Position numbers and translations under genes: made by a program | Source of the DNA: Pseudomonas aeruginosa PAO1 | GTDB lineage: Bacteria; Pseudomonadota; Gammaproteobacteria; Pseudomonadales; Pseudomonadaceae | Length of the DNA: 64,000 nucleotides | Assembly: GCF_000006765.1 (NCBI RefSeq) | Contig: NC_002516.2 | Reading direction: 5' to 3' (one strand) | Notes under the pieces: generated by a model | The model's database searches: none | Told to the model about the DNA's origin: nothing | What the model saw: only the letters and a program-made list of their open reading frames with translations | In this document: positions 1 through 64,000 of the stretch, in pieces | Numbering within the stretch: the first letter of the stretch is position 1 | How the letters are laid out: the number at the start of each line of letters is the position of its first letter

Positions 1-324
1 GGTGAACCAGGCCAGGCGGTCGCCCACCAGGCGCCGCACCCACTGGTAGCAGCCGCCGGCCAGCGGAAACTGCGAGGACAGCTCGGCGTAGACCAGCGCC
101 ACGCCGAACTGCAGCAGCAGGCACAGCGGCACCACCCAGACCCAGGAGGGGCCCATGCTCATGGCGCCGAGGGACATCACCGAGTAGATGCCCACCACCG
201 GCGAGATGGTAGCGAAGCCGACGGAAAAGGACGACCACAGGCTCAGCCCGCGCTCCAGTTCCTGGCGATAGCCGTGGGCCGCCAGCAGGCGTTCGTCGCG
301 GGAGGTATCGCGGAGATCAGTCAT
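1..324 (-). CDS. APC-family amino acid permease, N-terminal part (runs off window)
   Basis: Manual translation from ATG at 324: MTDLRDTSRDERLLAAHGYRQELERGLSLWSSFSVGFATISPVVGIYS, a typical APC permease N-terminus. Confidence 0.8.
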   Translation of the reverse strand, partial: MTDLRDTSRDERLLAAHGYRQELERGLSLWSSFSVGFATISPVVGIYSVMSLGAMSMGPSWVWVVPLCLLLQFGVALVYAELSSQFPLAGGCYQWVRRLVGDRLAWFT

Positions 325-583
325 GGCGGTCTCCGGGCGAGCGCTGCGGGGAAGGGGAAAGGCGGATGCCACCGATGCGATGGGTGAGCATGGAGAGTCC
401 TCGTCGGCTATTGGAATTGTTATGGCCGCTTCCGGGACGAGCGAAAGCGTGGCAGACGCAGGTTAGGCGGATTACCTATCAGGATGAATTCATATTCGAT
501 TGGGCTGGCATCAGGAAAACCTGATGTATGGCCAGGCCCCGAGAAGGCCGGCTCCTGCGAAGGGAGCCGGCCGGTCGCGGCAG

Positions 584-2500
584 TTACTTCAGGTCCTCGC
601 GCGGCGGTTTGCCGGGCTGGCTGGCGTAGTCCGGCAGGGCGCTGATCGCCTGTTCCTTGTCGGGGATGCTGGACGGGTCGAGGTCGCCGCCGACGTTGCG
701 CGGGTCGGTGGGGATCGCCGAGGGAATCACCACGGTGCGCTCGGCCAGCGGCCAGCCGAGAATGGTCTCCAGGCGCCCGCCTTCCTCCTCGGGGCCGGTG
801 ATGGCGTCCAGGCGCAGCGGCAGCGGATGGCCGATCAGCCGTTCGACCTCGCCCGCCGCCTCCGGCGCGGCCAGGGTCAGGCCGGTGCGGTAGAAGCCCG
901 GCAGACTCGAGCGCGGCACATAGACCCGCAGCAGGGCACCGTTGCGGATCCGGCCGCGCGCGTCGGGTTCCTGGTCCTGGGCGTAGCCGTAGGCCAGCGC
1001 CGGATCGCCGGCGATATAGAAACCGCGCCAGATCGCGTCGAGGTCCTGGCTGCGCGCGCGCACCCCGCCGAAGACGATGCTTTGCGCCGCTTCGAGGAAG
1101 GTGCCGTGGTAGCCGACGAACACATAGCCGCGCTCCTCCAGTTGGCGGTGCGCCTGGAGCAGCCGCTCCACCGTCCAGTTCTGCGTGCCGCGGGTGCTGA
1201 AGCTGATGTCGCCGCCGTCGCCGAGGAACTCCGCGCCAGTGGGATAGTTGCGCTCCAGCAGGGCGTCGCCGCTGTCCGCCGGGCCCGCGCATTCACCGGC
1301 GGCGACCGGGCAGGTCAGGCTCACCACGTCGGCGCTGGCCGCGCCGGCCTCGTCGTTGCCTGTGCCCTGCCGGACGAAGCGCTCGCTCTCGGCGGCGGCC
1401 AGGGTCAGGGCCAGACGGGCCTGCTCCGGCTGCTCGCGGATCGCTTCGCCCAGGTCGCCGCCGCTGCCGGGGCTGGCCAGGGCGTTGCGGATCACCTGGT
1501 CGACCTGGTTCCACGACAGCCGCGCCGCCAGGTAGAGGGCGACCAGCCGCTGCACCGGATAGCCGCACTGCTCCAGTTGTTCCCAGCCGCGCGGCTGGCG
1601 ATGACGGGTGAAGGTCTCCAGCGGCAGGTGGCAGGCCTGGTGCGCGGTCAGCGCGGCCAGGCTGCCGCCCTCGGGGAAATGCAGGCGATGACTGATGACC
1701 GTGGGCTTGATGTCCAGGTCATGCTTCGCCGGGTTGCCGGCGAGCACCCGGTAGATCTTGCCTTCCCAGGTATCGTCGAGGTTGCAGCGCTGCTGGGCGA
1801 GGTAGTTGTAGACCCCGTCCAGCGGGTCGAGCAGGCACAACACCTTGCCGCTGGCCCATTCGCTCCAGCGCTTTTCCCGGCGCGGCTGGGCCTGGGCCAT
1901 GACCACGCTGACCCCGGCATGGCTGATGGCGAGCGTCGGCTGCATCTCGTTGCTCTCGTGCGCCCTGACGAAGAAGGTGGCATCGCGCGCCAGCTTCGCC
2001 AGCAACTCGTCGCCCATCTCGATGGTGTAGATCGGCGACATGTGGCTGAGCTGGTTACCGGCGTTCAGTTCGTGGATGAACACCTTGATGTTCGAAGGCT
2101 TCTCGTGGCCGATCGGCACCAGCCAGTTCAGCGACCAACTGCCGCGCGCCTGGCGCGTGTAGCTGTAGCGCACCGGCTTGTTCGGCTCGACGCCACCTTC
2201 GAGGCGGATGGTCAGGCCGTCGCTGGTGATGCTGAGGGCGTTGTCGATGGCCAGCTTGAGCGCGTCGTTGCCGCCCTCCAGGACCATGGAGTAGTGCAGC
2301 ACGCCCTGGCCGTTGGTGTCGGCGATGGCCGGGTCGACGCTCATGCGGCTGGAACGCACGCCGTCCTTGAGGTCGAGCACGCAGGCCTTGGCGCATTCGT
2401 TCCAGAGGTCGAAGGCTTCCTCGGCGGCGGACGCGAACGAGCCGCCGGCGAGCAGGCCGAGGCTGGCGACCAGGGGGATCCAATGGGGTGTCAGGTGCAT
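584..2500 (-). CDS. toxA: Exotoxin A precursor (EF-2 ADP-ribosyltransferase)
   Basis: 638 aa; signal peptide then AEEAFDLWNEC; furin site RHRQPR; YHGT motif; C-terminal REDLK. Confidence 0.99.
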   Translation of the reverse strand: MHLTPHWIPLVASLGLLAGGSFASAAEEAFDLWNECAKACVLDLKDGVRSSRMSVDPAIADTNGQGVLHYSMVLEGGNDALKLAIDNALSITSDGLTIRLEGGVEPNKPVRYSYTRQARGSWSLNWLVPIGHEKPSNIKVFIHELNAGNQLSHMSPIYTIEMGDELLAKLARDATFFVRAHESNEMQPTLAISHAGVSVVMAQAQPRREKRWSEWASGKVLCLLDPLDGVYNYLAQQRCNLDDTWEGKIYRVLAGNPAKHDLDIKPTVISHRLHFPEGGSLAALTAHQACHLPLETFTRHRQPRGWEQLEQCGYPVQRLVALYLAARLSWNQVDQVIRNALASPGSGGDLGEAIREQPEQARLALTLAAAESERFVRQGTGNDEAGAASADVVSLTCPVAAGECAGPADSGDALLERNYPTGAEFLGDGGDISFSTRGTQNWTVERLLQAHRQLEERGYVFVGYHGTFLEAAQSIVFGGVRARSQDLDAIWRGFYIAGDPALAYGYAQDQEPDARGRIRNGALLRVYVPRSSLPGFYRTGLTLAAPEAAGEVERLIGHPLPLRLDAITGPEEEGGRLETILGWPLAERTVVIPSAIPTDPRNVGGDLDPSSIPDKEQAISALPDYASQPGKPPREDLK

Positions 2501-2749
2501 CGCGATGGCTCCTTTGATGGGTGAAGGATGAGGCTGATCGAGCGGTTGGTTTTTCTTGTCGGGCGAGCCGGCGGAGAGCGGCGGGGCGTCTAGGGTGCGG
2601 GTTGCGGGGAGGCTGGCGGGGAGCGGAAGAGAGCTTTTATGGGATTTATGAACTGGATTGCAGAGTGGTGAATGTGCGAACGGGAGGCTTGCCGATCGGA
2701 GGATACATGCAGGGCGTCCATCTCGGCCTGGTGGTGGCAGCCCGGCCTG

Positions 2750-3118
2750 TCAGTCAGGCGCCTGACAACCCAGGGTGACGACCAGTTCGCGGCCGCTCGC
2801 CAAGCCGGCGTCCGCCGCCAGGGTCAGCGTGCGCGGCGTGTCCTGGCGACTATCGAGCAGCCCCTCTTGAAGCACGAGGCTGTCGGCGCTGGCGCCCCTG
2901 GCCAGCAGCCGATATCGCACCAGCGCCGAGGTACAGCCGCATTCGCCGGTGGAGCGCCGGGCCTCAAGGGTGAGTGGCAGGTGCAACTGGCCCTCCGCCG
3001 TGTGCGGTGCACCGAGCCGGGCGGCGAGGCAGGCGGAGAGAGCATTGTCGAGCGTCGCCGCGTCGGCGAATGGGGCGGCCAGGCAGAGGCTGCCGAGGAG
3101 CAGGGCTTTGGCGTCCAT
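2750..3118 (-). CDS. Small exported Cys-containing hypothetical protein
   Basis: 122 aa; signal-peptide-like N-terminus (MDAKALLLGSLCLAAPFADA), CGC motif and C-terminal LGCQAPD. Confidence 0.7.
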   Translation of the reverse strand: MDAKALLLGSLCLAAPFADAATLDNALSACLAARLGAPHTAEGQLHLPLTLEARRSTGECGCTSALVRYRLLARGASADSLVLQEGLLDSRQDTPRTLTLAADAGLASGRELVVTLGCQAPD

Positions 3119-3478
3119 GTCGGGGTTCCGCTGGGGATGGAAAGGGCATCATGGCTGAGGTGGCTTTATTCGTCGAACAATGGCTGGCCCTGCCGGTATA
3201 TCGGCCAGGACTTCAAGCGTTGCGGAAACGGCCTGACCAGCTGCAGCGGCTTGCAATCAAAAACGCTGGGCTCGCAATCAGCGTGGCTTTGTCCGGAAGC
3301 TCGCGAAGGGGCGGCATGGATGAATTTTGAAAGTGGGAGTTCGTTAATGAACCGAAGGTATGCGGCTTCCGTGACTGGCCGGGGTAGATGAGGTGTGCGT
3401 TAAGGAAATGACCGTTTGACGCAGGCGCGATTATAAGAGGCGAGAGAGCGCACCTTCTGGATCATCTAAACACGGGAT

Positions 3479-3529
3479 ATTGAAGTTGATTGCAGTGTAT
3501 TGCCGATGCATTGGGGCTTATTGACTGGG
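3479..3529 (+). promoter_or_regulatory. Pyocin P-box (PrtN-responsive repeats)
   Basis: ATTG at 3479, 3489, 3499, 3510 and 3520 (10-11 bp period) upstream of the pyocin gene; fits the ATTGnn(n)GT P-box repeat. Confidence 0.8.
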
Positions 3530-3593
3530 AGAGGGTTCTCTAGGTGGGAGTCGCTCAATACATTACACTTTCAAATTAATGTAGGGGCGATCT

Positions 3594-5663
3594 ATGGCTG
3601 TCAATGATTACGAACCTGGTTCGATGGTTATTACACATGTGCAGGGTGGTGGGCGTGACATAATCCAGTATATTCCTGCTCGATCAAGCTACGGTACTCC
3701 ACCATTTGTCCCACCAGGACCAAGTCCGTATGTCGGTACTGGAATGCAGGAGTACAGGAAGCTAAGAAGTACGCTTGATAAGTCCCATTCAGAACTCAAG
3801 AAAAACCTGAAAAATGAAACCCTGAAGGAGGTTGATGAACTCAAGAGTGAAGCGGGGTTGCCAGGTAAAGCGGTCAGTGCCAATGACATCCGCGATGAAA
3901 AGAGTATCGTTGATGCACTCATGGATGCCAAAGCAAAATCGCTAAAGGCCATTGAGGATCGCCCGGCCAATCTTTATACGGCTTCAGACTTTCCTCAGAA
4001 GTCAGAGTCGATGTACCAGAGTCAGTTGCTGGCCAGCCGAAAATTCTATGGAGAGTTCCTGGATCGCCATATGAGTGAGCTGGCCAAAGCGTACAGCGCC
4101 GATATCTATAAGGCGCAAATCGCTATCTTGAAACAAACGTCTCAAGAGCTGGAGAATAAAGCCCGGTCATTGGAAGCAGAAGCCCAGCGAGCCGCTGCTG
4201 AGGTGGAGGCGGACTACAAGGCCAGGAAGGCAAATGTCGAGAAAAAAGTGCAGTCCGAGCTTGACCAGGCTGGGAATGCTTTGCCTCAACTGACCAATCC
4301 AACGCCAGAGCAGTGGCTTGAACGCGCTACTCAACTGGTTACGCAGGCGATCGCCAATAAGAAGAAATTGCAGACTGCAAACAATGCCTTGATTGCCAAG
4401 GCACCCAATGCACTGGAGAAACAAAAGGCAACCTACAACGCCGATCTCCTAGTGGATGAAATCGCCAGCCTGCAAGCACGGCTGGACAAGCTGAACGCCG
4501 AAACGGCAAGGCGCAAGGAAATCGCTCGTCAAGCGGCGATCAGGGCTGCCAATACTTATGCCATGCCAGCCAATGGCAGCGTTGTCGCCACCGCCGCAGG
4601 CCGGGGTCTGATCCAGGTCGCACAAGGCGCCGCATCCCTTGCTCAAGCGATCTCCGATGCGATTGCCGTCCTGGGCCGGGTCCTGGCTTCAGCACCCTCG
4701 GTGATGGCCGTGGGCTTTGCCAGTCTGACCTACTCCTCCCGGACTGCCGAGCAATGGCAGGACCAAACGCCCGATAGCGTTCGTTACGCCCTGGGCATGG
4801 ATGCCGCTAAATTGGGGCTTCCCCCAAGCGTAAACCTGAACGCGGTTGCAAAAGCCAGCGGTACCGTCGATCTGCCGATGCGCCTGACCAACGAGGCACG
4901 AGGCAACACGACGACCCTTTCGGTGGTCAGCACCGATGGTGTGAGCGTTCCGAAAGCCGTTCCGGTCCGGATGGCGGCCTACAATGCCACGACAGGCCTG
5001 TACGAGGTTACGGTTCCCTCTACGACCGCAGAAGCGCCGCCACTGATCCTGACCTGGACGCCGGCGAGTCCTCCAGGAAACCAGAACCCTTCGAGTACCA
5101 CTCCGGTCGTACCGAAGCCGGTGCCGGTATATGAGGGAGCGACCCTTACACCGGTGAAGGCTACCCCGGAAACCTATCCTGGGGTGATTACACTACCGGA
5201 AGACCTGATCATCGGCTTCCCGGCCGACTCGGGGATCAAGCCGATCTATGTGATGTTCAGGGATCCGCGGGATGTACCTGGTGCTGCGACTGGCAAGGGA
5301 CAGCCCGTCAGCGGTAATTGGCTCGGCGCCGCCTCTCAAGGTGAGGGGGCTCCAATTCCAAGCCAGATTGCGGATAAACTACGTGGTAAGACATTCAAAA
5401 ACTGGCGGGACTTTCGGGAACAATTCTGGATAGCTGTGGCTAATGATCCTGAGTTAAGTAAACAGTTTAATCCTGGTAGTTTAGCTGTAATGAGAGATGG
5501 AGGGGCTCCTTATGTCAGAGAGTCAGAACAGGCTGGCGGGAGAATAAAGATCGAAATCCACCACAAGGTTCGAATAGCAGATGGAGGCGGCGTTTACAAT
5601 ATGGGGAACCTTGTTGCAGTAACGCCAAAACGTCATATAGAAATCCACAAGGGAGGGAAGTGA
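3594..5663 (+). CDS. pys2: Pyocin S2 killing protein (HNH DNase)
   Basis: 689 aa; pyocin S domain ending PIYVMFRDPR; C-terminal HNH motif EIHHKV...GNL...HIEIH. Confidence 0.97.
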   Translation: MAVNDYEPGSMVITHVQGGGRDIIQYIPARSSYGTPPFVPPGPSPYVGTGMQEYRKLRSTLDKSHSELKKNLKNETLKEVDELKSEAGLPGKAVSANDIRDEKSIVDALMDAKAKSLKAIEDRPANLYTASDFPQKSESMYQSQLLASRKFYGEFLDRHMSELAKAYSADIYKAQIAILKQTSQELENKARSLEAEAQRAAAEVEADYKARKANVEKKVQSELDQAGNALPQLTNPTPEQWLERATQLVTQAIANKKKLQTANNALIAKAPNALEKQKATYNADLLVDEIASLQARLDKLNAETARRKEIARQAAIRAANTYAMPANGSVVATAAGRGLIQVAQGAASLAQAISDAIAVLGRVLASAPSVMAVGFASLTYSSRTAEQWQDQTPDSVRYALGMDAAKLGLPPSVNLNAVAKASGTVDLPMRLTNEARGNTTTLSVVSTDGVSVPKAVPVRMAAYNATTGLYEVTVPSTTAEAPPLILTWTPASPPGNQNPSSTTPVVPKPVPVYEGATLTPVKATPETYPGVITLPEDLIIGFPADSGIKPIYVMFRDPRDVPGAATGKGQPVSGNWLGAASQGEGAPIPSQIADKLRGKTFKNWRDFREQFWIAVANDPELSKQFNPGSLAVMRDGGAPYVRESEQAGGRIKIEIHHKVRIADGGGVYNMGNLVAVTPKRHIEIHKGGK

Positions 5664-5664
5664 T

Positions 5665-5928
5665 ATGAAGTCCAAGATTTCCGAATATACGGAAAAAGAG
5701 TTTCTTGAGTTTGTTAAAGACATATACACAAACAATAAGAAAAAGTTCCCTACCGAGGAGTCTCATATTCAAGCCGTGCTTGAATTTAAAAAACTAACGG
5801 AACACCCAAGCGGCTCAGACCTTCTTTACTACCCCAACGAAAATAGAGAAGATAGCCCAGCTGGAGTTGTAAAGGAAGTTAAAGAATGGCGTGCTTCCAA
5901 GGGGCTTCCTGGCTTTAAGGCCGGTTAG
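5665..5928 (+). CDS. imm2: Pyocin S2 immunity protein
   Basis: 87 aa colicin E DNase-immunity family (YTEKEFLEF...HPSGSDLLYYP...EWRASKGLPGFK), 1 bp after the toxin stop. Confidence 0.97.
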   Translation: MKSKISEYTEKEFLEFVKDIYTNNKKKFPTEESHIQAVLEFKKLTEHPSGSDLLYYPNENREDSPAGVVKEVKEWRASKGLPGFKAG

Positions 5929-5937
5929 TTGGCCATC

Positions 5938-5965
5938 AACAAGCCCCGTTTCGACGGGGCTTGTT
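5938..5965 (+). terminator. Hairpin downstream of imm2
   Basis: AACAAGCCCCGT-TTCG-ACGGGGCTTGTT, a 12-bp perfect stem with a UUCG loop. Confidence 0.75.
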
Positions 5966-6026
5966 CCATGTTGACGCTGCTCTATCTTGACAGTCTGTCC
6001 TGAATATTCTTGAAGACAATCACATT

Positions 6027-6286
6027 ATGAGCCGCAACCACCGCAAAACACCCATCGTCGGGCGCACGAGCTGCCGTAGCGAGCTCTCCACGTTGGCCAG
6101 CAGCCCACCTCTCCCTACTGGAAAGTCAGGTCAATAACACTGGTGCCACGTAAGGATGGGCGTTCCTACTGGCCCCTCATACGCCAGGCTGCTACGGCAG
6201 ATCGTGTCGCTAACCTCAAGGGACACAACCCGCAAGAACGCGCGTCCCTGAAAAAGCGCCTGCTGCGCAAGTGGATGAGCAAATGA
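6027..6286 (+). pseudogene. Degenerate small hypothetical gene (MSRNHRKTPIVG...[10 protein letters not shown])
   Basis: Recognisable N- and C-terminal segments lie in different frames with stops between them; the final TGA overlaps the next ATG (ATGA). Confidence 0.6.
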
Positions 6287-6638
6287 GTACATCCAACATC
6301 CAGGCATTGGCCAGCACTGGGCACAGCTCGCCAAAGAAGCGGGATTCCGAGCCGACTATGACAGCACATCAACGCCAGAAACACATCTGGTCTGCGGAGT
6401 AACCCAAGAGTGGATTCGAGAACACATCGTTGCCACCAACGATATGCGCCCGTTCGGCCTGCTGCATTTGCTGGGTCAGGCATCGTTGCGCATGGAGCAA
6501 GCGTTGTGGCCGGAAGATTACGAGCGGATGACTCGTAAGGTCAAGGGAGTCCAGCGGGAAGCTGAAGGCGACAACGCCAAATCATACATTTATGAAGAAG
6601 TCATGCAGATAAGGCAGGAGCGCTTCGATAAAGCACGA
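6283..6638 (+). pseudogene. Frameshifted hypothetical gene, possibly antitoxin-like; its 3' half is the start of ORF 6444..6788
   Basis: ATG 6283 reads [11 protein letters not shown], then a frameshift at ~6316-6318 gives [15 protein letters not shown]...[32 protein letters not shown]...QERFDKAR. Confidence 0.55.
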
Positions 6639-6804
6639 CATAATTTGCAAGGGGTTTGTCATAGGTATCAAGGATCCAATTATTTTACAGTCCTGATACT
6701 AGTATTGTGGTTGTTCTCAAAGAGGATGGAATGTTTTTGTCAGGGTGGTATCTTGAGCCAGGAAGCAGACAGGAAAAAACTATTTTGAGAATGAGGTGAT
6801 TTAA
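6639..6804 (+). pseudogene. Colicin D-like tRNase C-terminal remnant (two 1-nt deletions)
   Basis: Reconstructed GS(K)LFYSPDTSIVVVLKEDGMFLSGWYLEPGSRQEK(N)YFENEVI*, versus colicin D GSKVYFNPNTMNVVIIKSNGEFLSGW (recalled). TAA 6802-6804 abuts the immunity ATG at 6805. Confidence 0.75.
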
Positions 6805-7077
6805 ATGAGCATGGCACTTATTGATCTTGCAAGAGATTTTTTGGATGGATCGTTAAGCGGAAAGAGTTTCACAAAAAAATTCTTTGAAATGTGGCGTAGC
6901 GAAGGTGCGTCAGGCTTGCTGAAAAAGGATGATGATAATCTTGGCGCTTGCCTCAGGCTTATGTTTGGAATGGCAGATTGCTTCACGGATGGACCGAAGG
7001 ATAATGATGGTGAGATAAATGAAGAGGAGCTAAAGCAGGAAGTTAGAGGGCTTTTGAAGAAATATAAATATATCTAG
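6805..7077 (+). CDS. Orphan colicin D-type immunity protein
   Basis: 90 aa; MALIDLARDFL...MADCF...EINEEELKQEVRGLLKKY resembles ImmD; GAGGTG RBS upstream. Confidence 0.85.
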   Translation: MSMALIDLARDFLDGSLSGKSFTKKFFEMWRSEGASGLLKKDDDNLGACLRLMFGMADCFTDGPKDNDGEINEEELKQEVRGLLKKYKYI

Positions 7078-7108
7078 CTGATGATCCTTTATATCCGAAG
7101 ATATAGAT

Positions 7109-7144
7109 CAGGCGAAGTCAGTTTATGGGCTTCGCCTGTTTCTT
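7109..7144 (+). terminator. Putative intrinsic terminator
   Basis: CAGGCGAAG...CTTCGCCTG stem followed by TTTCTT. Confidence 0.6.
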
Positions 7145-7246
7145 AGCCAATCCATGCTTCGAGAGCAGATGTAAATCGCCGAATTGTCAGTTAGTGCGTC
7201 AGTCGCAAAATGCGTGAGTCTGCGATTTTGAATTGAAAGCCTTGTG

Positions 7247-7496
7247 TATTACTATCCTGCTCCGGCAACACTACCTGCCTTCCCCGACGCCTTGAGAGCT
7301 AAGCCAAAAACTTCTATTCAAGGTGGTGGTGGGTTGCGGAAGCACTGGAAGGATAAAAGGGAATATCTATAAATGGGATTCTCAGCATGGCAGTTTTGAG
7401 ATGTATGACAAGAGAGGGTGGCACTTGGGAGGGTTTGATTCTAATGCTGGTGCTCGCACGAAGTCTGCTGATCCAAAAAGGAGTGTAGAAGCATGA
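7247..7496 (+). pseudogene. Colicin E3 / pyocin S6-like rRNase domain remnant (frameshift at 7355-7358)
   Basis: YYPAPATLPAFPDALRAKPKTSIQGGGGLRKHWKDK / GNIYKWDSQHGSFEMYDKRGWHLGGFDSNAGARTKSADPKRSVEA*; the WDSQHG..E motif is retained; its stop overlaps the next ATG. Confidence 0.88.
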
Positions 7497-7726
7497 CTGT
7501 ATTGATTTCTGGGTACCTACCATCGGGAAATGATGAGTCCTTGAAATATGAAAAAACTGTTCCTTTCGAATATATTTCGAAAGTTATGGAGGTGATGCGT
7601 TGGAAGAAGGGTGAGAATATTGAGGGTGAATATCCTATTAAGAATGATGATGTTGTAAGGATTGAGGAGGTTATAGGCGAAAAGCTTCCGGTTGGATTGG
7701 AGTATTTTATTGGGGTTTACGCCTAA
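7493..7726 (+). CDS. Orphan immunity protein, probable pyocin S6 (rRNase) type
   Basis: 77 aa acidic, low-GC ORF coupled by an ATGA overlap to the rRNase remnant. Confidence 0.8.
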   Translation: MTVLISGYLPSGNDESLKYEKTVPFEYISKVMEVMRWKKGENIEGEYPIKNDDVVRIEEVIGEKLPVGLEYFIGVYA

Positions 7727-7931
7727 CTATAGATTGTAGAGGAAGGTCCTGCTGCATGGGGGTTCTTTTTAAATTTAAAAATATTCTATTTGGCAATAGA
7801 GTGCTCTTCCTTGGCCTGATAGTTGTAAAGAAAGAGAGCGTTACTGGAAAAACCTAGATTTTTAATGGTCATGAGGGAAAAGATCACTCTGTTGCTTCAA
7901 GCCCTGACTCCTTTCAGGGCGTATGACGGGG

Positions 7932-8486
7932 TCAGGCCCGGATCAGCGGGCGTGGACTGTCGAGGAGTTGGGGGCAGTCGGAGAGGGGGATCCAGGTCTT
8001 GCCTTGCCAGTGCAGGGTGTCGATCTCGGCGGTTTTCCAGTGCAGCACGGCGCGCTGGGGCGTGGCGTTGGGGCGGGACTGGCTGCGCAGGCGTGGCAGC
8101 ACCGAGCCGCTGACCCAACGGCGCAAACCCCGTGCCGCGCCAGGCGCTGCGAGCCAGAGCAGAGCGTAGAGCCCGGACTCGCTGACCAGGCAGTCCTGGC
8201 GTGGCCCGTGGCGTTCGTCATGGAGCCAGGCGAGCCGCCACTGATCGGTGTCCAGATGCCGCTCCAGCGCATGGCAGAGGGCGAACAAGCGCTCGCGCTG
8301 TTCCGCCGTCGCCAGCGGCCACGGCGCCTCGTCACACAACGCCGCCGGCGCCCGACCGCCCAGGTAACGGCCCAGCAGCCGTACCAGGTCGGAGAGCACG
8401 AACCAGCCTTCCTCATCCAGCAGCACGGCGCGCAGGACCCGATGGTGGTGGGTGAAACGGCTGGGTTGGAGGAGGGTGTCAGACAT
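7932..8486 (-). CDS. BRO-N domain protein (phage antirepressor-like)
   Basis: MSDTLLQPSRF...LRAVLLDEEGWFVLSDL...LVSESGLYALL...LRRWVSGSVLPRL; start set at ATG 8486. Confidence 0.85.
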   Translation of the reverse strand: MSDTLLQPSRFTHHHRVLRAVLLDEEGWFVLSDLVRLLGRYLGGRAPAALCDEAPWPLATAEQRERLFALCHALERHLDTDQWRLAWLHDERHGPRQDCLVSESGLYALLWLAAPGAARGLRRWVSGSVLPRLRSQSRPNATPQRAVLHWKTAEIDTLHWQGKTWIPLSDCPQLLDSPRPLIRA

Positions 8487-8673
8487 GGCGCACCTCCGGG
8501 GAGGTGGTGTTGGTGTCGTGCCGCGAGGGGATGAATGGGGTGGGTTGAAAAACGAATGGCATACGCATTTCCTCAATGGAATACACCGCTACTTTCGGGA
8601 ACGGTTTGCCGCTGGGTGGTATGCGTTCTTAGCGCCGAAGAATGATTATGGAGCGCACCGATAGCGGTCAACG

Positions 8674-8706
8674 GTAGGGCGAATAACTGCAAAGCAGTTA
8701 TCCGCC
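8674..8706 (+). repeat. REP element 1
   Basis: GTAGGGCGAATAAC-TGCAAAGCA-GTTATCCGCC: GTAG tetranucleotide plus imperfect palindrome. Confidence 0.9.
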
Positions 8707-8796
8707 GATTCTCTGAAGCCATTGCTTGTACATCGACTTGACGAAGTTCTTTCAATCCCCCGATGCTCGGGCGTTACAGGAAAATCCTGTGTAGCT

Positions 8797-8826
8797 GCGG
8801 ATAACGCTTCGCGTTATTCGCCCTAC
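8797..8826 (-). repeat. REP element 2 (inverted partner of REP1)
   Basis: Reverse complement reads GTAGGGCGAATAACGCGAAGCGTTATCCGC. Confidence 0.9.
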
Positions 8827-8978
8827 CTCTTCCAGAGAAACATCCGATGCTCCGGTCCGCCCTATCAGGAGGCCGAGCGGAATCGTCGTGTAGGAGGCCG
8901 AATGCAGGGGCAAGCGCTTTGGTTACTTTCTCGGGGCCGGCCATCCTGCGAGGCCGAGAAAAAGACTTGGTAGCCGGG

Positions 8979-9011
8979 GTAGGGCGAATAACGGCACAGC
9001 CGTTATCCGCC
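8979..9011 (+). repeat. REP element 3
   Basis: GTAGGGCGAATAAC-GGCACAGCC-GTTATCCGCC. Confidence 0.9.
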
Positions 9012-9018
9012 AGCAGAC

Positions 9019-9552
9019 TCAAACCCGCTCGGCCGCCCGGACCTCCAAGGAAGGATCACCGGCCCAATCCTCGGGATAAAGCCCATCAGCCACGGCCCGG
9101 TGGAAGGTGGAGAAGGGCCAATCCTTGACCGCCGTAACCAGCCCGTGTTTCACAGGGTTGAGATGGATGTAGTCGAAATGGCGCCGGTAGTCCGTGTCAT
9201 TGCGAATCAGGTGTTCCCAGTAGCGCTGCTGCCAGATGGCGCGTTGTCCTCGCCGCCGTTGCGCGAAGGTACGTGATTCGTGGCAGGGGATGCGCCGTGC
9301 GAAGCCGGACTTGATGACCTTCCAGCGGGTGGCGAAATCGGCGTCGTCGGGCGGCAGGGTCCAGAGGCAATGCATGTGCTCCGGCAGCACGACCCAGGCA
9401 TCGATGCGGAAGGGATGCCGGCGCCTGGTCTGGGCGACCACGCGGCGCAGCAGGTCGATTTCGCGGGTCAGCAGGTTGGAGCGGCGGTCATGCAGGGTGA
9501 CGGTGAAGAAATAGGTGCCGCCGGGGACCCAGGTTCGTCGGTAGCTTGGCAT
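9019..9552 (-). mobile_element. REP-associated tyrosine transposase (RAYT, IS200/IS605-related HUH Y1)
   Basis: 177 aa; GGTYFFTV, PEHMHCLW (HUH), WQQRYWEH and DYIHLNPVKHG (catalytic Tyr); flanked by REPs. Confidence 0.93.
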
Positions 9553-9603
9553 TGGGGATCGTCCGTGTATCCAGAAGGATTTCGGAGCGTACCTTGGCCA
9601 GCT

Positions 9604-9634
9604 GGCGGATAACGCTGCGCGTTATTCGCCCTAC
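9604..9634 (-). repeat. REP element 4 (inverted partner of REP3)
   Basis: Reverse complement reads GTAGGGCGAATAACGCGCAGCGTTATCCGCC. Confidence 0.9.
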
Positions 9635-9809
9635 GGAGATTTCAGATTGAGCGAATGGTTGAGCATGTTTTTATTTCTTGTTTTCTAGGGCTGTTTGACT
9701 CAAATAGTCTGTCGATGGTGTCTTGGGGATAGTGAGCTTGGCACATATCTTCTATTTGATTTGGTGAATTAACTTGCTGAACACCTTGGGTTTTTATTTC
9801 TCTTTAATG

Positions 9810-9836
9810 AAGAACCCCGCACAAGGCGGGGCTCTT
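9810..9836 (-). terminator. Hairpin downstream of nrdB
   Basis: AAGAACCCCGC...GCGGGGCTCTT stem. Confidence 0.55.
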
Positions 9837-9906
9837 TATCTCTACCACTGTCCCGAAATCCCTTTCCGGCGACAGCGTCTAACGGTCTTGACCTAAATCG
9901 AGAATC

Positions 9907-11154
9907 TCAATCCCAGCTCAGTGCTCCGCCCGTCTGGTACTCGATAACCCGCGTCTCGAAGAAGTTCTTCTCCTTCTTCAGGTCCATGATCTCCGACATC
10001 CACGGGAACGGGTTGGTGGTCCCCGGATACTCTTCCTTCAGGCCGATCTGGGTCAGGCGCCGGTTGGCGATGAACTTCAGGTAGTCCTCCATCATCGCCG
10101 CGTTCATGCCCAGCACCCCGCGCGGCATGGTGTCGCGCGCGTATTCGATCTCCAGCTGGGTGCCCTGGAGGATCATCTGGGTCGCCTCGTCCTTCATCTG
10201 GGCGTCCCACAGGTGCGGGTTCTCGATCTTGATCTGGTTGATCACGTCGATACCGAAGTTCAGGTGCATCGACTCGTCGCGGAGGATGTACTGGAACTGC
10301 TCGGCGGTGCCGGTCATCTTGTTGCGGCGGCCCATGGAGAGGATCTGGGTGAAGCCGCAGTAGAAGAAGATGCCTTCCAGCACGCAGTAGTAGGCGATCA
10401 GGTTGCGCAGGAACTGGCGGTCGGTTTCCGGGGTGCCGGTCTGGAACATCGGGTCGGAGATCGAGCGGGTGTACTTCAGGCCCCAGGAGGCCTTCTTCGC
10501 CACGCTGGGGATCTCGTGGTACATGTTGAAGATCTCGCCCTCGTCCATGCCCAGCGACTCGATGCAGTACTGGTAGGCGTGGGTGTGGATCGCCTCTTCG
10601 AAGGCCTGGCGCAGGATGTACTGGCGGCACTCGGGGTTGGTGATCAGGCGGTACACGGCCAGCACCAGGTTGTTGGCGACCAGCGAGTCGGCGGTGGAGA
10701 AGAAGCCGAGGTTGCGCATGACGATGCGCCGCTCGTCTTCGCTGAGGCCGTCCTTGCTCTTCCACAGGGCGATGTCGGCGTTCATGTTGACTTCCTGCGG
10801 CATCCAGTGGTTGGCGCAACCATCCAGATACTTCTGCCAGGCCCAGTCGTACTTGAAGGGAACGAGCTGGTTGAGGTCGGCACGGGCGTTGATCATCTGC
10901 TTGTCGCCGACCTGCACGCGCGCGGCGGAGCCTTCGAGGTCGTCCAAGCCTTCCTGGATGTCGAGGTCGTTCAGGGCCTTCTTGGCGCGGGCGACAGCGT
11001 CGGAGTCGTCGGCGGAAACGGCGCGCGCTTCTTCCACCGAGCCGGCGGCTTCGTCGTCCAGCTTGTCATGGCCCTGGGCAACGGCCTGGGCGGCGGCGGG
11101 CGCGGCCTTGGCTTCGGTCGGGTCTTCTTTGTCGAATTCGTCCCAGCTCAGCAT
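9907..11154 (-). CDS. nrdB: Class Ia ribonucleotide reductase beta subunit
   Basis: Start MLSWDEFDK at 11154; [23 protein letters not shown] and [10 protein letters not shown] motifs. Confidence 0.97.
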
Positions 11155-11417
11155 CTTGCTCTCTCCTGGTCTGGCGGCCGTCTCGGCGGCCTGGATATGG
11201 GGCGTGAGGTGCACGCGAAAGCGGTGGTCCGGCACGGTCTGGCCGGGCCGTTCTTCTCCCCCGGAGGGAAGAAGGGGATTGTTCCTGGCCCTGGCGAGGG
11301 GCCTTGCGCTGCCAGCGTGGCGCTGGACGAGCGACCGTCAGGCGCCGGGCAGGCCGAACCCACGCGAGGAGTCCGGCTTGCCCGGCCGCGACACGGACGC
11401 CGTTCAGCGACGCGCGA

Positions 11418-14309
11418 TCACTGGCAGGCTTCGCAGTCGGGGTTATCGATGCTGCACGCCTGCGGCACCGGCGCCGGCTTCGGCTCGGCGGCCGGGGCGG
11501 CTTGCAGGCCGTCGTTGCCACCGGCCGACACGGCGTTGAGCTTGCCGGTGTTGATGGTGGACTTCTCGGTGCTGGTGGCGGCCAGGGCACGGAGGTAGTA
11601 GGTGGTCTTCAGGCCGCGGAACCAGGCCATGCGGTAGGTCACGTCGAGCTTCTTGCCCGAGGCGCCGGCGATGTACAGGTTCAGCGACTGGGCCTGGTCG
11701 ATCCACTTCTGGCGACGGCTGGCGGCTTCGACGATCCAGCGGGTCTCGACTTCGAACGCGGTGGCGTAGAGGTCCTTGAGGTCCTGCGGGATGCGCTCGA
11801 TCTGCTGCACGGAACCGTCGTAGTACTTCAGGTCGTTGACCATGACCGGGTCCCACAGGCCGCGGGCCTTGAGGTCGCGCACCAGGTAGGGGTTGATCAC
11901 GGTGAACTCGCCGGAGAGGTTCGACTTCACGTACAGGTTCTGGTAGGTCGGCTCGATCGACTGCGAGACGCCGGTGATGTTGGCGATGGTCGCGGTCGGC
12001 GCGATGGCCATGATGTTCGAGTTGCGGATGCCTTTCTGTACGCGCTCGCGCAGCGGCGCCCAGTCGAGGGTTTCCGACAGGTCGACTTCGATGTACTTGG
12101 CGCCGCGCTCTTCGATCAGCTTCTTCTCCGAGTCGATCGGCAGGATGCCTTGCGACCACAGCGAGCCCTGGAAGGTTTGGTAGGCGCCGCGCTCGTCGGC
12201 CAGGTCGCAGGAAGCCTGGATCGCGTAGTAGCTGATGGCTTCCATGGACTGGTCGGCGAAGGCGATGGCCGCGTCCGAACCGTAGGGGATGTGCTGCAGG
12301 TACAGGGCGTCCTGGAAGCCCATGATGCCCAGGCCGACCGGACGGTGCTTGAAGTTGGAGTTCTGCGCCTGCGGGACCGAGTAGTAGTTGATGTCGATGA
12401 CGTTATCGAGCATGCGTACCGCGGTCTTGACGGTCTTCTCCAGCTTGGCGGTGTCCAGCTTGCCGTCGACGATGTGGTTGACCAGGTTGATCGAGCCCAG
12501 GTTGCAGACGGCGATCTCGTCCTTGTTGGTGTTCAGGGTGATCTCGGTGCAGAGGTTCGAGCTGTGCACCACGCCCACGTGCTGCTGCGGGCTGCGCAGG
12601 TTGCACGGGTCCTTGAAGGTCAGCCATGGGTGGCCGGTCTCGAACAGCATGGAGAGCATCTTGCGCCACAGGTCCTTGGCCTGGACGACCTTGTGCAGCT
12701 TCAGCTTGCCGTAGCTGGCCAGGGCCTCGTAGTACTCGTAGCGCTCCTCGAAGGCCTTGCCGTAGAGGTCGTGCAGGTCGGGGACGTCGGACGGCGAGAA
12801 GAGGGTCCAGGAGCCGTCGTCGAAGACGCGCTTCATGAACAGGTCGGGGATCCAGTTGGCGGTGTTCATGTCGTGGGTACGACGACGGTCGTCACCGGTG
12901 TTCTTGCGCAGCTCGAGGAATTCCTCGATGTCCAGGTGCCAGGTTTCCAGGTAGGCGCAGACCGCGCCCTTGCGCTTGCCGCCCTGGTTGACCGCGACCG
13001 CGGTGTCATTGACCACTTTCAGGAAGGGCACGACGCCCTGGGACTTGCCGTTGGTGCCCTTGATGTAGGAGCCCAGCGCGCGCACCGGGGTCCAGTCGTT
13101 GCCCAGGCCGCCGGCGAATTTCGACAGCATGGCGTTGTCGTGGATGGCGCCGTAGATGCCCGACAGGTCGTCCGGCACGGTGGTCAGGTAGCAGCTGGAG
13201 AGCTGCGGACGCAGGGTGCCGGCGTTGAACAGGGTGGGGGTGGAACTCATGTAGTCGAAGGACGACAGCAGGTTGTAGAACTCGATGGCACGTGCCTCGC
13301 GGTCCTTCTCCTCGATGGCCAGGCCCATGGCCACGCGCATGAAGAAGATCTGCGGCAGTTCGAAGCGGATGCCGTCCTTGTGGATGAAGTAGCGGTCGTA
13401 CAGGGTCTGCAGGCCGAGGTAGGTGAACTGCTGGTCGCGCTCGTGATCGATGGCCTTGCCCAGTTTCTCCAGGTCGAATTCCTTCAGCTTGGCATCGACC
13501 AGCTCGAACTCGGCGCCTTTCTCGATGTAGGCCGGCAGGGCCTTGGCGTACAGCTCGGCCATCTCGTGATGGGTGGCGCTCTCGGCCACGCCGAGGAAGC
13601 CCAGGGCTTCGGCGCGCAGGGTGTCCATCAGCAGGCGGGCGGTGACGTAGGAGTAGTTCGGCTCGCGCTCGACCAGGGTGCGCGCGGTCATCACCAGGGC
13701 GGTGTTGACGTCCTTCTCGGCGACGCCGTCGTAGAGGTTCTTCAGGGTCTCGCGCTCGATCAGCGCGCCGTCCACCTCGGCCAGGCCTTCGCAGGCTTCG
13801 CTGATGATGGTGTTCAGGCGGCCCATGTCCAGCGGCGACAGGCTGCCGTCGGCGCGGGTGATGCGGATGCTCGGGTGCGGCTGGGCGACGTCGCTGGCGG
13901 CGCCGGCGTTCTTGCGCTCGGCGGCGCGGGCTTCGCGGTAGATCACGTAGTCGCGGGCGACCTTCTGCTCGCCGGCGCGCATCAGGGCCAGTTCGACCTG
14001 GTCCTGGATCTCTTCGATGTGGATGGTGCCGCCGGACGGCATGCGGCGCTTGAAGGTGGCGGTGACCTGCTCGGTCAGGCGGCGCACGGTGTCATGGATA
14101 CGCGACGAGGCGGCGGCGGTGCCGCCTTCCACGGCGAGGAACGCCTTGGTGATGGCGACGGTGATCTTGTCATCGGTGTAGGGGACTACGGTGCCGTTGC
14201 GCTTGATCACGCGTAGCTGGCCCGGCGCGGTGGCGGCCAGATCCTGCGACGAATCGGCGGCCTGCGGCGCGCTGGCCTGCGGGTTCTCGCGTGTGGTGTC
14301 GGTATGCAT
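11418..14309 (-). CDS. nrdA: Class Ia ribonucleotide reductase alpha subunit (two ATP-cone regions)
   Basis: Start MHTDTT at 14309; VIKRNG ATP cone, STPTLFNAG, SNLCTEI, APTATIA, C-terminal CxxC. Confidence 0.97.
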   Translation of the reverse strand: MHTDTTRENPQASAPQAADSSQDLAATAPGQLRVIKRNGTVVPYTDDKITVAITKAFLAVEGGTAAASSRIHDTVRRLTEQVTATFKRRMPSGGTIHIEEIQDQVELALMRAGEQKVARDYVIYREARAAERKNAGAASDVAQPHPSIRITRADGSLSPLDMGRLNTIISEACEGLAEVDGALIERETLKNLYDGVAEKDVNTALVMTARTLVEREPNYSYVTARLLMDTLRAEALGFLGVAESATHHEMAELYAKALPAYIEKGAEFELVDAKLKEFDLEKLGKAIDHERDQQFTYLGLQTLYDRYFIHKDGIRFELPQIFFMRVAMGLAIEEKDREARAIEFYNLLSSFDYMSSTPTLFNAGTLRPQLSSCYLTTVPDDLSGIYGAIHDNAMLSKFAGGLGNDWTPVRALGSYIKGTNGKSQGVVPFLKVVNDTAVAVNQGGKRKGAVCAYLETWHLDIEEFLELRKNTGDDRRRTHDMNTANWIPDLFMKRVFDDGSWTLFSPSDVPDLHDLYGKAFEERYEYYEALASYGKLKLHKVVQAKDLWRKMLSMLFETGHPWLTFKDPCNLRSPQQHVGVVHSSNLCTEITLNTNKDEIAVCNLGSINLVNHIVDGKLDTAKLEKTVKTAVRMLDNVIDINYYSVPQAQNSNFKHRPVGLGIMGFQDALYLQHIPYGSDAAIAFADQSMEAISYYAIQASCDLADERGAYQTFQGSLWSQGILPIDSEKKLIEERGAKYIEVDLSETLDWAPLRERVQKGIRNSNIMAIAPTATIANITGVSQSIEPTYQNLYVKSNLSGEFTVINPYLVRDLKARGLWDPVMVNDLKYYDGSVQQIERIPQDLKDLYATAFEVETRWIVEAASRRQKWIDQAQSLNLYIAGASGKKLDVTYRMAWFRGLKTTYYLRALAATSTEKSTINTGKLNAVSAGGNDGLQAAPAAEPKPAPVPQACSIDNPDCEACQ

Positions 14310-14691
14310 GGGTGGGTATCTCCACGTTCTCGTAATGGTTTTGCTAGCGGGCGCCGGGGCGCCCATTCCCTTGAATCGATAAAGAGCCGGGCAGCCGGCC
14401 TCGCGGCGGCTGCTTCATTCGAATGCTGAGGGTGGGGACTGTGAGTGCCTCCCTGGCCCTGGCGGGTTCGTGGCGTTTTGCCGTCGAACACAATACCTAG
14501 TGGTGTTGACTGTCTGTTTACAGCGTCCGTTGCAACACCCGTACCGCTTTTCCAACGTCATGAAGGGCTCCTTGCGATGAGCGCCGTCGATGCTTTCAGT
14601 ACGTCTGGAAAATGCTTTTTTGCGGAGCCGCCGGAGCCATCAGAGTGGTCCGTGCGCGGTTGGTTCCGTTGTAGCCGTTCGTGCGCTCGAA

Positions 14692-14738
14692 ACCCAAGAT
14701 ATAGGGGGTGGCGACGATGGGGATACAAGATAATGCGC
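14692..14738. promoter_or_regulatory. Tandem NrdR boxes upstream of nrdA
   Basis: ACCCAAGATATAGGGG (14692-14707) and ATACAAGATAATGCGC (14723-14738), 31 bp apart, resembling the NrdR consensus. Confidence 0.65.
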
Positions 14739-14776
14739 TAATGGGGTGTTTGCAAGGTGACAGTCTGGGGGAAACC

Positions 14777-14785
14777 TGTGGATAA
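14777..14785 (-). promoter_or_regulatory. DnaA box
   Basis: TGTGGATAA, the reverse complement of the perfect TTATCCACA, upstream of nrdA. Confidence 0.55.
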
Positions 14786-15041
14786 AGTGTGGGTCTTCTG
14801 TGCGTGAGTCCTAGGAAGCGTCCGTAGGCCGCGGCAGCGCTGGAGAATGCCATTCGTCGCCCTCGGAAAGCACCGGCGCAGACCTACTCCCCAACCTTTC
14901 GGGGCGCGCACCCTACCCACAATATGTAGTGTTTGCAAGATGTTCCTCGCGTGCTGCCGCGCGGCCCCCGTATTGGCTACAATGCGGGCCGCTCTGAGGG
15001 GGCCGCACGGCGGCTCCGGGACCGCGATACGAGGAGGCTGT

Positions 15042-15752
15042 GTGGAGCAAGAAGCCTGGCGCATCCTGATCGTCGAGGACGATCGACGCCTGGCCGAGCT
15101 GACCCGGGAATACCTGGAAGGCAACGGCCTGAAGGTCGACATCGAAGCCAACGGCGCACTGGCGGCGGCGCGTATCCTCGCCGAACGCCCGGACCTGGTG
15201 GTGCTCGACCTGATGCTGCCGGGCGAGGACGGCCTGTCCATCTGCCGCCAGGTGCGCCCGCAGTTCGACGGTCCGATCCTGATGCTCACCGCGCGCACCG
15301 ACGATATGGACGAGGTACTCGGCCTGGAGATGGGCGCCGACGACTACGTGTGCAAGCCGGTGCGCCCGCGTGTGCTGCTGGCGCGCATCCGTGCCCTGTT
15401 GCGGCGCAGCGAGGCGCCGGAAGCGGGCGCCCCGGCGGCGGACAGCAAACGCCTGGCGTTCGGTCGCCTGGTGATCGACAACGCGATGCGCGAGGCCTGG
15501 CTGGACGGGACCACCATCGAGCTGACCAGCGCCGAATTCGACCTGCTCTGGCTGCTGGCGGCGAACGCCGGGCGCATTCTCTCCCGCGAGGAGATCTTCA
15601 ACGCCCTGCGCGGCATCGAGTACGACGGCCAGGACCGCTCCATCGACGTGCGCATCTCGCGGATTCGCCCGAAGATCGGCGACGACCCGATGCACCCGCG
15701 GCTGATCAAGACCGTGCGCAGCAAGGGCTACCTGTTCGTCGGCGAGGGCTGA
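15042..15752 (+). CDS. OmpR-family response regulator (RstA-like)
   Basis: GTG start after GAGGAGG; receiver (ILIVEDD, LDLMLPG, GADDYVCKP) plus winged helix. Confidence 0.93.
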   Translation: MEQEAWRILIVEDDRRLAELTREYLEGNGLKVDIEANGALAAARILAERPDLVVLDLMLPGEDGLSICRQVRPQFDGPILMLTARTDDMDEVLGLEMGADDYVCKPVRPRVLLARIRALLRRSEAPEAGAPAADSKRLAFGRLVIDNAMREAWLDGTTIELTSAEFDLLWLLAANAGRILSREEIFNALRGIEYDGQDRSIDVRISRIRPKIGDDPMHPRLIKTVRSKGYLFVGEG

Positions 15753-15835
15753 GGCGCTTTTTTCCTGCGGGCCGGGGCGCGGGCGTCCCGGTCGGCCAGA
15801 ATCAACAGCAGCGGACAACGGCCGGGGGCTCGCCG

Positions 15836-17452
15836 ATGAAATCCATCTTCCTGCGCATCTATGGCGGCATGCTCCTGGCCCTGCTGCTGGTCAGCGGCCT
15901 GGGCTTGCTCGGCCTGCACTGGATCAACGAGGTGCGCGGCGAGCACTACCGCGAGGAACTGGCGCGCGGCACCTTCCGCCTGATGGCCGACAACCTGCAA
16001 CCGATGACCGCCACCGAGCGCAAGCGCGCCCTGGCGCAGTGGAGCCGCTTGCTGGGGATTCCCCTGCAACTGCGCGGGCTGGATGAGCTGCGGATGGATG
16101 GACGCAGCCGCGCGCGCCTGATGAACGGCCAGGTGCTGGTGAAGCAGACCGCCGAGCACGCCGTCACCGTCTATACCCAGGCCAGCGCCGCCGAGAACCT
16201 GGTGCTCAGCGGCGAGGTGCAGCAGGTCAGCGAGCAACTGGCGCGGGCCACGGTGTACCTGCTGATGGACGAACTGGTGCGCTACCCGGCCAGCGAACAG
16301 CCTTACCACCTGGCGCGGATCGTCCGCGACAAGCGCTTCGGCTTCCCGGTGCACCTGCTCCAGGTCAAGGAGCTGGACCTCGACGACGACCAGCGCCGGC
16401 GGGTGGTGGAGGGCGACACGGTGATGGCGCTGGGCAAGGACGGCGACTCGATCCGCATCTTCGCCGGCATCCTCGACACGCCCTGGGTGCTGGAGCTGGG
16501 CCCGCTGTTCCAGATGAACCCCTATCCGCCGCAGCTGCTGTTGCTGCTCGGCGCGCTGTGCCTGAGCTTCATCGGCCTGATCACCTACCTGCTGGTGCGT
16601 CGTCTGGAGCAGCGCCTGCGCAGCCTGGAGGCGGCCGCCACGCGGATCGCCCGCGGCAGCCTGGATACTCGCGTCGAGGTGCGCGGAGGCGACTCGGTGG
16701 GACGCCTGGGCGCGGCCTTCAACCATATGGCCGAGCACATCCACCGGCTGCTGACGGTGCAGCGCGAGATGGTTCGCGCGGTGTCCCACGAGCTGCGCAC
16801 GCCGGTGGCGCGGTTGCGCTTCGGCCTGGAGATGATCGAGACCGCCGAGACCGACGGCGCCCGCCTGAAGTATCTGGAGGGCATGGATAACGATATCCAG
16901 GACCTCGACAAGCTGGTCGACGAGATGCTCACCTACGCGCGCCTGGAACAGGGCTCGCCGCCGCTGACCTACCAGCGCCTGGAGCTGGGCGTGCTGGTGC
17001 GCCAGGTGGTGGAGGAGATCGCTCCGCTGCGCCGCGAGGTGCTGGTCAGTTGCGAGGAGGGCGCGCTGGTGCCTGAGGAGCTGGGCAGTTGGATCGAGGC
17101 CGAGCCGCGCTACCTGCATCGGGCCTTGCAGAACCTGCTGACCAATGCGCTGCGGCATGCCGATCGTCGGGTCAGGATCAGCTACCGGGTCAGCCTGGAG
17201 CGTTGCCGGGTGGATGTCGAGGACGACGGGCCGGGGGTGCCGGAGGCGCAATGGGAGCGGCTCTTTACGCCATTCCTACGCCTGGACGATAGCCGGACCC
17301 GTGCTTCCGGCGGGCATGGCCTGGGACTGTCCATCGTCCGGCGGATCGTCTACTGGCATGGCGGCCGGGCTTCCATCGGCCGCAGCGAGACTCTGGGCGG
17401 CGCCTGCTTCACCCTGGCCTGGCCGCGCAAGGCGGGTCTGCGCGACCGCTGA
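15836..17452 (+). CDS. Sensor histidine kinase (RstB-like, HAMP-HisKA-HATPase)
   Basis: Start MKSIFLRIY; SHELRTP, NLLTNA, VEDDGPG and GLGLSIV boxes. Confidence 0.93.
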   Translation: MKSIFLRIYGGMLLALLLVSGLGLLGLHWINEVRGEHYREELARGTFRLMADNLQPMTATERKRALAQWSRLLGIPLQLRGLDELRMDGRSRARLMNGQVLVKQTAEHAVTVYTQASAAENLVLSGEVQQVSEQLARATVYLLMDELVRYPASEQPYHLARIVRDKRFGFPVHLLQVKELDLDDDQRRRVVEGDTVMALGKDGDSIRIFAGILDTPWVLELGPLFQMNPYPPQLLLLLGALCLSFIGLITYLLVRRLEQRLRSLEAAATRIARGSLDTRVEVRGGDSVGRLGAAFNHMAEHIHRLLTVQREMVRAVSHELRTPVARLRFGLEMIETAETDGARLKYLEGMDNDIQDLDKLVDEMLTYARLEQGSPPLTYQRLELGVLVRQVVEEIAPLRREVLVSCEEGALVPEELGSWIEAEPRYLHRALQNLLTNALRHADRRVRISYRVSLERCRVDVEDDGPGVPEAQWERLFTPFLRLDDSRTRASGGHGLGLSIVRRIVYWHGGRASIGRSETLGGACFTLAWPRKAGLRDR

Positions 17453-17771
17453 AAAGCCGACGGAAATATGGCGGCTAGCTATCTGCAAGTGCATGCGCAG
17501 ACGTATTCCAGGCGTAGCGAAAACATATCGAAAGGCCAGTCCCGCCGGGCGTGGCGAGTATTCCGCCAGGGGCTAAAAAAGTCCTTTTCAGTTGGACTCG
17601 TTTGTTTATACTCCGGGACGCGGTGGCTAGTGGAACGCCATTCGAAATGCCCGCTCCAACGGCATTTTGCCGGGGTCGGATAACAAGAACAGCGTTGCGC
17701 AGCCGAACCGTCGAAGTCTTCCCGGATTGGGAAGGCCACTTATAAAAAATTGCAAGTTGGAGAGTGTGGTA

Positions 17772-17981
17772 ATGGCTGATCGTGAGGTCGGAACCGTCAA
17801 GTGGTTCAATGACGCCAAAGGTTATGGATTCATTCAACGCGATAGCGGTCCGGACGTGTTCGTTCACTACCGCGCCATCCGCGGCGAGGGTCACCGCTCC
17901 CTGGTGGAAGGCCAGAAAGTGGAATTCTCGGTGATCCAGGGCCAGAAAGGCCTGCAAGCGGAAGACGTCTCCAAGGTCTGA
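17772..17981 (+). CDS. Cold-shock protein
   Basis: 69 aa [21 protein letters not shown]...DVFVHY with RNP1/RNP2. Confidence 0.95.
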
Positions 17982-17991
17982 TTCCCGCAAG

Positions 17992-18019
17992 CAAAAGCCC
18001 GTCGCGAGACGGGCTTTTG
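17992..18019. terminator. Bidirectional intrinsic terminator
   Basis: CAAAAGCCCGTC-GCGA-GACGGGCTTTTG between convergent genes. Confidence 0.8.
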
Positions 18020-18086
18020 TCATCCAGCGCCTCCACCCCGCCAGGCCCCCGTTGGGCGGCCCCTCGCAGCGCGGGGTTTTCGTCGT

Positions 18087-18470
18087 TCAGGCGGTGCGCC
18101 AGGTAATTTCCTCGACGCCCCCGGCGTCGACCCGCAGCCAGCGGTCGGCGTCCTCTTCGCCCTGGTTTTCCTCCCAGCCGCCCGGCGCGCAGCGGATCTC
18201 CACGCCGAGCGCGGCATGCGCGGCCCTGGCGCAGGCGAGGTCGTCGTCCCAGGGCGTGCTGTCGCTCTCCAAGAACAGGCTGTGCCACTTGCCCACCGCC
18301 TTCGGCAGCCAGGTGACGCGCACCGCGCCGTGCTCGCCGCGGGCGGTGCACTTGAGGGTCTGGCCGTGCTCCTGCCATGGGCCGCAGGGCCCCAGCGCCT
18401 GTTCCAGCCAGGCGGCGACGGCCGCGTGCTCGGCGTCTTTCAGGTAGATCTCGATATCCGGTTGGCGCAT
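18087..18470 (-). CDS. Conserved hypothetical protein
   Basis: MRQPDIEIYLKD..., 127 aa, directly downstream of rlmA on the same strand. Confidence 0.8.
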   Translation of the reverse strand: MRQPDIEIYLKDAEHAAVAAWLEQALGPCGPWQEHGQTLKCTARGEHGAVRVTWLPKAVGKWHSLFLESDSTPWDDDLACARAAHAALGVEIRCAPGGWEENQGEEDADRWLRVDAGGVEEITWRTA

Positions 18471-18487
18471 GGGGTCCTCGGGGACGG

Positions 18488-19291
18488 TCAGTCGCGTTGC
18501 AGCCAATCGTAGCGCACCGCCACGCTGACTTCGAAGGGTTCGGCCAGGATTCGCGCGCGGCGCTCGGGGTTGACCCGCCAGCCGTGCGGGGTCATGGCCA
18601 GGAGGTTTTCCCGCGCGTCGTAGCTGTCCAGCGCCAGGCGGAACTCGAGGGTCTCGGTGTGGCGCAGGCGCAGTTGCGCGGGCAGGCCGGCGAGGTGCTT
18701 GTCGTCGGCGTAGTCGCGCACGTCGTCATAGAGCCGCTGGCGCAGTTCCAGCAGGTGCGCGCTGGCCGGGCCCAGGCGCAGTACGCCGCCGCCGGGGGAG
18801 AGGATGCGCACGGCTTCGTTCCAGTCGATCGGGCTGAACACGCTGGCGATCAGCTCGCAACTGGCGTCGGCCAGCGGCAGCCGGGCCATGCTCGCCACCA
18901 GCCAGGACAACTGCGGCGCGCGGCGGCAGGCGCGTTTCACCGCCTCGCGGGAGATATCCAGGGCATAGCCTTCGGCGCCGGCCAGGGCTTCGCCGAGCCG
19001 GGCGCTGTAGTAGCCCTCGCCGCAACCGATATCCAGCCAGCGTCGCGGCGCGCGTTCGGCGGCCAGTTCGGCCAGGCGCCGGGCCAGCGGCGCGTAGTGG
19101 CCGGCGCCGAGGAACTGGCGACGGGCCTCGACCATGGCGGCGTTGTCGCCCGGATCGAGGCTTTTCTTGTGCTGCACCGGCAGCAGGTTCAGGTAGCCCT
19201 GGCGGGCGCGGTCGAAGCGGTGCCCGGCGGGGCAGGCGACGCCGTTGTCGACCTCGCCCAGGGCGGCGGAGCAGAGCGGGCAGATCAGCAT
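18488..19291 (-). CDS. rlmA: 23S rRNA m1G745 methyltransferase (RlmA/RrmA family)
   Basis: MLICPLC...CPAGHRFDRARQGYLNLL zinc site and LDIGCGEGYY SAM motif; start overlaps the dapE stop. Confidence 0.88.
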   Translation of the reverse strand: MLICPLCSAALGEVDNGVACPAGHRFDRARQGYLNLLPVQHKKSLDPGDNAAMVEARRQFLGAGHYAPLARRLAELAAERAPRRWLDIGCGEGYYSARLGEALAGAEGYALDISREAVKRACRRAPQLSWLVASMARLPLADASCELIASVFSPIDWNEAVRILSPGGGVLRLGPASAHLLELRQRLYDDVRDYADDKHLAGLPAQLRLRHTETLEFRLALDSYDARENLLAMTPHGWRVNPERRARILAEPFEVSVAVRYDWLQRD

Positions 19292-20442
19292 CAGGCGAGC
19301 AGCCTCACCAGGGTCTGGTAGTAGATTTCGGTGAGCAGTTCCAGGTCGCTGGCCAGGACCCGCTCGTTGACCTGGTGGATGGTGGCGTTGACCGGGCCGA
19401 GTTCGACCACCTGGGTGCCCATGGTGGCGATGAAGCGTCCGTCGGAGGTGCCGCCGCTGGTCGAGGGCTGGGTCTCGCGACCGGTGACCGCCCTGATGCT
19501 GGCGGCCACCGCATCGAGCAGTTCGCCCGGCTCGGTGAGGAACGGCAGGCCGGACAGCGCCCATTCGACGTGCCAGTCCAGGCCGTGCTTGTCGAGGATC
19601 GCCTCGACGCGTTTCTGCAGGCCTTCGACGGTGGATTCGGTGGAGAAGCGGAAGTTGAACAGCGCGGTCAGTTCGCCGGGGATGACGTTGGTGGCGCCGG
19701 TGCCGGAGTTCAGGTTGGAAACCTGGAAGCTGGTCGGCGGGAAGAAGGCATTGCCGTCGTCCCAGTGTTCCGCCGCCAGTTCGGCCAGCGCCGGGGCGGC
19801 CAGGTGGATCGGGTTCTTCGCCAGGTGCGGGTAGGCCACATGGCCCTGTACGCCGCGGATGGTCAGCTTGGCGCCGAGGGAGCCGCGGCGGCCGTTCTTC
19901 ACCACGTCGCCGACCAGGCTGGTGCTCGACGGTTCGCCGACGATGCACCAGTCCAGGCGCTCGCCGCGTGCGGCGAGGCGTTCGACCACCGCCTTGGTGC
20001 CGTGGTGGGCCGGGCCTTCCTCGTCGCTGGTGATGAGGAAGGCGATGGCACCCTTGTGCTCCGGGTGGTCGGCGACGAAGCGCTCGACGGCGACGATCAT
20101 CGACGCCAGGCTGCCTTTCATGTCCGCCGCGCCGCGCCCGCAGAGCATGCCCTGGTCGTCGATCAGGGCGTCGAAGGGTTGGTGCTGCCAGGCCTGCAGC
20201 GGGCCGGTGGGGACCACGTCGGTGTGCCCGGCGAAGCACAGCACCGGGCCGTCGCCGCCGCGCCGTGCCCAGAAGTTGTCCACCTCCTCGATGCGCATCG
20301 GCTCCAGGGCGAAGCCGGCGGCTTCCAGGCGGCGCATCATCAGGGCCTGGCAGTCGGCGTCGAGCGGCGTGACGGAGGGGCGGCGGATCAACTCGCAGGC
20401 GAGTTCGAGGGTCGGCGAGAGACTCGGCGAAGAGGCGGTCAT
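19291..20442 (-). CDS. dapE: Succinyl-diaminopimelate desuccinylase
   Basis: [30 protein letters not shown] and TIHQVNE motifs. Confidence 0.97.
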
Positions 20443-20556
20443 GGGGAGGGCATCCTGAGCGGGTCGAGCGGAAAGGGGGAATCTTAAAGCATAAACGTGG
20501 GCGAAGGGACGCCGTTTAGGCGAGCGGGGCCGGCCGTCCCGACGCCTCGCCCGACC

Positions 20557-23166
20557 TCAACCGCCGATCTGCTCGGCGCCGCCGGCCAGTTCCTCGCGCG
20601 GTTTCGGCAGCGACGAGAGCAAGGCCATGACCAGCGCCGCCAGGTAGGGCAGCGATTGCACCAGGAGCATGGCGACCCAGATCAGCAGGTCGCGGCTCGG
20701 CACGCCCTGAACCGCCACGATGCCGGCCGCCGCGCCCCACAGCAGGAGCATCACGAAGACTTCCTCGCGGGCCTCCGCCAGGGCCACCAGCAGGCCGTGG
20801 CTGGAGCGCATCTTCGGCGTGCGGAAGAACGGGATGCCGCGGGTGACGAAGCCGTACAGCACCGCCTTGGCAATGGTGTGCGAGAGCGACAGGCCGGCGA
20901 GGGCGGCGAAGAACGAGTCGCGCAGGTCGACGCCGACGGTGCGCCGGTAGAGGAAGAGGATCTTGCCGACCTTGAAGACGAACAGGGCCAGCGGCAGGAT
21001 CGCGAAGATCAGCAGCGGCGGGTCGACGCGCTTGGGCACGATGATCATCGCCGCCGACCAGAGCAGCGCGCCGAGGGTGAAGAAGATGTTCAGGCCGTCG
21101 GCGATCCACGGCAGCCAGCCGGCCACGAAGTGGTAGCGCTGGCCGCGGGTCAGGCGGCTGCCGTCGGGACCGCGGCCGCGCAGCAGGGCGTCGGTATGCC
21201 GCTTCATGATCTGGATCGCGCCGTAGGCCCAGCGGAAGCGCTGCTTCTTGAAATCGATGAAGGTATCGGGCATCACCCCCTTGCCGTAGCTGCGCTCGAA
21301 GTAGGCGGCCGACAGGCCCTTCTCGAACACCCGCAGGCCCAGCTCGGCGTCCTCGGTGATGCACCATTCCGGCCATCTCAGCTCGTCCAGCACGCTGCGC
21401 CGGATCATGGTCATGGTGCCGTGCTCGATGATCGCGTCGCGGTCGTTGCGGGTGACCATGCCGATGTGGAAGAAGCCCTTGTACTCGGCGTAGCAGAGCC
21501 GCTTGAAGGCGCTCTCGTGCTGGTCGCGGTAGTCCTGCGGCGACTGCACCACGGCGATCCGCGGGTCGCCGAAGTGCGGCACCATGTGCCTGAGCCAGTC
21601 GGGGTCGACGCAGTAGTCGGCGTCGATCACCGCGACCACCTCGACGTCCGCCGCCACGTGGCCCAGGGCGAAGTTCAGCGCGCCGGCCTTGAAGCCTTCC
21701 AGCGGGGCAACGTGGAAGAAGCGGAAGCGCTCGCCCAGGCGCGCGCAGTGCGCCTCGACCGGCTGCCAGACGGCCGGGTCGCGGGTGTTGTTGTCGATCA
21801 CCAGGACTTCGTAGTCCGGGTAGTCGAGGCGGGCAAGGGCGTCGAGGGTCTGCTTCAGCAGTTCCGGCGGCTCGTTGTAGCAGGGCACGTGGATCGACAC
21901 CTTGGGCCGATAGGCCCGCGCGGCGGTGATCGGCAGGAATGGCCGGCGCCGCTTGCGCGTCCAGACCGCCTCGGCCAGCTCGTGGGCCTCGGTGAACAGC
22001 ACGATGACCACCCCTAGCGCGCCGACGCCCAGCAACGCGCCGACGGTCAGGCTGAACCAGGTGCTGTACTGCTGGCTGTAGTCGTAGGCGATCCACACCA
22101 GCACCGAGGCGCAGGCGAACGAGACCACGGCGAGGAAGGTCCTCCCGCGCTGGCGCAGCGAGGAACTGTCGATCAGCAGCAGGGTGAAGGCGAGTACCGC
22201 GAGTACCGCCGAGGCGATGGCCAGGGCGCGCCACTTGGGAATCGGCACCACCGGCCCGGTGAAGTTGAACTTGGCCTTGCGGTCGGCGTTGTAGACGCCC
22301 CAGTAGGCGCCCACCGAGCCTTCGGCGCTGACCTTCCAGGGCTGGTCGAAGGCTTCGATGACGAAGTAGCTGTAGCCTTCGCCGTTGAGCGCGTTGGTCA
22401 GGCGCCGCAGGTAGATGGCCTGGTCCGCGGGTGTCGCCTCGGCGCTGCCGCGCATGCGCCCGTTGCTCGGCCAGCCGACCTCGGCGAGCAGCAGCGGCTT
22501 CCTCGGGAAGGCGGCCTTGAGTTCGCGCGCGCGTTCGAGCACGAAGTCCACCGCGTCGGCCACCGGCGTGGCCTCCCAGTAGGGCAGGACGTGGGCGGCG
22601 ATCAGGTCGACGTGTTGCGCCAGTTCCGGGTGTTCGCGGTAGACGTGCCACTGTTCGGCGGTGGTCACCGGAACCTTGACCGCCGCGCGGACCCGGTCGA
22701 GGTAGGCGATCAACTGTTCCGCCGTCACCTCGCGGCGGAACAGCGCCTCGTTGCCGACTATCACTCGCACCACGCTCGGCGACTCGTTGGCGATGCGGAT
22801 GGCGCGGGCGATCTCGGCCTCGTTGCTGGCCAGGTCCGGGCCGAGCCAGATGCCCAGGCTGACGCGCAGGCCGAACGCCTCGGCCAGCGCCGGGATGTCG
22901 CCGAGCGCGCCCTGGACCGAATAGGTGCGGATGCTGTGGGTGTGCCGGGCGACCAGTTCCAGGTCGGTGCGCATCTGTTCGGCGCTGGGGTAGCGGCCGC
23001 TCTGCGGGTTCTGGTTGAGGCGGAACGGCGAGAAGGAGAAGCCGGAGATGCGTTCCGGCCAGTCCGGTACGCTGACCGGACGGTTGTACAGGGCCCAGAT
23101 GCCGGTGAAGAGGGCGGCCAGGGCGACGATGACCACCAGGTTGAGCCCGATCTTGCGTGAAGACAT
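20557..23166 (-). CDS. ndvB: Cyclic beta-1,3-glucan synthase (GH17 + GT2)
   Basis: 869 aa; N-terminal GH17 domain (EVGWPS, FDQPWK), GT2 domain (VPCYNEP, QRFRW) and TM helices. Confidence 0.92.
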   Translation of the reverse strand: MSSRKIGLNLVVIVALAALFTGIWALYNRPVSVPDWPERISGFSFSPFRLNQNPQSGRYPSAEQMRTDLELVARHTHSIRTYSVQGALGDIPALAEAFGLRVSLGIWLGPDLASNEAEIARAIRIANESPSVVRVIVGNEALFRREVTAEQLIAYLDRVRAAVKVPVTTAEQWHVYREHPELAQHVDLIAAHVLPYWEATPVADAVDFVLERARELKAAFPRKPLLLAEVGWPSNGRMRGSAEATPADQAIYLRRLTNALNGEGYSYFVIEAFDQPWKVSAEGSVGAYWGVYNADRKAKFNFTGPVVPIPKWRALAIASAVLAVLAFTLLLIDSSSLRQRGRTFLAVVSFACASVLVWIAYDYSQQYSTWFSLTVGALLGVGALGVVIVLFTEAHELAEAVWTRKRRRPFLPITAARAYRPKVSIHVPCYNEPPELLKQTLDALARLDYPDYEVLVIDNNTRDPAVWQPVEAHCARLGERFRFFHVAPLEGFKAGALNFALGHVAADVEVVAVIDADYCVDPDWLRHMVPHFGDPRIAVVQSPQDYRDQHESAFKRLCYAEYKGFFHIGMVTRNDRDAIIEHGTMTMIRRSVLDELRWPEWCITEDAELGLRVFEKGLSAAYFERSYGKGVMPDTFIDFKKQRFRWAYGAIQIMKRHTDALLRGRGPDGSRLTRGQRYHFVAGWLPWIADGLNIFFTLGALLWSAAMIIVPKRVDPPLLIFAILPLALFVFKVGKILFLYRRTVGVDLRDSFFAALAGLSLSHTIAKAVLYGFVTRGIPFFRTPKMRSSHGLLVALAEAREEVFVMLLLWGAAAGIVAVQGVPSRDLLIWVAMLLVQSLPYLAALVMALLSSLPKPREELAGGAEQIGG

Positions 23167-23377
23167 AGAGATGAAACCAGGTTCCGGATGTTTCGCTGAA
23201 CACGGGGCGGCGCATGCTACCCCGCACCCCCCGGGGTGTACAGGCGCCGGGCCGGCGGGTCTGTTGCAAGTCTAGTCCGGCCTGCGCGACGAGCCGTAAG
23301 AACGCAGGCGACGCGGCGGCCGCGGCTTTTTATAATGCGCGCGGCAATCCGCGATTCGGTTTCAGAGGTGGTTGGTG

Positions 23378-24190
23378 ATGCAGGTGGATGAACAGCGCTT
23401 CGGCGGTATCGGCCGGTTGTACGGTCGCGAGGGGCTGCAACGCCTGGCCGATAGCCACGTCGCGGTGGTCGGCATCGGCGGGGTCGGTTCCTGGGCGGCG
23501 GAAGCGCTGGCCCGCAGCGGCGTCGGCGAGATTTCCCTGTTCGACCTCGACGATGTCTGCGTGACCAACACCAACCGCCAGGTGCATGCCATCGAAGGCT
23601 CGGTGGGCAAGGCCAAGGTCGAGGTGATGGCGGCGCGCATCCTGGCCATCAACCCGGCCTGCCGGGTCCACGCGGTGGCCGATTTCGTCACCCGCGAGAC
23701 CATGGCCGAGTACATCGTCGACTTCGACTACCTGATCGACTGCATCGATAGCGTGGCCGCCAAGGCCGCGCTGATCGCCTGGTGCAAGCGGCGCAAGATC
23801 CCGGTGATCACCACCGGCGGCGCCGGTGGCCAGGTCGACCCGACGCAGATCCAGGTCGCCGACCTGAACAAGACCTTCAACGACCCGCTGGCGGCCAAGG
23901 TGCGTTCCACCCTGCGCCGCGACTACAACTTCTCGCGCACGCCGGGGCGCACCTACAGCGTGCCCTGCGTGTTCTCCAGCGAACAACTGCGCTACCCGAA
24001 GCCGGACGGCACGGTGTGCCAGTCGAAGAGTTTCGTCGGCGAAGGGGTGAAGCTGGACTGCGCCGGCGGCTTCGGCGCGGTGATGATGGTCACCGCCACC
24101 TTCGGCATGGTCGCCGCCGCCCGCGCCGTCGAGCGCCTGGCGGAAGGCCGCGCGCTGCGGCCGTCGCGGCGCACGCCGGGGAACGCCTGA
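23378..24190 (+). CDS. tcdA: tRNA threonylcarbamoyladenosine dehydratase (E1-like)
   Basis: VVGIGGVGSWAAEALARSGVG, DLDDVCVTNTNRQ and CVFSSEQ; the start could instead be 23372 or 23375. Confidence 0.88.
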   Translation: MQVDEQRFGGIGRLYGREGLQRLADSHVAVVGIGGVGSWAAEALARSGVGEISLFDLDDVCVTNTNRQVHAIEGSVGKAKVEVMAARILAINPACRVHAVADFVTRETMAEYIVDFDYLIDCIDSVAAKAALIAWCKRRKIPVITTGGAGGQVDPTQIQVADLNKTFNDPLAAKVRSTLRRDYNFSRTPGRTYSVPCVFSSEQLRYPKPDGTVCQSKSFVGEGVKLDCAGGFGAVMMVTATFGMVAAARAVERLAEGRALRPSRRTPGNA

Positions 24191-24919
24191 TCAGGCGCCG
24201 ACCGCCACCAGGCTGAGCAGGCGTCCGTCGAGCACGGCGAACTGGGCGTCCAGCTCGCTGCCGTGGCGCCACTCCGGCGACAGGTCGGTGAGCAGGCGCA
24301 GCCGGGCCTGGCCGTCGGCGCGCCATTCCAGCAGTTCCGCATGTTCGAAATAGAAGCGCTTGCCCACCAGCGGATAGAGCGCCTTGAACAGGCTTTCCTT
24401 CAGCGAGAACGCCAGGGTCACCAGCAGGCCGGTGCGTCGCTCCAGGTCGTCGGCGAAGCGCAGGCGCTCGCCTTCGGTGAGTATCTCGCCATGCAGGTAG
24501 CGCGCCCGTTCGGCTTCGAGCAGGGTTTCCACGTCCAGGCCGAGCCCGCGCCAGTCGCCGCGCGCCGCCACCAGGGCGGCGGCCCAGCGGTCGCCATGGG
24601 TGATCGAGCCGCTGATCGCGGCCGGCCAGACCGGTGCGCGGTCCTCGCCGACGGCCGGCGTCTGGGCGCGGCCATCGAGGGCGAACAGGGCGGCGCGTGC
24701 GCAGAGGCGCCCGGCGAGAAACTCGGCCTGGCGCTTGGCCACCGCGCGGAGGATGTTCGCCGGCGGCTGGATGCCGGCCAGGGCGAAGTCGCCGGGTTGC
24801 AGCAGCGCCGGGTCGAAGCGGGTGCTGCGCAGTTGCACGCCGGGCAGCGCGACGGGCAGCGGCCAGCGGTCGTCCAGCGGGGTGCAGAAGGAGGGGAGAC
24901 GGTCGTTCATGGCGCGCAT
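24191..24919 (-). CDS. pcpS: 4'-phosphopantetheinyl transferase (Sfp/EntD type)
   Basis: KRQAEFLAGR, GSITH, GLDVE and FSLKESLFKA motifs. Confidence 0.95.
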   Translation of the reverse strand: MRAMNDRLPSFCTPLDDRWPLPVALPGVQLRSTRFDPALLQPGDFALAGIQPPANILRAVAKRQAEFLAGRLCARAALFALDGRAQTPAVGEDRAPVWPAAISGSITHGDRWAAALVAARGDWRGLGLDVETLLEAERARYLHGEILTEGERLRFADDLERRTGLLVTLAFSLKESLFKALYPLVGKRFYFEHAELLEWRADGQARLRLLTDLSPEWRHGSELDAQFAVLDGRLLSLVAVGA

Positions 24920-25097
24920 TGTGCCGGTTCCCGACGTGGCCCACCAGTCACGTGGCGCTTACACAAGATTGCAAAAGCGCAACAAAGGAAAACGGACCGC
25001 AAGGCCCGGTTTTGACAGACTGCGCCGCGCATTCCAGTGGAATGCAGGTGAGGTTGTTTGTTGATGACGGGATACTGTCCTGTCTCGACCTTTCAAG

Positions 25098-25129
25098 ACG
25101 GGAGTCCCTCCGGGGACTCCCGTTTTTTT
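25098..25129 (+). terminator. Strong intrinsic terminator with a plus-strand U-tract
   Basis: ACGGGAGTCCC-TCCG-GGGACTCCCGT followed by TTTTTT. Confidence 0.7.
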
Positions 25130-25146
25130 ATGCGTCGGCGCTGGGT

Positions 25147-25935
25147 TCAACCCTGCCCGAAGATGTCCTTGAGGAACGCCTGCAGGTCTGCCCAGGAGCG
25201 TCGGTCGGCCTGGCGGTCGTAGCCGATGTCCAGGCCGTGGCCCTTGTGCGCGTCGGCGTCGGGGTTGGTGAAGCCGTGTTTGGCGCCGTCCTGGATCACC
25301 ACCCGGTAGTCGGCGCCGGCGGCGCTCAGTTCCTGTTTCAGGGCGTCGAGGTCCTTGGCCGGGACCAGGCTGTCGGCACTGCCGTGCTCCACCAGGATCT
25401 TCGCCTTGACGCTGCCCTTGCTGGCCGGGGTGGCGGTGCCGAGGGCGCCGTGGAAGCTCGCCACGCCGGCCAGCGGCAGGCCCTGGCGGGCCATGTCGAG
25501 GACGATCTTGCCGCCGAAGCAGTAGCCGATCGCGGCGATCTGGCTGGGATCGGTCTGCGGTTGCCGCTTCAGCAGTTCCAGGCCGGCGAGGAAGCGCGCC
25601 TTGGCGGCGTCGGCATCCCGGGTCGCGGCCTGCATGAAGGCCATCGCGTCCTGCGGGTGCTCGGTGTGCTTGCCTTCGCCGTACATGTCGATGGCCAGGG
25701 CGCTGTAGCCGAGTTCGGCGAGGTCGCGGGCGCGGCGCTTGGCATAGTCGTTGAGCCCCCACCATTCGTGGACCACGATGACCCCAGGGCGGATCCCCGG
25801 CTTGCTGTCGTCGTAGGCGAAATAGCCGACCATGCGCGTGCCGTCGGCGCTCCGGTAGGGCATCTCGCGGGTCTGGATAGCGGCCTGGACGCTGGCGGCG
25901 CAGGCGATGAGCAGCAGGGCGCAGAGCAGGCGCAT
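25147..25935 (-). CDS. Dienelactone hydrolase family protein (exported)
   Basis: Signal peptide; HEWWGLN, IGYCFGG nucleophile elbow and HGFTNP. Confidence 0.9.
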   Translation of the reverse strand: MRLLCALLLIACAASVQAAIQTREMPYRSADGTRMVGYFAYDDSKPGIRPGVIVVHEWWGLNDYAKRRARDLAELGYSALAIDMYGEGKHTEHPQDAMAFMQAATRDADAAKARFLAGLELLKRQPQTDPSQIAAIGYCFGGKIVLDMARQGLPLAGVASFHGALGTATPASKGSVKAKILVEHGSADSLVPAKDLDALKQELSAAGADYRVVIQDGAKHGFTNPDADAHKGHGLDIGYDRQADRRSWADLQAFLKDIFGQG

Positions 25936-26110
25936 GGCATCTCTCCGTGAAAGGGTCCCCGATCAAGATAGACGCTTGTGCGCGGGACGCGGGGAAAACC
26001 CTCGGTGCCGGCCTTGCGCCGCTCAAACGCGGGCCATTCGGCCAGGCAAAGGGTGCGCCGCTCATCTACCCTATGGGCGAGTCCCTTCCCCTCGCTAGGA
26101 CACCGTCTGG

Positions 26111-26782
26111 ATGCCTGACCTGAGTACCTGGAACCTGACCATTCCCCAGGGCCGCCCGGCCATCACCATCTCCACCAGCCAATTGCAGCGCGACTACCGC
26201 AGCGACTATTTCCAGCGCACCGCCGACGGCATTCGCTTCTGGGTGCCGGTGAACGGCAGCCACACGCGCAACAGCGAGTTTCCGCGCAGCGAGTTGCGCG
26301 AGACCCTGTCCAGCGGCAGGCCCTACAACTGGCGTTACGCCAGGGCCGACAACTGGCTGGAGGCGACTCTGCGCATCGAGGCGGTGCCCTCGACCCGGCG
26401 CATGATCATCGGCCAGATCCACAGCGATGGCAGCAATAGCGGCCAGGCCGCGCCGCTGGTGAAGCTGCTCTACCAGTTGCGGCTCGACCAGGGGCGGGTC
26501 CAGGCGCTGGTCCGCGAGCGGCCGGACGACGGCGGGACCAGAGCCTACACACTGATGGACGGGATTCCTCTCGGCCAGCCGTTCAGCTACCGCATCGGCG
26601 TGTCTCGCAGCGGATTGCTCAGCGTGTCGGTGAATGGTAGCGCCCTGGAGCAGCAACTGGACCCGCAGTGGGCCTACCAGGGCCTTTATTTCAAGGCCGG
26701 ACTCTACCTGCAGGACAACCGCGGACCGTCCAGCGAGGGCGGGCGGGCGACATTCAGCGAGCTGCGCGTTAGCCATCAATGA
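26111..26782 (+). CDS. Polysaccharide lyase family 7 alginate lyase
   Basis: RSELRE, QIH and YFKAGLYLQ PL7 motifs. Confidence 0.93.
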   Translation: MPDLSTWNLTIPQGRPAITISTSQLQRDYRSDYFQRTADGIRFWVPVNGSHTRNSEFPRSELRETLSSGRPYNWRYARADNWLEATLRIEAVPSTRRMIIGQIHSDGSNSGQAAPLVKLLYQLRLDQGRVQALVRERPDDGGTRAYTLMDGIPLGQPFSYRIGVSRSGLLSVSVNGSALEQQLDPQWAYQGLYFKAGLYLQDNRGPSSEGGRATFSELRVSHQ

Positions 26783-26831
26783 GCGGTCGAGGCGTCTGCG
26801 CCGCGGACTTCGCGTTGTCGTGGCGCTTCGC

Positions 26832-26851
26832 AACTGCCAGATCTGGCAGGC
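26832..26851. promoter_or_regulatory. las/rhl box (LasR/RhlR site)
   Basis: AA-CTGCCAGATCTGGCAG-GC: a perfect 16-bp CT-N12-AG palindrome nearly identical to lasB OP1 (ACCTGCCAGTTCTGGCAGGT, recalled). Confidence 0.75.
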
Positions 26852-27281
26852 GCGGAAGAAGGAAAACCTGGCCCGGAAAAAAATATCCGTATTTTTCCAA
26901 GGGGAAATAGGCCGCGCGATCTGGCGATTCTGGTACTTCAGTACAGGGAACCGCCTTGGCGTATCGTCCCGAATAAATGTGACGTTTTGCGCAGCGCCCT
27001 TCCGGGTTTGCACGATTGGTATAGCCCTGGCTGGATGAAATTCACTCTTGCCGCTGGCCAGCGTAGTTCTTTGCAAGTCAAAAGTTCGCCGTCAATAATT
27101 ATTGTGGATAACTATTGTTCCAGGCTTTTCCTGTCAACTGTGCGAAGCGTCAGCTTATTGCCGGTTTTTTCTCTCGCTATTGCTTTCTCCACGTTCCGAA
27201 GAAGTTCGGGCGTGCAGGTTTCTTTGCTGTTTTCAGCGAGAACCATTCGTTTCAACAATTCGAATATGTGGAGATTCAGAA

Positions 27282-27602
27282 ATGAAAAATCAGGTGAATG
27301 CCCTGGCGGTTCTAAGTGTGGGTGAAATCGAACAAGTTTCTGGCGCCGGGACTTTCCTGGGCGATGCCATCATCAACGGCGTCTACGCGGCCAACTCCTT
27401 CCTGAACTCGCCGCTGTTCTCCAGCATCGGCAACGCGGCCAGCGCCATCGGCCTCAACCGTACCCACGAGCTGGTCGACCTGCTGGCCTTCCAGGTGCCT
27501 TCGGTGGCGGCGATCACCGTCGGCAAGATTCTCGGCGGGACCGACAACCACAATGTTCCGTTGCATTACAACAAGGAAAGCGGCGAAGGGCTTTACAGCT
27601 GA
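27282..27602 (+). CDS. Small protein with a double-glycine-type leader (bacteriocin/microcin-like precursor)
   Basis: 106 aa from ATG 27282 (GGAGA RBS): MKNQVNALAVLSVGEIEQVSGA|GTFLGDAIING...; Gly/Ala-rich hydrophobic mature part. Confidence 0.75.
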   Translation: MKNQVNALAVLSVGEIEQVSGAGTFLGDAIINGVYAANSFLNSPLFSSIGNAASAIGLNRTHELVDLLAFQVPSVAAITVGKILGGTDNHNVPLHYNKESGEGLYS

Positions 27603-27679
27603 TCGCAACCTGTTGAAAGAGCGATTCGATGCTCAGGCATCGAGTCGTTCCTGGTTAATGCATTGATGGAGTCGATGAT

Positions 27680-29737
27680 ATGAAACGCAGGAGTGTGCTC
27701 TTGTCGGGTGTCGCCCTGAGTGGAACCGCACTGGCCAATGACTCGATATTCTTTTCACCCTTGAAATACCTCGGGGCGGAACAACAGCGATCTATCGATG
27801 CCTCGCGAAGTTTGCTGGACAACCTGATTCCGCCGAGTTTGCCGCAATATGACAACCTGGCCGGAAAGTTGGCGCGGCGTGCGGTATTGACCAGCAAGAA
27901 ACTGGTATATGTCTGGACCGAGAACTTCGGCAATGTCAAAGGCGTGCCGATGGCCCGCTCGGTGCCGCTGGGCGAGTTGCCGAATGTCGACTGGCTGTTG
28001 AAGACCGCCGGGGTGATCGTCGAGCTGATCGTCAATTTCGTCGCCTCGTTGCCGGCGTCGGCCGCAGCGCAGTTCGAGCGGATCGCCACCGGGCTCAGCG
28101 GTGACCTGGAGGCGGCGCGCCAGGTCCACGAGGCGTTGCTGGAGGAGGCGAAGAACGATCCGGCCGCGGCCGGCAGCCTGCTGCTGCGCTTCACGGAGTT
28201 GCAGACGCGGGTGATCGCCATACTGACGCGGGTCGGCCTGCTGGTCGACGATATTCTCAAGAGCGCCAGCAACCTGGTTACCCAGAGGGGGCAGGGCGAC
28301 GGCCTGAATCGCTTCCGCGCGGTGTTCGGCACCCTGCGCCTGCCGGAGGTCGCCGACAGCTTCCGTGACGACGAAGCGTTCGCCTACTGGCGGGTGGCCG
28401 GGCCTAATCCGCTGCTGATCCGTCGCGTCGATGCGCTGCCGGCCAACTTTCCGCTGGGCGAGGAGCAGTTCCGCCGGGTGATGGGCGCCGACGACAGCTT
28501 GCTGGAGGCCGCCGCCAGCCGCCGCCTGTATCTGCTGGACTACGCCGAGCTGGGCAAGCTGGCGCCGTCGGGAGCGGTGGACAAACTGCTCACCGGGACG
28601 GGCTTCGCCTATGCGCCGATCGCCCTGTTCGCCCTTGGCAAGGATCGGGCGAGGCTATTGCCGGTGGCCATCCAGTGCGGTCAGGACCCCGCTACCCATC
28701 CGATGTTCGTGCGTCCCGCCGAGTCGGAGAGTGATCTGTACTGGGGTTGGCAGATGGCCAAGACGGTGGTCCAGGTCGCCGAGGAGAACTACCACGAGAT
28801 GTTCGTCCACCTGGCCCAGACCCACCTGGTGAGCGAGGCGTTCTGCCTGGCCACCCAGCGCACCCTGGCGCCCAGCCATCCGCTGCACGTCCTGCTCGCC
28901 CCGCACTTCGAGGGCACCCTGTTCATCAACGAGGGGGCGGCGCGGATCCTGTTGCCCAGCGCGGGCTTCATCGACGTGATGTTCGCCGCGCCGATCCAGG
29001 ACACCCAGGCCACCGCCGGCGGCAATCGGCTGGGTTTCGACTTCTACCGCGGCATGTTGCCGGAGAGCCTGAAGGCGCGGAACGTCGACGACCCGCTGGC
29101 GCTACCGGACTACCCCTATCGCGACGACGGCCTGCTGGTATGGAATGCCATCCGCCAGTGGGCGGCCGACTACGTGGCGGTGTACTACGCCAGCGACGGC
29201 GACGTCACCGCTGACGTCGAACTGGCGGCCTGGGTCGGCGAAGTGATCGGCAGCGGCAAGGTGGCCGGGTTCCGCCCGATCACCGGTCGCAGCCAACTGG
29301 TCGAGGTGCTGACCATGGTGATCTTCACTGCCTCCGCGCAGCATGCGGCGGTCAATTTTCCCCAGCCTTCGATGATGACCTACGCACCAGCCATCTGTGC
29401 CATGAGCGCGGCGCCGGCACCGGACTCGCCAAGCGGCAAGAGCGAGGCCGATTGGTTGAAGATGATGCCGCCGACCCTGGTGGCGCTGGAGAAGGTGAAC
29501 ATCTATCACCTGCTCGGTTCGGTCTACCACGGTCGCCTGGGCGACTACCGGCAGACCGGGTTCCCCTACGCGCCGGTGTTTTCGGACAGGCGGGTGACCG
29601 CCAGCGGCGGCCCGCTGGAGCGCTTCCAGGCACGCCTGAAGGAGGTCGAGGCGACCATTCGCACGCGCAACCAGGCGCGCCGCAGGCCCTACGAGTACCT
29701 GTTGCCGAGCCGGATCCCGGCGAGCACCAATATCTGA
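27680..29737 (+). CDS. loxA: Secreted lipoxygenase
   Basis: 685 aa; [11 protein letters not shown] and HAAVN iron ligands, C-terminal STNI; RR-containing signal peptide. Confidence 0.97.
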
Positions 29738-29751
29738 GCCGGAGAAAGAGG

Positions 29752-29775
29752 ACGGGGCGCCCCTGGGCGCCCCGT
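29752..29775. terminator. GC-rich hairpin between convergent loxA and the TerC gene
   Basis: ACGGGGCGCCC-CT-GGGCGCCCCGT. Confidence 0.55.
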
Positions 29776-29780
29776 TGCTC

Positions 29781-30515
29781 TTAGCGGCCTTCGCTTTCGG
29801 CGGCGTCCGCCGGCGCGGCATGCCGCTGCTTCAACTGGCGGCGCGCCAGGAGGCTGCCGAGGAGGATCACGAACAGCGCGCCGAAGGCCGCCGCACCGTA
29901 GTGCAGGTAGGAATCCCATTGCGCGTAGGGCGCCAGCCAGGGCTTCAGGGCGCTGTCGGTGAGCAGCATGCCGCCGGCGATCCAGCCGAGCAGGCCGCCG
30001 CCGAAGAGGATGATCAGCGGGAAGCGGTCGATCAGGCGCAGGATCAGCTGGCTGCCCCAGACGATGATCGGGATGCTGATCAGCACGCCCAGGGAGACCA
30101 GGAAGAAATCCCCGGCCGAGGCGGCGGACAGGGCGATGACGTTGTCCAGGCTCATCACCGCGTCGGCGATGATGATGGTCTTGATCGCGCCGAGCAGGTG
30201 GGTGCTGCCCTTGATGTCGTCGCCGTTCTCCTCCTCCGGCAGCAGCAGCTTGATGCCGATCCACAGCAGCAGGAGCGCGCCGATTACCTTGAGGTAGGGC
30301 AGGTCGAGCAGGTGCAGGGCGAAGAACAGCAGCAGGATGCGGATCAGGATGGCGCCGGCGACGCCACCGAAGATCGCCTGCTTGCGCCGGTGCGCCGGCA
30401 GGTGCCGGCAGGCGAGGGCGATGACTACGGCGTTGTCGCCGCCCAGGAGGATATCGATGGCGACGATCTGCAGCAGGGCTGTCCAGAACGTCGGGTCGCT
30501 CAACCAGTGGATCAA
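29781..30515 (-). CDS. TerC-family membrane protein
   Basis: Probable TTG start at 30515 after GGAG; DILLGGDNAVVIALAC, ADAVMSLDNV and SIPIIVWGS motifs. Confidence 0.88.
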   Translation of the reverse strand: MIHWLSDPTFWTALLQIVAIDILLGGDNAVVIALACRHLPAHRRKQAIFGGVAGAILIRILLLFFALHLLDLPYLKVIGALLLLWIGIKLLLPEEENGDDIKGSTHLLGAIKTIIIADAVMSLDNVIALSAASAGDFFLVSLGVLISIPIIVWGSQLILRLIDRFPLIILFGGGLLGWIAGGMLLTDSALKPWLAPYAQWDSYLHYGAAAFGALFVILLGSLLARRQLKQRHAAPADAAESEGR

Positions 30516-30971
30516 GGTTGTACTCCGAAACGTGTAGTGAGGGTGGAAAGCCCGGGGCGGTGGCGGGTGGCGGCCGCCCGGCTTTCCTGCGGTGGTCTGG
30601 GACCGTCGGGGCCGGCTCCGGCTTGTGGACGGAGGCGGGGAACACTGCTTGGACCGGCGAACGCCCGGCCAGTGCCCGGAAAACGGACGCGCGGGTGGCG
30701 CAGCGCGTTCGGGCACGGATGTGACGCGGCGGATCGGCCGCGAGACACCCGGCATGCGTATTCCATCGCCAGTCTGCCCGAGCAAGGTTTCACCCGCCTT
30801 TCAGGGCGGAGATGGCGCCGCACCCGGCGGGACGGTAGGCTAGTGGCCCGTGTGGCTGACTCGACCAGTCGAACGCCGATCACCGAGTCAACCGTACAGG
30901 CCACCAGGCCTTCGGCGCCGGGGGAAGCCCGCCGGTGCCATGGATGACCGTTCACCGTACAAGGAAACCCC

Positions 30972-32168
30972 ATGCGCAGCCTTCTTCTCTCCTCGCTGGC
31001 CCTGCTACCCGCCCTGGCCCTGGCGCAACCCGACGCCTCGAGCTTCCCTTCCTGCCTCGCCGGCCTGCAGAAGAAGGCCCAGGCGCAGGGCATTTCCGCC
31101 GACAGTTATGAGCGCTTCACCAGCGGCCTGCAGGCCGACCTCAGCGTGCTCGACCTGCTCGACGCGCAGCCGGAGTTCACCACCCCGCTGTGGGACTACC
31201 TGGCCGGCCTGGTGGACGAGCAGCGGGTCAGCGATGGCAAGGCGATGCTCGCCCAGCACGACAAGCTGCTCGACCAGGTGGCCGCGCGCTACGGCGTGGA
31301 CAAGTACACGGTGGTGGCGGTGTGGGGCGTGGAAAGCGACTACGGGCGGATCTTCGGCAAGCGTCCGCTGCTGACCTCGCTGTCGACCCTGTCCTGCTAC
31401 GGGCGCCGCCAGTCGTTCTTCCAGGGCGAGTTCCTCGCCACCCTGAAGCTGTTGCAGGCCGGCGACATCCGCGACGCCGGCATCACCGGCTCCTGGGCCG
31501 GGGCCTTCGGCCATACCCAGTTCATGCCATCGACCTACGCGCGGATCGCCGTGGACTTCGACGGCGACGGTCGCCGCGACCTGGTAGGCAGCGTGCCGGA
31601 TGCCCTCGGTTCCACCGCCAACTACCTGAAGAAGGCTGGCTGGCGCACGGGACAGCCGTGGGGCTATGAAGTGAAGGTGCCGGCCGACTTCCCCGCCAGC
31701 CTGGCCGGGCGCGGCAAGCGCCAGCCGCTGTCGGCCTGGGTCGCCCGTGGGGTGAGGCGGGTCGACGGCCAGCCGCTGCCGGGCGGCGACGAGAAGGCCG
31801 CGATCCTCCTGCCGGCCGGGGCCCAGGGCCCGGCCTTCCTGGTCTATCGCAACTACGATGCGATCTATTCCTACAACGCCGCGGAAAGCTACGCGCTGGC
31901 CATCGCCCTGCTTTCCGACCGCCTGCGCGGCGGCAGCGGCCTGGTGGCGTCCTGGCCGACCGACGACCCGGGCATCAGCCGGCTCGAGCGCAAGCAATTG
32001 CAGAAGGCGTTGCTGGCGCGCGGCTACGACATCGGCGAGGCCGACGGGCTGATCGGCACCAGCACGCGCAAGGCGATCCAGGCCGAGCAGAAGCGCCTCG
32101 GCCTGACCCCGGCCGACGGTCGCGCCGGGCGCAAGATCCTCGAGGCGCTGAAGGGCGCCCAGCCCTGA
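30972..32168 (+). CDS. sltB2: Lytic murein transglycosylase (SltB family, with PG-binding domain)
   Basis: AVWGVESDYG, GSWAGAFGHTQFMPS, STANYL and a C-terminal PG-binding domain. Confidence 0.88.
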   Translation: MRSLLLSSLALLPALALAQPDASSFPSCLAGLQKKAQAQGISADSYERFTSGLQADLSVLDLLDAQPEFTTPLWDYLAGLVDEQRVSDGKAMLAQHDKLLDQVAARYGVDKYTVVAVWGVESDYGRIFGKRPLLTSLSTLSCYGRRQSFFQGEFLATLKLLQAGDIRDAGITGSWAGAFGHTQFMPSTYARIAVDFDGDGRRDLVGSVPDALGSTANYLKKAGWRTGQPWGYEVKVPADFPASLAGRGKRQPLSAWVARGVRRVDGQPLPGGDEKAAILLPAGAQGPAFLVYRNYDAIYSYNAAESYALAIALLSDRLRGGSGLVASWPTDDPGISRLERKQLQKALLARGYDIGEADGLIGTSTRKAIQAEQKRLGLTPADGRAGRKILEALKGAQP

Positions 32169-32199
32169 TTGCGCCGCGCCGCCCGGTCCGCGGGCGGCG

Positions 32200-32796
32200 C
32201 TACCAGCCCTTCACCCCGGTCATGTCCGGCAGGTGGTGGGCGATCCCCTTGTGGCAGTCGATGCAGGTGGCTTCGCCGCTGGCCAGGGCGGTGGAGTGCA
32301 TCTGCCGCGCGCGCACGCTCTGCCGGGTGAAGTCCATGAACTCGAAGTTGTGGCAGTTGCGGCATTCCAGCGAATCGTTGGCCTTGAGTCGTGCCCATTC
32401 GTGCTCGGCCAGCTCGCGGCGGTGATCGAGGAATTTCTCGCGGGTGTTGATGGTGCCGAAGATCTTGCCCCAGACCTCCTTGGAGGCCTGCATCTTGCGC
32501 GCGATCTTGTCGGTCCACTTGTGTGGCACGTGGCAGTCGGGACAGGTGGCGCGGACTCCGGAACGGTTGCTGTAGTGGATGGTGTCCTTGAGTTCGACGA
32601 ACACGTTGTCGCGCATCTCGTGGCAGGAAATGCAGAAGGTCTCGGTGTTGGTCGCCTCCAGGGCGGTGTTGAAGCCGCCCCAGAAGACGATCCCGGCGAT
32701 GAAGCCGCCGAGGGTGAGGAAGCCCAGGCTGAAATGCACGCTGGGACGACGCAGGACCCGCCAGTAACCGGCCAGCCAGGCGATGAGTGCTTTCAT
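32200..32796 (-). CDS. napC: Tetraheme cytochrome c
   Basis: Start MKALIAWL; four CxxCH motifs; NapC/NirT family. Confidence 0.95.
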
Positions 32797-32806
32797 GCGG
32801 CCTCCC

Positions 32807-33298
32807 TCAGGGTTTGCGCGCCGCATTGGCGGCTTCTTTCTCGAGGATCTGGTCGATGTTCTCGAAGCGGTTGTCGACCAGCGGCTTTACGTCCTGTTGC
32901 GGCACATGGCACTGCACGCAGAAGTAGCGGCGCGGCGAGACGGCGGCCAGCGGCTGGCCGTCGCGGTCCATGTAGTGGGTGATGCTGATCATCACCGCCT
33001 GGGTTCGCGCGCTGTTGGCGCGGCTGTGGCAGGACAGGCACTTGTTGCTGTCCTTGTCGATGCGATAGCCGACGATGCTGTGGGGAATGGTCGGCGGCTG
33101 CTCGGGGTAGTTGCGCTCGCGTTTCAGGTCCTTGTTTTCCTCGGCCGCCAGCGGCGGCGCGGGGCGGCTTTCGGCCAGCGTGCCGCCGGGGCGGCGGCCG
33201 TCGGGGGCGGGCGCGTCCAGCGGGTAGCCGAGGTCGGCGGCGAAGGCCGCGGGGGCGCCGAGCAGGACGAGGAGCAGGGCAGTCAGCAGAGGTTTCAT
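32807..33298 (-). CDS. napB: Diheme cytochrome c subunit of periplasmic nitrate reductase
   Basis: QPPTIPH, CLSCH and [12 protein letters not shown]. Confidence 0.96.
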
Positions 33299-33308
33299 GG
33301 CGCGCTCC

Positions 33309-35814
33309 TCAGGCCAGGTTGAGCAGTTCGATGCGAACGGCGCACTTCTTGTAGTCGGTCTGCTTGGAAATCGGGTCGGTGGCGTCCAGGGTGACCTTGT
33401 TGATCAGCTTGTTGGCGTCGAAGAACGGCACGAACACCAGCCCCTGGGGCGGCTTGTTGCGCCCGCGGGTCTCGACCCGCGCGCGGATCTCGCCGCGCCG
33501 GCTCACCACCTTGACCTCGCTGCCGCGGCGCAGCTTGAGCTGGCGCGCATCCTCCGGGTGCATGTAGACCAGCGCGTCGGGCACCGCCTTGTACAGCTCC
33601 GGGACCCGCGCGGTCATGCTCCCGGTGTGCCAGTGTTCGAGCACCCGGCCGGTGGCGAGCCAGAACGGGTAGTCCTGGTCCGGCGCCTCGGCCGGCGGCT
33701 CGTAGGGCAGGGCGAAGACGATCGCCTTCTTGTCCGGATAGCCATAGAACTGCACGCCGCTGCCCTTGCTCACGTAGGGGTCGTAGCCCTCGCGGTAGCG
33801 CCAGCGGGTCTCCTTGCCGTCCACCACCGGCCAGCGCAGGCCGCGCGCCTCGTGGTAGGCGTCGAAGGGGGCGAGGTCGTGGCCGTGGCCGCGACCGAAG
33901 GCGGCGTATTCCTCGAACAGACCCTTCTGGATATAGAAGCCGAATGCGTCGACCTCGTCGTTGGCATAGCCCTTGGCCAGGTCGCTGGCCGGGAAGCGGT
34001 CGACCTGGCCGTTGCGGAACAGCACGTCGTAGAGGGTCTTGCCCTTCAGCTCGGGGGCCTTCGCCAGCAGTTCCGCGGGCCAGACCTCGTCGGTGGTGAA
34101 GCGCTTGGAGAATTCCACCAGCTGCCAGAGGTCGGACTTCGCCTCGCCCGGTGCCTTCACCAACTGGTGCCAGAACTGCGTGCGGCGCTCGGCATTGCCG
34201 AAGGCGCCTTCCTTCTCCACCCACATGGCGCTGGGCAGGATCAGGTCGGCGGCCTGGGCCGAGACGGTGGGGTAGACGTCGGAGACGATCACGAAGTTGT
34301 CCGGGTTGCGCCAGCCGGGCAGCACTTCCTGCATCACGTTGGGACCGGCCTGCATGTTGTTGCTGACCTGGGTCCAGTAGACGTTGAGCACGCCGTCCTT
34401 GAGCATCCGGCTCTGCTGCACGGCGTGGAAGCCGACCTTCTCCTGGATGGTGCCGGCCGGCACCTTCCAGATCTTCTCCGCGGTTTCCCGGTGCTTCGGG
34501 TTGGTCACCACCAGGTCGGCGGGGAGCCGGTGGGAGAAGGTGCCGACCTCGCGCGCGGTGCCGCAGGCCGAGGGCTGGCCGGTGAGCGAGAAGGGGCTGT
34601 TGCCCGGTTCGCTGATCTTCCCGGTGAGCAGGTGGATGTTGTAGATCAGGTTGTTCGCCCAGACCCCGCGGGTGTGCTGGTTGAAGCCCATGGTCCAGAA
34701 CGACACCACCTTGCGCTTGGGGTCGGCGTAGAGTTCGGCGAGGGCCTTCAGCCGCTCGGCGGGCACGCCGCTTTCGCGCGCGGTGCGCTCCAGGGTATAG
34801 GGCTTGACGAACTCGGCGAAGGCCTTGAAGTCGATGTCGCTCCAGGTGTTGGCCTTGTCGGCGTTCTTCGCCTTCTTCTCCAGCGGGTCGTCCGGGCGCA
34901 GGCCGTAGCCGATGTCCTCGGCGCCATGGGCGAAGCGCACGTGGCGCTCGACGAAGTCGCGGTTCACCGCGCCGCTCTCGATGATGTGGTTGGCGATGTA
35001 GTTGAGGATGATCAGGTCGGTCTGCGGCTTGAACACCATGGGCAGGTCGGCCAGCTCGAAGCTGCGGTGCTCGAAGGTGGACAGCACCGCGACCTTGACC
35101 TGCGGCGCGCTGAGCCGGCGGTCGGTGACCCGCGACCAGAGCACCGGGTGCATCTCGGCCATGTTCGAGCCCCAGAGGACGAAGCTGTCGGTGGCCTCGA
35201 TGTCGTCGTAGCAGCCCATCGGCTCGTCCATGCCGAAGCTGCGCATGAAGCCCATCACCGCCGAGGCCATGCAGTGGCGGGCGTTGGGGTCGATGTTGTT
35301 GCTGCGCAGGCCGGCCTTGAACAGCTTGTTCGCCGCATAGCCTTCCCAGACCGTCCACTGGCCGGAGCCGAACATGCCGACCGACTCCGGTCCCTTGGCC
35401 TTGAGCGCGGCCTTGAACTTCTCGGCCATGATGTCGAAGGCCTGTTCCCAACTGATCGGCTGGAACTCGCCCTGCTTGTCGAACTTGCCGTCCTTCATGC
35501 GCAGCAGCGGGCGGGTCAGGCGGTCGCTGCCGTACATGATCTTCGACAGGAAGTAGCCCTTCACGCAGTTGATCCCGCGGTTGACCTCGGCCTTGATGTC
35601 GCCATGGGTGGCCACCACCTGGCCGTCGCGGGTGGCGACCATCACGCTGCAACCGGTGCCGCAGAAGCGGCAGGGGGCCTTGTTCCAGACCAGGCTGGTG
35701 ACGTCCGCCTCGGTCACCAGGTTGCTGGCGCGGACCAGGATCGGCAGGCCGGCCGCCGCCGCGGCGAATGGCGGCGGCGTTGGCCTTGGCGAATTCACGA
35801 CGGGTGAGGTTCAT
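33309..35814 (-). CDS. napA: Periplasmic nitrate reductase catalytic subunit; frameshifted near the 5' end in this sequence
   Basis: [16 protein letters not shown] (Tat motif) from 35814 is out of frame with the body ([13 protein letters not shown]). Removing one A at 35767-35768 restores an 834-aa ORF. Confidence 0.95.
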
Positions 35815-36124
35815 CGATTGTCTCCTCGGGCGAGCACGGTATCGCGCGGTCGGTCATGGCCGCCGCGTCGTTGCTATCGTCGTCGTGCAGGATCTCGTGG
35901 TAGACCAGCACGGCGTTGAGCACTCCTGGCAGGTTCTGCAACTGGCCCAGGGTGTCGAGAATCTGTTCTTCGCGTTCGGCTTCCAGCACCAGGATCAGCT
36001 TGCCCTGCGGGCTTTCCTGGTAGATCTCCAGGCCGTCGAGCAGCGCCAGGTTGGCCTTCACCGCCGGCAGTCGCTCGGGTCGGCAATGCAGGATGAGGCT
36101 GGCGATCTGCAGGGCTTCAGGCAT
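35795..36124 (-). CDS. napD: NapA signal-peptide chaperone
   Basis: [13 protein letters not shown]...GKLILVLE...[10 protein letters not shown]. Confidence 0.92.
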
Positions 36125-36608
36125 GTCGTGGAGACTCCTTGGTGGATAGCGCGCGCAGTTGGATGGCCTGGCTCGGACAGGGCGCCAGGCAGGCGCCGCA
36201 GCCGTTGCAGCGCTGGCTGTCCAGCTCGGCCAGGGCGACGCCGCCGGGGGCCGGGCGGAAGCGGATCGCGGCGGGTTCGCAGGCGTCCTGGCAACTGCGG
36301 CAGTGGATCCCGGCCAGGGCCAGGCAGGCTTCGCCGATCGTGGCGATCCAGGGGAAGGCCGGGCGCGCGCCATCGAACAGGCCGGCCTCGCAGCGGCTGG
36401 CGCATTCCCCGCACAGCGTGCAGCCGGCGCTGGAGAGGTCGAGTTCGACGAGCCGACCGGCGCCGAGCTTCAGCACGCCTTCCGGGCAGGCCCCGACGCA
36501 GGCGGCGCAGCCTGTGCAGCCTGCGGCGAAGTCGGCGGCGGTCCACGGCGGGCGACGCGTCGGCGGGTGCCCGCCGAGGCGGCGGAACAGCTCTCGGCGA
36601 CTGCTCAT
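36117..36608 (-). CDS. napF: Ferredoxin-type protein
   Basis: RRPPWT and multiple CxxCxxCxxxCP clusters. Confidence 0.94.
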   Translation of the reverse strand: MSSRRELFRRLGGHPPTRRPPWTAADFAAGCTGCAACVGACPEGVLKLGAGRLVELDLSSAGCTLCGECASRCEAGLFDGARPAFPWIATIGEACLALAGIHCRSCQDACEPAAIRFRPAPGGVALAELDSQRCNGCGACLAPCPSQAIQLRALSTKESPRHA

Positions 36609-36616
36609 ACCCGACC

Positions 36617-36784
36617 TCAGGCCGGCGGCCCGGGCGGGCCGGCCAGTAGCTGGTACATCCAGACGCAGAAACCGAAGCCGCCGACCAGTGCGACGGACAG
36701 CAGCGGGAACAGGCAGATCACGAGAAACAGGAAGAGCCTGGCTTCCATGCCCTTGACGCGTCCCTGGTCGGGTTGTTCGTTCAT
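36617..36784 (-). CDS. napE: NapE small membrane protein
   Basis: MNEQP...FLFLVICLFPLLSVALVGGFGFCVWMYQLLAGPPGPP. Confidence 0.9.
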   Translation of the reverse strand: MNEQPDQGRVKGMEARLFLFLVICLFPLLSVALVGGFGFCVWMYQLLAGPPGPPA

Positions 36785-36906
36785 TGGCCCAGCCTCTATG
36801 CAGGCGACTGTAGAAAGCCTAGACCCTACTTGTAGTACGGGCAAAAACCTCGCCGAGCCGGCGCGCGGCAGCCTGGAAACAGAGCGTTCGCCGGCAAACG
36901 CGAGTC

Positions 36907-36945
36907 GTTCAGCCCGGGTTCAGCAAGCGTTCAGGGGCGGTTCAG
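36907..36945 (+). promoter_or_regulatory. PhoP-binding direct repeats upstream of oprH
   Basis: GTTCAG at 36907, 36918, 36929 and 36940 (11-bp period). Confidence 0.85.
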
Positions 36946-37005
36946 TACCCTGTCCGTACTCTGCAAGCCGTGAACGACACGACTCTCGCAGAACGGAGAA
37001 ACACC

Positions 37006-37608
37006 ATGAAAGCACTCAAGACTCTCTTCATCGCCACCGCCCTGCTGGGTTCCGCCGCCGGCGTCCAGGCCGCCGACAACTTCGTCGGCCTGACCTGGGG
37101 CGAGACCAGCAACAACATCCAGAAATCCAAGTCGCTGAACCGCAACCTGAACAGCCCGAACCTCGACAAGGTGATCGACAACACCGGCACCTGGGGCATC
37201 CGCGCCGGCCAGCAGTTCGAGCAGGGCCGCTACTACGCGACCTACGAGAACATCTCCGACACCAGCAGCGGCAACAAGCTGCGCCAGCAGAACCTGCTCG
37301 GCAGCTACGACGCCTTCCTGCCGATCGGCGACAACAACACCAAGCTGTTCGGCGGTGCCACCCTCGGCCTGGTCAAGCTGGAACAGGACGGCAAGGGCTT
37401 CAAGCGCGACAGCGATGTCGGCTACGCTGCCGGGCTGCAGGCCGGTATCCTGCAGGAGCTGAGCAAGAATGCCTCGATCGAAGGCGGCTATCGTTACCTG
37501 CGCACCAACGCCAGCACCGAGATGACCCCGCATGGCGGCAACAAGCTGGGCTCCCTGGACCTGCACAGCAGCTCGCAATTCTACCTGGGCGCCAACTACA
37601 AGTTCTAA
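37006..37608 (+). CDS. oprH: Outer membrane protein H1
   Basis: MKALKTLFIATALLGSAAGVQA|ADNFVGLTWG...GANYKF, an 8-stranded barrel. Confidence 0.97.
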   Translation: MKALKTLFIATALLGSAAGVQAADNFVGLTWGETSNNIQKSKSLNRNLNSPNLDKVIDNTGTWGIRAGQQFEQGRYYATYENISDTSSGNKLRQQNLLGSYDAFLPIGDNNTKLFGGATLGLVKLEQDGKGFKRDSDVGYAAGLQAGILQELSKNASIEGGYRYLRTNASTEMTPHGGNKLGSLDLHSSSQFYLGANYKF

Positions 37609-37687
37609 ATGACCGCGCAGCGCCCGCGAGGGCATGCTTCGATGGCCGGGCCGGAAGGTCCGGCCGCATCTCATCCGGAGGAACCTC

Positions 37688-38365
37688 ATGAAACTGCTGG
37701 TAGTGGAAGACGAGGCGCTGTTGCGCCACCACCTCTATACCCGCCTGGGTGAACAGGGGCACGTGGTGGACGCGGTACCGGATGCCGAGGAAGCCCTCTA
37801 CCGGGTCAGCGAATACCACCACGACCTGGCGGTGATCGACCTCGGCCTGCCGGGCATGAGCGGCCTGGACCTGATCCGCGAGCTGCGTTCGCAGGGCAAG
37901 TCCTTCCCGATCCTGATCCTCACCGCCCGCGGCAACTGGCAGGACAAGGTCGAAGGCCTGGCCGCCGGGGCCGACGACTACGTGGTCAAGCCGTTCCAGT
38001 TCGAGGAACTGGAAGCGCGCCTGAACGCGTTGCTGCGACGCTCCTCGGGGTTCGTCCAGTCGACCATCGAGGCCGGCCCCCTGGTCCTCGACCTGAACCG
38101 CAAGCAGGCGCTGGTCGAGGAGCAACCGGTGGCGCTGACCGCCTACGAATACCGCATCCTCGAATACCTCATGCGGCATCACCAGCAGGTGGTGGCCAAG
38201 GAACGCCTGATGGAACAGCTCTATCCCGACGACGAGGAGCGCGACGCCAACGTCATCGAGGTGCTGGTCGGCCGCCTGCGGCGCAAGCTGGAGGCCTGCG
38301 GCGGCTTCAAGCCGATCGATACGGTGCGCGGCCAGGGCTACCTGTTCACCGAGCGCTGCCGGTGA
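37688..38365 (+). CDS. phoP: Response regulator PhoP
   Basis: MKLLVVEDE..., OmpR family, directly downstream of oprH. Confidence 0.96.
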   Translation: MKLLVVEDEALLRHHLYTRLGEQGHVVDAVPDAEEALYRVSEYHHDLAVIDLGLPGMSGLDLIRELRSQGKSFPILILTARGNWQDKVEGLAAGADDYVVKPFQFEELEARLNALLRRSSGFVQSTIEAGPLVLDLNRKQALVEEQPVALTAYEYRILEYLMRHHQQVVAKERLMEQLYPDDEERDANVIEVLVGRLRRKLEACGGFKPIDTVRGQGYLFTERCR

Positions 38366-39708
38366 TCCGTTCCCTGCGCATCCGTCTGATGCTCGGCGCC
38401 GCCGCCCTGGCGGTGCTGTTCATGCTGGCGCTGCTGCCGGCCCTGCAGCGGGCCTTCGGCATCGCCCTGGAGAACACCATCGAGCAGCGCCTGGCCGCCG
38501 ACGTGGCGACCCTGGTCTCGGCGGCGCGGGTGGAGAAGGGCCGCCTGGTGATGCCCGAGCACCTGCCGGTGGAGGAGTTCAACCTGCCGGAGGCCAAGGT
38601 CCTCGGCTATATCTACGACCAGAATGGCGATCTGCTCTGGCGCTCCACCTCGGCGGCCGACGAGTCGATCAACTACACGCCGCGCTACGACGGCCGCGGC
38701 AACGAATTCCACACCACCCGCGATGCGAAGGGCGAGGAGTTCTTCGTGTTCGACGTCGAGATCGACCTGCTGCGCGGCAAGCAGGCGGCCTACAGCATCG
38801 TCACCATGCAATCGGTCAGCGAGTTCGAGAGCCTGCTCAAGGGGTTCCGCGAGCAGCTCTACCTGTGGCTCGGCGGCGCCCTGCTGGTCTTGCTCGGGCT
38901 GCTCTGGCTGGGTCTGACCTGGGGCTTCCGGGCGATGCGCGGGTTGAGTTCCGAGCTGGACCAGATCGAATCCGGCGAGCGCGAGAGCCTGAGCGAGGAG
39001 CATCCGCGCGAGCTGCTGCGCCTGACCCACTCGCTTAACCGCCTGTTGCGCAGCGAGCACAAACAGCGCGAGCGCTACCGCCACTCCCTCGGCGACCTGG
39101 CGCACAGTCTGAAGACGCCGCTGGCGGTCTTGCAGGGGGTCGGCGACCAGCTCGCCGAGGAGCCCGGCAACCGCGAGCAGGTGCGGGTGCTACAGGGCCA
39201 GATCGAGCGCATGAGCCAGCAGATAGGCTATCAGTTGCAGCGCGCCAGCCTGCGCAAGAGCGGCCTGGTACGCCATCGCGAGCAACTGGCGCCGCTGGTG
39301 GAGACCCTGTGCGACGCGCTGGACAAGGTCTATCGCGACAAGCGGGTAAGCCTGCAGCGGGACTTCTCGCCGTCCTTCAGCGTGCCGGTGGAGCGCGGCG
39401 CGCTGCTGGAACTGCTCGGCAACCTGCTGGAGAACGCCTATCGCCTGTGCCTGGGCCGGGTCCGCGTGGGCGCCCGGCTGGGGCCGGGTTACTCGGAGCT
39501 GTGGGTCGAGGACGACGGTCCCGGAGTGCCTGCCGAACAGCGCGCACGAATCATCCGCCGCGGCGAGCGCGCCGATACCCAGCACCCGGGGCAGGGCATC
39601 GGCCTGGCCGTGGCGCTGGACATCATCGAGAGCTACGACGGCGAACTGAGCCTGGACGATTCCGAGCTGGGCGGCGCCTGCTTCCGCATACGTTTCGCTA
39701 CAGTCTGA
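38362..39708 (+). CDS. phoQ: Sensor kinase PhoQ
   Basis: LAHSLKTPL, NLLENA and GQGIGLA; overlaps the phoP stop. Confidence 0.96.
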   Translation: MIRSLRIRLMLGAAALAVLFMLALLPALQRAFGIALENTIEQRLAADVATLVSAARVEKGRLVMPEHLPVEEFNLPEAKVLGYIYDQNGDLLWRSTSAADESINYTPRYDGRGNEFHTTRDAKGEEFFVFDVEIDLLRGKQAAYSIVTMQSVSEFESLLKGFREQLYLWLGGALLVLLGLLWLGLTWGFRAMRGLSSELDQIESGERESLSEEHPRELLRLTHSLNRLLRSEHKQRERYRHSLGDLAHSLKTPLAVLQGVGDQLAEEPGNREQVRVLQGQIERMSQQIGYQLQRASLRKSGLVRHREQLAPLVETLCDALDKVYRDKRVSLQRDFSPSFSVPVERGALLELLGNLLENAYRLCLGRVRVGARLGPGYSELWVEDDGPGVPAEQRARIIRRGERADTQHPGQGIGLAVALDIIESYDGELSLDDSELGGACFRIRFATV

Positions 39709-39809
39709 GACTTGGCGGCCGTTCCCTACGTCTGAGGTGTTTCCGCGCTACGCTGAAGTCTGTTCGGCTGGCGCAGTTCCTTTGACGCAGGTACCGGGGA
39801 TTCGAGCGG

Positions 39810-42800
39810 ATGTTCAGTGGCAAAACCGACGACAGGGGCTTGTGGGCGGGCATCCAGGCCGGTGTGCTGTTCTTTCTCGCCGCCCTGGCCTGCATCTACC
39901 TGTCGCGCCAGCCCGCCACCATCGCTGCGATCTGGCTGCCCAACGCGATCCTCACCGCCGCCCTGCTGCGCGCGCCGCTGCGCCAGTGGCCGGCGATCCT
40001 GCTCTGCTCCGCCGTGGCCAACCTGGCGGCCAACCGCCTGTATGGCGACAGCCTGTGGATGAGCGCGGCGTTCCTGCCGGCCAACCTGAGCGAAGCGATC
40101 TTCGCCGCGATGCTGTTACGCATCAACCGGGTGCGCGAGGACTTCGAATTCAACCTGCATTCGGCGGTTCGCGTGCTCTGGGCCGGCGCGCTGATTCCGC
40201 CCTTGCTCGGCGCCTCGGTGGGCGCGGTGCTGGTCAGCGTCTTCGGCATGGGGCGTTTCCCGGAAATGTGGGCGCGCTGGTACGTGGGCGATGCGATGGG
40301 CATGCTCGCGCTGCTGCCGTTATGCATGGCCAGCAACCTGGCGGCCTGGCGTCACGCTCTGTCGGGGCGGGCGGGAGTGGACAACGCGATGCTCCTGCTG
40401 GTGACCCTGGTGATCAGCTTCGTGGCCCTGACGCGCCTGCCCTACGCCTTCATCTACGTGCTCCTGCCGCTGCTGGTGGCCGCCGCCAGCACCAGCGTGT
40501 TCGGTACCGCGCTGATCGGTTGCCTGAACACCTGTTTCATCGCCGTGCTGATCGCCCTCGGCGTGTTCCTCCCCGAGTCGTCCCAGCAGCGTTTCGGCGA
40601 GCCGCTGCTGTACCTGCCGATGGCCTTGACCCTCATTCCCGCCTTCCTGGTCTCGGTGATCATGGAGCGCAGCCGCCGCGAGCAGCATCAGGTGGCCATC
40701 GGCGAGGCGCAGTTCCGCGGCGCCATGGAATTCTCGGCGATCGGCATGGCCCTGGTGTCGCTGGAGGGGCGGCTGTTCAAGGTCAACGAGGCGCTGTGCC
40801 GGATGCTCGGCTATTCCGCCGAACGCCTGGGCGAGCTGTCGTTCCAGGAGATCACCTATGTGGACGACCTGGAACTGGACCTCGACCTGGTGCGCGACCT
40901 GCTCGCCGGGCGTATCAACTCCTACCAGATGGAGAAGCGCTACCTGCGCCAGGACGGCGAAACCTTCTGGGCGCGCATCAGCGTGTCGCTGGTGCGCGAC
41001 GAGGAGGGAGTCGCCCAGTACTTCGTCACCCAGGTGGAGGATATCGACAGTCGCAAGCGTGCCGAGCTGGAGCGCGAGCGCCTCGCCGAACGGATCAAGC
41101 TGGCCACCGACGCCGGGCAGATCGGCATCTGGGAGTGGGACCTGGCGCGCAACCGCCTGCACTGGGATTTCCGCATGTTCGACCTGTACGGCATCCGCAG
41201 CGGTCCCGGGGAGACCACGGTGGAGCAGTGGAAGGCGAGCCTGCATGCCGAGGATCACGACCGCGTGCTGCGCGAGCTGGAGCGCGCCGTCAGCGGGTTG
41301 CAGAAATTCGACTGCGAGTTCCGTATCGTCCGCCCCAACCGCGAGGTTCGCCACCTGCGGGCGATCGCCACGCTGACGCGCGACGCGGACAACCGTCCGG
41401 TGCGGATGATCGGCATCAACAGCGACATCACCGAGATCCGCACCCTGGCGGAAACCCTGCACGAGGAAAAGGAACGCCTGCAGGTGACCCTGTATTCCAT
41501 CGGCGATGCCGTGTTGACCACCGACGCCGGCGGCCGCGTGACCTTCATGAACCCGGTGGCCGAGGCGATGACCGGCTGGACCTTGCAGGACGCCATCGGC
41601 GCGCCCCACGAACTGGTCTTCAACGTGCTCGACAGCGACACCGGCGAGGCCCTGGAAAGCCCGGTGCGACGCTGCCTGCAGAACACCCGGGTGTTCTACC
41701 TGGAGGACGGCGCCACGCTGATCAGCCGCAAGGGCGAGCAGCACGATATCCAGAATTGCGCGGCGCCGGTGCGCACCCGCGATGGCGAGATCATCGGCAC
41801 CGTGCTGGTGTTCCAGAACGTCACCAAGGCCCGGGCGATGCAGCGCGAGCTGAGCTATCACGCCTCCCACGATGCCCTCACCGGGCTGTTCAACCGCACC
41901 AAGTTCGAGGAGGAGCTGCAACGCGCCCTGGCCAACGCCCAGGAGCGGGCGACCCAGCATGCGCTGTGCTTTATCGACCTCGACCGCTTCAAGGTGGTCA
42001 ACGATTCCGCCGGGCACGCGGCGGGCGACATGCTGCTGCGCGAGCTGAGCCGGATTCTCGCCGACCGCACCCGCGCCTCCGACACCCTGGCGCGGCTGGG
42101 CGGCGATGAGTTCGGCCTGCTGCTGTTCGATTGCGACCTGGCGGAGGCGGAGCAGGTGGCGAGCAAGCTCATCGAGCAGATCTGCTCGGTGCGCTTCCCC
42201 TGGGAAGGGCGGCTCTACGACGTGGGCGCGAGCATCGGCATCACCGCCCTTACCGCCACCTCGCGCAGCACCAGCGAACTGATGAGCCAGGCCGACGTGG
42301 CCTGCTACGCGGCCAAGCATGCCGGGCGCAACCGGGTCTCGGTGTACCAGTTCGGCCATGAGGAAGTGGAGCGCCAGCACCGCGACATACTCCTCGCCAG
42401 CGGGCTGCGCGAGGCCCTGGAGAACGACCGCTTCCAGTTGCAGGCGCAGGAGATCGTCCCGGTCGGCCCCCGCCGCGACGGCGACCGGCACTACGAGCTG
42501 CTGCTGCGACTGTACGATCCGGATGGCCAGATGACTCCGCCGGGCGCCTTCATCCCGGCCGCCGAGCGCTTCAACCTGATGGCCAGCATCGACCGCTGGG
42601 TGATCAACGAGGCGCTGATCAACTTCGGCGCGCGGATCGCCGCGGTGGAGGGCCTGAGCATCGGCATCAACCTGTCCGGCAACTCGCTCAACGACCCGCT
42701 GTTCCTGCCTTACCTGCTGGATCGCATCGAACACTCGCCGCTGAGGCCGGAGCGCCTGTACTTCGAGCTGACCGAGACGGCGTTGATGAACCAGTTGTCG

Positions 42801-43172
42801 GTGGCTTCGCGGATCGTCGCCAAGCTGCGCGACCTCGGCTGCAAGGTGGCGCTGGACGACTTCGGCTCCGGCCTGAGTTCCTTCAATTACCTGAAGAATT
42901 TCGTCGTCGACGTGATCAAGATCGACGGCAGCTTCGTCCGCAACCTGGACAAGAGCCCGGTGGACCAGGCCATCGTCGACTCCATCAACCAGATCGCCCA
43001 CCGCCTGGGCGCGGTGACTGTGGCCGAGTTCGTCGAGAGCCGGGAAATCCTCGATCACCTGGCGCGCCTCGGGGTGGATTTCGCCCAGGGCTACGCGGTC
43101 GGGCGGCCGCAGCCGTTCGCCACGGTGCTCGACCAACTGCGCAGCGGGCTTCGTCGCCAGGAGTTGGGCTGA
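39810..43172 (+). CDS. MASE1-PAS x3-GGDEF-EAL c-di-GMP protein (YegE/DgcE-like)
   Basis: N-terminal TM region, PAS/PAC repeats, RASD I-site, GGDEF, ELLLR and DDFGSG. Confidence 0.92.
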   Translation: MFSGKTDDRGLWAGIQAGVLFFLAALACIYLSRQPATIAAIWLPNAILTAALLRAPLRQWPAILLCSAVANLAANRLYGDSLWMSAAFLPANLSEAIFAAMLLRINRVREDFEFNLHSAVRVLWAGALIPPLLGASVGAVLVSVFGMGRFPEMWARWYVGDAMGMLALLPLCMASNLAAWRHALSGRAGVDNAMLLLVTLVISFVALTRLPYAFIYVLLPLLVAAASTSVFGTALIGCLNTCFIAVLIALGVFLPESSQQRFGEPLLYLPMALTLIPAFLVSVIMERSRREQHQVAIGEAQFRGAMEFSAIGMALVSLEGRLFKVNEALCRMLGYSAERLGELSFQEITYVDDLELDLDLVRDLLAGRINSYQMEKRYLRQDGETFWARISVSLVRDEEGVAQYFVTQVEDIDSRKRAELERERLAERIKLATDAGQIGIWEWDLARNRLHWDFRMFDLYGIRSGPGETTVEQWKASLHAEDHDRVLRELERAVSGLQKFDCEFRIVRPNREVRHLRAIATLTRDADNRPVRMIGINSDITEIRTLAETLHEEKERLQVTLYSIGDAVLTTDAGGRVTFMNPVAEAMTGWTLQDAIGAPHELVFNVLDSDTGEALESPVRRCLQNTRVFYLEDGATLISRKGEQHDIQNCAAPVRTRDGEIIGTVLVFQNVTKARAMQRELSYHASHDALTGLFNRTKFEEELQRALANAQERATQHALCFIDLDRFKVVNDSAGHAAGDMLLRELSRILADRTRASDTLARLGGDEFGLLLFDCDLAEAEQVASKLIEQICSVRFPWEGRLYDVGASIGITALTATSRSTSELMSQADVACYAAKHAGRNRVSVYQFGHEEVERQHRDILLASGLREALENDRFQLQAQEIVPVGPRRDGDRHYELLLRLYDPDGQMTPPGAFIPAAERFNLMASIDRWVINEALINFGARIAAVEGLSIGINLSGNSLNDPLFLPYLLDRIEHSPLRPERLYFELTETALMNQLSVASRIVAKLRDLGCKVALDDFGSGLSSFNYLKNFVVDVIKIDGSFVRNLDKSPVDQAIVDSINQIAHRLGAVTVAEFVESREILDHLARLGVDFAQGYAVGRPQPFATVLDQLRSGLRRQELG

Positions 43173-43175
43173 GCT

Positions 43176-44177
43176 TCAGGCTTCCGCCTGGTGCCGGTAC
43201 GCGCCGGGGGTGAGGCCGGTCCACTTCTTGAACGCGCGATGGAAGGCCGAGGGCTCGGAAAAGCCGAGCTGCTCGGCGATGTCCTGGATCGACAGCTCGT
43301 CCCGACCCAGGTGGTAGATCGCCAGGTCGCGCCGCAGGTGGTCCTTGAGTTGCTGGAAGCTGCCGCCTTCCTCGCGCAGGTGGCGTCGCAGGGTCTGCGA
43401 ACTCATGTGCAGTTGGCGGGCGACCTGGTCGAGGTCCGGCCAGCGCCGGCAGTCGCGGCCGAGCAGGCGGCGGATCTGGCTGGTCAGGCTGTCGCCGCCG
43501 TCCGGGCGCGCCAGCAGGTCGGCGGGAGAGTGCTGGAGGAACTGCTTGAGGGTGCGTTCGTCCTGCAGCAGCGGCATGCCCAGGTAGCGGGCGGCGAACA
43601 GCAGGCTGGTGCAGCCGGCGGAAAACCGCCGGGGGCAGGGAAACAGTAGGTCGTACTCGGCCTGGTGGTCCGGCGCCGGGTAGCTGAAGGTGGCTTCCTC
43701 CAGGCGGATGCGCTGGCCGATCAGCCAACTGGCGAGGCGGTGCCAGATCACCAGCAGGCTTTCGGCGAGAAAGTGATCCGGGTCCGACAGGTGGCGTTCC
43801 TCGAGGCTCAGGCGCACCAGGTCGCCGTCGCGCCGCAGGTGGATCAGCGGCGCCTGGGGGAACAGGCCGTAGAACAGTTCGCCGCGCTGCAGGGCCTTTT
43901 CCAGGGTCCGGCAATGAATCAGGGTGTGGCACATCATGGCGAAGGTGCCGCGCTTGCTGCGGACTTCGCCGAAGCCCATGTATTCGTCGTCCAGCACTTC
44001 CCAGAGCAACTGCATCAGGCGGGTGAACTGCTCCGGCGCGATGCGTGCCCGCGGTTCGTCCAGCAGGGCCGGCTGGATGCCGGCGCGACGCAGCAGGGCG
44101 GGGCCGTCCAGGCCTTGGCGCGTGGCCCCGCGCAACGCGGCGCGGACGAAATGGCTGGCGATGGTGCGCTCACGCAT
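43176..44177 (-). CDS. AraC-family regulator (OruR-like)
   Basis: MRERTIASH...; C-terminal double HTH (LGFSEPSAFHRAFKKWTG). Confidence 0.9.
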   Translation of the reverse strand: MRERTIASHFVRAALRGATRQGLDGPALLRRAGIQPALLDEPRARIAPEQFTRLMQLLWEVLDDEYMGFGEVRSKRGTFAMMCHTLIHCRTLEKALQRGELFYGLFPQAPLIHLRRDGDLVRLSLEERHLSDPDHFLAESLLVIWHRLASWLIGQRIRLEEATFSYPAPDHQAEYDLLFPCPRRFSAGCTSLLFAARYLGMPLLQDERTLKQFLQHSPADLLARPDGGDSLTSQIRRLLGRDCRRWPDLDQVARQLHMSSQTLRRHLREEGGSFQQLKDHLRRDLAIYHLGRDELSIQDIAEQLGFSEPSAFHRAFKKWTGLTPGAYRHQAEA

Positions 44178-44331
44178 GGCGGCGTCCTTGTTGTTGGAAC
44201 GGCGATGGTAGGGCGCCACCCGGAAGACGACAAGGGTGGTGGCGGACTCCCGCCATGCTCGCGCGGCACAGCCGGCCCGCCGGGCGGTAATCCGCCACGC
44301 TTAGCCCGCTATGCAATTTTCATTTATTATT

Positions 44332-44391
44332 TAACTTGTTGATATATAAGGATTTTATTTAGATAAAGAGCATCCTGGCACAGCCTCTGCA
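44332..44391 (+). promoter_or_regulatory. IHF site and sigma-54 promoter of dctA
   Basis: Reverse complement TATCAACAAGTTA (44332-44344) fits WATCAANNNNTTR; TGGCAC-AGCCT-CTGCA at 44376-44391 fits -24/-12. Confidence 0.8.
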
Positions 44392-44512
44392 ATGCCTGGG
44401 CAAGGTTCCGCCGCGGCGGTTCACGACAAAAAATCTCCCCAGCAAGGGGGGTAACGCTACCGGTGAGCGCGTTCCAGGGAACTGGCGAAGCGCCCCCGTG
44501 AGGACTCTGCCC

Positions 44513-45823
44513 ATGACCAAACAACCCTTCTACAAGAGCCTGTACGTGCAGGTTCTGGTCGCCATCGCCATCGGTATCGCGCTCGGCCACTGGTACCCGG
44601 AAACGGCGGTGGCGATGAAGCCGTTCGGCGACGGCTTCGTCAAACTGATCAAGATGGCCATCGCGCCGATCATCTTCTGCACCGTGGTCACCGGCATCGC
44701 CGGCATGCAGAGCATGAAGTCGGTCGGCAAGACCGGCGGCATGGCGCTGCTGTACTTCGAGGTCGTCTCCACCGTGGCCCTGATCATCGGCCTGGTAGTG
44801 GTCAACGTGGTCCAGCCGGGCGCCGGCATGCACGTCGACCCGAACACCCTCGACACCAGCAAGATCGCTGCCTACGCCGCTGCCGGCGAGAAGCAGAGCA
44901 CCGTCGACTTCCTGATGAACGTGATCCCCGGCACCGTGGTCGGCGCGTTCGCCAACGGCGACATCCTCCAGGTCCTGTTCTTCTCCGTGCTCTTCGGCTA
45001 CGCCCTGCATCGCCTGGGCAGCTACGGCAAGCCGGTGTTCGAGTTCATCGAGCGCGTCTCCCACGTGATGTTCAACATCATCAACGTGATCATGAAGGTC
45101 GCCCCGATCGGCGCGTTCGGCGCCATGGCCTTCACCATCGGCGCCTACGGCGTGGGTTCGCTGGTGCAGCTCGGCCAACTGATGCTGTGCTTCTACATCA
45201 CCTGCATCCTGTTCGTGCTCATCGTCCTCGGCGGCATCGCCCGCGCCCACGGCTTCAGCATCCTGCGCTTCATCAGGTACATCCGCGAGGAACTGCTGAT
45301 CGTGCTGGGCACCTCGTCTTCCGAGTCGGCTCTGCCGCGGATGATCGACAAGATGGAGAAGCTCGGCTGCAACAAGTCGGTGGTCGGCCTGGTGATTCCC
45401 ACCGGTTACTCCTTCAACCTCGACGGCACCTCGATCTACCTGACCATGGCCGCGGTGTTCATCGCCCAGGCCACCGATACGCCGATGGACATCACCCACC
45501 AGATCACCCTGCTGCTGGTGCTGCTGATCGCTTCCAAGGGCGCCGCCGGCGTCACCGGCAGCGGCTTCATCGTGCTCGCCGCGACCCTTTCCGCCGTCGG
45601 CCACCTGCCGGTCGCCGGCCTGGCGCTGATCCTCGGCATCGACCGCTTCATGTCCGAAGCCCGCGCGCTGACCAACCTGGTCGGCAACGGCGTGGCCACG
45701 GTAGTGGTTTCCAAGTGGTGCAAGCAGCTCGACGAGGGCACCTTGCAGCGCGAACTGGCCGGCGAGGGCAACGCTTCGTCGCCTGCCAGCGATATTCCGG
45801 TGGGCGGCCGCGAAGCGGTCTAA
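44513..45823 (+). CDS. dctA: C4-dicarboxylate transporter
   Basis: [24 protein letters not shown] and GIDRFMSE motifs. Confidence 0.97.
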
Positions 45824-45873
45824 GCTCAAACCTGTTCGGCAGGGGGAAGTGAAGAGCTCCCTGCCGCCCTTCG

Positions 45874-45899
45874 AACCCGCCCTCGTGGCGGGTTTTTTT
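45874..45899 (+). terminator. Intrinsic terminator after dctA
   Basis: AACCCGCC-CTCGT-GGCGGGTT-TTTTT. Confidence 0.8.
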
Positions 45900-46788
45900 A
45901 TGCCTCGGCGGCGGCCTGCTCGCGCAGCCAGGCGAGGAACAGCGAGAGGGGCGCTCGTTGCGCCGCTCCTGGCAGGCTCACCGCGTAATAGGCGAAGCGG
46001 CTCGGCCAGGGCCGCTCGAGGGCGACCGCCAGGCGGCCGCTGGCGATCTCGGCGCGGGCATGGATCTCCCGTACCAGCGCGATACCCTGGCCGGCCTCGG
46101 CGGCGCGAACCAGCAGCAGGTCGTCGGCGAAAGCCGGACCTCTCTCGCTGCGCGGGTCGTCCTCCACCCCCATCGCCCGCAGCCACAGGCGCCAGTCATT
46201 GCGCTCCGACTCCTGCAACAGTGGGTAGGCCAGGCAATCGATCGCTTCGCGGATCTCAGGACCTTCCGCCAGCAGGCGCGGGCTGGCCACCGGGATCAGC
46301 GGCGGGGCCATCAGTGCCTGCACGTCGAGTCCGGGGTAGTCGCCGAGCCCGTGGCGGATGGCGACGTCGATTCGTTCCCGGCGCAGGTCGGCGAGCAGTG
46401 CCGTAGCCTCCACGCGGACTTCCACCTGCGGGTGCGACGCGCTGAATTGACCGAGGCGCGGCACCAGCCAGGTGGCGGCGAAGGAGGGCTCGGTGCTGAC
46501 CGTGAGGGTCTGGCGGGCATTGATCGCCTCCAGCTGGGCAAGGCTCGCGGTGATCTGCTCGAAGGCCTGGCGGAGGCCGGGATAGACCTGCTCGCCCTCC
46601 GGCGTCAGGCGCATGCCATGGCTGAAGCGCTGGAACAGGACGACGCCGGTGCGCGCCTGCAGAGCCCTGAGCTGCTGGCTTACCGCGCCGGGAGTGACGC
46701 CCATGGCCGCGGCCGCGCGGGTGAGATTGCCATGGCGGGCGGTTTCGACGAAAGCGCGTAGCGCGAGAAGCGGGAGGACGGCACCCAT
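45898..46788 (-). CDS. LysR regulator (GcvA-like)
   Basis: LPLLALRAFVETARHGNLTRAA...VSQQLRAL HTH; start set at 46788. Confidence 0.9.
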   Translation of the reverse strand: MGAVLPLLALRAFVETARHGNLTRAAAAMGVTPGAVSQQLRALQARTGVVLFQRFSHGMRLTPEGEQVYPGLRQAFEQITASLAQLEAINARQTLTVSTEPSFAATWLVPRLGQFSASHPQVEVRVEATALLADLRRERIDVAIRHGLGDYPGLDVQALMAPPLIPVASPRLLAEGPEIREAIDCLAYPLLQESERNDWRLWLRAMGVEDDPRSERGPAFADDLLLVRAAEAGQGIALVREIHARAEIASGRLAVALERPWPSRFAYYAVSLPGAAQRAPLSLFLAWLREQAAAEA

Positions 46789-46989
46789 GAATTCAGTTTT
46801 TCTATAAACAGGTTGTAGAAAGGATCGTTTTTCATCCGCCGACCTGGGCTTCAGCATGTGTGGCGAAACGAGAGACTTTAGCCTAGCTGCTTTCTTCGGT
46901 GTGCGGGAAGCGGCCGAGGCGGTTTCCCCGGTCGGCGCCGCCCCCATCGCCCAGGCGCCGGATAGTCCAGCGCTGCAAGGATACTTTCC

Positions 46990-47619
46990 ATGCCTTCCCT
47001 CCAGCTCTACAGCGACAGTTCACCCAACGGATTCAAGATCACCATCGCCCTCGAGGAACTGGGGCTGCCCTACGCACTGCACCACGTTCGCATCGACCAT
47101 GGCGAGCAACGCCGCCCGGAATTCCTGCGCCTGAATCCACATGGCCGGATACCGGTGCTGGTAGACCGGGCCGCCGGCATCACCCTGTTCGAGTCGGCGG
47201 CGATCCTGCAGTACCTGGCGGAGACCAGCGGGCGGTTGCTTCCCGACGCCCCCCGGGAACGCTGGGAGGCCCTGACCTGGCTGACTTTCCATGCTTCCAG
47301 CATGGGGCCCATCCTCGGCCAGCGCGTGCATTTCGAGATATTCGCCGAAGAGCGGTACCCGCCGGCCATCGAACGCTATCGGCGGCTCTCCGAGGAGGTT
47401 TTCGCCACCCTCGACCAGCGCCTGGCCGGACGGCCCTGGCTGGCCGGTGAGCAATACTCCATCGCCGATATCGCCACCTTCGGCTGGACCCATACGGCGC
47501 GGATCGTCGACTTCGACTTCAGCCATTATCGCCACCTGGACGACTGGCACCGGCGCATGGCCCTGCGGCCTGCGGTGCAGCGCGGGATCCTCCTGCCGGA
47601 ACCGGCGGTGGGTCCATGA
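46990..47619 (+). CDS. Glutathione S-transferase (YfcG-like)
   Basis: SPNGFKITIALEE, NPHGRIP, LFESAAIL and YSIADIA. Confidence 0.92.
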   Translation: MPSLQLYSDSSPNGFKITIALEELGLPYALHHVRIDHGEQRRPEFLRLNPHGRIPVLVDRAAGITLFESAAILQYLAETSGRLLPDAPRERWEALTWLTFHASSMGPILGQRVHFEIFAEERYPPAIERYRRLSEEVFATLDQRLAGRPWLAGEQYSIADIATFGWTHTARIVDFDFSHYRHLDDWHRRMALRPAVQRGILLPEPAVGP

Positions 47620-48635
47620 GCGCCCTGCTGCAAGGCGCCTCGGCGCCGGCCTTCGTCGGGCACCCTGGCTATCGGCGCATGTTCGCCGCAGACGCGCTGA
47701 CCCTGGGCCTGTTCCTGCCGTTGCGTTTCTACCAGGGCGACATGCGGGTGCTGCTGGGCCAGGCGCGGTTGGTCGAAGAAATCGATCGACTGGGATTCGC
47801 CGCCGTCTGGGTACGCGACGTACCGCTGTTCGACCCACGCTTCGGCGATGCCGGACAAGTGTTCGACCCGTTCACCTACCTTGGCTATCTGGCCGCGCGG
47901 ACCCGCCGTATCGCCCTGGCCACCGGCAGCGCGGTGCTTGCCCTGCGCCAACCGGTCGACCTGGCCAAGGCCGCGGCGAGCGTCGACCGGTTGTCCGGCG
48001 GACGCCTGGTGCTGGGCCTCGCCTCCGGCGACCGGCCGGTGGAGTTCCCCGCCTACGGGTTGGAGCATGCTCAGCGCGGCGAGCGGTTCGCCCAGGGCCT
48101 GGACTACCTGCGCCAACTGCTGCACGGCTGCCGGCACGTCGCCTCGCCGCTCGGTACGCTGGACGACGCCGAACTGTTGCCGCGTCCGCCGGCCGGCGCC
48201 ATCCCGCTGGTCGTCACCGGCTCCGCGCGGCAGCCGGCGGACTGGCTGGCACGCCAGGCGGATGGCTGGCTGACCTATCCGGAGTCGACTGTCGATGCGT
48301 CCGGACCACGTCGCCTGGCCCGGAAGATCCGCGCCTGGAGGATGTCCATCGCGGACGGCGGGTTCCGCCCGCACATGACCAACGAATGGCTGGACCTGGT
48401 GGACGACCCGGCGTATCCGCGTACGCCGTTGCACGGCGGCTACGTCCTGCGCACCGGGCGCAACGGCCTGATCGAGCTGCTCGGCGAATGGCGTGCGGCG
48501 GGCGTCAACCATGCCGCCCTGGGCATCCAGTTCGCCGCCAGGCCGGCAGCGGAAGTCATCCAGGAACTGGCCGAGGAGGTGCTGCCGCTGTTCCCGTCCC
48601 ACCCGGGCGTGCAGCCGGCGAGCATGGACTGGTAG
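47616..48635 (+). CDS. Luciferase-like monooxygenase (LLM class)
   Basis: GFAAVWVRDVPL, LSGGRLVLGLASGDRPVEF; ATGA overlap with the GST gene. Confidence 0.88.
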   Translation: MSALLQGASAPAFVGHPGYRRMFAADALTLGLFLPLRFYQGDMRVLLGQARLVEEIDRLGFAAVWVRDVPLFDPRFGDAGQVFDPFTYLGYLAARTRRIALATGSAVLALRQPVDLAKAAASVDRLSGGRLVLGLASGDRPVEFPAYGLEHAQRGERFAQGLDYLRQLLHGCRHVASPLGTLDDAELLPRPPAGAIPLVVTGSARQPADWLARQADGWLTYPESTVDASGPRRLARKIRAWRMSIADGGFRPHMTNEWLDLVDDPAYPRTPLHGGYVLRTGRNGLIELLGEWRAAGVNHAALGIQFAARPAAEVIQELAEEVLPLFPSHPGVQPASMDW

Positions 48636-48736
48636 CTGACCGATTCGGTCAACCGAGCCTGAGCGCTCGCGTCATTGAGGGCGCCGGCCGGCGCCGCCTA
48701 CCCTGCGGAACCACTGACCGCAGGGAGTCCCCGTAC

Positions 48737-49876
48737 ATGCAACGGCAGATTTTCGAGACCGAACACAACCTGTTCCGCGATGCCTTCCGCGCCTTTCTCG
48801 ACAAAGAGGTGGTGCCGCACCAGGACGCCTGGGAAGAGGCCGGGGTGGTCGACCGCGCTGTCTGGAGGAAGGCGGGGGAGATGGGCTTCCTGCTGCCCTG
48901 GGCGGACGAGGAGTACGGTGGCGCCGGGCTCAAGGACTTCCGCTACGAGCAGATCATGTGCGAGGAGCTGGCGCGGATCAACGAACCGGGCTTCATGATC
49001 CCGCTGCACTCGGCGTTGTGCGGGCCGTACATCGCCGAATACGGTAGCGCCGAGCAGAAGGCCCGCCTGTTGCCGGGGATCGTCCGTGGCGAGACCATCC
49101 TCGCCGTGGCCATGACCGAGCCGTCCGCCGGCTCCGACCTGGCCGGCATGCGCAGCACCGCGGTGGACAAGGGTGACCACTGGCTGCTCAACGGCTCCAA
49201 GGTGTTCATCTCCAACGGCCTGCTGGCCGACCTGGTGATCGTCGCGGCGAAGACCGATCCGGCGAACAAGCACGCCATGGGCCTGTTCCTGGTGGAGCGC
49301 GGCATGCAAGGCTTCGAGCGCGGGCGCAACCTGAAGAAGCTCGGCATGAAGAGCCAGGACACCGCCGAGCTGTTCTTCAACAATGTGCGGGTGCCGAAGG
49401 AAAACCTGCTGGGCGACGCCAAGGGCGGCTTCTTCTACCTGATGAACATGCTCGCCCAGGAACGCCTGACCAACGCCTGCGGCGCGGTGGCCGGGGCCGA
49501 GGCGGCGTTGCAGGCGACCATCGACTACGTGAAGGAGCGCCAGGCCTTCGGCCGGCCGGTGGCGCACTTCCAGAACACCCGCTTCAAGCTCGCCGAAATG
49601 CGTACCCAGATCGACGTGGCGCAGGTCTTCACCGACCGCTGCGTGATGGACCACAACCAGAAGAAGCTGTCCCCCGAGGTCGCCGCCGAAGCCAAGCTGT
49701 TCACCACCGAGCTGCTGGGCAAGGTGGTCGACGAAGGCGTGCAACTGCATGGCGGCTGGGGCTACATGTGGGAGTATCCGATCTGCAGGATGTACGCCAA
49801 CGCCCGCATCCAGCGGATCTTCGCCGGTACCTCGGAGATCATGAAAGAGATCATCAGCCGCGGCATGAAGCTCTGA
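48737..49876 (+). CDS. Acyl-CoA dehydrogenase (long-chain type)
   Basis: AMTEPSAGSDL, NGSKVFISNG, QLHGGWGY and IFAGTSEIM. Confidence 0.93.
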   Translation: MQRQIFETEHNLFRDAFRAFLDKEVVPHQDAWEEAGVVDRAVWRKAGEMGFLLPWADEEYGGAGLKDFRYEQIMCEELARINEPGFMIPLHSALCGPYIAEYGSAEQKARLLPGIVRGETILAVAMTEPSAGSDLAGMRSTAVDKGDHWLLNGSKVFISNGLLADLVIVAAKTDPANKHAMGLFLVERGMQGFERGRNLKKLGMKSQDTAELFFNNVRVPKENLLGDAKGGFFYLMNMLAQERLTNACGAVAGAEAALQATIDYVKERQAFGRPVAHFQNTRFKLAEMRTQIDVAQVFTDRCVMDHNQKKLSPEVAAEAKLFTTELLGKVVDEGVQLHGGWGYMWEYPICRMYANARIQRIFAGTSEIMKEIISRGMKL

Positions 49877-49964
49877 CGCCACGGCCATGTCGCGCCGCGC
49901 GGCGGGTGGATAGGCTGCTCGGCAGGCGATCCCGACCAATGCCCGGCGACCCAGAGGAGGGAGC

Positions 49965-51146
49965 ATGAAAGGCCCGTTGTCATCGTTGAAAGTGCTGGAT
50001 TTCTCGACCCTGTTGCCGGGGCCGTTCGCCTCGCTGCTGCTGGCCGACATGGGGGCCGACGTGCTGCGCGTGGAGTCGCCCGGGCGCATGGACCTGGTGC
50101 GGGTGCTGCCGCCGCACGTCGACGGCACCTCGGCCAGCCATGCCTACCTGAACCGCAACAAGCGTTCCATCGGCCTCGACCTGAAGCGGCAGGGCGCACG
50201 CGAGGTGGTGCTGGAGCTGGTACGCGAATACGACATCGTCCTCGAACAGTTCCGTCCGGGGGTGATGGACAAGCTCGGCGTCGGCTACGAGGCGCTGAAG
50301 GCGGCGAACCCGCGGCTGATCTACGTGGCCATCACCGGCTACGGCCAGACCGGGCCGTACCGCGAGCGCGCCGGGCATGACATCAACTACCTGGCGTTGG
50401 CCGGCGTCGCCAGCTACACCGGGCGCCGCGAACGTGGCCCGTTGCCGCTGGGGGTACAACTGGCGGACCTCGCCGGCGGTTCGCTGCATGGCGTGATGGG
50501 CCTGCTGGCGGCGGTCATCCACCGGCAGCAGACCGGCGAGGGGCAGTTCGTCGACATCAGCATGACCGACTGCGCCTTCAGCCTGAACGGCATGGCCGGC
50601 GCCGGCTATCTCGCGGCCGGGGTCGAGCCGGAGATGGAGGCGCTGGCGCTGAACGGCGGCAGCTTCTACGACTACTACCGCACCCGCGATGGCCGCTGGT
50701 TCTCGGTGGGCAGCCTGGAACCGCAGTTCATGCAGCAATTCTGCGCCGCCATCGGCCGCCCGGAACTGGCCGCCCGCGGCCTGTCGCCGAAGCCGGAAGA
50801 GCAGCGGGCGCTGAAGCGCGAGATCGAGATGGAGTTCGAGAAACGCGACTTCGCCGAATGGCAGGCGGTGTTCGCCGCCCTGGATGCCTGCGTGGAGCCG
50901 CTGCTGCCGCTCTCCGAGGCGCTGGAGCACCCGCAGTTGCAGGCGCGCGGGCTGGTTGCCCGGGTGCCGCTGGCGGACGGCGGCAGCCAGGCGCAGATGG
51001 CCTGTCCGATCAAGTTTTCCGCCGGCCTGCCGGCGCCTCGCCACATCGGCGCGGCGCTCGGCGCCGACACCGTGGCGGTGCTCGAAGGCCTGGGCTACTC
51101 CGCCGAACGGATCGCCGAGCTGAAGGCGGCCGGGGCCATCGCCTGA
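49965..51146 (+). CDS. CaiB/BaiF family III CoA transferase
   Basis: VLDFSTLLPGP, LNRNKRS, EQFRPGV and GHDINY. Confidence 0.93.
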   Translation: MKGPLSSLKVLDFSTLLPGPFASLLLADMGADVLRVESPGRMDLVRVLPPHVDGTSASHAYLNRNKRSIGLDLKRQGAREVVLELVREYDIVLEQFRPGVMDKLGVGYEALKAANPRLIYVAITGYGQTGPYRERAGHDINYLALAGVASYTGRRERGPLPLGVQLADLAGGSLHGVMGLLAAVIHRQQTGEGQFVDISMTDCAFSLNGMAGAGYLAAGVEPEMEALALNGGSFYDYYRTRDGRWFSVGSLEPQFMQQFCAAIGRPELAARGLSPKPEEQRALKREIEMEFEKRDFAEWQAVFAALDACVEPLLPLSEALEHPQLQARGLVARVPLADGGSQAQMACPIKFSAGLPAPRHIGAALGADTVAVLEGLGYSAERIAELKAAGAIA

Positions 51147-51147
51147 A

Positions 51148-51645
51148 TCACTCGCGGAGCACTTCGCCGGTGAACACCAGGGTCGCCTTGCAGCGCCGGC
51201 AGTAGTAGCGGCGCCCCTTGGCCACCAGGGTGTGGCGTTGCGGGGAGAACGGGAAGTCGTTGTGCTCCGGGCAATGGCAGCGGTACAGGTAGCGGGTGGT
51301 GGCGCGGCGCTTGACCGCGTAGGTGTGGCAGCGGTCCGGCGGCAGGCCGTAGATGCCGCGCATGATCAACTGCCACTCCTCGCCGTGGGGGCGGATGCGC
51401 GGGCCGAACAACTGGTGCGCGATCAGGTGCGCGACTTCGTGGGCCACGGTCTGTTCCAGGAAGTGCTCGCGATTCTCGCGGTACAGCTGGGGATTGAAGC
51501 GCAGCAGGTTCTCGTCGAGGTGGGCGACCCCGGCTTTCTGGCCGCGCAGGCGGAAGCTGACGGTCGGGCGGGGGAAGCTGCGTTGGAAGAAGTGTTCGGC
51601 CTGCCGATAGCAGGCCTCGACGCGGGCGTTGAGGTGTTCGGGCAT
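51148..51645 (-). CDS. SprT-family zinc metalloprotease
   Basis: HEVAH motif, PHGEEWQ and C-terminal Cys motifs. Confidence 0.92.
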   Translation of the reverse strand: MPEHLNARVEACYRQAEHFFQRSFPRPTVSFRLRGQKAGVAHLDENLLRFNPQLYRENREHFLEQTVAHEVAHLIAHQLFGPRIRPHGEEWQLIMRGIYGLPPDRCHTYAVKRRATTRYLYRCHCPEHNDFPFSPQRHTLVAKGRRYYCRRCKATLVFTGEVLRE

Positions 51646-51812
51646 TCGGGAAGACTCCAGCAGCGGGCGATTATGCCGGAGACAGGAGGGCGGGCGCAGG
51701 CGTCGGGACGACCGCTCGTCCGGGGTGCAGGATCAGGCAAGCGCGGCGGCGGGCAAGAAAAAACCGGGCGGCGGTTGCCCGCGGCCCGGTCGTACGATGC
51801 GTTCGCTGGACG

Positions 51813-52412
51813 TCAGCTGGTGTATTCCGGGCCGACCCCGCTGCCCCAGAGGATCACCGACAGGGCGATCATCGCCACCAGCACCACCAGGCCCACCGCC
51901 AGCACCGAGCTGGAGAACAGGAAGCCTTCGTCCTTGTGGATGTTCATGAAGGTGGGAATCCCCACGTAGAGCAGGTAGACCGTGTAGCTGATCGCCGCCA
52001 CCCCGACGATCATTCCCAGCCAGAGGTGCGGATACAGCGCCGCCAGCCCGGCGATGAACAGCGGCGTGGCGTTGTAGGCGGCGAACACGATGCACTGGGT
52101 CAGGCTCGGGTTGGCGTCGTAGGTCCGCGCCATCCAGTGGATGAACGCGCCCATCACCGCCACCCCGGCGAGCATCGCCAGGTAGGTGAGGACCGTCATC
52201 TGCAACGCGCTGGCCTGGGTCAGCTTGACCGGATCGCCGCCGCCGACCACCCAGCCGACCTGGGTCGTGCCGATATAGGCGGAAATCGCCGGAATGGCAG
52301 CTAGGATCAGGATGTGGGTCAGGTACATGTGGCTGATGCTTTCTTCTTCGCCACGGATTTCCTGCCATTCCTGATCGGGATGGGTGAAGAGCCCCCATAC
52401 ATGATGGATCAT
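51813..52412 (-). CDS. Yip1/YohC-family membrane protein
   Basis: GLFTHPDQEWQEI, IGTTQVGW and YLLYVGIPTFM. Confidence 0.88.
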   Translation of the reverse strand: MIHHVWGLFTHPDQEWQEIRGEEESISHMYLTHILILAAIPAISAYIGTTQVGWVVGGGDPVKLTQASALQMTVLTYLAMLAGVAVMGAFIHWMARTYDANPSLTQCIVFAAYNATPLFIAGLAALYPHLWLGMIVGVAAISYTVYLLYVGIPTFMNIHKDEGFLFSSSVLAVGLVVLVAMIALSVILWGSGVGPEYTS

Positions 52413-52570
52413 GCCGTTTCCTCCTCGTTCTTATGTGGTCGCCCCCCAGCGAAGCGCCGGGCGCGCATGGACAGCGCCACCCGGTGCTCGGCCGACCTAT
52501 GCGACCTTATGTCGCAGTATAGGAACGGCCCGAGCCCGCGTCGCTCGCGGGGTTAGAGCAAATCGAAGCT

Positions 52571-53164
52571 TCACGGCCGGCTGTAATAGCGTTGCAGTAT
52601 TTCCATCGCCTTGTTGATCGATTGCAGGCGCGCGGTGCTGCCGCCGCGGTCGGGATGGTGCTGGCTGACCAGTTGCCGGTAGCGCAGCTTGATGGCGGGA
52701 TAGTCGACCGCGCCTTCCAGCTCGAACAGGGCGAGGGCGGCGGCCTTCTCCTCGCTGCCCTGCATGCGCGTCCAGAAACTCTGCAGCAGCCGCTCGACGT
52801 CGGCCTCGCTGGTCTCCCCCAGGTGACGCAGGTCGAGGTAGTAGTCGCGCAGCGGATCGCCCTGTTCCAGCGCCTGCGTGCCATCCACGTAAGGACGCAG
52901 GCGCAGGCTCAGCGGGCTGATCTCCAGGTGCGCCTCGCGCTCGGCCCAGAGGTGGTCGCGCAGGTGGTAGAGCGCGTTGAACAGGAGGAAATGGGTGCGG
53001 AACAGCACCAGCTTGTCGGCCAGTTCGCGATGGGGGATATGCGTCGAATGGCGGGCCTTCAGCAGCTGGATCAGCTGGTATTCGGAAAGCCCCTCGGGAT
53101 GCTCGCGCAGCAGGCAGAGGATCTGCCCGGCGAGGTCGAGGCGGTGGTCGAGGTCGGGAGTCAT
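52571..53164 (-). CDS. DNA-J-related protein (C-terminal J domain)
   Basis: [14 protein letters not shown]-domain; QHHPDRGG J motif. Confidence 0.88.
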
Positions 53165-53266
53165 GGGGCAAGACTAGCATCGGGCGTCGGGAGGGGCTGG
53201 GGTCGGCGTCGCTTTGTGCGTAAAATAGCCAGCTTTTCTCCTCGAACACCCGGATTCCAGAGCACC

Positions 53267-54091
53267 ATGGGCACCCTTTCGGTCAATCAGAACAAACTGC
53301 AGAAGCGCCTGCGCCGCCTGGCCGGCGAGGCCATCACCGACTTCAACATGATCGAGGATGGCGACAAGGTCATGGTCTGCCTGTCCGGCGGCAAGGACAG
53401 CTACACCATGCTCGACATCCTGCTCTACCTGCAGAAGGTCGCGCCGATCCGCTTCGAGATCGTCGCGGTGAACATGGACCAGAAGCAGCCCGGTTTTCCC
53501 GAGCACGTCCTGCCGGAGTACCTGAAGTCGATCGGCGTGGAGTACCACATCGTCGAGAAGGACACCTACTCGGTGGTCAAGGAGAAGATCCCGGAAGGCA
53601 AGACCACCTGCTCGCTGTGCTCGCGCCTGCGCCGTGGCACGCTGTACACCTTCGCCGACGAGATCGGCGCGACCAAGATGGCCCTCGGTCACCATCGCGA
53701 CGACATCCTCGAGACCTTCTTCCTCAACATGTTCTACGGCGGAACCCTGAAGGCCATGCCGCCGAAGCTGCTGGCCGACGACGGGCGCAACGTGGTGATC
53801 CGGCCGCTGGCCTATTGCAGCGAGAAGGACATCGAGGCCTATTCCCAGCTCAAGGAGTTTCCGATCATCCCCTGCAACCTCTGCGGTTCGCAGGAGAACC
53901 TGCAGCGCCAGGTGGTCAAGGAAATGCTGCTGGAATGGGAACGCAAGTCGCCGGGGCGTACCGAGATCATGTTCCGCGCCCTGCAGAACGTGGTGCCGTC
54001 GCAACTGGCCGACCGCAACCTGTTCGACTTCGCCAACCTGCGCATCGACGAGAACGCCACGCCGCGCTTCCTTGACGTGATGAACCTCTGA
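53267..54091 (+). CDS. ttcA: tRNA 2-thiocytidine(32) synthetase
   Basis: SGGKDS PP-loop, [10 protein letters not shown] and [10 protein letters not shown]. Confidence 0.96.
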
Positions 54092-54137
54092 GCCGCGCCG
54101 CGGGTCAGTTCTTCTCTCCGGTCTGCAAGGATTCCCG

Positions 54138-54809
54138 ATGCGCGACTACGCCTGGATGTACGAATACTGCCTGAACCGCTTCGGCTCCAGGGAGGCGCTG
54201 GAAGCGCGCCTGCCGCAGCCGAAGAGCGCCGCCGAGCTGCGCGCGGTGGGTGACGACCGCTACCTGTCGCTGATCAGCCTGCGGATCTTCCGCGCCGGCC
54301 TCAAGCACAGCCTGGTGGACGCCAAGTGGCCGGCCTTCGAGGAAGTGTTCTTCGGCTTCGATCCGCAGAAGGTCGTGCTCATGAGCGCCGAGCATCTCGA
54401 GCGGCTGATGCAGGACGCCCGCCTGATCCGCCACCTGGGCAAGCTCAAGAGCGTGCCGCGCAATGCGCAGATGGTGCTCGACCTGGCCCGCGAGCATGGC
54501 AGCTTCGGCAACTTCCTCGCGGATTGGCCGGAAACCGACATCGTCGGCCTGTGGAAGCTGCTGAGCAAGCGCGGCAACCAGCTCGGCGGCTTGTCGGCGC
54601 CGCGTTTCCTGCGGATGGCCGGCAAGGACACCTTCATTCCCAGCGACGACATGGTCGCCGCGCTGAAGGCCCAGGAGATCATCGACAAACCGCCCACCAG
54701 CCTCAAGGACCTGGCTGCCGTGCAGGCCGCCTTCAACCAGTGGCGCGAGGAGAGCGGCCGGCCGCTGTGCCAGCTGTCGGTGATGCTGGCACATACGGTC
54801 AATCATTGA
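54138..54809 (+). CDS. DNA-3-methyladenine glycosylase I-like protein
   Basis: IFRAGL...KWPAFEEVF.GFDP, LIRHLGKL; TAG-like fold by motif resemblance. Confidence 0.8.
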   Translation: MRDYAWMYEYCLNRFGSREALEARLPQPKSAAELRAVGDDRYLSLISLRIFRAGLKHSLVDAKWPAFEEVFFGFDPQKVVLMSAEHLERLMQDARLIRHLGKLKSVPRNAQMVLDLAREHGSFGNFLADWPETDIVGLWKLLSKRGNQLGGLSAPRFLRMAGKDTFIPSDDMVAALKAQEIIDKPPTSLKDLAAVQAAFNQWREESGRPLCQLSVMLAHTVNH

Positions 54810-54810
54810 G

Positions 54811-56229
54811 CTAGAGGGTCAGCCGACCGCTGCCGATCATCCATAGCGCCGCCAGCGCGAGGACCAGCACCAGCGCCGCGACGCTGCCTTCGGCGCGATT
54901 GCCGAACGCCGGCAGGCCGCGCTGGCGACGGGCATGCAGGAAGAAGCCCAGGCCTGGCGCGTAGAGGATCATCGACAGCAGCAGGTATTTCAGCCCGGCG
55001 GCGTAGATCAGCCAGACCCCGTAGAGCGTCCCCAACAGCGCCAGCGCCAGCATCGCGCCCGAGTGCGGGCGGCGCGCCACCAGCTTCAGGCAGAAGCCGG
55101 CGCAGAGCAGGTAGGGGATCAGCGCCATCGAGGTGGCCAACTGGATCAGCGCGTTGTAGCCCGAGGCGTTGAGGAAGGCCACCAGCAGCAGCGCAGAGAT
55201 CAGCGTGCTGGTCAGCCACAGTGCCGGCGCCGGGGTTTCCACCGCATTGGTGCGGCCGAACAGTGCCGGCGCGGTGTGCGTTGGGCCACGGCTGGCCAGG
55301 TAGAGCATTTCCACCGCGAGCATGGTCCAGGCCAGCAGCGCGCCGCCGACCGAGACGATCAGCCCGACGTTGATCAGCGTGGCGCCCCAGGGGCCCACCG
55401 CCGCGGCCATCACCTGGGCCATCGAGGGGTTCTTCATCTGCGCCAGTTCGTGCTGCGGCACCACGCCCAGCGACAGCACCGAGACGCAGACCAGCAACAG
55501 CAGGGTGACCACGAAGCCGAGCAGGGTTGCGCGGCTGACATCGGCCGCGTGCCGCGCGTGGCTGGCATAGACCGTGGCGCTCTCGATGCCGAGGAATACC
55601 CAGACGGTGTAGAGCATGGTGGTTTCCACCTGGCGGGTGACGCTGCCCAGGGCCGGGCTGCCCCAGAAGTCCAGGTGAAAGGTCTCGATGCGGAAGGCCA
55701 GGGCTACGCAGAGGATGAACAGGGCGATCGGCACCACCTTGGCGAGGGTCACGATGGCGTTGGTGATCGCCGCGTTGTGCACGCCGTGGAGGACGAAGGC
55801 ATGCATCAGCCAGAGCACCGTCAATTCGCCGAGCAGCGCCGGCCAGGTGGTTCCGTCGCCGAAGAAGGCCAGCGCGCCGAACGAGCCGAGGGCGCTGAAC
55901 AGCACCACCAGGTAGCCGGCGTTGCCGACCCAGGCGGAAATCCAGTAGCCCCAGGCGGCATTGAACCCCAGGTATTCGCCGAAGCCTTCGCGGGCGTAGC
56001 CGTAGACGCCGTCGTCCAGTTCGGGGCGGGTGGTCGACAGCCACTGGAATATCCGCGTCAGGGTCAGCATGCCGACGAAGGTGATCGCCCAGGCGATCAG
56101 GATCGCGCCGGCGCCTGCGCCTTCGGCCATGTTCTGCGGCAGGCTGAAGATGCCGCTGCCGATGATGCCGCCCACCACCAGCGCGGTCAGCGCCGGCAGC
56201 CCCAGTTTTCCCTTGTCCGAATCGGCCAT
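54811..56229 (-). CDS. Basic amino acid/polyamine antiporter (ArcD-like)
   Basis: MADSDKGKLGLPALTALVVGGIIGSGIFSLP, GYWISAW and FLGIESA. Confidence 0.92.
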   Translation of the reverse strand: MADSDKGKLGLPALTALVVGGIIGSGIFSLPQNMAEGAGAGAILIAWAITFVGMLTLTRIFQWLSTTRPELDDGVYGYAREGFGEYLGFNAAWGYWISAWVGNAGYLVVLFSALGSFGALAFFGDGTTWPALLGELTVLWLMHAFVLHGVHNAAITNAIVTLAKVVPIALFILCVALAFRIETFHLDFWGSPALGSVTRQVETTMLYTVWVFLGIESATVYASHARHAADVSRATLLGFVVTLLLLVCVSVLSLGVVPQHELAQMKNPSMAQVMAAAVGPWGATLINVGLIVSVGGALLAWTMLAVEMLYLASRGPTHTAPALFGRTNAVETPAPALWLTSTLISALLLVAFLNASGYNALIQLATSMALIPYLLCAGFCLKLVARRPHSGAMLALALLGTLYGVWLIYAAGLKYLLLSMILYAPGLGFFLHARRQRGLPAFGNRAEGSVAALVLVLALAALWMIGSGRLTL

Positions 56230-56333
56230 GTGGCACCTCCGAAACTGCATCCGGTATGTCGCGCCCGGCGCAGGCGGAGCCTGCGCCGGGGTGCGACGGC
56301 GGGAGGCGGCGGGTCGGTCCGCCGCGGCATGGT

Positions 56334-57098
56334 TCAGAAGCGCAGCGACATGCAACTGACGCCGCCGTCGATCTTGCGATATTCGGAGGTGTCCACCTCG
56401 ATCACCCGGTAGCCGAGGCGGGCGATCTTCTCGCGGGTCCGGGGATAGCCGGCGGGCATGATCACCCTTTCGTTGACCCAGATGCAGTTGGCGGCGTAGG
56501 ACTCCTCTTCGGGGATCTCGATGATGTTGAAGTCCTGGAACTCCGGCTTGCTGACGAACTCGCCGGCGGCCAGCAGGTTGTTGTGTTCCAGGTAGGCGAG
56601 CCCGGTCTTCAGGTGCAGGACCTTTTCCAGGCGCACCACCGAGCCGCTGAGGCCATGTTTCTCCAGGATCGCGATCATCTGCCGGGCGCCCTCGGCGTTG
56701 GTGCGGGCCGATTCGCCGATGTAGAAGTGGTCGCCGACCATCATGATGTCGCCGGCTTCCACCGTGCCGGGTGCCTCGATGCGCTCGACCTTGCCCGGAT
56801 AGAAGCGCTGCACGGTTTCCTCGATGATCTCGGTCTCGCCGCGCCGCGATTCGGCGCCGGGGCGGGTGATGATGGCGCAGCGCGAGGTGCAGAGCACCGG
56901 GTCCTCGACGAACACCGAGTCGGGGAAGCGTTCGTCCGGCGGCAGCAGGGTGATGTCCACGTCGCAGGTCTGCAAGGCGCGGATGTAGGCGTTGTGCTGC
57001 TCCAGGGCCTTGGCGTAGTCCGGCTTGCCGAGGTGGCTGGAGGTCAGGCCGTCGACCAGGCTGCGGGCGGGCGTGCGAGCGATGATGTGCTTGAACAT
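56334..57098 (-). CDS. ddaH: Dimethylarginine dimethylaminohydrolase
   Basis: MFKHIIARTP, FPDSVFVED, LHLKTG and DGGVSCMSLRF. Confidence 0.96.
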   Translation of the reverse strand: MFKHIIARTPARSLVDGLTSSHLGKPDYAKALEQHNAYIRALQTCDVDITLLPPDERFPDSVFVEDPVLCTSRCAIITRPGAESRRGETEIIEETVQRFYPGKVERIEAPGTVEAGDIMMVGDHFYIGESARTNAEGARQMIAILEKHGLSGSVVRLEKVLHLKTGLAYLEHNNLLAAGEFVSKPEFQDFNIIEIPEEESYAANCIWVNERVIMPAGYPRTREKIARLGYRVIEVDTSEYRKIDGGVSCMSLRF

Positions 57099-57132
57099 GA
57101 CGATTTTCCTCGTGTGGGGACGACGAGGTCGT

Positions 57133-57148
57133 TGCAAGCCACGCGCCA
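57133..57148 (-). promoter_or_regulatory. Sigma-54 promoter of ddaH
   Basis: Minus strand reads TGGCGC-GTGGC-TTGCA. Confidence 0.85.
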
Positions 57149-57308
57149 GCCAACGCCCGGGAATTGCCTTGGAAATCCTTGATAAATCGGAGGATTTTCC
57201 TGGTTTTCCGAGGGCTTGGTTGATCCACGCCAAGGATGCTCGGTCGCGCTGCGTCGAAGATGGGACAACTGACGAGATTTCGACATCCGGGAAACCGAGG
57301 GGGAGAGC

Positions 57309-58709
57309 ATGGCGCTTGTCGAGGAACCGACGATTTCCACGCGAAGCGGTGAACTGGCCTGGTTGGTGGACTGCCTGGCGCCGATTTTCGACGGCCTGCG
57401 GCAACCGGTCACGGTGGTCGACCCCTCCGGTCGCTTCGTCTACTACAACCGTGCCAGCGGCCTGCTCGATGGTCTCGACCCGCAGCGGGCGTTGGGTATG
57501 CACCTGTTGCAGAGCGCTCCCTGGCTGGCGGCCGAGCAAAGCACGCTGTTGCGTTGCCTGGCCGAAGGGCGGCCGTCGATCGATACGCTGCAGGCCTACG
57601 TGGGGGCCGGCGGCGAGCTGTTGCAGTATCGCCACCGGGCGATCCCGCTGCGCGGGCGCGACGGTTGCCTGCTCGGCGCGATGGAACTCGGCGAAGTCGT
57701 CGCCGAGACCGAAGAGGCCGCAGGCCTGGCGGATTGCCCGAACATCCTGAGCGTGGCGCCGAGCCTGCTGCGGCAGTTGCAGCGCCTGGACGTTTTCGCC
57801 GCCACCGACCTGCCGCTGCTGATCCATGGCGAGACCGGCACCGGCAAGGAACTGTTCGCCCGTCGCGCCCATGCCCTGAGCCCGCGACGCAGCGGTCCGA
57901 TGATCAGCCTGAACTGCGCAGCGATTCCCGAGACGCTGCTGGAAAGTACCCTGTTCGGCACCACCCGCGGCGCTTTCACCGGCGCCGAGAACCGCAAGGG
58001 CATGTTCGCCCTGGCGCAGGGCGGCAGCTTGTTCCTCGACGAGATCAATTCCATGCCGATGGCCATGCAGAGCAAGCTGCTGCGGGTCCTGCAGGACGGC
58101 AGCTACCTGCCTCTGGGCAGCCTGAGCCCGCAGCGGGCCGATGTGCGCCTGATCGCGGCGAGCAACCAGCCGCCGCGCCAGGCGATCGCCGAGGGACGCC
58201 TGCGCGAGGACCTGTACTACCGTCTGGACGTGGGCAGCCTGTGCATCCCGCCGCTGCGCGAGCGCCCCGGCGATGTGGAACTGCTGGCACGGGCGTTCGT
58301 CCGTCGCGATGCGCGCAGCCTCAACCCGCGTGTCACCGCTCTTGGCGAGCGGGCGCTGGCGCAGTTGCTGGCCTGCGACTGGCCGGGCAACGTCCGGCAA
58401 CTGGAAAACGTGATCCGGCGCAGCCTGTTGCTGCACGGGGAGGGCGGCGCACTGCTGGATGAGGTGGCGTTCGCCGACGACGGCGCCGAGGCCGTGGGCG
58501 GCGAGGCCGCGCTCTCGATGAACAGCGCGGCGGTCGGAGGCCTGCGCGAGGCGCTGGCGCAACAGGAGCGCAACCTGATAGAAGACGCCTTGCGCCAGGC
58601 GCGCGGCAATCTCTCCCGGGCCGCCGCCCGGTTGCGGATTCCGCGCACGACCCTGCTCGGGCGCATGCGCCGGCTCGGCTTGCCGGCTTCCCTCGATCCG
58701 CCAGCCTGA
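57309..58709 (+). CDS. ddaR: Sigma-54 enhancer-binding protein (PAS-AAA+-Fis HTH)
   Basis: GETGTGKE, GAFTGA, FLDEI and REDLYYRL; divergent from ddaH. Confidence 0.9.
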   Translation: MALVEEPTISTRSGELAWLVDCLAPIFDGLRQPVTVVDPSGRFVYYNRASGLLDGLDPQRALGMHLLQSAPWLAAEQSTLLRCLAEGRPSIDTLQAYVGAGGELLQYRHRAIPLRGRDGCLLGAMELGEVVAETEEAAGLADCPNILSVAPSLLRQLQRLDVFAATDLPLLIHGETGTGKELFARRAHALSPRRSGPMISLNCAAIPETLLESTLFGTTRGAFTGAENRKGMFALAQGGSLFLDEINSMPMAMQSKLLRVLQDGSYLPLGSLSPQRADVRLIAASNQPPRQAIAEGRLREDLYYRLDVGSLCIPPLRERPGDVELLARAFVRRDARSLNPRVTALGERALAQLLACDWPGNVRQLENVIRRSLLLHGEGGALLDEVAFADDGAEAVGGEAALSMNSAAVGGLREALAQQERNLIEDALRQARGNLSRAAARLRIPRTTLLGRMRRLGLPASLDPPA

Positions 58710-58721
58710 CAGGAGCCAACC

Positions 58722-59492
58722 ATGGACAGCCACAGCCCGATCGCCACCGTCGCCCAGGCCCTGCGGCGCGCCGAACGCATCCTGGTCATCACCGGCGCCG
58801 GCCTCTCCGCGGACTCCGGTATGCCCACCTATCGCGGCCTAGGCGGTCTCTACAACGGTCGCACGGAAGAGGGCCTGCCGATCGAGGCGGCACTTTCCGG
58901 ACCGATGCTGCGGCGCGATCCGGCGCTGTGCTGGAAGTACCTCGCGGAACTCGGCAAGGCTTGCCTGGCGGCCCGACCCAACGCCGGCCACGAAGCCATC
59001 GCCGAGTTGCAGAAGCACAAGCCGGAATGCTGGGTGCTGACCCAGAACATCGACGGCTTCCATCGCCAGGCCGGCTCGCCGGCCGAGCGGCTGATCGAGA
59101 TCCATGGCGAACTGGCGCCGCTCTACTGCCAGTCCTGCGGTGCCGAGAGCGGCGGCCTGGAGGAGCATCTGCACGGCCAGTTGCCGCCGCGCTGCGCCGC
59201 TTGCGGTGGGGTGCTGCGGCCGCCGGTGGTGCTGTTCGAGGAAATGTTGCCGGAAGAGGCGATCGATACCCTGTACCGCGAATTGCGCAAAGGCTTCGAT
59301 GCGGTGCTGGTGGTGGGAACCACCGCGAGCTTCCCCTATATCGTCGAACCGGTGCTGCGCACGCGGCAGGCGGGAGGCTTCACCGCGGAGGTGAATCCTG
59401 GCGTGACCGACCTCAGCGAGCGGGTCGATGTGAAAATGACAGGACGAGCCTTAGACATCATGCCGCAGGTGGTAAGTCACATTTATCGATAA
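58722..59492 (+). CDS. cobB: Sirtuin NAD-dependent deacylase
   Basis: TGAGLSADSG, TQNIDG, EIHG, two CxxC and VGTT. Confidence 0.92.
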   Translation: MDSHSPIATVAQALRRAERILVITGAGLSADSGMPTYRGLGGLYNGRTEEGLPIEAALSGPMLRRDPALCWKYLAELGKACLAARPNAGHEAIAELQKHKPECWVLTQNIDGFHRQAGSPAERLIEIHGELAPLYCQSCGAESGGLEEHLHGQLPPRCAACGGVLRPPVVLFEEMLPEEAIDTLYRELRKGFDAVLVVGTTASFPYIVEPVLRTRQAGGFTAEVNPGVTDLSERVDVKMTGRALDIMPQVVSHIYR

Positions 59493-59557
59493 AAAACTTG
59501 CATAGGATTGATCGAGAAGGCAAATTAGCCCGCTAGTAAAACTAATGAGACACGGTC

Positions 59558-60175
59558 GTGCCCATGCTTAAACGCTTAGCACCCCTCGTGCCCATGAGTT
59601 TCGTTCTGCTGCTGGCCGCTTGCGCCAGCCATTCGCCGGAGCCGCAGGTCGCCAAAGAGCCGACCGCAGCCAAGAGCAGCATCGACGTCGAACGCGACGC
59701 GATCGCTTGGCAGGATGTTGAGGACGAAGGGGCGGACAATTCATCGGCTGGTACGCCTGCGCTGGCGTCCAGCATCCTCGAGCGCGCTTTCGAACTGATC
59801 GGTACGCCGTACCGTTTCGGCGGTACGACGGCGAAAGGCTTCGATTGCAGCGGCTTCGTCGGCTACCTGTTCCGCGAGGAGGCCGGCATCAAGCTGCCGC
59901 GCTCCACCCGCGAACTCATCGATATGGACGTACCGCTGGTCTCCAAGGACGAGCTGCAGCCCGGCGACCTGCTGTTCTTCAACAACCGTGGCCGTGGTCG
60001 CGTCAGCCACGCCGGCATCTACATCGGCGATGGCCAGTTCATCCATTCCGCCAGCCGTCGCGGCGGCGGGGTGCGGGTGGACAGCCTGGACTCCAGCTAC
60101 TGGAGCCTGAGCTACATGGAAGCCAAGCGGGTGCTCGAACCCGGCTACAAGGATGCCCTGACGAGCAAGCGCTAA
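59558..60175 (+). CDS. NlpC/P60 lipoprotein endopeptidase
   Basis: Lipobox LAAC, GFDCSGF and SHAGIY; the start may be 59564. Confidence 0.92.
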   Translation: MPMLKRLAPLVPMSFVLLLAACASHSPEPQVAKEPTAAKSSIDVERDAIAWQDVEDEGADNSSAGTPALASSILERAFELIGTPYRFGGTTAKGFDCSGFVGYLFREEAGIKLPRSTRELIDMDVPLVSKDELQPGDLLFFNNRGRGRVSHAGIYIGDGQFIHSASRRGGGVRVDSLDSSYWSLSYMEAKRVLEPGYKDALTSKR

Positions 60176-60257
60176 ACTTAAAGTTTTACTTTAAGTATTG
60201 CGTTTAACTCCTTGTCGTAGCAAAGTGGAAGCATTCCTCACCAGGAAGGCTTCCACT

Positions 60258-60791
60258 ATGCATGCACTGGCCCGATTCTCGATCCTCGCCTTTGCTGCGC
60301 TGCTTACCGCCTGCGCCAGCAAAGCGCCGCCCCCCGCGCCCGCCAAACAGGTCGTATTCCGTCCGGCGACGAATTTCTCGCCCGCCGCCGACGATGTGCT
60401 GTTCCGTGCCCTCGGCCTGGTCGGCACGCCCTACCGCTGGGGCGGCAACACGCCCGATTCGGGCTTCGATTGCAGCGGCCTGATCAACTTCGTCTACCGC
60501 GACATGACCGGCATCAAGCTGCCGCGCTCGACCCGCGAGATGATTTCCATGCGCGCGCCCAGCGTGCCGGTGCAGGCCCTGCAGACCGGCGACCTGGTGT
60601 TCTTCGCCACCTCCGGTGGTCGCACCGTGAGCCATGCCGGCATCTACGTCGGCGAGGGTCGCTTCGTGCATGCGCCGCGCACCGGCGGCACGGTGCGCCT
60701 GGACAGCCTGCAGAACAGCTACTGGCAACGCGCGTACCTGGACGCCAAGCGCGTGCTGGTCGCGCCGTCGCCGTTGGCGCGGGTGCCCTGA
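60258..60791 (+). CDS. NlpC/P60 lipoprotein endopeptidase (tandem paralogue)
   Basis: Lipobox LTAC, GFDCSGL and SHAGIY. Confidence 0.92.
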   Translation: MHALARFSILAFAALLTACASKAPPPAPAKQVVFRPATNFSPAADDVLFRALGLVGTPYRWGGNTPDSGFDCSGLINFVYRDMTGIKLPRSTREMISMRAPSVPVQALQTGDLVFFATSGGRTVSHAGIYVGEGRFVHAPRTGGTVRLDSLQNSYWQRAYLDAKRVLVAPSPLARVP

Positions 60792-60810
60792 GGCGGGGAG
60801 GTCCGGGCCG

Positions 60811-61473
60811 ATGACCACCCGCACCCTCAACCTCGACGACAACCTCTACCGCTACCTGCTGGACGTTTCGCTGCGGGAAACCCCGCTGATGACCCGCCTG
60901 CGCGAGGAAACCGCGAAGCTGCCCAACGCACGCTGGCAGATCGCCCCCGAGCAGGGCCAGTTCATCGCCTTGCTGCTGACCCTGATCGGCGCGCGGCGGG
61001 CGCTGGAGGTCGGCACCTTCACCGGCTACAGCGCCCTGTGCATGGCTACCGCCCTTGGCGAGCAGGGGCGTCTTACCTGTTGCGACCTGCCCGGCGACTA
61101 CCACCTGACTGCGCGCCGCTACTGGCGCGAAGCCGCTGTCGAGGAGCGCATCGAGCTACGCCTCGGGCCCGCCCTGGAAACCCTGCGTGCGTTGCTCGAC
61201 GAAGGCCTGGCCGGGCAGTTCGACCTGGCCTTCATCGACGCCGACAAGGCCAACTACCCCGAATACCTGGAGGCCGCGCTGGCGCTGGTGCGCCAGGGTG
61301 GGCTGGTGCTTTTCGACAACGTGCTGTGGAGCGGCCGGGTGCTCGAAGCGCAGCCGAAGAGTGCGGATACCCGCGGCATCCAGCAGCTCAACCTGGCGCT
61401 GAAGAACGACGCGCGGGTGGACTACTCGCTGCTGCCGATCGGCGACGGGCTGAGCGTCTGTCGCAAGCGCTGA
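60811..61473 (+). CDS. CCoAOMT-like O-methyltransferase
   Basis: LEVGTFTGYS, FIDADK and DNVLWSG. Confidence 0.92.
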   Translation: MTTRTLNLDDNLYRYLLDVSLRETPLMTRLREETAKLPNARWQIAPEQGQFIALLLTLIGARRALEVGTFTGYSALCMATALGEQGRLTCCDLPGDYHLTARRYWREAAVEERIELRLGPALETLRALLDEGLAGQFDLAFIDADKANYPEYLEAALALVRQGGLVLFDNVLWSGRVLEAQPKSADTRGIQQLNLALKNDARVDYSLLPIGDGLSVCRKR

Positions 61474-61480
61474 GCGAGGC

Positions 61481-62395
61481 TCAGCGCACGCCCCACGGCG
61501 GGCTGCCCAGGGCCTGCTGGAGAAACTGGACGAACAGCTTCACCTTCGGCGAGAGGGTTGCCGCTCGCGAATACATGGCGTAGATCAGGTCGTCCAGCGG
61601 CCGCTCCTGCGGCAGGGCCTCGACCAGCCGGCCGGCGGCCAGGTCCTCGGCGGCGATGAACAGCGGCAGCATCGCCAGGCCCAGGCCACGCACCGCGGCG
61701 TCGCGCATGGTCTGGCCGTTGTTGGTGTTGAAGCGTCCGCGCGGGGTGATCATCCGCGCCGGCTCGCCGGCCACCCGCGGCTCGAAGCTCCATAGCTGCG
61801 ACGGGGTGTTGTGGCTGTAGCCGATGCAGGGATGGCAGAGGATGTCTTCGATGCGTTGCAGCGGGCCGTGCCGTTCCAGGTATTCCGGGCTGCAACACAC
61901 TACCCGGCGGCTGGTGCCCAGTTGGCGGGCGATCAGCGAGCTGTCCTGCAGGCGGGTGATGCGGATCGCCAGGTCGTAGCCTTCCTTCTCGAAGTCGACG
62001 ATCCGGTCGTCCAGTTGCAGGACCACTTCCAGGCGCGGGTTGCGCGCCATGAATTCCATCACCAGCGGCCCCAGCCAGAGCGTGCCGAAGCTCATCGGCG
62101 CCATCACCCGCAATTCCCCGCACAGGTCGTTCTCGCGCAGGGCCACGCTTTCCGCGGCGTTGTTCAGGTCCTGCAGCGAGGCCTTGGCCGACTTGTAGAA
62201 GAAGCCGCCGGCCTCGGTCGGCTCGACGTTGCGCGTCGAGCGGTAGAGCAGGCGCACGCCGAGGTGGCGCTCCAGGTCGCTGACGCGTTTGCTGATCACG
62301 GACTTGGACAGGCTCATGCGTTCGGCGGCGGCGCTGATGCTGCCCAGCTCGACCACGTTGAGGAAGGCCTGTATGTCTTCAAGGCGCAGGCTCAT
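61481..62395 (-). CDS. LysR regulator
   Basis: MSLRLEDIQAF...SKSVISKRVSDLE...LLYRSTR. Confidence 0.92.
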   Translation of the reverse strand: MSLRLEDIQAFLNVVELGSISAAAERMSLSKSVISKRVSDLERHLGVRLLYRSTRNVEPTEAGGFFYKSAKASLQDLNNAAESVALRENDLCGELRVMAPMSFGTLWLGPLVMEFMARNPRLEVVLQLDDRIVDFEKEGYDLAIRITRLQDSSLIARQLGTSRRVVCCSPEYLERHGPLQRIEDILCHPCIGYSHNTPSQLWSFEPRVAGEPARMITPRGRFNTNNGQTMRDAAVRGLGLAMLPLFIAAEDLAAGRLVEALPQERPLDDLIYAMYSRAATLSPKVKLFVQFLQQALGSPPWGVR

Positions 62396-62523
62396 GGCGA
62401 ATCTCGAAACAATCGGGAGGCAGACTGTCGCATGCGGGAGAACTCCTGGTAAGGGGATGCGCGCGTCGCACGTACGGGAAAGACAATGGCAGGGCAAGCG
62501 TAGCGCGCCCGGGGAATGGCATT

Positions 62524-62540
62524 GTTCTCGTATCGAGAAC
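62524..62540. promoter_or_regulatory. Candidate LysR operator
   Basis: GTTCTCG-TAT-CGAGAAC perfect inverted repeat containing T-N11-A, in the divergent intergenic region. Confidence 0.6.
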
Positions 62541-62695
62541 ACCGTTTTCGCATTTTACCGGGCGGTAAATCGCTGTCGCTGTCACTACTCTTGATGGGCG
62601 GCGTGCGCTCCCGAGACCGCCCATGCTTGCCTCCCAGGAGGCGCTTCGTTTCACACCGCGCGGCGACGGACGCCGCCCGAGACCGGAGAAACACC

Positions 62696-63313
62696 ATGTC
62701 CTTCACCTACAAGCGACTCGACAAGAACGATGCGGCGGTGCTGTTCGTCGACCACCAGGCAGGCCTGCTCTCCCTGGTCCGCGATTTCAGCCCGGACGAG
62801 TTCAAGAACAATGTCCTGGCATTGGCCGACATCGCCAGGTTCTTCAACCTGCCGACCATCCTCACCACCAGCTTCGAGGATGGCCCCAACGGCCCGCTGG
62901 TGCCGGAACTCAAGGAAATGTTTCCGCAGGCCCCGTACATCGCCCGCCCCGGCAACATCAACGCCTGGGACAACGAGGACTTCGTCAAGGCGGTCAAGGC
63001 CACCGGCAAGAAGCAACTGATCATCGCCGGCGTGGTGACCGATGTCTGCGTAGCCTTCCCGACCCTCTCGGCGCTGGAGGAGGGGTTTGACGTATTCGTC
63101 GTCACCGACGCCTCCGGCACCTTCAACCCGGTGGTGCGCGACGCCGCCTGGGCGCGCATGACCGCCGCCGGCGCGCAACTGATGAACTGGTTCAGCGTCG
63201 GCTGCGAACTGCACCGCGACTGGCGCAACGACATCGAAGGCTTCGGTGCCATCCTCGGCGGCCACCTGCCGGCGTACGCCAACCTGATCCAGAGCTTCGG
63301 CACGAAGAAGTAA
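62696..63313 (+). CDS. YcaC-like isochorismatase-family hydrolase
   Basis: LFVDHQAG, NAWDNEDF and GVVTDVC. Confidence 0.93.
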   Translation: MSFTYKRLDKNDAAVLFVDHQAGLLSLVRDFSPDEFKNNVLALADIARFFNLPTILTTSFEDGPNGPLVPELKEMFPQAPYIARPGNINAWDNEDFVKAVKATGKKQLIIAGVVTDVCVAFPTLSALEEGFDVFVVTDASGTFNPVVRDAAWARMTAAGAQLMNWFSVGCELHRDWRNDIEGFGAILGGHLPAYANLIQSFGTKK

Positions 63314-63334
63314 GCCGGCTTCGCCGCTGTCCCG

Positions 63335-63375
63335 GACACAAGGCACTCCGACCATCGGGTGCCTTGTGTCGTTTT
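63335..63375 (+). terminator. Hairpin/terminator between the hydrolase and OsmC genes
   Basis: GACACAAGGCAC...GTGCCTTGTGTC-GTTTT. Confidence 0.6.
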
Positions 63376-63456
63376 CCGTCCAGGTGTTTTCATCGGAACG
63401 CCGCTTCGCCGGAACCCGAGGTTCCGGCACGCCCCCCCATGCACAGGAGAAACCCC

Positions 63457-63864
63457 ATGGCTACCCAGGTCGTCAACGCTTCCCTCGGCACCACCCCTTA
63501 TCGCGTGACCCTCGGCGACGACAGCCACCAGTGGCTGAGCGACGTGCCGGCCGCCCTCGGCGGCGGCGACAGTGGTCCCTCGCCGCACGAGATCCTGCTC
63601 TCGGCGCTGGGCGCCTGCACGGCGATCACCGTGGCGATGTACGCGCAGCGCAAGGAGTGGCCGCTGGAGGGTATCGACGTGCAACTGAACATCGTCGAGG
63701 AACGCACCAAGCCGGAGCCCTTCACCCATATCCGCCGCGACATCCGCCTGGCCGGCGATCTCGACGCCGAGCAGCGCCAGCGTCTGCTGGAGATCGCCAA
63801 TGCCTGCCCGATCCATCGTGTACTCTCCGGAGAGGTCAGCGTCAGCAGCCAGCTACGCGACTGA
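63457..63864 (+). CDS. OsmC/YhfA-family protein
   Basis: GPSPHEILLSALGAC and NACPIHR. Confidence 0.9.
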   Translation: MATQVVNASLGTTPYRVTLGDDSHQWLSDVPAALGGGDSGPSPHEILLSALGACTAITVAMYAQRKEWPLEGIDVQLNIVEERTKPEPFTHIRRDIRLAGDLDAEQRQRLLEIANACPIHRVLSGEVSVSSQLRD

Positions 63865-63891
63865 ACCCGCACGCACAACGAGGAGCACGGC

Positions 63892-64000
63892 ATGAGCGAC
63901 GACATCAAGGTATTGGGCATTTCCGGCAGCCTGCGCAGCGGCTCCTACAACAGCGCGGCGCTGCAGGAGGCGATTGGCCTGGTCCCGCCGGGCATGAGCA
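63892..64000 (+). CDS. NADPH-dependent FMN reductase/ChrR-like, N-terminal part (runs off window)
   Basis: MSDDIKVLGISGSLRSGSYN after a GAGGAG RBS. Confidence 0.88.
   Translation, partial: MSDDIKVLGISGSLRSGSYNSAALQEAIGLVPPGMS

Follow-up and report, generated by a model that had tools for sequence, protein, structure and literature searches.

Behind the pyocin S2 gene pair of Pseudomonas aeruginosa PAO1 lie two broken nuclease toxin ends, each followed by an intact immunity gene. All positions given here refer to a 64,000-nt stretch of contig NC_002516.2 (the window). We consider it very probable (about 85%) that this region is the known mosaic pyocin locus, extending from toxA to the nrd genes, that arose by swaps of killing domain and immunity modules. 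The arrangement in PAO1 was described by Dingemans et al. in 2016 (PMC4905994), and the feature is therefore ordinary and known. In that study too, the S6 toxin gene is represented by a 250-nt 3' remnant, a PF09204 orphan lies downstream of PA1152 and a Tn3-family ORF remnant is noted; DK2 and an S1 producer were reported to have these orphans as well. Nothing essential differs between the two accounts. The anatomy, homologies and common breakpoints of the locus were established in our analysis, which adds a 156-nt tRNase toxin remnant right before the PF09204 gene, a typing by sequence identity that points to an SD3-like (97%) and not an SD2-like (54%) orphan, a chimeric PA1152-like ORF, common breakpoint coordinates, break counts and diversity figures.

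The active DNase module comprises two intact plus-strand genes, pys2 (3594-5663), which encodes the 689-aa pyocin S2, and imm2 (5665-5928), which encodes its 87-aa cognate DNase immunity protein (PF01320, E = 1e-36). Pyocin S2 has a receptor-binding and translocation part and, behind it, an HNH DNase killing domain, with Pfam matches to Pyocin_S at aa 415-554 and to Col-Pyo_DNase at aa 563-686 (E = 3e-49). Together with a colicin D-type tRNase remnant and a PF09000 rRNase remnant further downstream, this domain bears out the original prediction that three nuclease classes are represented at one locus. The prediction of two cassettes, each a frameshifted nuclease tip plus an intact immunity ORF, also held, with both present at 6649-7077 and 7249-7726.

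The cassettes span 6649-7726 and not the whole of 5929-7726, an interval that had implicitly been treated as cassettes throughout but of which over one-third (5970-6638) is not nuclease. Pfam searches of all stop-to-stop pieces found no nuclease homology in 5929-6650, and the reading of the whole interval as a toxin tip was rejected on that basis. The low GC content ascribed to the cassettes was found over about 6600-7800 (0.37-0.48, compared with 0.65-0.75 in the flanks) but not in 5929-6648, where it was 0.54-0.56. No minus-strand ORFs and no Rfam families were found over 3200-8700.

The segment 5970-6638 is a transposon-derived block, which the earlier reading had missed. Its DNA is homologous to more than 1,500 plasmid records, and a terminator-like hairpin is located within 5929-6648 on the downstream side of the imm2 region. 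Two gene homologues were detected on the plus strand by tblastn. The first (6027-6283) is a broken homologue of a 108-aa hypothetical gene (hyp108), shortened and spread over three frames, with searches using the L002 and L003 proteins giving three HSPs in three frames at 72-78% identity. The second (6303-6638; E = 6e-56, 70% identity) is a homologue of a 123-aa hypothetical gene (hyp123) that covers aa 8-119 in a single frame; its start codon is missing at the expected place, with no ATG, GTG or TTG in frame before 6444, and its end was lost along with the transposon inverted repeat. Elsewhere, hyp108 and hyp123 form a two-gene block that lies within a Tn3-family transposon, at its right end. 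The window contained no copy of the 38-nt inverted repeat of L002 when up to 10 mismatches were allowed, and no Tn3-type inverted repeat was found in L003 or L034 either. A Tn3-family transposon is recognized by 38-bp inverted repeats, a transposase and a resolvase; the window holds only the two damaged passenger-gene homologues. At the position of PA1152, the ORF list contained a 114-aa plus-strand ORF (6444-6788) whose first part lies within the hyp123 HSP and whose last part runs over the tRNase remnant in another frame. This ORF had no Pfam or NCBIfam match and is probably a chimeric reading frame, not a functional gene; our literature search for PA1152 returned only a gene-association table.

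On megaplasmids, the two-gene block is located directly behind a pyocin-immunity pair. The imm-hyp108-hyp123 junction was identified on five P. aeruginosa megaplasmids, with a DNase pyocin-immunity pair beside Tn3-family tnpA and tnpR, and also at the SD3-type locus; the order pyocin-immunity-hyp108-hyp123 recurs in L003 and L034. In a related 5.6-kb transposon, a RelE/ParE toxin-antitoxin pair occupies the slot taken by the megaplasmid pyocin-immunity pair. The active S2 DNase module may have come to the chromosomal hot spot from a transposon-borne pyocin, a suggestion that we regard as tentative and rather unlikely. If it did, S-type pyocin-immunity pairs would travel as Tn3-family cargo, possibly as addiction modules, and plasmid-to-chromosome traffic would feed the stack of orphan cassettes besides strain-to-strain recombination.

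The first cassette begins with 156 nt (6649-6804, plus strand) left from the 3' end of a tRNase pyocin gene of the colicin D type (SD3-type). The remnant was recognized by nucleotide identity, which was 92% to the last 158 nt of the intact gene for a 591-aa tRNase pyocin (L031) and 92-93% to the intact toxin genes of L031 and L034 at their 3' ends. It is truncated at the 5' end, with about 52 of 591 codons left, and is frameshifted because of two single-base gap events relative to the intact gene. One piece matched residues 53-84 of colicin D (1tfk_A) by phmmer (E = 1e-4), and tblastn revealed a match to aa 659-692 of the 700-aa L008 toxin (E = 2e-10). The match to PF11429 was below the cut-off (E = 0.12; 13.2 bits versus 25) and covered profile positions 51-77 of 84 only. 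Homology of the remnant can be regarded as secure from the 1tfk_A match combined with the 92% nucleotide identity to L031. The tRNase domain is incomplete: its catalytic N-terminal half is absent, and the equivalents of K608 and H611 of colicin D, which are named in PMC4964976, would fall upstream of the retained part.

The stop codon of the tRNase remnant directly abuts the start codon of an orphan tRNase-type (colicin D/SD3-type) immunity gene, which is open, encodes 90 aa (6805-7077, plus strand) and is preceded by a Shine-Dalgarno-like GAGG. The predicted protein matched PF09204 at 54.9 bits (cut-off 22; profile positions 1-87 of 88) and residues 2-88 of the ImmD chain 1v74_B (E = 1e-3). 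Comparison with cognate immunity proteins revealed 97% identity to that of L034 (SD3-type), 96% to that of L031 and 54% to ImSD2 (L029); the near-identical partners are encoded behind a 740-aa pyocin (L034) and the 591-aa pyocin (L031). No indels were present in the gene in 11 loci (pN/pS 0.27), and the exact sequence was found on at least 1000 contigs. The gene is unannotated in many records, and the protein collection gives it as a call of only 53 aa. The 90-aa form makes up the majority of its cluster, in which members of 62-64 aa and gene calls of 53-57 aa also exist, and allelic forms with scrambled N-termini were observed (P0002 and P0011). A tblastn search of plasmids with the 90-aa protein returned only distant enterobacterial colicin D-type pairs. 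Behind the gene, a terminator-like hairpin with a T-run (7109-7138, plus strand; 7 GC pairs in an 11-pair stem, then TTTCTT) lies inside a stretch common to L031 and L034 that reaches 7146.

The spacer between the cassettes (7147-7248) is common to L026 and L001 but not to L031, L034 and L013, and contains a weak promoter-like site at 7184-7211 (9/12 match). Searches of 7078-7300 for remnants of a pyocin translocation domain gave no significant match. The second cassette starts with a 248-nt remnant of the 3' end of a pyocin S6-type gene (7249-7496, plus strand), which holds a whole colicin E3-type rRNase domain in two pieces and two frames. These pieces scored 58.7 and 45 bits against PF09000 (cut-off 22) and together cover profile positions 2-80 of 80. 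Compared with the last 250 nt of the intact S6 gene (L013 6755-7004), the remnant showed 92.7% identity and one frameshifting gap event, and its indel state was identical in 12 of 12 loci. Its homology starts at codon 490 of 571 with nothing pyocin-like upstream; the last 83 codons are left, without the receptor-binding and translocation part or a start codon, and do not make a working toxin gene. The codons for both published catalytic residues (the D533 and E540 equivalents) are retained. These scores, and the 1tfk_A match of the tRNase tip, confirm that the tips are homologous to nuclease families.

The rRNase remnant is followed by an open orphan gene for a 77-aa immunity protein of the pyocin S6 family (7493-7726, plus strand). 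The protein matched the NCBIfam equivalog NF040643 at 84 bits (cut-off 30; model positions 2-78 of 78), in agreement with the S6-type orphan named for PAO1 in the original prediction and described in PMC4905994. The gene has an upstream AGGAG Shine-Dalgarno sequence, and its start overlaps the stop codon of the last remnant piece (ATGA); in L013, where the S6 gene is intact, rRNase domain and immunity gene overlap in the same layout. The cognate immunity protein of L013 is 86% identical to the orphan product, with no indels. The orphan had a pN/pS of 0.29, and its exact sequence was present on at least 1000 contigs. Cheater-type protection against non-self pyocins had been proposed for this locus, and for the S6-type orphan it agrees with published data, in which a sensitive strain gained protection from the cloned PAO1 gene and PAO1 itself was not sensitive to S6 (PMC4905994).

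Both remnants lack all sequence upstream of the killing domain and are unable to make toxin, because start codon and delivery domains are missing and the reading frames are broken by frameshifts. The proposal that the immunity genes were kept under purifying selection while the tips decayed was not borne out by dN/dS, which did not separate the two: values were 0.16-0.40 for the immunity ORFs and 0.21-0.33 for the tips. There were no nonsense substitutions in the tips. The one contrast was in gap events, with three in 404 nt of tips versus none in 504 nt of immunity genes, a split expected by chance about 9% of the time. Given the equally low dN/dS of the tips and their freedom from nonsense substitutions, most of the divergence appears to predate orphaning or to have been imported by recombination.

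The same figures bear on whether only the S6-type orphan is functional and the tRNase-type cassette is neutral hitch-hiking debris in a recombination hot spot, unexpressed or non-protective. This has an appreciable chance of being right, if a minority one. The scrambled or replaced N-termini of P0002 and P0011 and the shorter cluster members and gene calls would be expected of debris, and the cassette lies behind the strong terminator-like hairpin of the imm2 region with only a weak promoter-like site upstream (6656-6683), which is absent from the intact comparator. The low dN/dS of the 90-aa ORF (0.28-0.29 between orphans) is no proof of current constraint because that of the tips is equally low. 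Published evidence on its protective role is both indirect and contradictory. In PMC13712311, unannotated orphan immunities of an S12 (=SD3) family were left out as failing to provide protection. We could not locate a basis for that statement in the main text of the cited paper; the cited evidence is that SD2 kills PAO1 (PMC4964976), which is no test of the 90-aa orphan because ImSD2 is only 54% identical to it. Further points against debris are that the ORF stays open and free of indels in 11 of 11 loci, that it is nearly identical to a cognate SD3-type immunity protein, and that the full-length form prevails in its cluster and is so widely distributed in exact form. The unannotated orphan is best typed as SD3-like, and the sensitivity of PAO1 to SD2 is silent on its function. 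From its sequence, we infer that it would protect against SD3-type but not SD2-type pyocins.

To examine module replacement, the window was compared with loci of the S6, SD1-like, SD2, 711-aa and SD3 (L034) types and with a type from strains without toxA at this site. Intact comparators at the toxA-adjacent site were L013 (S6 plus immunity gene), L031 (591-aa tRNase pyocin plus immunity gene) and L029 (SD2 plus ImSD2); the SD3-type locus L034 is sited elsewhere. The receptor-binding and translocation part was 90-98.5% identical to that of the window across the compared loci, with only L034 at 70%. Homology to the window ended at 5255-5260, the end of the Pyocin_S domain, in all of them, and the rRNase remnant starts at most 17 nt from the translocation/killing-domain junction of the intact S6 gene. 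This common junction and the nearby remnant start support the predicted successive replacement of toxin domains, with killing-domain/immunity modules exchanged in series where the translocation part meets the killing domain. L001 carries a weak Pyocin_S fragment and a tRNase end behind a different killing module. Loss of the toxin with retention of the immunity gene was observed in L014 (an IS inside the S6 gene) and in L018 and L020 (pys2 frameshifted). Short pyocin gene calls were considered as a sign of widespread toxin decay and rejected: those in L012, L015-L017 and L021-L025 are gene-calling artefacts because the DNA is open, and only L014, L018 and L020 were truly broken among the short-called genes.

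In the module replacement that we favor, S-type pyocin genes at the toxA-nrd site have a conserved receptor-binding and translocation part in common, and new modules of killing domain and immunity gene would enter by recombination with the left crossover at the end of the Pyocin_S domain. Where replacement was inexact, the end of the resident killing domain and its immunity gene would be shifted downstream and survive as an orphan cassette. The product in PAO1 would be, first, the active DNase module (the pys2 killing domain and imm2), which would have brought the decayed two-gene block along; second, the final ~52 codons of a tRNase toxin of the SD3 type with the 90-aa immunity gene; and third, a complete but frameshifted S6/S7-type rRNase domain with the 77-aa immunity gene. 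Immunity proteins of this kind act in the cytoplasm, where they bind the incoming nuclease domain and block it. A simple homologous exchange does not account for the right-hand joins, because no translocation-domain remnant precedes either tip, and the order of the replacement events is one that we infer. Variation among 10-12 S2-type loci was unevenly distributed, with 4 variable sites in about 970 nt at 5665-6638 (1 site in imm2 among 10 loci) versus 114 in about 1,050 nt at 6677-7723; near-invariance beside polymorphic DNA would fit an S2 module that arrived once, and recently, beside older orphan DNA.

The retained toxin ends could persist mainly as carriers of the translation and transcription signals of the immunity genes. 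In a stricter form, the tips would be regulatory leaders with an internal promoter, a ribosome-binding site and a coupled frame, and selection would act on the tips too, which we consider doubtful. Nuclease colicin genes contain a constitutive promoter for the immunity gene, and both immunity genes here are coupled to their tips, by the ATGA overlap at the S6-type start and by the stop codon abutting the ATG of the tRNase type. The S6 immunity gene is reported to be expressed more highly than the toxin gene, and the sequence preceding the PAO1 orphan to be nearly identical to its counterpart in the producer (PMC4905994). However, no promoter-like site was found within the rRNase remnant, and the promoter scan gave 6 sites compared with 3.8 +/- 1.9 expected from shuffles, which is no enrichment. 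Neither tip gained a stop by substitution and both had low dN/dS, but this would follow equally from divergence before inactivation or from gene conversion from intact alleles, and the counts for the rRNase tip are small (about 5 synonymous versus 5 non-synonymous polymorphisms). The PAO1 S6-type orphan was also functional when cloned with only its own ribosome-binding site (PMC4905994).

The modules of the locus resemble several known systems. Colicin E3/ImmE3 and colicin D/ImmD belong to the same families (PF09000, PF11429-like and PF09204, with matches to PDB entries 1tfk and 1v74), and inhibition is expected to follow the mode of the colicin pairs, in which the immunity protein binds the nuclease domain. 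In contrast to colicins, the toxins here are fusions with pyocin domains, not colicin delivery domains, and the two remnants are present in the window as fragments only. CDI/Rhs orphans are toxin C-terminal ends without a delivery part, each with its own immunity gene, that are stacked downstream of the full-length system and vary between strains; typically they retain part of the conserved pre-toxin region, through which they can recombine back. The PAO1 cassettes share with orphan cdiA-CT/cdiI and rhs-CT/rhsI the delivery-less toxin end, the own immunity gene and the position downstream of a full-length system. They differ in that the pyocin tips keep no conserved upstream stretch (7078-7300 is without a translocation-domain match), and in that pyocins are soluble bacteriocins that enter via siderophore receptors whereas CDI/Rhs systems are contact-dependent. 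A reservoir role of the kind proposed for CDI and Rhs orphan modules, in which tips stored for toxin switching are returned behind delivery domains by recombination, is highly improbable: the locus clearly exchanges modules and the rRNase remnant is a complete domain that keeps its catalytic codons and starts at the domain junction, but its frameshifted state is common to 12 of 12 loci, the catalytic half of the domain is missing from the tRNase tip, and nothing is present to guide recombination because no translocation-domain homology precedes either tip. Orphan modules of CDI are also mentioned in PMC13712311. The S6-family immunity protein differs from ImmE3 in belonging to a distinct family (NF040643); Pfam gave no match to the family of colicin E3 immunity proteins, and the reported identity is 18.5% (PMC4905994). 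The tRNase-type orphan cassette comes from the class of pyocins SD1, SD2 and SD3 (S11/S12; McCaughey et al. 2016, PMC4964976), in which the killing domain is of the colicin D type and the immunity protein has 90 aa, and SD2 and the 591-aa SD1-like pyocin occupy the toxA-adjacent site. In contrast, the window has no intact tRNase pyocin, and its orphan matches the SD3 type and not the PAO1-killing SD2 type.

For P. aeruginosa, the target range of a pyocin among strains is set by orphan immunity genes. Because they set which strains can be killed, these genes matter for predicting strain competition and for pyocins as narrow-spectrum antibacterials.

This pyocin locus lies beside toxA in P. aeruginosa, and its gene order is the one given for PAO1 by Dingemans et al. 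2016 (PMC4905994). The exotoxin A gene (584-2500, minus strand, 638 aa, three Exotox-A Pfam domains) and a DUF2195 gene (2750-3118, minus strand) are followed by a low-GC island (~3300 to 7860), beyond which lies a Bro-N-like gene (7932-8576, minus strand). Between this gene and the nrd region, a 177-aa ORF (9019-9552, minus strand) contains an IS200-like Y1 transposase domain (E 6e-5); the ORF is present in some related loci and absent from others. The nrd genes were found further along in related loci. The island carries pys2 (3594-5663, Pyocin_S and Col-Pyo_DNase domains) and imm2 (5665-5928, PF01320). The original prediction filled the following interval, 5929-7726, with two cassettes, each a frameshifted nuclease tip plus an intact immunity ORF, and placed three nuclease classes at this one locus. 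Both cassettes were identified, with PF09204 and S6-family immunity ORFs behind frameshifted tips, and the three classes were confirmed as Col-Pyo_DNase, colicin D-type tRNase and PF09000 rRNase; positions 5970-6638 are instead a transposon-derived two-gene block. Pieces in different frames were searched separately throughout. No Rfam family matched over 3200-8700, and in the interval minus-strand ORFs had no family matches and promoter-like sites were not enriched.

The 77-aa immunity ORF of the second cassette (7493-7726) matched the pyocin S6 family immunity protein equivalog of NCBIfam, in agreement with the orphan S6-type gene reported for PAO1 (PMC4905994). Upstream of it, two pieces in two frames each scored above the PF09000 threshold and jointly spanned the entire rRNase domain model. 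At the same site, locus L013 encodes an intact 571-aa pyocin S6 together with its immunity protein, and alignment of window 7249-8049 with L013 6755-7549 (87.7% identity) therefore identified the rRNase remnant (7249-7496) as the final 250 nt of an S6-type gene, the length also given in PMC4905994. The remnant comprises the whole killing domain, starting at most 17 nt from the point where the likeness between S2 and S6 ends. Its 18 substitutions relative to the intact gene include no nonsense change, there is one gap event, and codons are kept for both residues whose mutation abolished S6 activity (PMC4905994).

The 90-aa immunity ORF of the first cassette (6805-7077) scored well over the threshold for PF09204, the colicin D-type immunity family, and also matched the solved ImmD chain. 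The piece upstream of it gave only a weak Colicin_D match in Pfam, and matched colicin D in the PDB (E 1e-4) and an intact tRNase pyocin from a Pseudomonas MAG (L008, E 2e-10). Window 6649-7146 aligned at 93% identity with two loci: L031, where the same site encodes a 591-aa pyocin containing a Colicin_D domain, and L034, whose SD3-type 740-aa tRNase pyocin gene lies at another site. Judged by these alignments, the tRNase remnant (6649-6804) is the final ~158 nt of an L031/L034-like pyocin gene, relative to which it carries two single-base gap events. The common stretch also takes in the immunity gene and the terminator-like hairpin behind it. The orphan protein is 97% identical to the L034 cognate and 96% to that of L031; to the immunity protein that L029 pairs with its 662-aa SD2 pyocin, identity is only 54%. 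We assigned L029 to the SD2 type of McCaughey et al. (PMC4964976) on the basis of that paper's printed reverse primer, which has 2 mismatches to L029 and >8 to the window. The full 90-aa frame is uninterrupted and has both a start codon and a Shine-Dalgarno-like motif; its product is represented in the protein collection only by a 53-aa call, in agreement with the report that such orphans are often left unannotated (PMC13712311). A metagenome contig (L005, 130-1776) carries three tandem PF09204 immunity genes, whose products are 36-63% identical to the 90-aa orphan; no complete toxin gene is visible, and the three may form a tRNase immunity array.

The proposal that the orphans confer cheater-type resistance was upheld in part, for the S6-type gene: the PAO1 orphan, once cloned, confers protection on a sensitive strain, and PAO1 itself is insensitive to S6 (PMC4905994). 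A family of unannotated S12 orphan immunities was removed as non-protective in PMC13712311, citing McCaughey et al.; in the main text of the latter, the only result found on this point is the killing of PAO1 by SD2. Because the PAO1 tRNase-type orphan is SD3-like, killing by SD2 does not test its protein. Some tRNase-type alleles have scrambled N-termini, and constraint on this orphan may therefore have been lost in part of the population.

Intact loci for comparison were retrieved by way of immunity-protein and pyocin S2 homologues. In every comparator sharing the pyocin N-terminal part (L001, L013, L026, L029 and L031, with L034 weakly), homology to the window ended at 5255-5260, in the last Pyocin_S codons. 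On the right, it resumed at 6681 in L001, at 6649-6662 in L031, L034 and L026, at 7249 in L013, and at ~7870-7890 in all comparators. The common left end and differing right resumption points thus define the exchange units as modules of killing domain and immunity gene, with or without trailing DNA, which bears out the predicted toxin-domain replacement. Across 10-12 S2-type loci, the S2 module and transposon-derived block were nearly invariant and the orphan region was polymorphic, consistent with the S2 module having arrived recently next to older DNA. A weak Pyocin_S fragment precedes the tRNase end in L001, hinting that some insertions may have duplicated part of the translocation domain, which would have been deleted afterwards; no such fragment is left ahead of the tips in the window. 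L001 (3016-5408) encodes a 711-aa pyocin whose S2 receptor-binding/translocation part is 98.5% identical in nucleotides up to window 5259; no Pfam family matched either its killing domain or its immunity protein (85 aa). In the strains of L026-L028 the site lacks both toxA and the rRNase cassette; another pyocin lies there, whose killing domain has no Pfam match, with an 85-aa immunity gene and an orphan of SD3-like type sharing 86% identity with that of the window.

The transposon-derived block (5970-6638) is 77-85% identical to a segment on >1,500 plasmid records, from Klebsiella, Enterobacter, Pseudomonas and other hosts. On plasmid pBS1141 (L002), this segment consists of two genes of no known family, hyp108 and hyp123 (108 and 123 aa), which come last before the right inverted repeat of a Tn3-family transposon of 5.6 kb (152-5792; 38-bp inverted repeats, 95% complementary) carrying tnpA, tnpR, a RelE/ParE-HTH pair and three small hypothetical genes. 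The window's hyp108 homologue is split across three frames, its hyp123 homologue is a single frame without start or end, and a search for the Tn3 inverted repeat found none in the window. A 114-aa ORF called in many assemblies (6444-6788, no family match) is the tail of the hyp123 homologue continuing out of frame over the tRNase remnant, and is best seen as a chimeric non-gene. A Tn3-family ORF remnant was already mentioned in PMC4905994, citing Denayer 2007. Five P. aeruginosa megaplasmids, mutually 100% identical here (CP124675 [L003, 1-5790], CP136985, NZ_CP133756, CP109684 and CP109756), carry a 772-aa S-type DNase pyocin and its immunity gene directly followed by hyp108 and hyp123. This pyocin-immunity pair adjoins Tn3-family tnpA/tnpR (transposase, resolvase) and occupies the slot of the RelE/ParE-HTH pair in the related L002 transposon. 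In L034 (2070-6514), a resolvase gene lies upstream and both hypothetical genes follow the immunity gene, so that the pyocin-immunity-hyp108-hyp123 layout recurs. The imm-hyp108-hyp123 junction, common to the window, the megaplasmid DNase pyocin and L034, suggests that the S2 killing module came from a megaplasmid- or SD3-locus-like context.

The original prediction also held that selection kept the immunity genes while the tips decayed, which the dN/dS comparison could not show. Both immunity ORFs had zero indels and zero stops in the loci compared, with pN/pS of 0.27 and 0.29 (0.66-1.7 in wrong frames) and dN/dS of 0.16-0.17 against cognate genes and 0.28-0.40 among orphans. The tips, scored in the intact-gene frame with gap codons skipped, were equally low (0.21-0.33), with no nonsense changes, and the frameshifted state of the rRNase tip was identical in 12/12 loci. 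The substitutions thus mostly reflect history before orphaning, or import from intact alleles. Three indel events in 404 nt of tips versus none in 504 nt of immunity genes are suggestive only. Each exact immunity protein occurs on at least 1000 contigs, and full-length forms dominate. Toxin loss beside an intact cognate immunity gene was also seen in L014 (4050-7004; IS element inside the S6 gene) and in L018 and L020 (frameshifted pys2 homologue). Short toxin gene calls in other strains are mostly artefacts: in L012, L015, L016, L017 and L021-L025, pyocins are recorded as 241-424 aa or unrecorded, although the full-length frames are open. Intact pyocin genes are under-represented in database gene calls.

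The cassettes resemble the orphan modules of CDI/Rhs loci in layout. CDI/Rhs orphans typically retain upstream homology, which permits their re-use, whereas the window tips are without such homology. The arrangement is the one published in 2016 and is not categorically new; our analysis adds the tRNase toxin remnant, the typing of the orphan immunity protein behind it as SD3-like, the chimeric ORF, a map of the breakpoints and the link to transposons and megaplasmids.

What the first reader, a model, noticed from the sequence alone, without database searches (positions are those of the whole stretch)
6639..7077. Hidden colicin D-like tRNase tip fused into a spurious ORF, coupled to an ImmD-like gene
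SEEN: with single-base deletions at ~6678-6679 and in the A-run 6774-6779, the sequence reads GS(K)LFYSPDTSIVVVLKEDGMFLSGWYLEPGSRQEK(N)YFENEVI-TAA, immediately followed by ATG 6805. KNOWN (recalled): colicin D ends GSKVYFNPNTMNVVIIKSNGEFLSGW..., and its catalytic His lies further upstream, a part absent here. INFERENCE: this is the relic of an SD-type pyocin, and the 90-aa protein may neutralise a particular SD-class pyocin. Standard ORF calling hides it inside ORF 6444..6788.
Basis: partly seen in the sequence, partly recalled or inferred. Interest (0 to 1): 0.68.

Follow-up and report, generated by a model that had tools for sequence, protein, structure and literature searches.

The report
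Pyocin tRNase relic plus orphan immunity
Just downstream of the pyocin S2 genes of Pseudomonas aeruginosa lie the broken last 52 codons of a colicin D-type (pyocin SD3-type) tRNA-cutting toxin gene and its still-intact immunity gene. The feature is real, but it is an 'orphan immunity' leftover of a kind already published for this locus.

Summary
Window 6648-6804 is the 3' end (52 codons plus stop) of a colicin D-type tRNase pyocin gene. It is spread over three reading frames because one base is missing after 6679 and one A is missing from the run 6774-6779. Read with X at the two breaks, 44 of 53 positions match an intact 740/743-aa pyocin SD3-type gene found in a metagenome contig (L009) at the same chromosomal site. 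The stop TAA (6802-6804) abuts the ATG of a 90-aa gene (6805-7077). That gene is ImmD family by profile (PF09204, 54.9 bits) and by fold (TM 0.86-0.92 to colicin D immunity protein), and differs at 4 residues from L009's cognate immunity protein. The toxin's catalytic N-terminal half and everything upstream were replaced by a pyocin S2/ImS2 cassette that carries a remnant of transposon-type cargo genes. That remnant is fused to the relic as the spurious ORF 6444-6788. The orphan immunity gene was already reported for strain PAO1 (Dingemans 2016). The toxin relic and its assignment to the SD3 class rather than the SD2 class are small additions. Whether the orphan still protects is open, at roughly even odds. 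Published killing of PAO1 by SD2 tests a non-cognate toxin class.

The parts
3594..5663 (+). pyocin S2 gene (689 aa; Pyocin_S + HNH DNase domains). This is the incoming killer gene that now occupies the site.
   Evidence: Pfam PF06958 and PF21431. It is 99-100% identical to proteins named pyocin S2 of P. aeruginosa.
5665..5928 (+). ImS2, the cognate DNase immunity gene (87 aa)
   Evidence: Pfam PF01320, E 1.1e-36
5932..6638 (+). Degenerate remnant of two small cargo ORFs (108 and 123 aa in intact copies). On plasmids these ORFs follow a resolvase and, in one P. aeruginosa megaplasmid, an S-type pyocin/immunity pair.
   Evidence: blastn hits 1564 plasmid records at 75-79% identity. Annotated loci L010 and L011. 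The 123-aa protein is 71% identical to the frame-0 translation of 6279-6650. Homology ends at about 6638.
6444..6788 (+). Spurious chimeric ORF (114 aa; the PA1152-type call). It joins the C-terminal part of the cargo ORF, the first 11 relic codons in frame, and then an out-of-frame reading of the relic.
   Evidence: ORF list, three-frame translation, comparison with the plasmid homologue. No Pfam family.
6648..6804 (+). 3' relic of an SD3/S12-type colicin D-family tRNase pyocin gene: 52 codons plus TAA. It is broken by a missing base after 6679 and a missing A in the run 6774-6779.
   Evidence: PDB colicin D hits. tblastn with natural pyocins. DNA and codon alignment with the intact L009 gene gives 13 substitutions and 2 one-base gaps, with 44 of 53 positions identical.
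6793..6799 (+). Shine-Dalgarno-like GAGGTGA inside the relic; its GAGG core ends 8 bases before the immunity ATG
   Evidence: Read directly from the sequence. The same motif lies before the cognate gene in L009. Its function is inferred.
6805..7077 (+). Intact orphan immunity gene (90 aa), ImmD / Colicin_immun family, ImSD3 type
   Evidence: PF09204 54.9 bits against a cut-off of 22. Colicin D immunity protein in PDB, full length, E 1e-3. Predicted four-helix fold matches 1tfk_B and 1v74_B, TM 0.86-0.92. 4 of 90 residues differ from the L009 cognate. Complex model 0.92 against best control 0.01.
7109..7138 (+). Terminator-like hairpin (11 pairs) followed by TTTCTT, 32 bases after the immunity stop
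   Evidence: Consensus scan. The number of such sites in the region is not above chance, so this is a position-based inference.
7244..7726 (+). Neighbouring second orphan module: a broken colicin E3-type (pyocin S6-type) rRNase relic (7244-7496) and its 77-aa immunity gene (7493-7726)
   Evidence: Pfam PF09000 'Cytotoxic', E 7.5e-16, on 7323-7496. Described and tested for PAO1 in PMC4905994.

Best explanation
This is an orphan toxin-immunity remnant in the pyocin hot spot between toxA and PA1153 of Pseudomonas aeruginosa. An ancestor carried an SD3/S12-type S-pyocin here, with a colicin D-family tRNase killing domain and its ImmD-family immunity gene. That arrangement is still intact at the same site in the L009 contig. 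A cassette made of pyocin S2, ImS2 and two transposon-type cargo ORFs then replaced everything up to the last 52 codons of the old toxin gene. The junction lies at 6639-6648. The remaining toxin tip lacks the catalytic K608/H611 part, cannot kill, and has since lost two single bases. [quoted passage not shown] The identity and history of the parts are shown. It is inferred, at about even odds, that the 90-aa protein is still made. Transcription could come by read-through from the S2 operon or from a promoter in the relic, since no terminator-like site lies between 5928 and 6805. If made, the protein would sit on the active-site face of incoming SD3-class tRNase domains, as ImmD does on colicin D, and so protect the cell from pyocins of that toxin class only.
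For: Relic identity. Loss of the catalytic part: the relic equals the last 52 of about 104 domain residues, while the critical residues K608, H611, S677 and W679 are named in PMC4964976 and LSGW aligns to the colicin D motif. Same site: L009 shares both flanks with the window, 2808-3417 at 91% and 7881-8509 at 98%. Incoming cassette. Immunity family. Signs of maintenance: the 273-nt gene has no indel although it holds runs of 7 A, 6 T and 5 A, whereas the 157-nt relic has two indels (rough Poisson P = 0.03). Divergence from L009 is 4.8% in the gene against 8.3% in the relic and about 10% in the downstream spacer, and dN/dS is 0.17. Only 1 of the 4 residue differences (position 67) falls in the predicted interface. 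The complex model scores 0.92 against a best control of 0.01; that mark was reached by 51 of 78 solved complexes and 2 of 108 mismatched pairs, the runs agree in at least 98% of contacts, and partner pLDDT is at least 92. Contigs from four RNA-seq libraries of four studies span the relic and the gene. The neighbouring S6-type orphan of PAO1 protects experimentally (PMC4905994).
Against: No protection has been shown. PAO1, which carries this orphan, is killed by pyocin SD2 (PMC4964976), and PMC13712311 removed the S12 orphan family from its analysis as failing to protect. Twelve of the 15 protein clusters related to the orphan are truncated or frameshifted versions, so the gene decays in some lineages. 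The relic shows a similarly low dN/dS (0.26), so the low ratio in the immunity gene may predate the truncation. The window's own allele has a derived non-synonymous change (D11), and G001 has a change in the Shine-Dalgarno core at 6796. RNA-library contigs show presence only, not level or strand. The promoter-like site in the relic is not above chance. A colicin D-ImmD complex is solved, so the complex model may pass from memory and does not tell which family member binds.
Confidence: 0.8

Rival explanations
1. The orphan gene is a silent or useless leftover. It is intact in this strain only because too little time has passed, it gives no protection against any pyocin, and it is on its way to decay like the relic.
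For: Many truncated or frameshifted alleles occur in other strains. PAO1 is killed by SD2. PMC13712311 treats the family as non-protective. The AT-rich DNA (GC 0.38-0.41 against 0.65 for the window) is of the kind that xenogeneic silencers bind (inference). The relic has a dN/dS as low as the gene. The Shine-Dalgarno core is changed in G001.
Against: The published killing test used SD2. Its toxin domain is only 66/104 identical to the SD3 class and differs at 11 of 24 predicted interface residues, so it is not a test of the cognate pair. There is no indel in 273 nt with three homopolymer runs, against two in the adjacent 157 nt. The intact form is the largest cluster, with 208 member sequences. 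The gene is less diverged than its flanks.
Confidence: 0.42
2. ORF 6444..6788 (the PA1152-type call) is a real protein-coding gene and the toxin-like reading is incidental.
For: It is the longest ORF there. Its first two thirds are 71% identical to a protein conserved on many plasmids.
Against: It starts at an internal Met of that homologue, and the frame has a stop at 6276-6278 where the homologue's N-terminus should be. The upstream partner ORF of the pair is broken over several frames. Its last third is an out-of-frame reading of DNA that matches a toxin gene at 92% in another frame. It has no Pfam family.
Confidence: 0.04
3. The frameshifts are assembly errors and the toxin tip is read in one frame in the living cell.
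For: One break lies in a homopolymer run, a typical error site.
Against: Both breaks are identical in G001, four metagenome contigs and contigs of four RNA-seq runs. Even in one frame the piece would lack the first half of the domain and the whole delivery part.
Confidence: 0.01

Closest known systems
Pyocin SD3 (also called S12) with its immunity protein ImSD3, described from strain PA7 (McCaughey et al. 2016, PMC4964976)
   Same: The relic matches the last 52 codons of this toxin class at 44 of 53 positions. The 90-aa protein has the same length and 96% identity to the immunity protein of an intact 740/743-aa SD3-type gene (L009), with the same stop-ATG abutment and the same chromosomal site.
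   Different: Here the receptor-binding part, the translocation part and the first half of the tRNase domain are gone, and the tip is frameshifted twice, so only the immunity gene is intact. I compared with L009, a metagenome contig, not with the PA7 record itself.
Orphan PF09204 immunity gene downstream of PA1152 in PAO1, ATCC 25324 and DK2 (Dingemans et al. 2016, PMC4905994)
   Same: Same gene, same position between the PA1152 and PA1153 homologues, same interpretation as an orphan tRNase immunity gene.
   Different: That paper reports a toxin remnant only for the S6-type module. In the text I read it does not mention the tRNase remnant upstream of this gene or say which tRNase class it belongs to. 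It did not test this gene.
S6-type orphan module of PAO1 (rRNase remnant of 250 nt plus immunity gene; PMC4905994)
   Same: Same architecture: a 3' toxin remnant carrying the ribosome-binding site, an intact immunity gene, and the same locus (window 7244-7726).
   Different: Different toxin family (colicin E3-type rRNase). Protection by that orphan was shown experimentally; for the tRNase orphan it was not.
Colicin D - ImmD of E. coli (PDB 1V74, 1TFO, 1TFK)
   Same: Same toxin and immunity families. The LSGW motif carrying the S677 and W679 equivalents is kept in the relic. The predicted immunity fold superposes at 1.5-1.7 A.
   Different: About 30% identity for the immunity protein. It is plasmid-borne with a different delivery part, and it is a complete, working pair.
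Orphan toxin-tip/immunity arrays downstream of cdiA and rhs genes
   Same: Old C-terminal toxin pieces with their immunity genes are displaced downstream by newer modules. Here the order is S2, then the SD3 relic, then the S6 relic.
   Different: Those systems are contact-dependent. Here the toxins are diffusible S-pyocins, and the last displacement involved a transposon-type cargo remnant.

Membership tests
Colicin D tRNase domain (Pfam PF11429), for the relic 6648-6804 | Significant sequence similarity to the domain | tested here: met
   Colicin D chains are the top PDB hits, E 1.1e-4. tblastn with natural pyocin tRNase domains: the linked set of HSPs has E 3e-16 in the window.
Colicin D tRNase domain (Pfam PF11429), for the relic 6648-6804 | Whole domain present and scoring over the family cut-off | tested here: not met
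   Only the last 52 of about 104 residues are present. A six-frame family scan of G001, which carries this relic apart from one substitution (6796), gave no match at E <= 0.01.
Colicin D tRNase domain (Pfam PF11429), for the relic 6648-6804 | Catalytic residues equivalent to colicin D K608 and H611 | tested here: not met
   These lie upstream of the point where homology starts at 6648. The residues are named in PMC4964976.
Colicin D tRNase domain (Pfam PF11429), for the relic 6648-6804 | Residues equivalent to S677 and W679 | tested here: met
   LSGW aligns with the colicin D motif in the PDB alignment.
Colicin D tRNase domain (Pfam PF11429), for the relic 6648-6804 | One uninterrupted reading frame | tested here: not met
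   Two one-base gaps relative to the intact L009 gene.
ImmD / Colicin_immun (Pfam PF09204), for the gene 6805-7077 | Profile match over the curated cut-off along the full length | tested here: met
   54.9 bits against a cut-off of 22; residues 1-86 on profile positions 1-87 of 88.
ImmD / Colicin_immun (Pfam PF09204), for the gene 6805-7077 | Four-helix fold of ImmD | tested here: met
   Model pLDDT 85.8 with four helices. Foldseek top hits 1tfk_B and 1v74_B, TM 0.86-0.92, rmsd 1.5-1.7 A; the next hit has E 1.6.
ImmD / Colicin_immun (Pfam PF09204), for the gene 6805-7077 | Gene lies directly after the 3' end of a colicin D-type toxin gene | tested here: met
   TAA at 6802-6804 and ATG at 6805. 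The intact L009 pair has the same layout.
ImmD / Colicin_immun (Pfam PF09204), for the gene 6805-7077 | Binds and blocks its cognate tRNase domain | tested here: inconclusive
   The complex model with the L009 tRNase domain scores 0.92 against a best control of 0.01. That mark was reached by 51 of 78 solved complexes and 2 of 108 mismatched pairs. It is a model only, and a like complex is solved.
ImmD / Colicin_immun (Pfam PF09204), for the gene 6805-7077 | Protects cells from the toxin | not testable with these tools
   Published data exist only for a non-cognate class: SD2 kills PAO1.
Orphan immunity module of S-type pyocins | Immunity gene without a complete cognate toxin gene, while the complete pair exists elsewhere | tested here: met
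   The window has only the 52-codon tip. The complete pair is in L009 at the syntenic site.

The most novel reading that the evidence does not exclude
The orphan is a working immunity gene specific for the SD3 class of tRNase pyocins. That toxin domain also occurs on other delivery parts in P. aeruginosa, in proteins of 397, 404, 444 and 591 aa. If so, the published view that this orphan family fails to protect rests on a test with the non-cognate SD2 class, and strain-against-strain predictions of pyocin sensitivity that drop this family would be wrong for SD3-class attackers.
Probability: 0.45. Interest if true: 0.35.

Novelty: already known. Interest (0 to 1): 0.2.

Why it matters
Orphan immunity genes decide which strains survive which pyocins. 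That matters for models of P. aeruginosa competition and for plans to use pyocins as narrow-spectrum antibacterials. This locus adds a clean, dated example of module displacement: three generations of killer modules in a row, the newest brought with transposon-type cargo. It also shows that the annotated hypothetical ORF upstream (PA1152 type) is a chimera of two gene remnants. The one point that could change practice is the class assignment. The orphan is of the SD3 type, so killing of PAO1 by SD2 does not show that it is useless.

Tried and rejected
1. The genome search on the window's own assembly failed because it is not held; I used the nearest genome, G001.
2. The PF11429 scan of 34 genomes of the genus found only a CdiA-like toxin in G016 and nothing in G001, because the relic is too short and broken for the family profile. 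This is not evidence against the relic.
3. Pfam on the 30-aa ORF 6707-6799 and on ORF 6444-6788 gave nothing useful.
I therefore could not see the genes next to the 86%, 63% and 59% relatives of the immunity protein (P0003, P0008, P0011), nor fetch an SD2 locus with ImSD2. The SD2 immunity protein was not compared.
5. The search of earlier findings never opened.
6. The one metagenome scan gave five loci, four of them the same orphan state and one intact.
7. RNA-seq evidence: only assembled contigs were available. They show presence in RNA libraries, not level, strand or ends. One run's contig stops at 7007 with a hole to 7370, which proves nothing.
8. Promoter and terminator scan: counts were not above shuffled controls. 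The promoter-like site at 6656-6683 is not conserved in the intact L009 gene, so I do not rely on it.
9. dN/dS as proof of selection on the orphan is rejected as decisive, because the dead relic shows a similar ratio.
10. The big profile search of protein representatives was not used, as the operators advised. The broken toxin tip was read only with X at its two breaks.

Full report
**Setting**

The window is Pseudomonas aeruginosa chromosome.
- ORF 3594-5663 is pyocin S2 (Pyocin_S plus HNH DNase domains; 99-100% identical to proteins named pyocin S2).
- ORF 5665-5928 is its immunity gene ImS2.
- The window's own assembly is not held. The nearest held genome, G001, is 99.4% identical over 5600-7800.

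**Checking the observation**

- Frame 0 runs up to 6679 (ending ...HRYQGSN).
- Frame 2 covers 6680-6778 and contains the LSGW motif.
- Frame 1 covers 6775-6804 (ending NEVI, then TAA).
- ATG follows immediately at 6805.

The 44-aa frame-2 piece on its own finds the four colicin D entries as the best hits in the PDB sequence set, with E 1.1e-4 to 7e-4 for 177,635 sequences.

I then collected natural P. aeruginosa pyocins carrying the Colicin_D domain, using the window's pyocin S2 as the query, and ran their C-termini against the whole window with tblastn. They fall into two toxin classes.
- The SD2 class matches 6677-6772 at 50-53% identity.
- The class found in the 740-aa SD3-length protein, and in proteins of 397, 404, 444 and 591 aa, matches 6677-6778 at 82% and 6775-6801 at 8 of 9 residues. 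BLAST's linked set of HSPs has E 3e-16.

**An intact copy at the same site**

A metagenome scan with the immunity protein returned five loci.
- Four carry the same state as the window.
- One, L009, carries an intact 743-aa ORF (740 aa from the first ATG) with Pyocin_S and Colicin_D domains, followed by a 90-aa PF09204 gene.

DNA alignment shows that homology between the window and L009 starts at 6648/6649 and runs to 7146 at 93% identity. There are two one-base gaps in the window, after 6679 and in the A-run 6774-6779, which has 6 A against 7 in L009. Read codon by codon in the L009 frame with X at the two breaks, 44 of 53 positions including the stop are identical.

L009 shares both flanks with the window: 2808-3417 at 91% and 7881-8509 at 98%. 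The SD3-type pair therefore occupies the same chromosomal hot spot.

**The breaks are real**

Both breaks are identical in G001, in four metagenome contigs, and in contigs from four RNA-seq runs of four studies.

**What cut the toxin gene**

Window 5932-6638 is 75-79% identical to a stretch found on 1564 plasmid records. In annotated examples it consists of two small hypothetical ORFs (108 and 123 aa) that follow a resolvase and a RelE/ParE-XRE pair. In a P. aeruginosa megaplasmid they follow a resolvase, a 772-aa S-type DNase pyocin and its immunity gene.

The 123-aa protein is 71% identical to the frame-0 translation of 6279-6650. That homology ends at about 6638, and the toxin homology starts at 6648. 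The junction therefore lies in 6639-6648.

ORF 6444-6788 is a chimera of three pieces:
- an internal-Met fragment of the cargo ORF;
- the first 11 relic codons, fused in frame;
- after the first break, an out-of-frame reading of the relic.

This agrees with the published remark that a Tn3-family remnant lies in the PAO1 S2 locus (PMC4905994).

Base composition fits a mosaic. GC is 0.38 in the relic, 0.41 in the immunity gene and 0.55 in the cargo remnant, against 0.65 for the window.

**The immunity gene**

The 90-aa product of 6805-7077 belongs to the ImmD family on three grounds:
- It matches PF09204 along its full length (54.9 bits, cut-off 22).
- It matches the colicin D immunity protein in the PDB (E 1e-3, residues 2-88).
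- Its AlphaFold model (pLDDT 85.8, four helices) finds only the two ImmD chains as significant structural matches (TM 0.86-0.92, rmsd 1.5-1.7 A).

It differs from the L009 cognate immunity protein at four residues: 11, 67, 82 and 88. A Shine-Dalgarno-like GAGGTGA lies inside the relic, its GAGG core ending 8 bases before the ATG. A terminator-like hairpin follows at 7109-7138.

**Does it still work?**

Points in favour:
- The 273-nt gene has no indel although it holds runs of 7 A, 6 T and 5 A. The adjacent 157-nt relic has two indels (rough Poisson P 0.03).
- The gene is less diverged from L009 (4.8%) than the relic (8.3%) or the downstream spacer (about 10%).
- A complex model of the window's protein with the L009 tRNase domain scored 0.92 against a best control of 0.01. 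That mark was reached by 51 of 78 solved complexes and 2 of 108 mismatched pairs. The runs agree in at least 98% of contacts, and partner pLDDT is at least 92. Only residue 67 of the four differences lies in the predicted interface.
- Contigs from RNA libraries span the gene.
- The neighbouring S6-type orphan of PAO1 protects experimentally (PMC4905994).

Points against:
- Twelve of the 15 related protein clusters are truncated or frameshifted forms.
- dN/dS is 0.17 for the gene but also 0.26 for the dead relic, so the low ratio may predate the truncation.
- The complex model may pass from memory of the solved colicin D-ImmD complex.
- PAO1 is killed by SD2 (PMC4964976), and a 2026 paper removed the 'S12' orphan family from its analysis as non-protective, citing that work (PMC13712311).

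On the last point, the SD2 toxin domain is only 66/104 identical to the SD3 class and differs at 11 of the 24 predicted interface residues. In the text I read, SD3 was not tested on PAO1. The published result therefore does not test the cognate pair. I put protection against SD3-class toxins at about even odds.

**Comparison with what is known**

The orphan PF09204 gene downstream of PA1152 in PAO1, ATCC 25324 and DK2 is already described (PMC4905994). So is the next module in the window, a pyocin S6-type rRNase remnant with its immunity gene (7244-7726).

Two things appear to be added here, relative to the papers held:
- the tRNase remnant itself, with its exact limits and breaks;
- the assignment of relic and orphan to the SD3 class, with an intact syntenic counterpart.

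No paper in the library combines SD3 with orphan immunity.

The order S2, then SD3 relic, then S6 relic resembles the displaced toxin-tip/immunity arrays of cdiA and rhs loci.

**Limits of this work**
- ImSD2 could not be fetched, so it was not compared.
- Only assembled RNA-seq contigs, not raw reads, were available.

**Verdict**

The feature is ordinary for this locus and in essence already published. The remaining question is a modest one: the orphan's specificity and activity.

Noticed in passing
window 7244-7726: A second orphan module lies right after the first. It is a broken colicin E3-type (pyocin S6-type) rRNase remnant in two frames (7244-7372 and 7323-7496; PF09000 E 7.5e-16) with a 77-aa immunity gene (7493-7726). 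It is absent from the syntenic L009 locus. It is known from PMC4905994.
   Followed up: partly
L011 (P. aeruginosa megaplasmid CP124675.1) 481-4790, against window 3275-6628: On a 480-kb plasmid, a resolvase gene is followed by a 772-aa S-type DNase pyocin, its immunity gene, and the same two small ORFs that lie degenerate after ImS2 in the window. The promoter-proximal stretch (window 3275-3419) is also shared. This suggests that S-pyocin cassettes travel as cargo of Tn3-type elements.
   Followed up: partly
window 6796 and 6835; L002 (G001): G001 has A instead of G at 6796, inside the GAGG core of the immunity gene's Shine-Dalgarno-like site. The window has G at 6835 (Asp11), whereas G001, five metagenome loci and the cognate L009 gene have A (Asn11). 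The window's allele therefore carries a derived amino-acid change.
   Followed up: no
proteins P0002, P0004-P0007, P0009-P0015: Many relatives of the orphan protein in other P. aeruginosa assemblies are N- or C-terminally truncated or frameshifted. One 53-aa form is seen on 33 contigs. The orphan is decaying in some lineages.
   Followed up: partly
L001 (G016) 411-2704 and L003 (G026) 1489-2431: In another species of the genus, a large toxin with a C-terminal Colicin_D domain (CdiA-like, open at the contig end) is followed by an ImmD-like 90-aa gene and a 126-aa gene. A third species has an ImmD-like gene and the same 126-aa gene with no Colicin_D domain in the genome. That looks like another orphan array.
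   Followed up: no
window 6299: The window has one extra T relative to G001 inside the degenerate cargo remnant, so this remnant is still accumulating indels between strains.
   Followed up: no
window 7008-7370 in RNA-seq run X22: In one RNA library the contig that covers pyocin S2 through the orphan gene stops at 7007, and the next contig starts at 7371, around the terminator-like hairpin. Contigs cannot show transcript ends, so this is only a hint of a transcript boundary.
   Followed up: no

Follow-up and report, generated by a model that had tools for sequence, protein, structure and literature searches.

The double-glycine leader protein PA1168 of Pseudomonas aeruginosa belongs to a family encoded beside secreted lipid oxidases and is a candidate partner of the lipoxygenase LoxA

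The lipoxygenase LoxA of Pseudomonas aeruginosa is a studied virulence factor which oxidises host lipids and whose expression and in vivo activity are puzzling (PMC6702342). Upstream of loxA lies a small open reading frame, and this locus raises the question of what its product is and why it is encoded next to a secreted lipid-oxidising enzyme. In the numbering of the literature the pair is PA1168-PA1169 (loxA) (PMC8271024). A literature search revealed no function assigned to PA1168 or to its relative PA4139. We analysed a stretch of 64 kb of P. aeruginosa DNA that contains the pair, called the window in the following (Table 1).

Table 1. Features of the PA1168-loxA region (positions within the 64-kb window)
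Feature	Position	Strand	Basis
Sigma-70-like promoter match	27070..27099	+	consensus scan; function not implied by the match
Ribosome-binding site GGAG, 8 nt before the PA1168 ATG	27270-27273	+	read from the sequence
PA1168 open reading frame, ATG at 27282, 106 aa	27282-27602	+	translation
Double-glycine leader, residues 1-22, MKNQVNALAVLSVGEIEQVSGA	27282..27347	+	translation and family conservation
Mature domain, 84 aa, 8.7 kDa, pI 5.3, four predicted helices	27348..27599	+	conservation, AlphaFold2
PA1168 stop codon TGA	27600..27602	+	translation
12-14-bp stem-loop GAGCGATTCGATGC-TCAG-GCATCGAGTCGTTC	27619..27650	+	folding, z = -2.8 and -3.4
loxA (PA1169), secreted lipoxygenase, 685 aa, N-terminal Sec-type signal	27680..29737	+	Pfam PF00305, E 1.7e-59
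GC-rich, terminator-like hairpins at the loxA end; convergent with the minus-strand TerC-family gene	29752..29788	.	fold scan, TerC Pfam match

The initial annotation had proposed a reading frame of 106 aa at this position. Translation agreed with this proposal and with the sequence quoted for it; the product reads MKNQVNALAVLSVGEIEQVSGAGTFLGDA...GLYS. The gap of 77 nt to loxA on the same strand was likewise borne out by the coordinates (loxA start at 27680). Upstream of the gene a consensus scan yielded two overlapping promoter matches, compared with 0.6 expected by shuffling. The stretch of about 500 bp from the alginate lyase gene to PA1168 is AT-rich (48-52% GC), and the GC profile forms a trough of 48-56% over PA1168 and the 5' end of loxA within surroundings of about 67%. 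The gene had also been described as being of an unannotated type. It is in fact annotated in public genomes, but solely under the name "hypothetical protein [Pseudomonas aeruginosa]", which is given to near-identical proteins. PA1168 is 98-100% conserved across hundreds of P. aeruginosa entries. A comparison with the orthologue of a low-GC organism, at 75% identity, gave pN = 0.16 versus pS = 0.76, the latter being saturated.

The N-terminus of PA1168 carries the full double-glycine consensus at six of six positions, namely L(-12), E(-8), I(-7), V(-4), G(-2) and A(-1). Cleavage by a C39 peptidase is predicted from the consensus position to occur after Gly21-Ala22, i.e. between A22 and G23. The consensus for substrates of C39-peptidase ABC exporters is a leader of about 15-25 aa with L(-12), E(-8), I/L/V(-7), V/I(-4), G(-2) and G/A/S(-1). 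In the family alignment of 55 sequences these positions are kept in 54 (L), 55 (E), 54 (I/V/L), 51 (V), 55 (G) and 55 (A/G/S) cases. The proposal of a double-glycine leader thus holds, and a lack of leader conservation among homologues, named beforehand as a possible refutation, was not observed. The peptide encoded at L101, a metagenomic locus whose lipoxygenase is 94% identical to LoxA, differs by eight substitutions in the leader, none of them at a consensus position, and by one in the 84 mature residues. Because the leader is conserved and pN is low against a saturated pS, these comparisons indicate that PA1168 is a genuine gene under purifying selection, at the consensus positions of the leader as well as in the mature part. 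No other reading frame with a double-glycine leader was found in the window by a regex scan.

The mature part was investigated by structure prediction and composition. AlphaFold2, run on the family alignment, gave a compact helical model (pLDDT 91.2, pTM 0.74) with helices predicted for residues 24-41, 44-55, 59-83 and 95-101. Invariant or nearly invariant in the family are G27, N38, L41, N42, S47, S48, G50, G57, H62, D66, G85, G86, H95 and E99. The mature part contains no Cys, and its GRAVY value of 0.25 is moderately hydrophobic; residues 62-86 form the sole strongly hydrophobic stretch. The initial annotation had described an approximately 84-aa, Gly/Ala-rich hydrophobic mature peptide. The length of 84 aa is correct. 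A Gly/Ala-rich hydrophobic peptide of the microcin type, on the other hand, does not agree with the GRAVY value, the invariant polar residues and the predicted folded helical domain. Scans of PA1168 with Pfam and NCBIfam gave no match at E <= 1. A Foldseek search of the PDB with the model revealed no credible relative (best E 3.2, TM 0.28-0.41), nor did a profile search of the PDB sequences, whose matches were spurious antibody chains.

Relatives of PA1168 were therefore sought at the sequence level. A word-indexed search with PA1168 alone returned orthologues from P. aeruginosa and P. paraeruginosa only, and the distant members needed phmmer or profile searches. When 1.84 billion representatives were searched exhaustively with phmmer, only 17 relatives emerged; a profile search gave 59 family proteins. 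The family, named PA1168/PA4139 here, has no model in Pfam or NCBIfam. We define it by the double-glycine leader followed by a domain of about 75-90 aa with G27, N38, L41-N42, S47-S48, G50, H62, D66, G85-G86, H95 and E99 (window numbering); according to the family alignments PA1168 has both the leader and the conserved residues. Identity within the family is 30-50% from Gamma- to Betaproteobacteria. In a maximum-likelihood tree the lipoxygenase-linked peptides form one clade (support 100/99) which is nested among peptides linked to oxidases (95/84), and PA4139 groups in the other half with the members from Serratia, Mixta and Pantoea. Since the lipoxygenase-linked clade is separate from PA4139, PA1168 is not a recent copy of the latter. 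Its nesting among oxidase-linked peptides implies that a lipoxygenase replaced a cholesterol oxidase and that the peptide was kept. The tree topology thus indicates that PA1168 is a descendant of a peptide-oxidase cassette in which the cholesterol oxidase was swapped for a lipoxygenase.

This brings us to the gene neighbourhoods. The initial annotation had suspected that a double-glycine leader peptide together with a secreted lipid oxidase is a recurring module. A survey of gene neighbourhoods confirmed this suspicion. A lipid oxidase is encoded within about 6 kb of the family member in 18 of 19 distinct loci, mostly directly downstream of the peptide gene, in a locus set that was gathered in part with the neighbouring oxidase as query and whose PA4139 locus was reached via contigs encoding family proteins. 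When the window itself is excluded the count is 17 of 18. The sole locus without a visible oxidase (L004) is a contig of 1.4 kb. The enzyme is a class II cholesterol oxidase with a Tat signal (FAD_binding_4 and Chol_subst-bind) at 16 of the 18 loci and a lipoxygenase at the other two, in P. aeruginosa and in one further lineage. The pairing spans Pseudomonas, Acinetobacter, Serratia, Mixta, Pantoea, Paraburkholderia, Albidiferax and metagenomic contigs. Where both genes are on the same strand, the gap between peptide and enzyme measures 77-131 nt in 12 of 13 loci and 317 nt in the remaining one, a wastewater contig (L097).

The arrangement of the loci varies. On a metagenomic contig (L003), in five Acinetobacter species (L005, L006, L008, L009 and L010), in an Albidiferax MAG (L018) and on the wastewater contig the peptide gene immediately precedes the oxidase, and MFP and C39-ABC exporter come next, in some cases with an OEP. 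The Serratia locus unites family peptide, MFP, PCAT (the C39 peptidase ABC transporter), an AraC regulator and oxidase, and in two long-read assemblies (L091/92) the peptide adjoins a fragmented oxidase and a PCAT. At L001/L002 and L011 the peptide lies upstream of the oxidase and no exporter is nearby. The Paraburkholderia peptide gene is located downstream of the oxidase, and those of Mixta and Pantoea face their oxidase genes in convergent orientation and are not co-transcribed with them. In one further, low-GC lineage (L088) the peptide precedes a lipoxygenase 71% identical to LoxA, and the downstream genes differ from those of P. aeruginosa; as called, this lipoxygenase lacks a signal peptide, which agrees poorly with a partnership outside the cell of this organism. 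With LoxA as query, a scan of metagenomes yielded only four loci with 94-99% LoxA identity, all four of which carry the peptide, and no new lipoxygenase lineage beyond these relatives.

In vitro, both LoxA and the class II cholesterol oxidases show activity by themselves. Oxidase loci without the peptide also exist, in A. bereziniae, Chromobacterium, Janthinobacterium and at all actinomycete loci; beside the oxidases of Chromobacterium, Janthinobacterium and the actinomycetes the regex scan found no reading frame with a double-glycine leader. Because many oxidase loci do without the peptide and the enzymes work alone in vitro, any partner role of the peptide would be accessory and not obligatory.

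The P. aeruginosa locus of the second family member (L089) reads tyrS (minus strand), family peptide, an oxidase of 597 aa, a DUF5862 protein of 99 aa, MFP, Peptidase_C39 ABC transporter, OEP and a regulator of the LysR family. The gene numbering of this locus is fixed by the published description of PA4140 (PMC4899797) and by tesG being PA4141. Since PA4140 is the oxidase and PA4141 is tesG in the published descriptions, the family member is PA4139. It is 44% identical to PA1168 (E 1e-21) over the full length and shares its leader type and invariant residues. Like PA1168 it is encoded directly upstream of a secreted lipid oxidase. It differs in its short C-terminus "YHYxxEW", in its place on the other main branch of the family tree, in its position within an exporter locus and in its partner, a flavin cholesterol oxidase instead of a lipoxygenase; PA4139 is likewise uncharacterised. 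The 597-aa cholesterol-oxidase-type protein bears the Tat motif SRRSFL, and PA4140 has been described as a Pfam 09129 protein and as a Tat/Xcp exoprotein (PMC4899797). One P. aeruginosa strain has a PA4139 allele with an in-frame deletion of 12 aa, by which the invariant H and D are lost.

The initial annotation had named PA4141 as the relative of PA1168. This assignment was rejected: a profile comparison with hhalign aligned only the 16-aa leader of PA4141/TesG, and the true paralogue is PA4139. The protein at the PA4141 position matches DUF5862 (PF19180, E 1.8e-21), and the Pfam scan found no such match in PA1168 or PA4139. TesG nevertheless resembles PA1168 in being a precursor of about 100 aa with a double-glycine leader, MKELNDIEVTCVSGG, and PA1168 probably uses the same PCAT/MFP/OMF exporter. 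Its mature part is unrelated, being Gly-rich, of the DUF5862 type and weakly matched by Bacteriocin_IIc. The targets reported for TesG, host small GTPases and NLRC5, are not transferable to PA1168.

How could PA1168 leave the cell? A tblastn search of the window with a PCAT gave no match, in agreement with the earlier remark that the window lacks such an exporter. Elsewhere, PCAT and MFP, sometimes with OEP, are encoded with a family member in 11 loci, among them that of PA4139. A site shared by Acinetobacter genomes (tatC ... 445-aa gene) is informative here. The oxidase is always present at this site, and the peptide on its left side and MFP-PCAT-OMP on its right side occur jointly (L005, L006) or are missing jointly, without a remnant (L007). 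This joint presence and absence around a constant oxidase ties the peptide to the exporter. Taken with the leader, it is well supported by comparison that PA1168 is a PCAT substrate which would be exported in trans. The PCAT of the PA4139 locus retains the catalytic motifs ECGLAC and HWNFNH and shares 60% identity with its counterpart on L003, a metagenomic contig similar to the Acinetobacter loci. TesG is reported to be secreted by the adjacent downstream type I secretion system (PMC11959726). As this system, PA4142-PA4144, is encoded beside the paralogue PA4139 and handles the same leader type, it is the obvious candidate and most likely the exporter of PA1168.

From these observations we propose the following pathway, in which PA1168 is exported in trans by a PCAT and then acts as an extracellular accessory partner of LoxA; as a whole we consider it somewhat probable. 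The PCAT would recognise the 22-residue leader and cut it off behind Gly21-Ala22, and the helical mature domain of 84 residues would exit in one step via the type I system. Since the window contains no such exporter, export would occur in trans, most likely through PA4142-PA4143-PA4144. LoxA, an exoprotein (PMC6702342), would leave the cell separately by Sec and type II secretion, and PA4140 likewise by Tat and type II secretion. Outside the cell mature PA1168 would assist the lipid-oxidising enzyme encoded next to it, either by docking the enzyme on a target membrane or on the biofilm matrix or by exposing membrane-embedded lipid. For this last step one line of evidence, synteny, suggests the partner role with LoxA. 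The strongest clue to the function is that the neighbour of the family remains a secreted, O2-dependent exoenzyme that oxidises lipids, even where the enzyme class is another; cooperation would accordingly be expected at the substrate or the site of action, i.e. at foreign membranes or in the matrix, rather than as chemistry on the peptide. The synteny could instead mean shared regulation or shared ecological use and not physical cooperation. The literature search returned no report of PA1168 in an exoproteome.

A more far-reaching form of this proposal, which we put forward tentatively, sees in the PA1168/PA4139 family the second, so far missing part of a "binary" lipid-oxidising system with two export pathways, a part that enables or targets the enzyme's attack on lipids in foreign membranes containing sterols or PUFA. 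Possibly, then, a PCAT-exported helical protein meets, outside the cell, an oxidase that was exported by Sec or Tat and type II secretion. The invariant His, Asp, His and Glu residues of the family might bind a metal or the enzyme. If the binary system exists, the peroxidation of phospholipids by LoxA and the oxidation of sterols by PA4140 would each depend on a dedicated helper. Saposins, small lipid-presenting activator proteins of about 80 aa whose fold carries conserved disulfides, offer a comparison. As a small secreted helical protein (predicted), PA1168 could present membrane lipid in a similar way, and lipid presentation of this kind would explain the pairing with two unrelated lipid oxidases. 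The analogy is functional only: the Foldseek search showed no similarity in fold, none was detected in sequence, and a mature part free of Cys has no saposin-type disulfides.

The spacer between PA1168 and loxA contains a hairpin. The initial annotation had seen no obvious terminator there; this statement has to be revised in view of the stem-loop listed in Table 1, even though its U-tail is weak and the pair is treated as an operon in transcriptomics (PMC8271024; PMC2691606). An equivalent hairpin follows the stop codon of the peptide gene in all 12 loci that were folded, many of them with a clear T-run, and at L101 Watson-Crick pairs take the place of two G-U pairs of the hairpin. No Rfam model scored above threshold in the intergenic regions. 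With a weak U-tail and a pair treated as an operon, the likeliest reading is that the hairpin is a leaky terminator or a transcript-stabilising 3' end, which probably raises the ratio of peptide to enzyme transcript. In the proposed pathway the peptide transcript would probably become more abundant than the read-through transcript that includes the enzyme gene.

PA1168 and PA4139 also share their regulation. The two genes co-vary in four published datasets: they belong to the five genes with the strongest induction in the PA0285/pipA mutant dataset, are induced in tpbA biofilm cells (PMC2691606), rank with the most strongly repressed genes on lens-conditioned mouse corneas and fall in the rubB mutant together with PA1169, PA4140 and PA4141. 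PA1168-PA1169 respond as an operon to manipulation of c-di-GMP (PMC8271024), and PA1168 and PA4139 fall when c-di-GMP is lowered. FleQ and PhoB bind the PA4139 promoter (PMC6610081), and PA4140 is secreted under phosphate limitation (PMC4899797).

Several other explanations have to be weighed against the proposed partnership with LoxA. PA1168 may be an ordinary class II microcin, antibacterial and exported by a PCAT, whose adjacency to an oxidase reflects co-regulation or co-inheritance on one islet. The double-glycine leader, a mature size below 10 kDa and PCAT/MFP/OMF neighbours are indeed the layout of class II microcins, and PA1168 shares the leader consensus, the size class and the export logic of C39 ABC transporter, MFP and TolC-like protein with MccV and its CvaAB-TolC system. 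Class II microcins are, moreover, widespread and poorly annotated in Gram-negative bacteria (PMC9746304, PMC13101503), and the DUF5862 family of TesG is the one with the weak Bacteriocin_IIc match. PA1168 itself, however, has neither this nor another Pfam match. In accordance with the initial annotation no immunity gene is evident in the window; a conserved small ORF of the immunity type is lacking, the 77-nt gap to loxA holds only the hairpin, and the Acinetobacter loci have only peptide, oxidase, MFP, PCAT and OMP in common. The family is absent from the tables that supplement four screens for class II microcins, where substring matches were unrelated peptides, and the Gly/Ser/Ala-rich, fast-evolving candidates of microcin screens look quite different from PA1168, which is without Gly/Ser-rich low complexity. 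A family with 30-50% identity across Gamma- and Betaproteobacteria, invariant polar residues and a confidently predicted globular fold does not resemble a microcin either, and its neighbour is an oxidase instead of immunity or modification genes. Finally, chance would hardly explain why almost every member has a gene of one of two rare enzyme classes next to it. For these reasons we regard an ordinary microcin as unlikely.

A second alternative sees PA1168 as a component of the biofilm matrix, i.e. a small, secreted, self-associating protein made under high c-di-GMP which might tether the oxidase in the matrix. The induction in the PA0285/pipA mutant and in tpbA biofilm cells, the lower expression at reduced c-di-GMP and the binding of FleQ to the PA4139 promoter all agree with this role, and a link of LoxA to the formation of biofilms and pellicles has been described (PMC6702342). 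The class II microcin MccAB1 of A. baumannii, a small protein exported by a PCAT, does more than kill: its amyloid fibres build biofilm (PMC13188072). This biofilm context parallels the c-di-GMP induction of PA1168, but MccAB1 acts through GAV aggregation motifs and has an immunity protein (PMC13188072), whereas PA1168 has neither such a composition nor a neighbouring immunity ORF. The mature domain of PA1168 is predicted to be a compact helical globule and not an aggregation-prone Gly-Ala-Val repeat peptide. Furthermore, regulation by c-di-GMP is known solely in P. aeruginosa, and a FleQ-box pattern gave three matches in the window against 3.9 expected, so that the one upstream of PA1168 is not above chance. 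A matrix role in place of the partnership is rather improbable.

PA1168 could also be a host-directed type I effector that is independent of LoxA and, like TesG (PA4141), shares the exporter and the regulation during infection. The leader is of the TesG type and the exporter probably the same; the PA1168 and PA4139 regions, including PA4141, drop together in the rubB mutant, the two peptide genes respond jointly on mouse corneas, and LoxA (PMC6702342) and PA4140 (PMC4899797) are induced in infection models. Beyond the leader, however, there is no relation to TesG in sequence or family. Members of the family also occur in environmental bacteria (Albidiferax, wastewater and soil MAGs, Paraburkholderia, Mixta), and the conserved pairing with oxidases would be left unexplained. 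This explanation we likewise consider improbable, and slightly more so.

That PA1168 has no function as a secreted protein, being a cassette remnant or a cytoplasmic or regulatory peptide that controls loxA, is very doubtful: although the exporter is absent from the window, loxA is silent in many laboratory strains (PMC6702342) and one PA4139 allele carries the 12-aa deletion, the gene is highly and specifically transcribed, is almost invariant within the species and is under strong purifying selection in leader and mature part.

The export logic of such loci is already known. No earlier description appears to exist of the family itself, of its predicted fold or of its systematic association with lipid oxidases, and the literature search found no paper combining "double-glycine" with "cholesterol oxidase". 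In transcriptomes of c-di-GMP signalling and of infection, few "hypothetical" genes are regulated as strongly as PA1168 and PA4139. For these orphan genes a testable hypothesis is now available, that of paralogous PCAT substrates whose family is almost always wired to secreted lipid oxidases across two proteobacterial classes and in which the enzyme was swapped and the peptide kept. [quoted passage not shown] Double-glycine-leader proteins of Gram-negative bacteria are thus not all bacteriocins.

Further neighbours of the pair within the 64-kb window are genes for a PL7 alginate lyase, a TerC-family protein, a lytic transglycosylase and NapC/NapB. More distant genes encode exotoxin A, an S-type pyocin and NrdA, and the region corresponds to the PA1148-PA1190 area.

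The peptide gene PA1168 is preceded by an unusually long AT-rich region of approximately 500 bp, which exhibited a GC content of 48-52% compared to 67% for the genome. The GC content was also lowered in the peptide gene itself and in the initial ~300 bp of loxA. This base composition suggests a foreign origin and/or dense regulatory binding. A second, weaker hairpin was located at the start of loxA, with the GGAG of this gene lying within its loop and stem (Table). This hairpin could affect the initiation of loxA translation.

The lipoxygenase of L088, the second lipoxygenase-linked lineage, originates from a low-GC source and shares 71% identity with LoxA. Its first residue is the equivalent of LoxA position 39. 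Since an in-frame stop was found upstream of this start, the protein appears to be devoid of a signal peptide.

In P. aeruginosa GCA_025126175.1 the allele of the paralogue PA4139 carries an in-frame deletion of 12 amino acids (LPPIHQLADTLG) compared to P0037, by which the invariant His and Asp of the family are lost. The allele may represent a natural loss-of-function variant. Three P. aeruginosa contigs (L085, L086 and L087) end inside the PA4139 gene. PA4139, or the point just after it, is the breakpoint of many short-read assemblies, and a 93-aa "partial" product was found on 24 contigs. The spacer 3' of PA4139 has 76% GC and is rich in hairpins, which may cause these assembly breaks. On L086 an integrase-bearing prophage-like block is located directly upstream of PA4139 and replaces tyrS.

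The Pantoea oxidase (L096) is adjoined by a gene of the phage holin family. In Paraburkholderia (L095) the family member is located downstream of the oxidase and was called as a protein of 190 aa. Either arrangement could point to a different route of release or to a start that was assigned wrongly. In the long-read metagenome assemblies L091 and L092 the oxidase and PCAT genes beside the family member P0069 are broken into several short ORFs, which are either pseudogenes or assembly frameshift errors.

The window also contains the genes of exotoxin A and an S-type pyocin, which are ordinary for this region of P. aeruginosa and have no relation to the PA1168 finding. At a distance of 10 kb downstream, the c-di-GMP-responsive operon is followed by the gene of a MASE1-PAS-GGDEF-EAL protein, a type involved in c-di-GMP turnover; this closeness is probably a coincidence.

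Table. Positions of the features in the window and at homologous loci.
Feature	Position	Strand
Exotoxin A (all three Pfam domains)	window 584-2500	-
S-type pyocin with DNase domain	window 3594-5663	+
AT-rich region	window 26783-27281	
Second hairpin	window 27658-27681	
loxA GGAG	window 27668-27671	
MASE1-PAS-GGDEF-EAL protein, 1120 aa	window 39810-43172	+
Second lipoxygenase-linked lineage	L088:379-485, L088:485-2437	
PA4139 deletion allele	L089:6212-6475	
Paraburkholderia arrangement	L095:7104-9573	
Pantoea arrangement	L096:8354-10231
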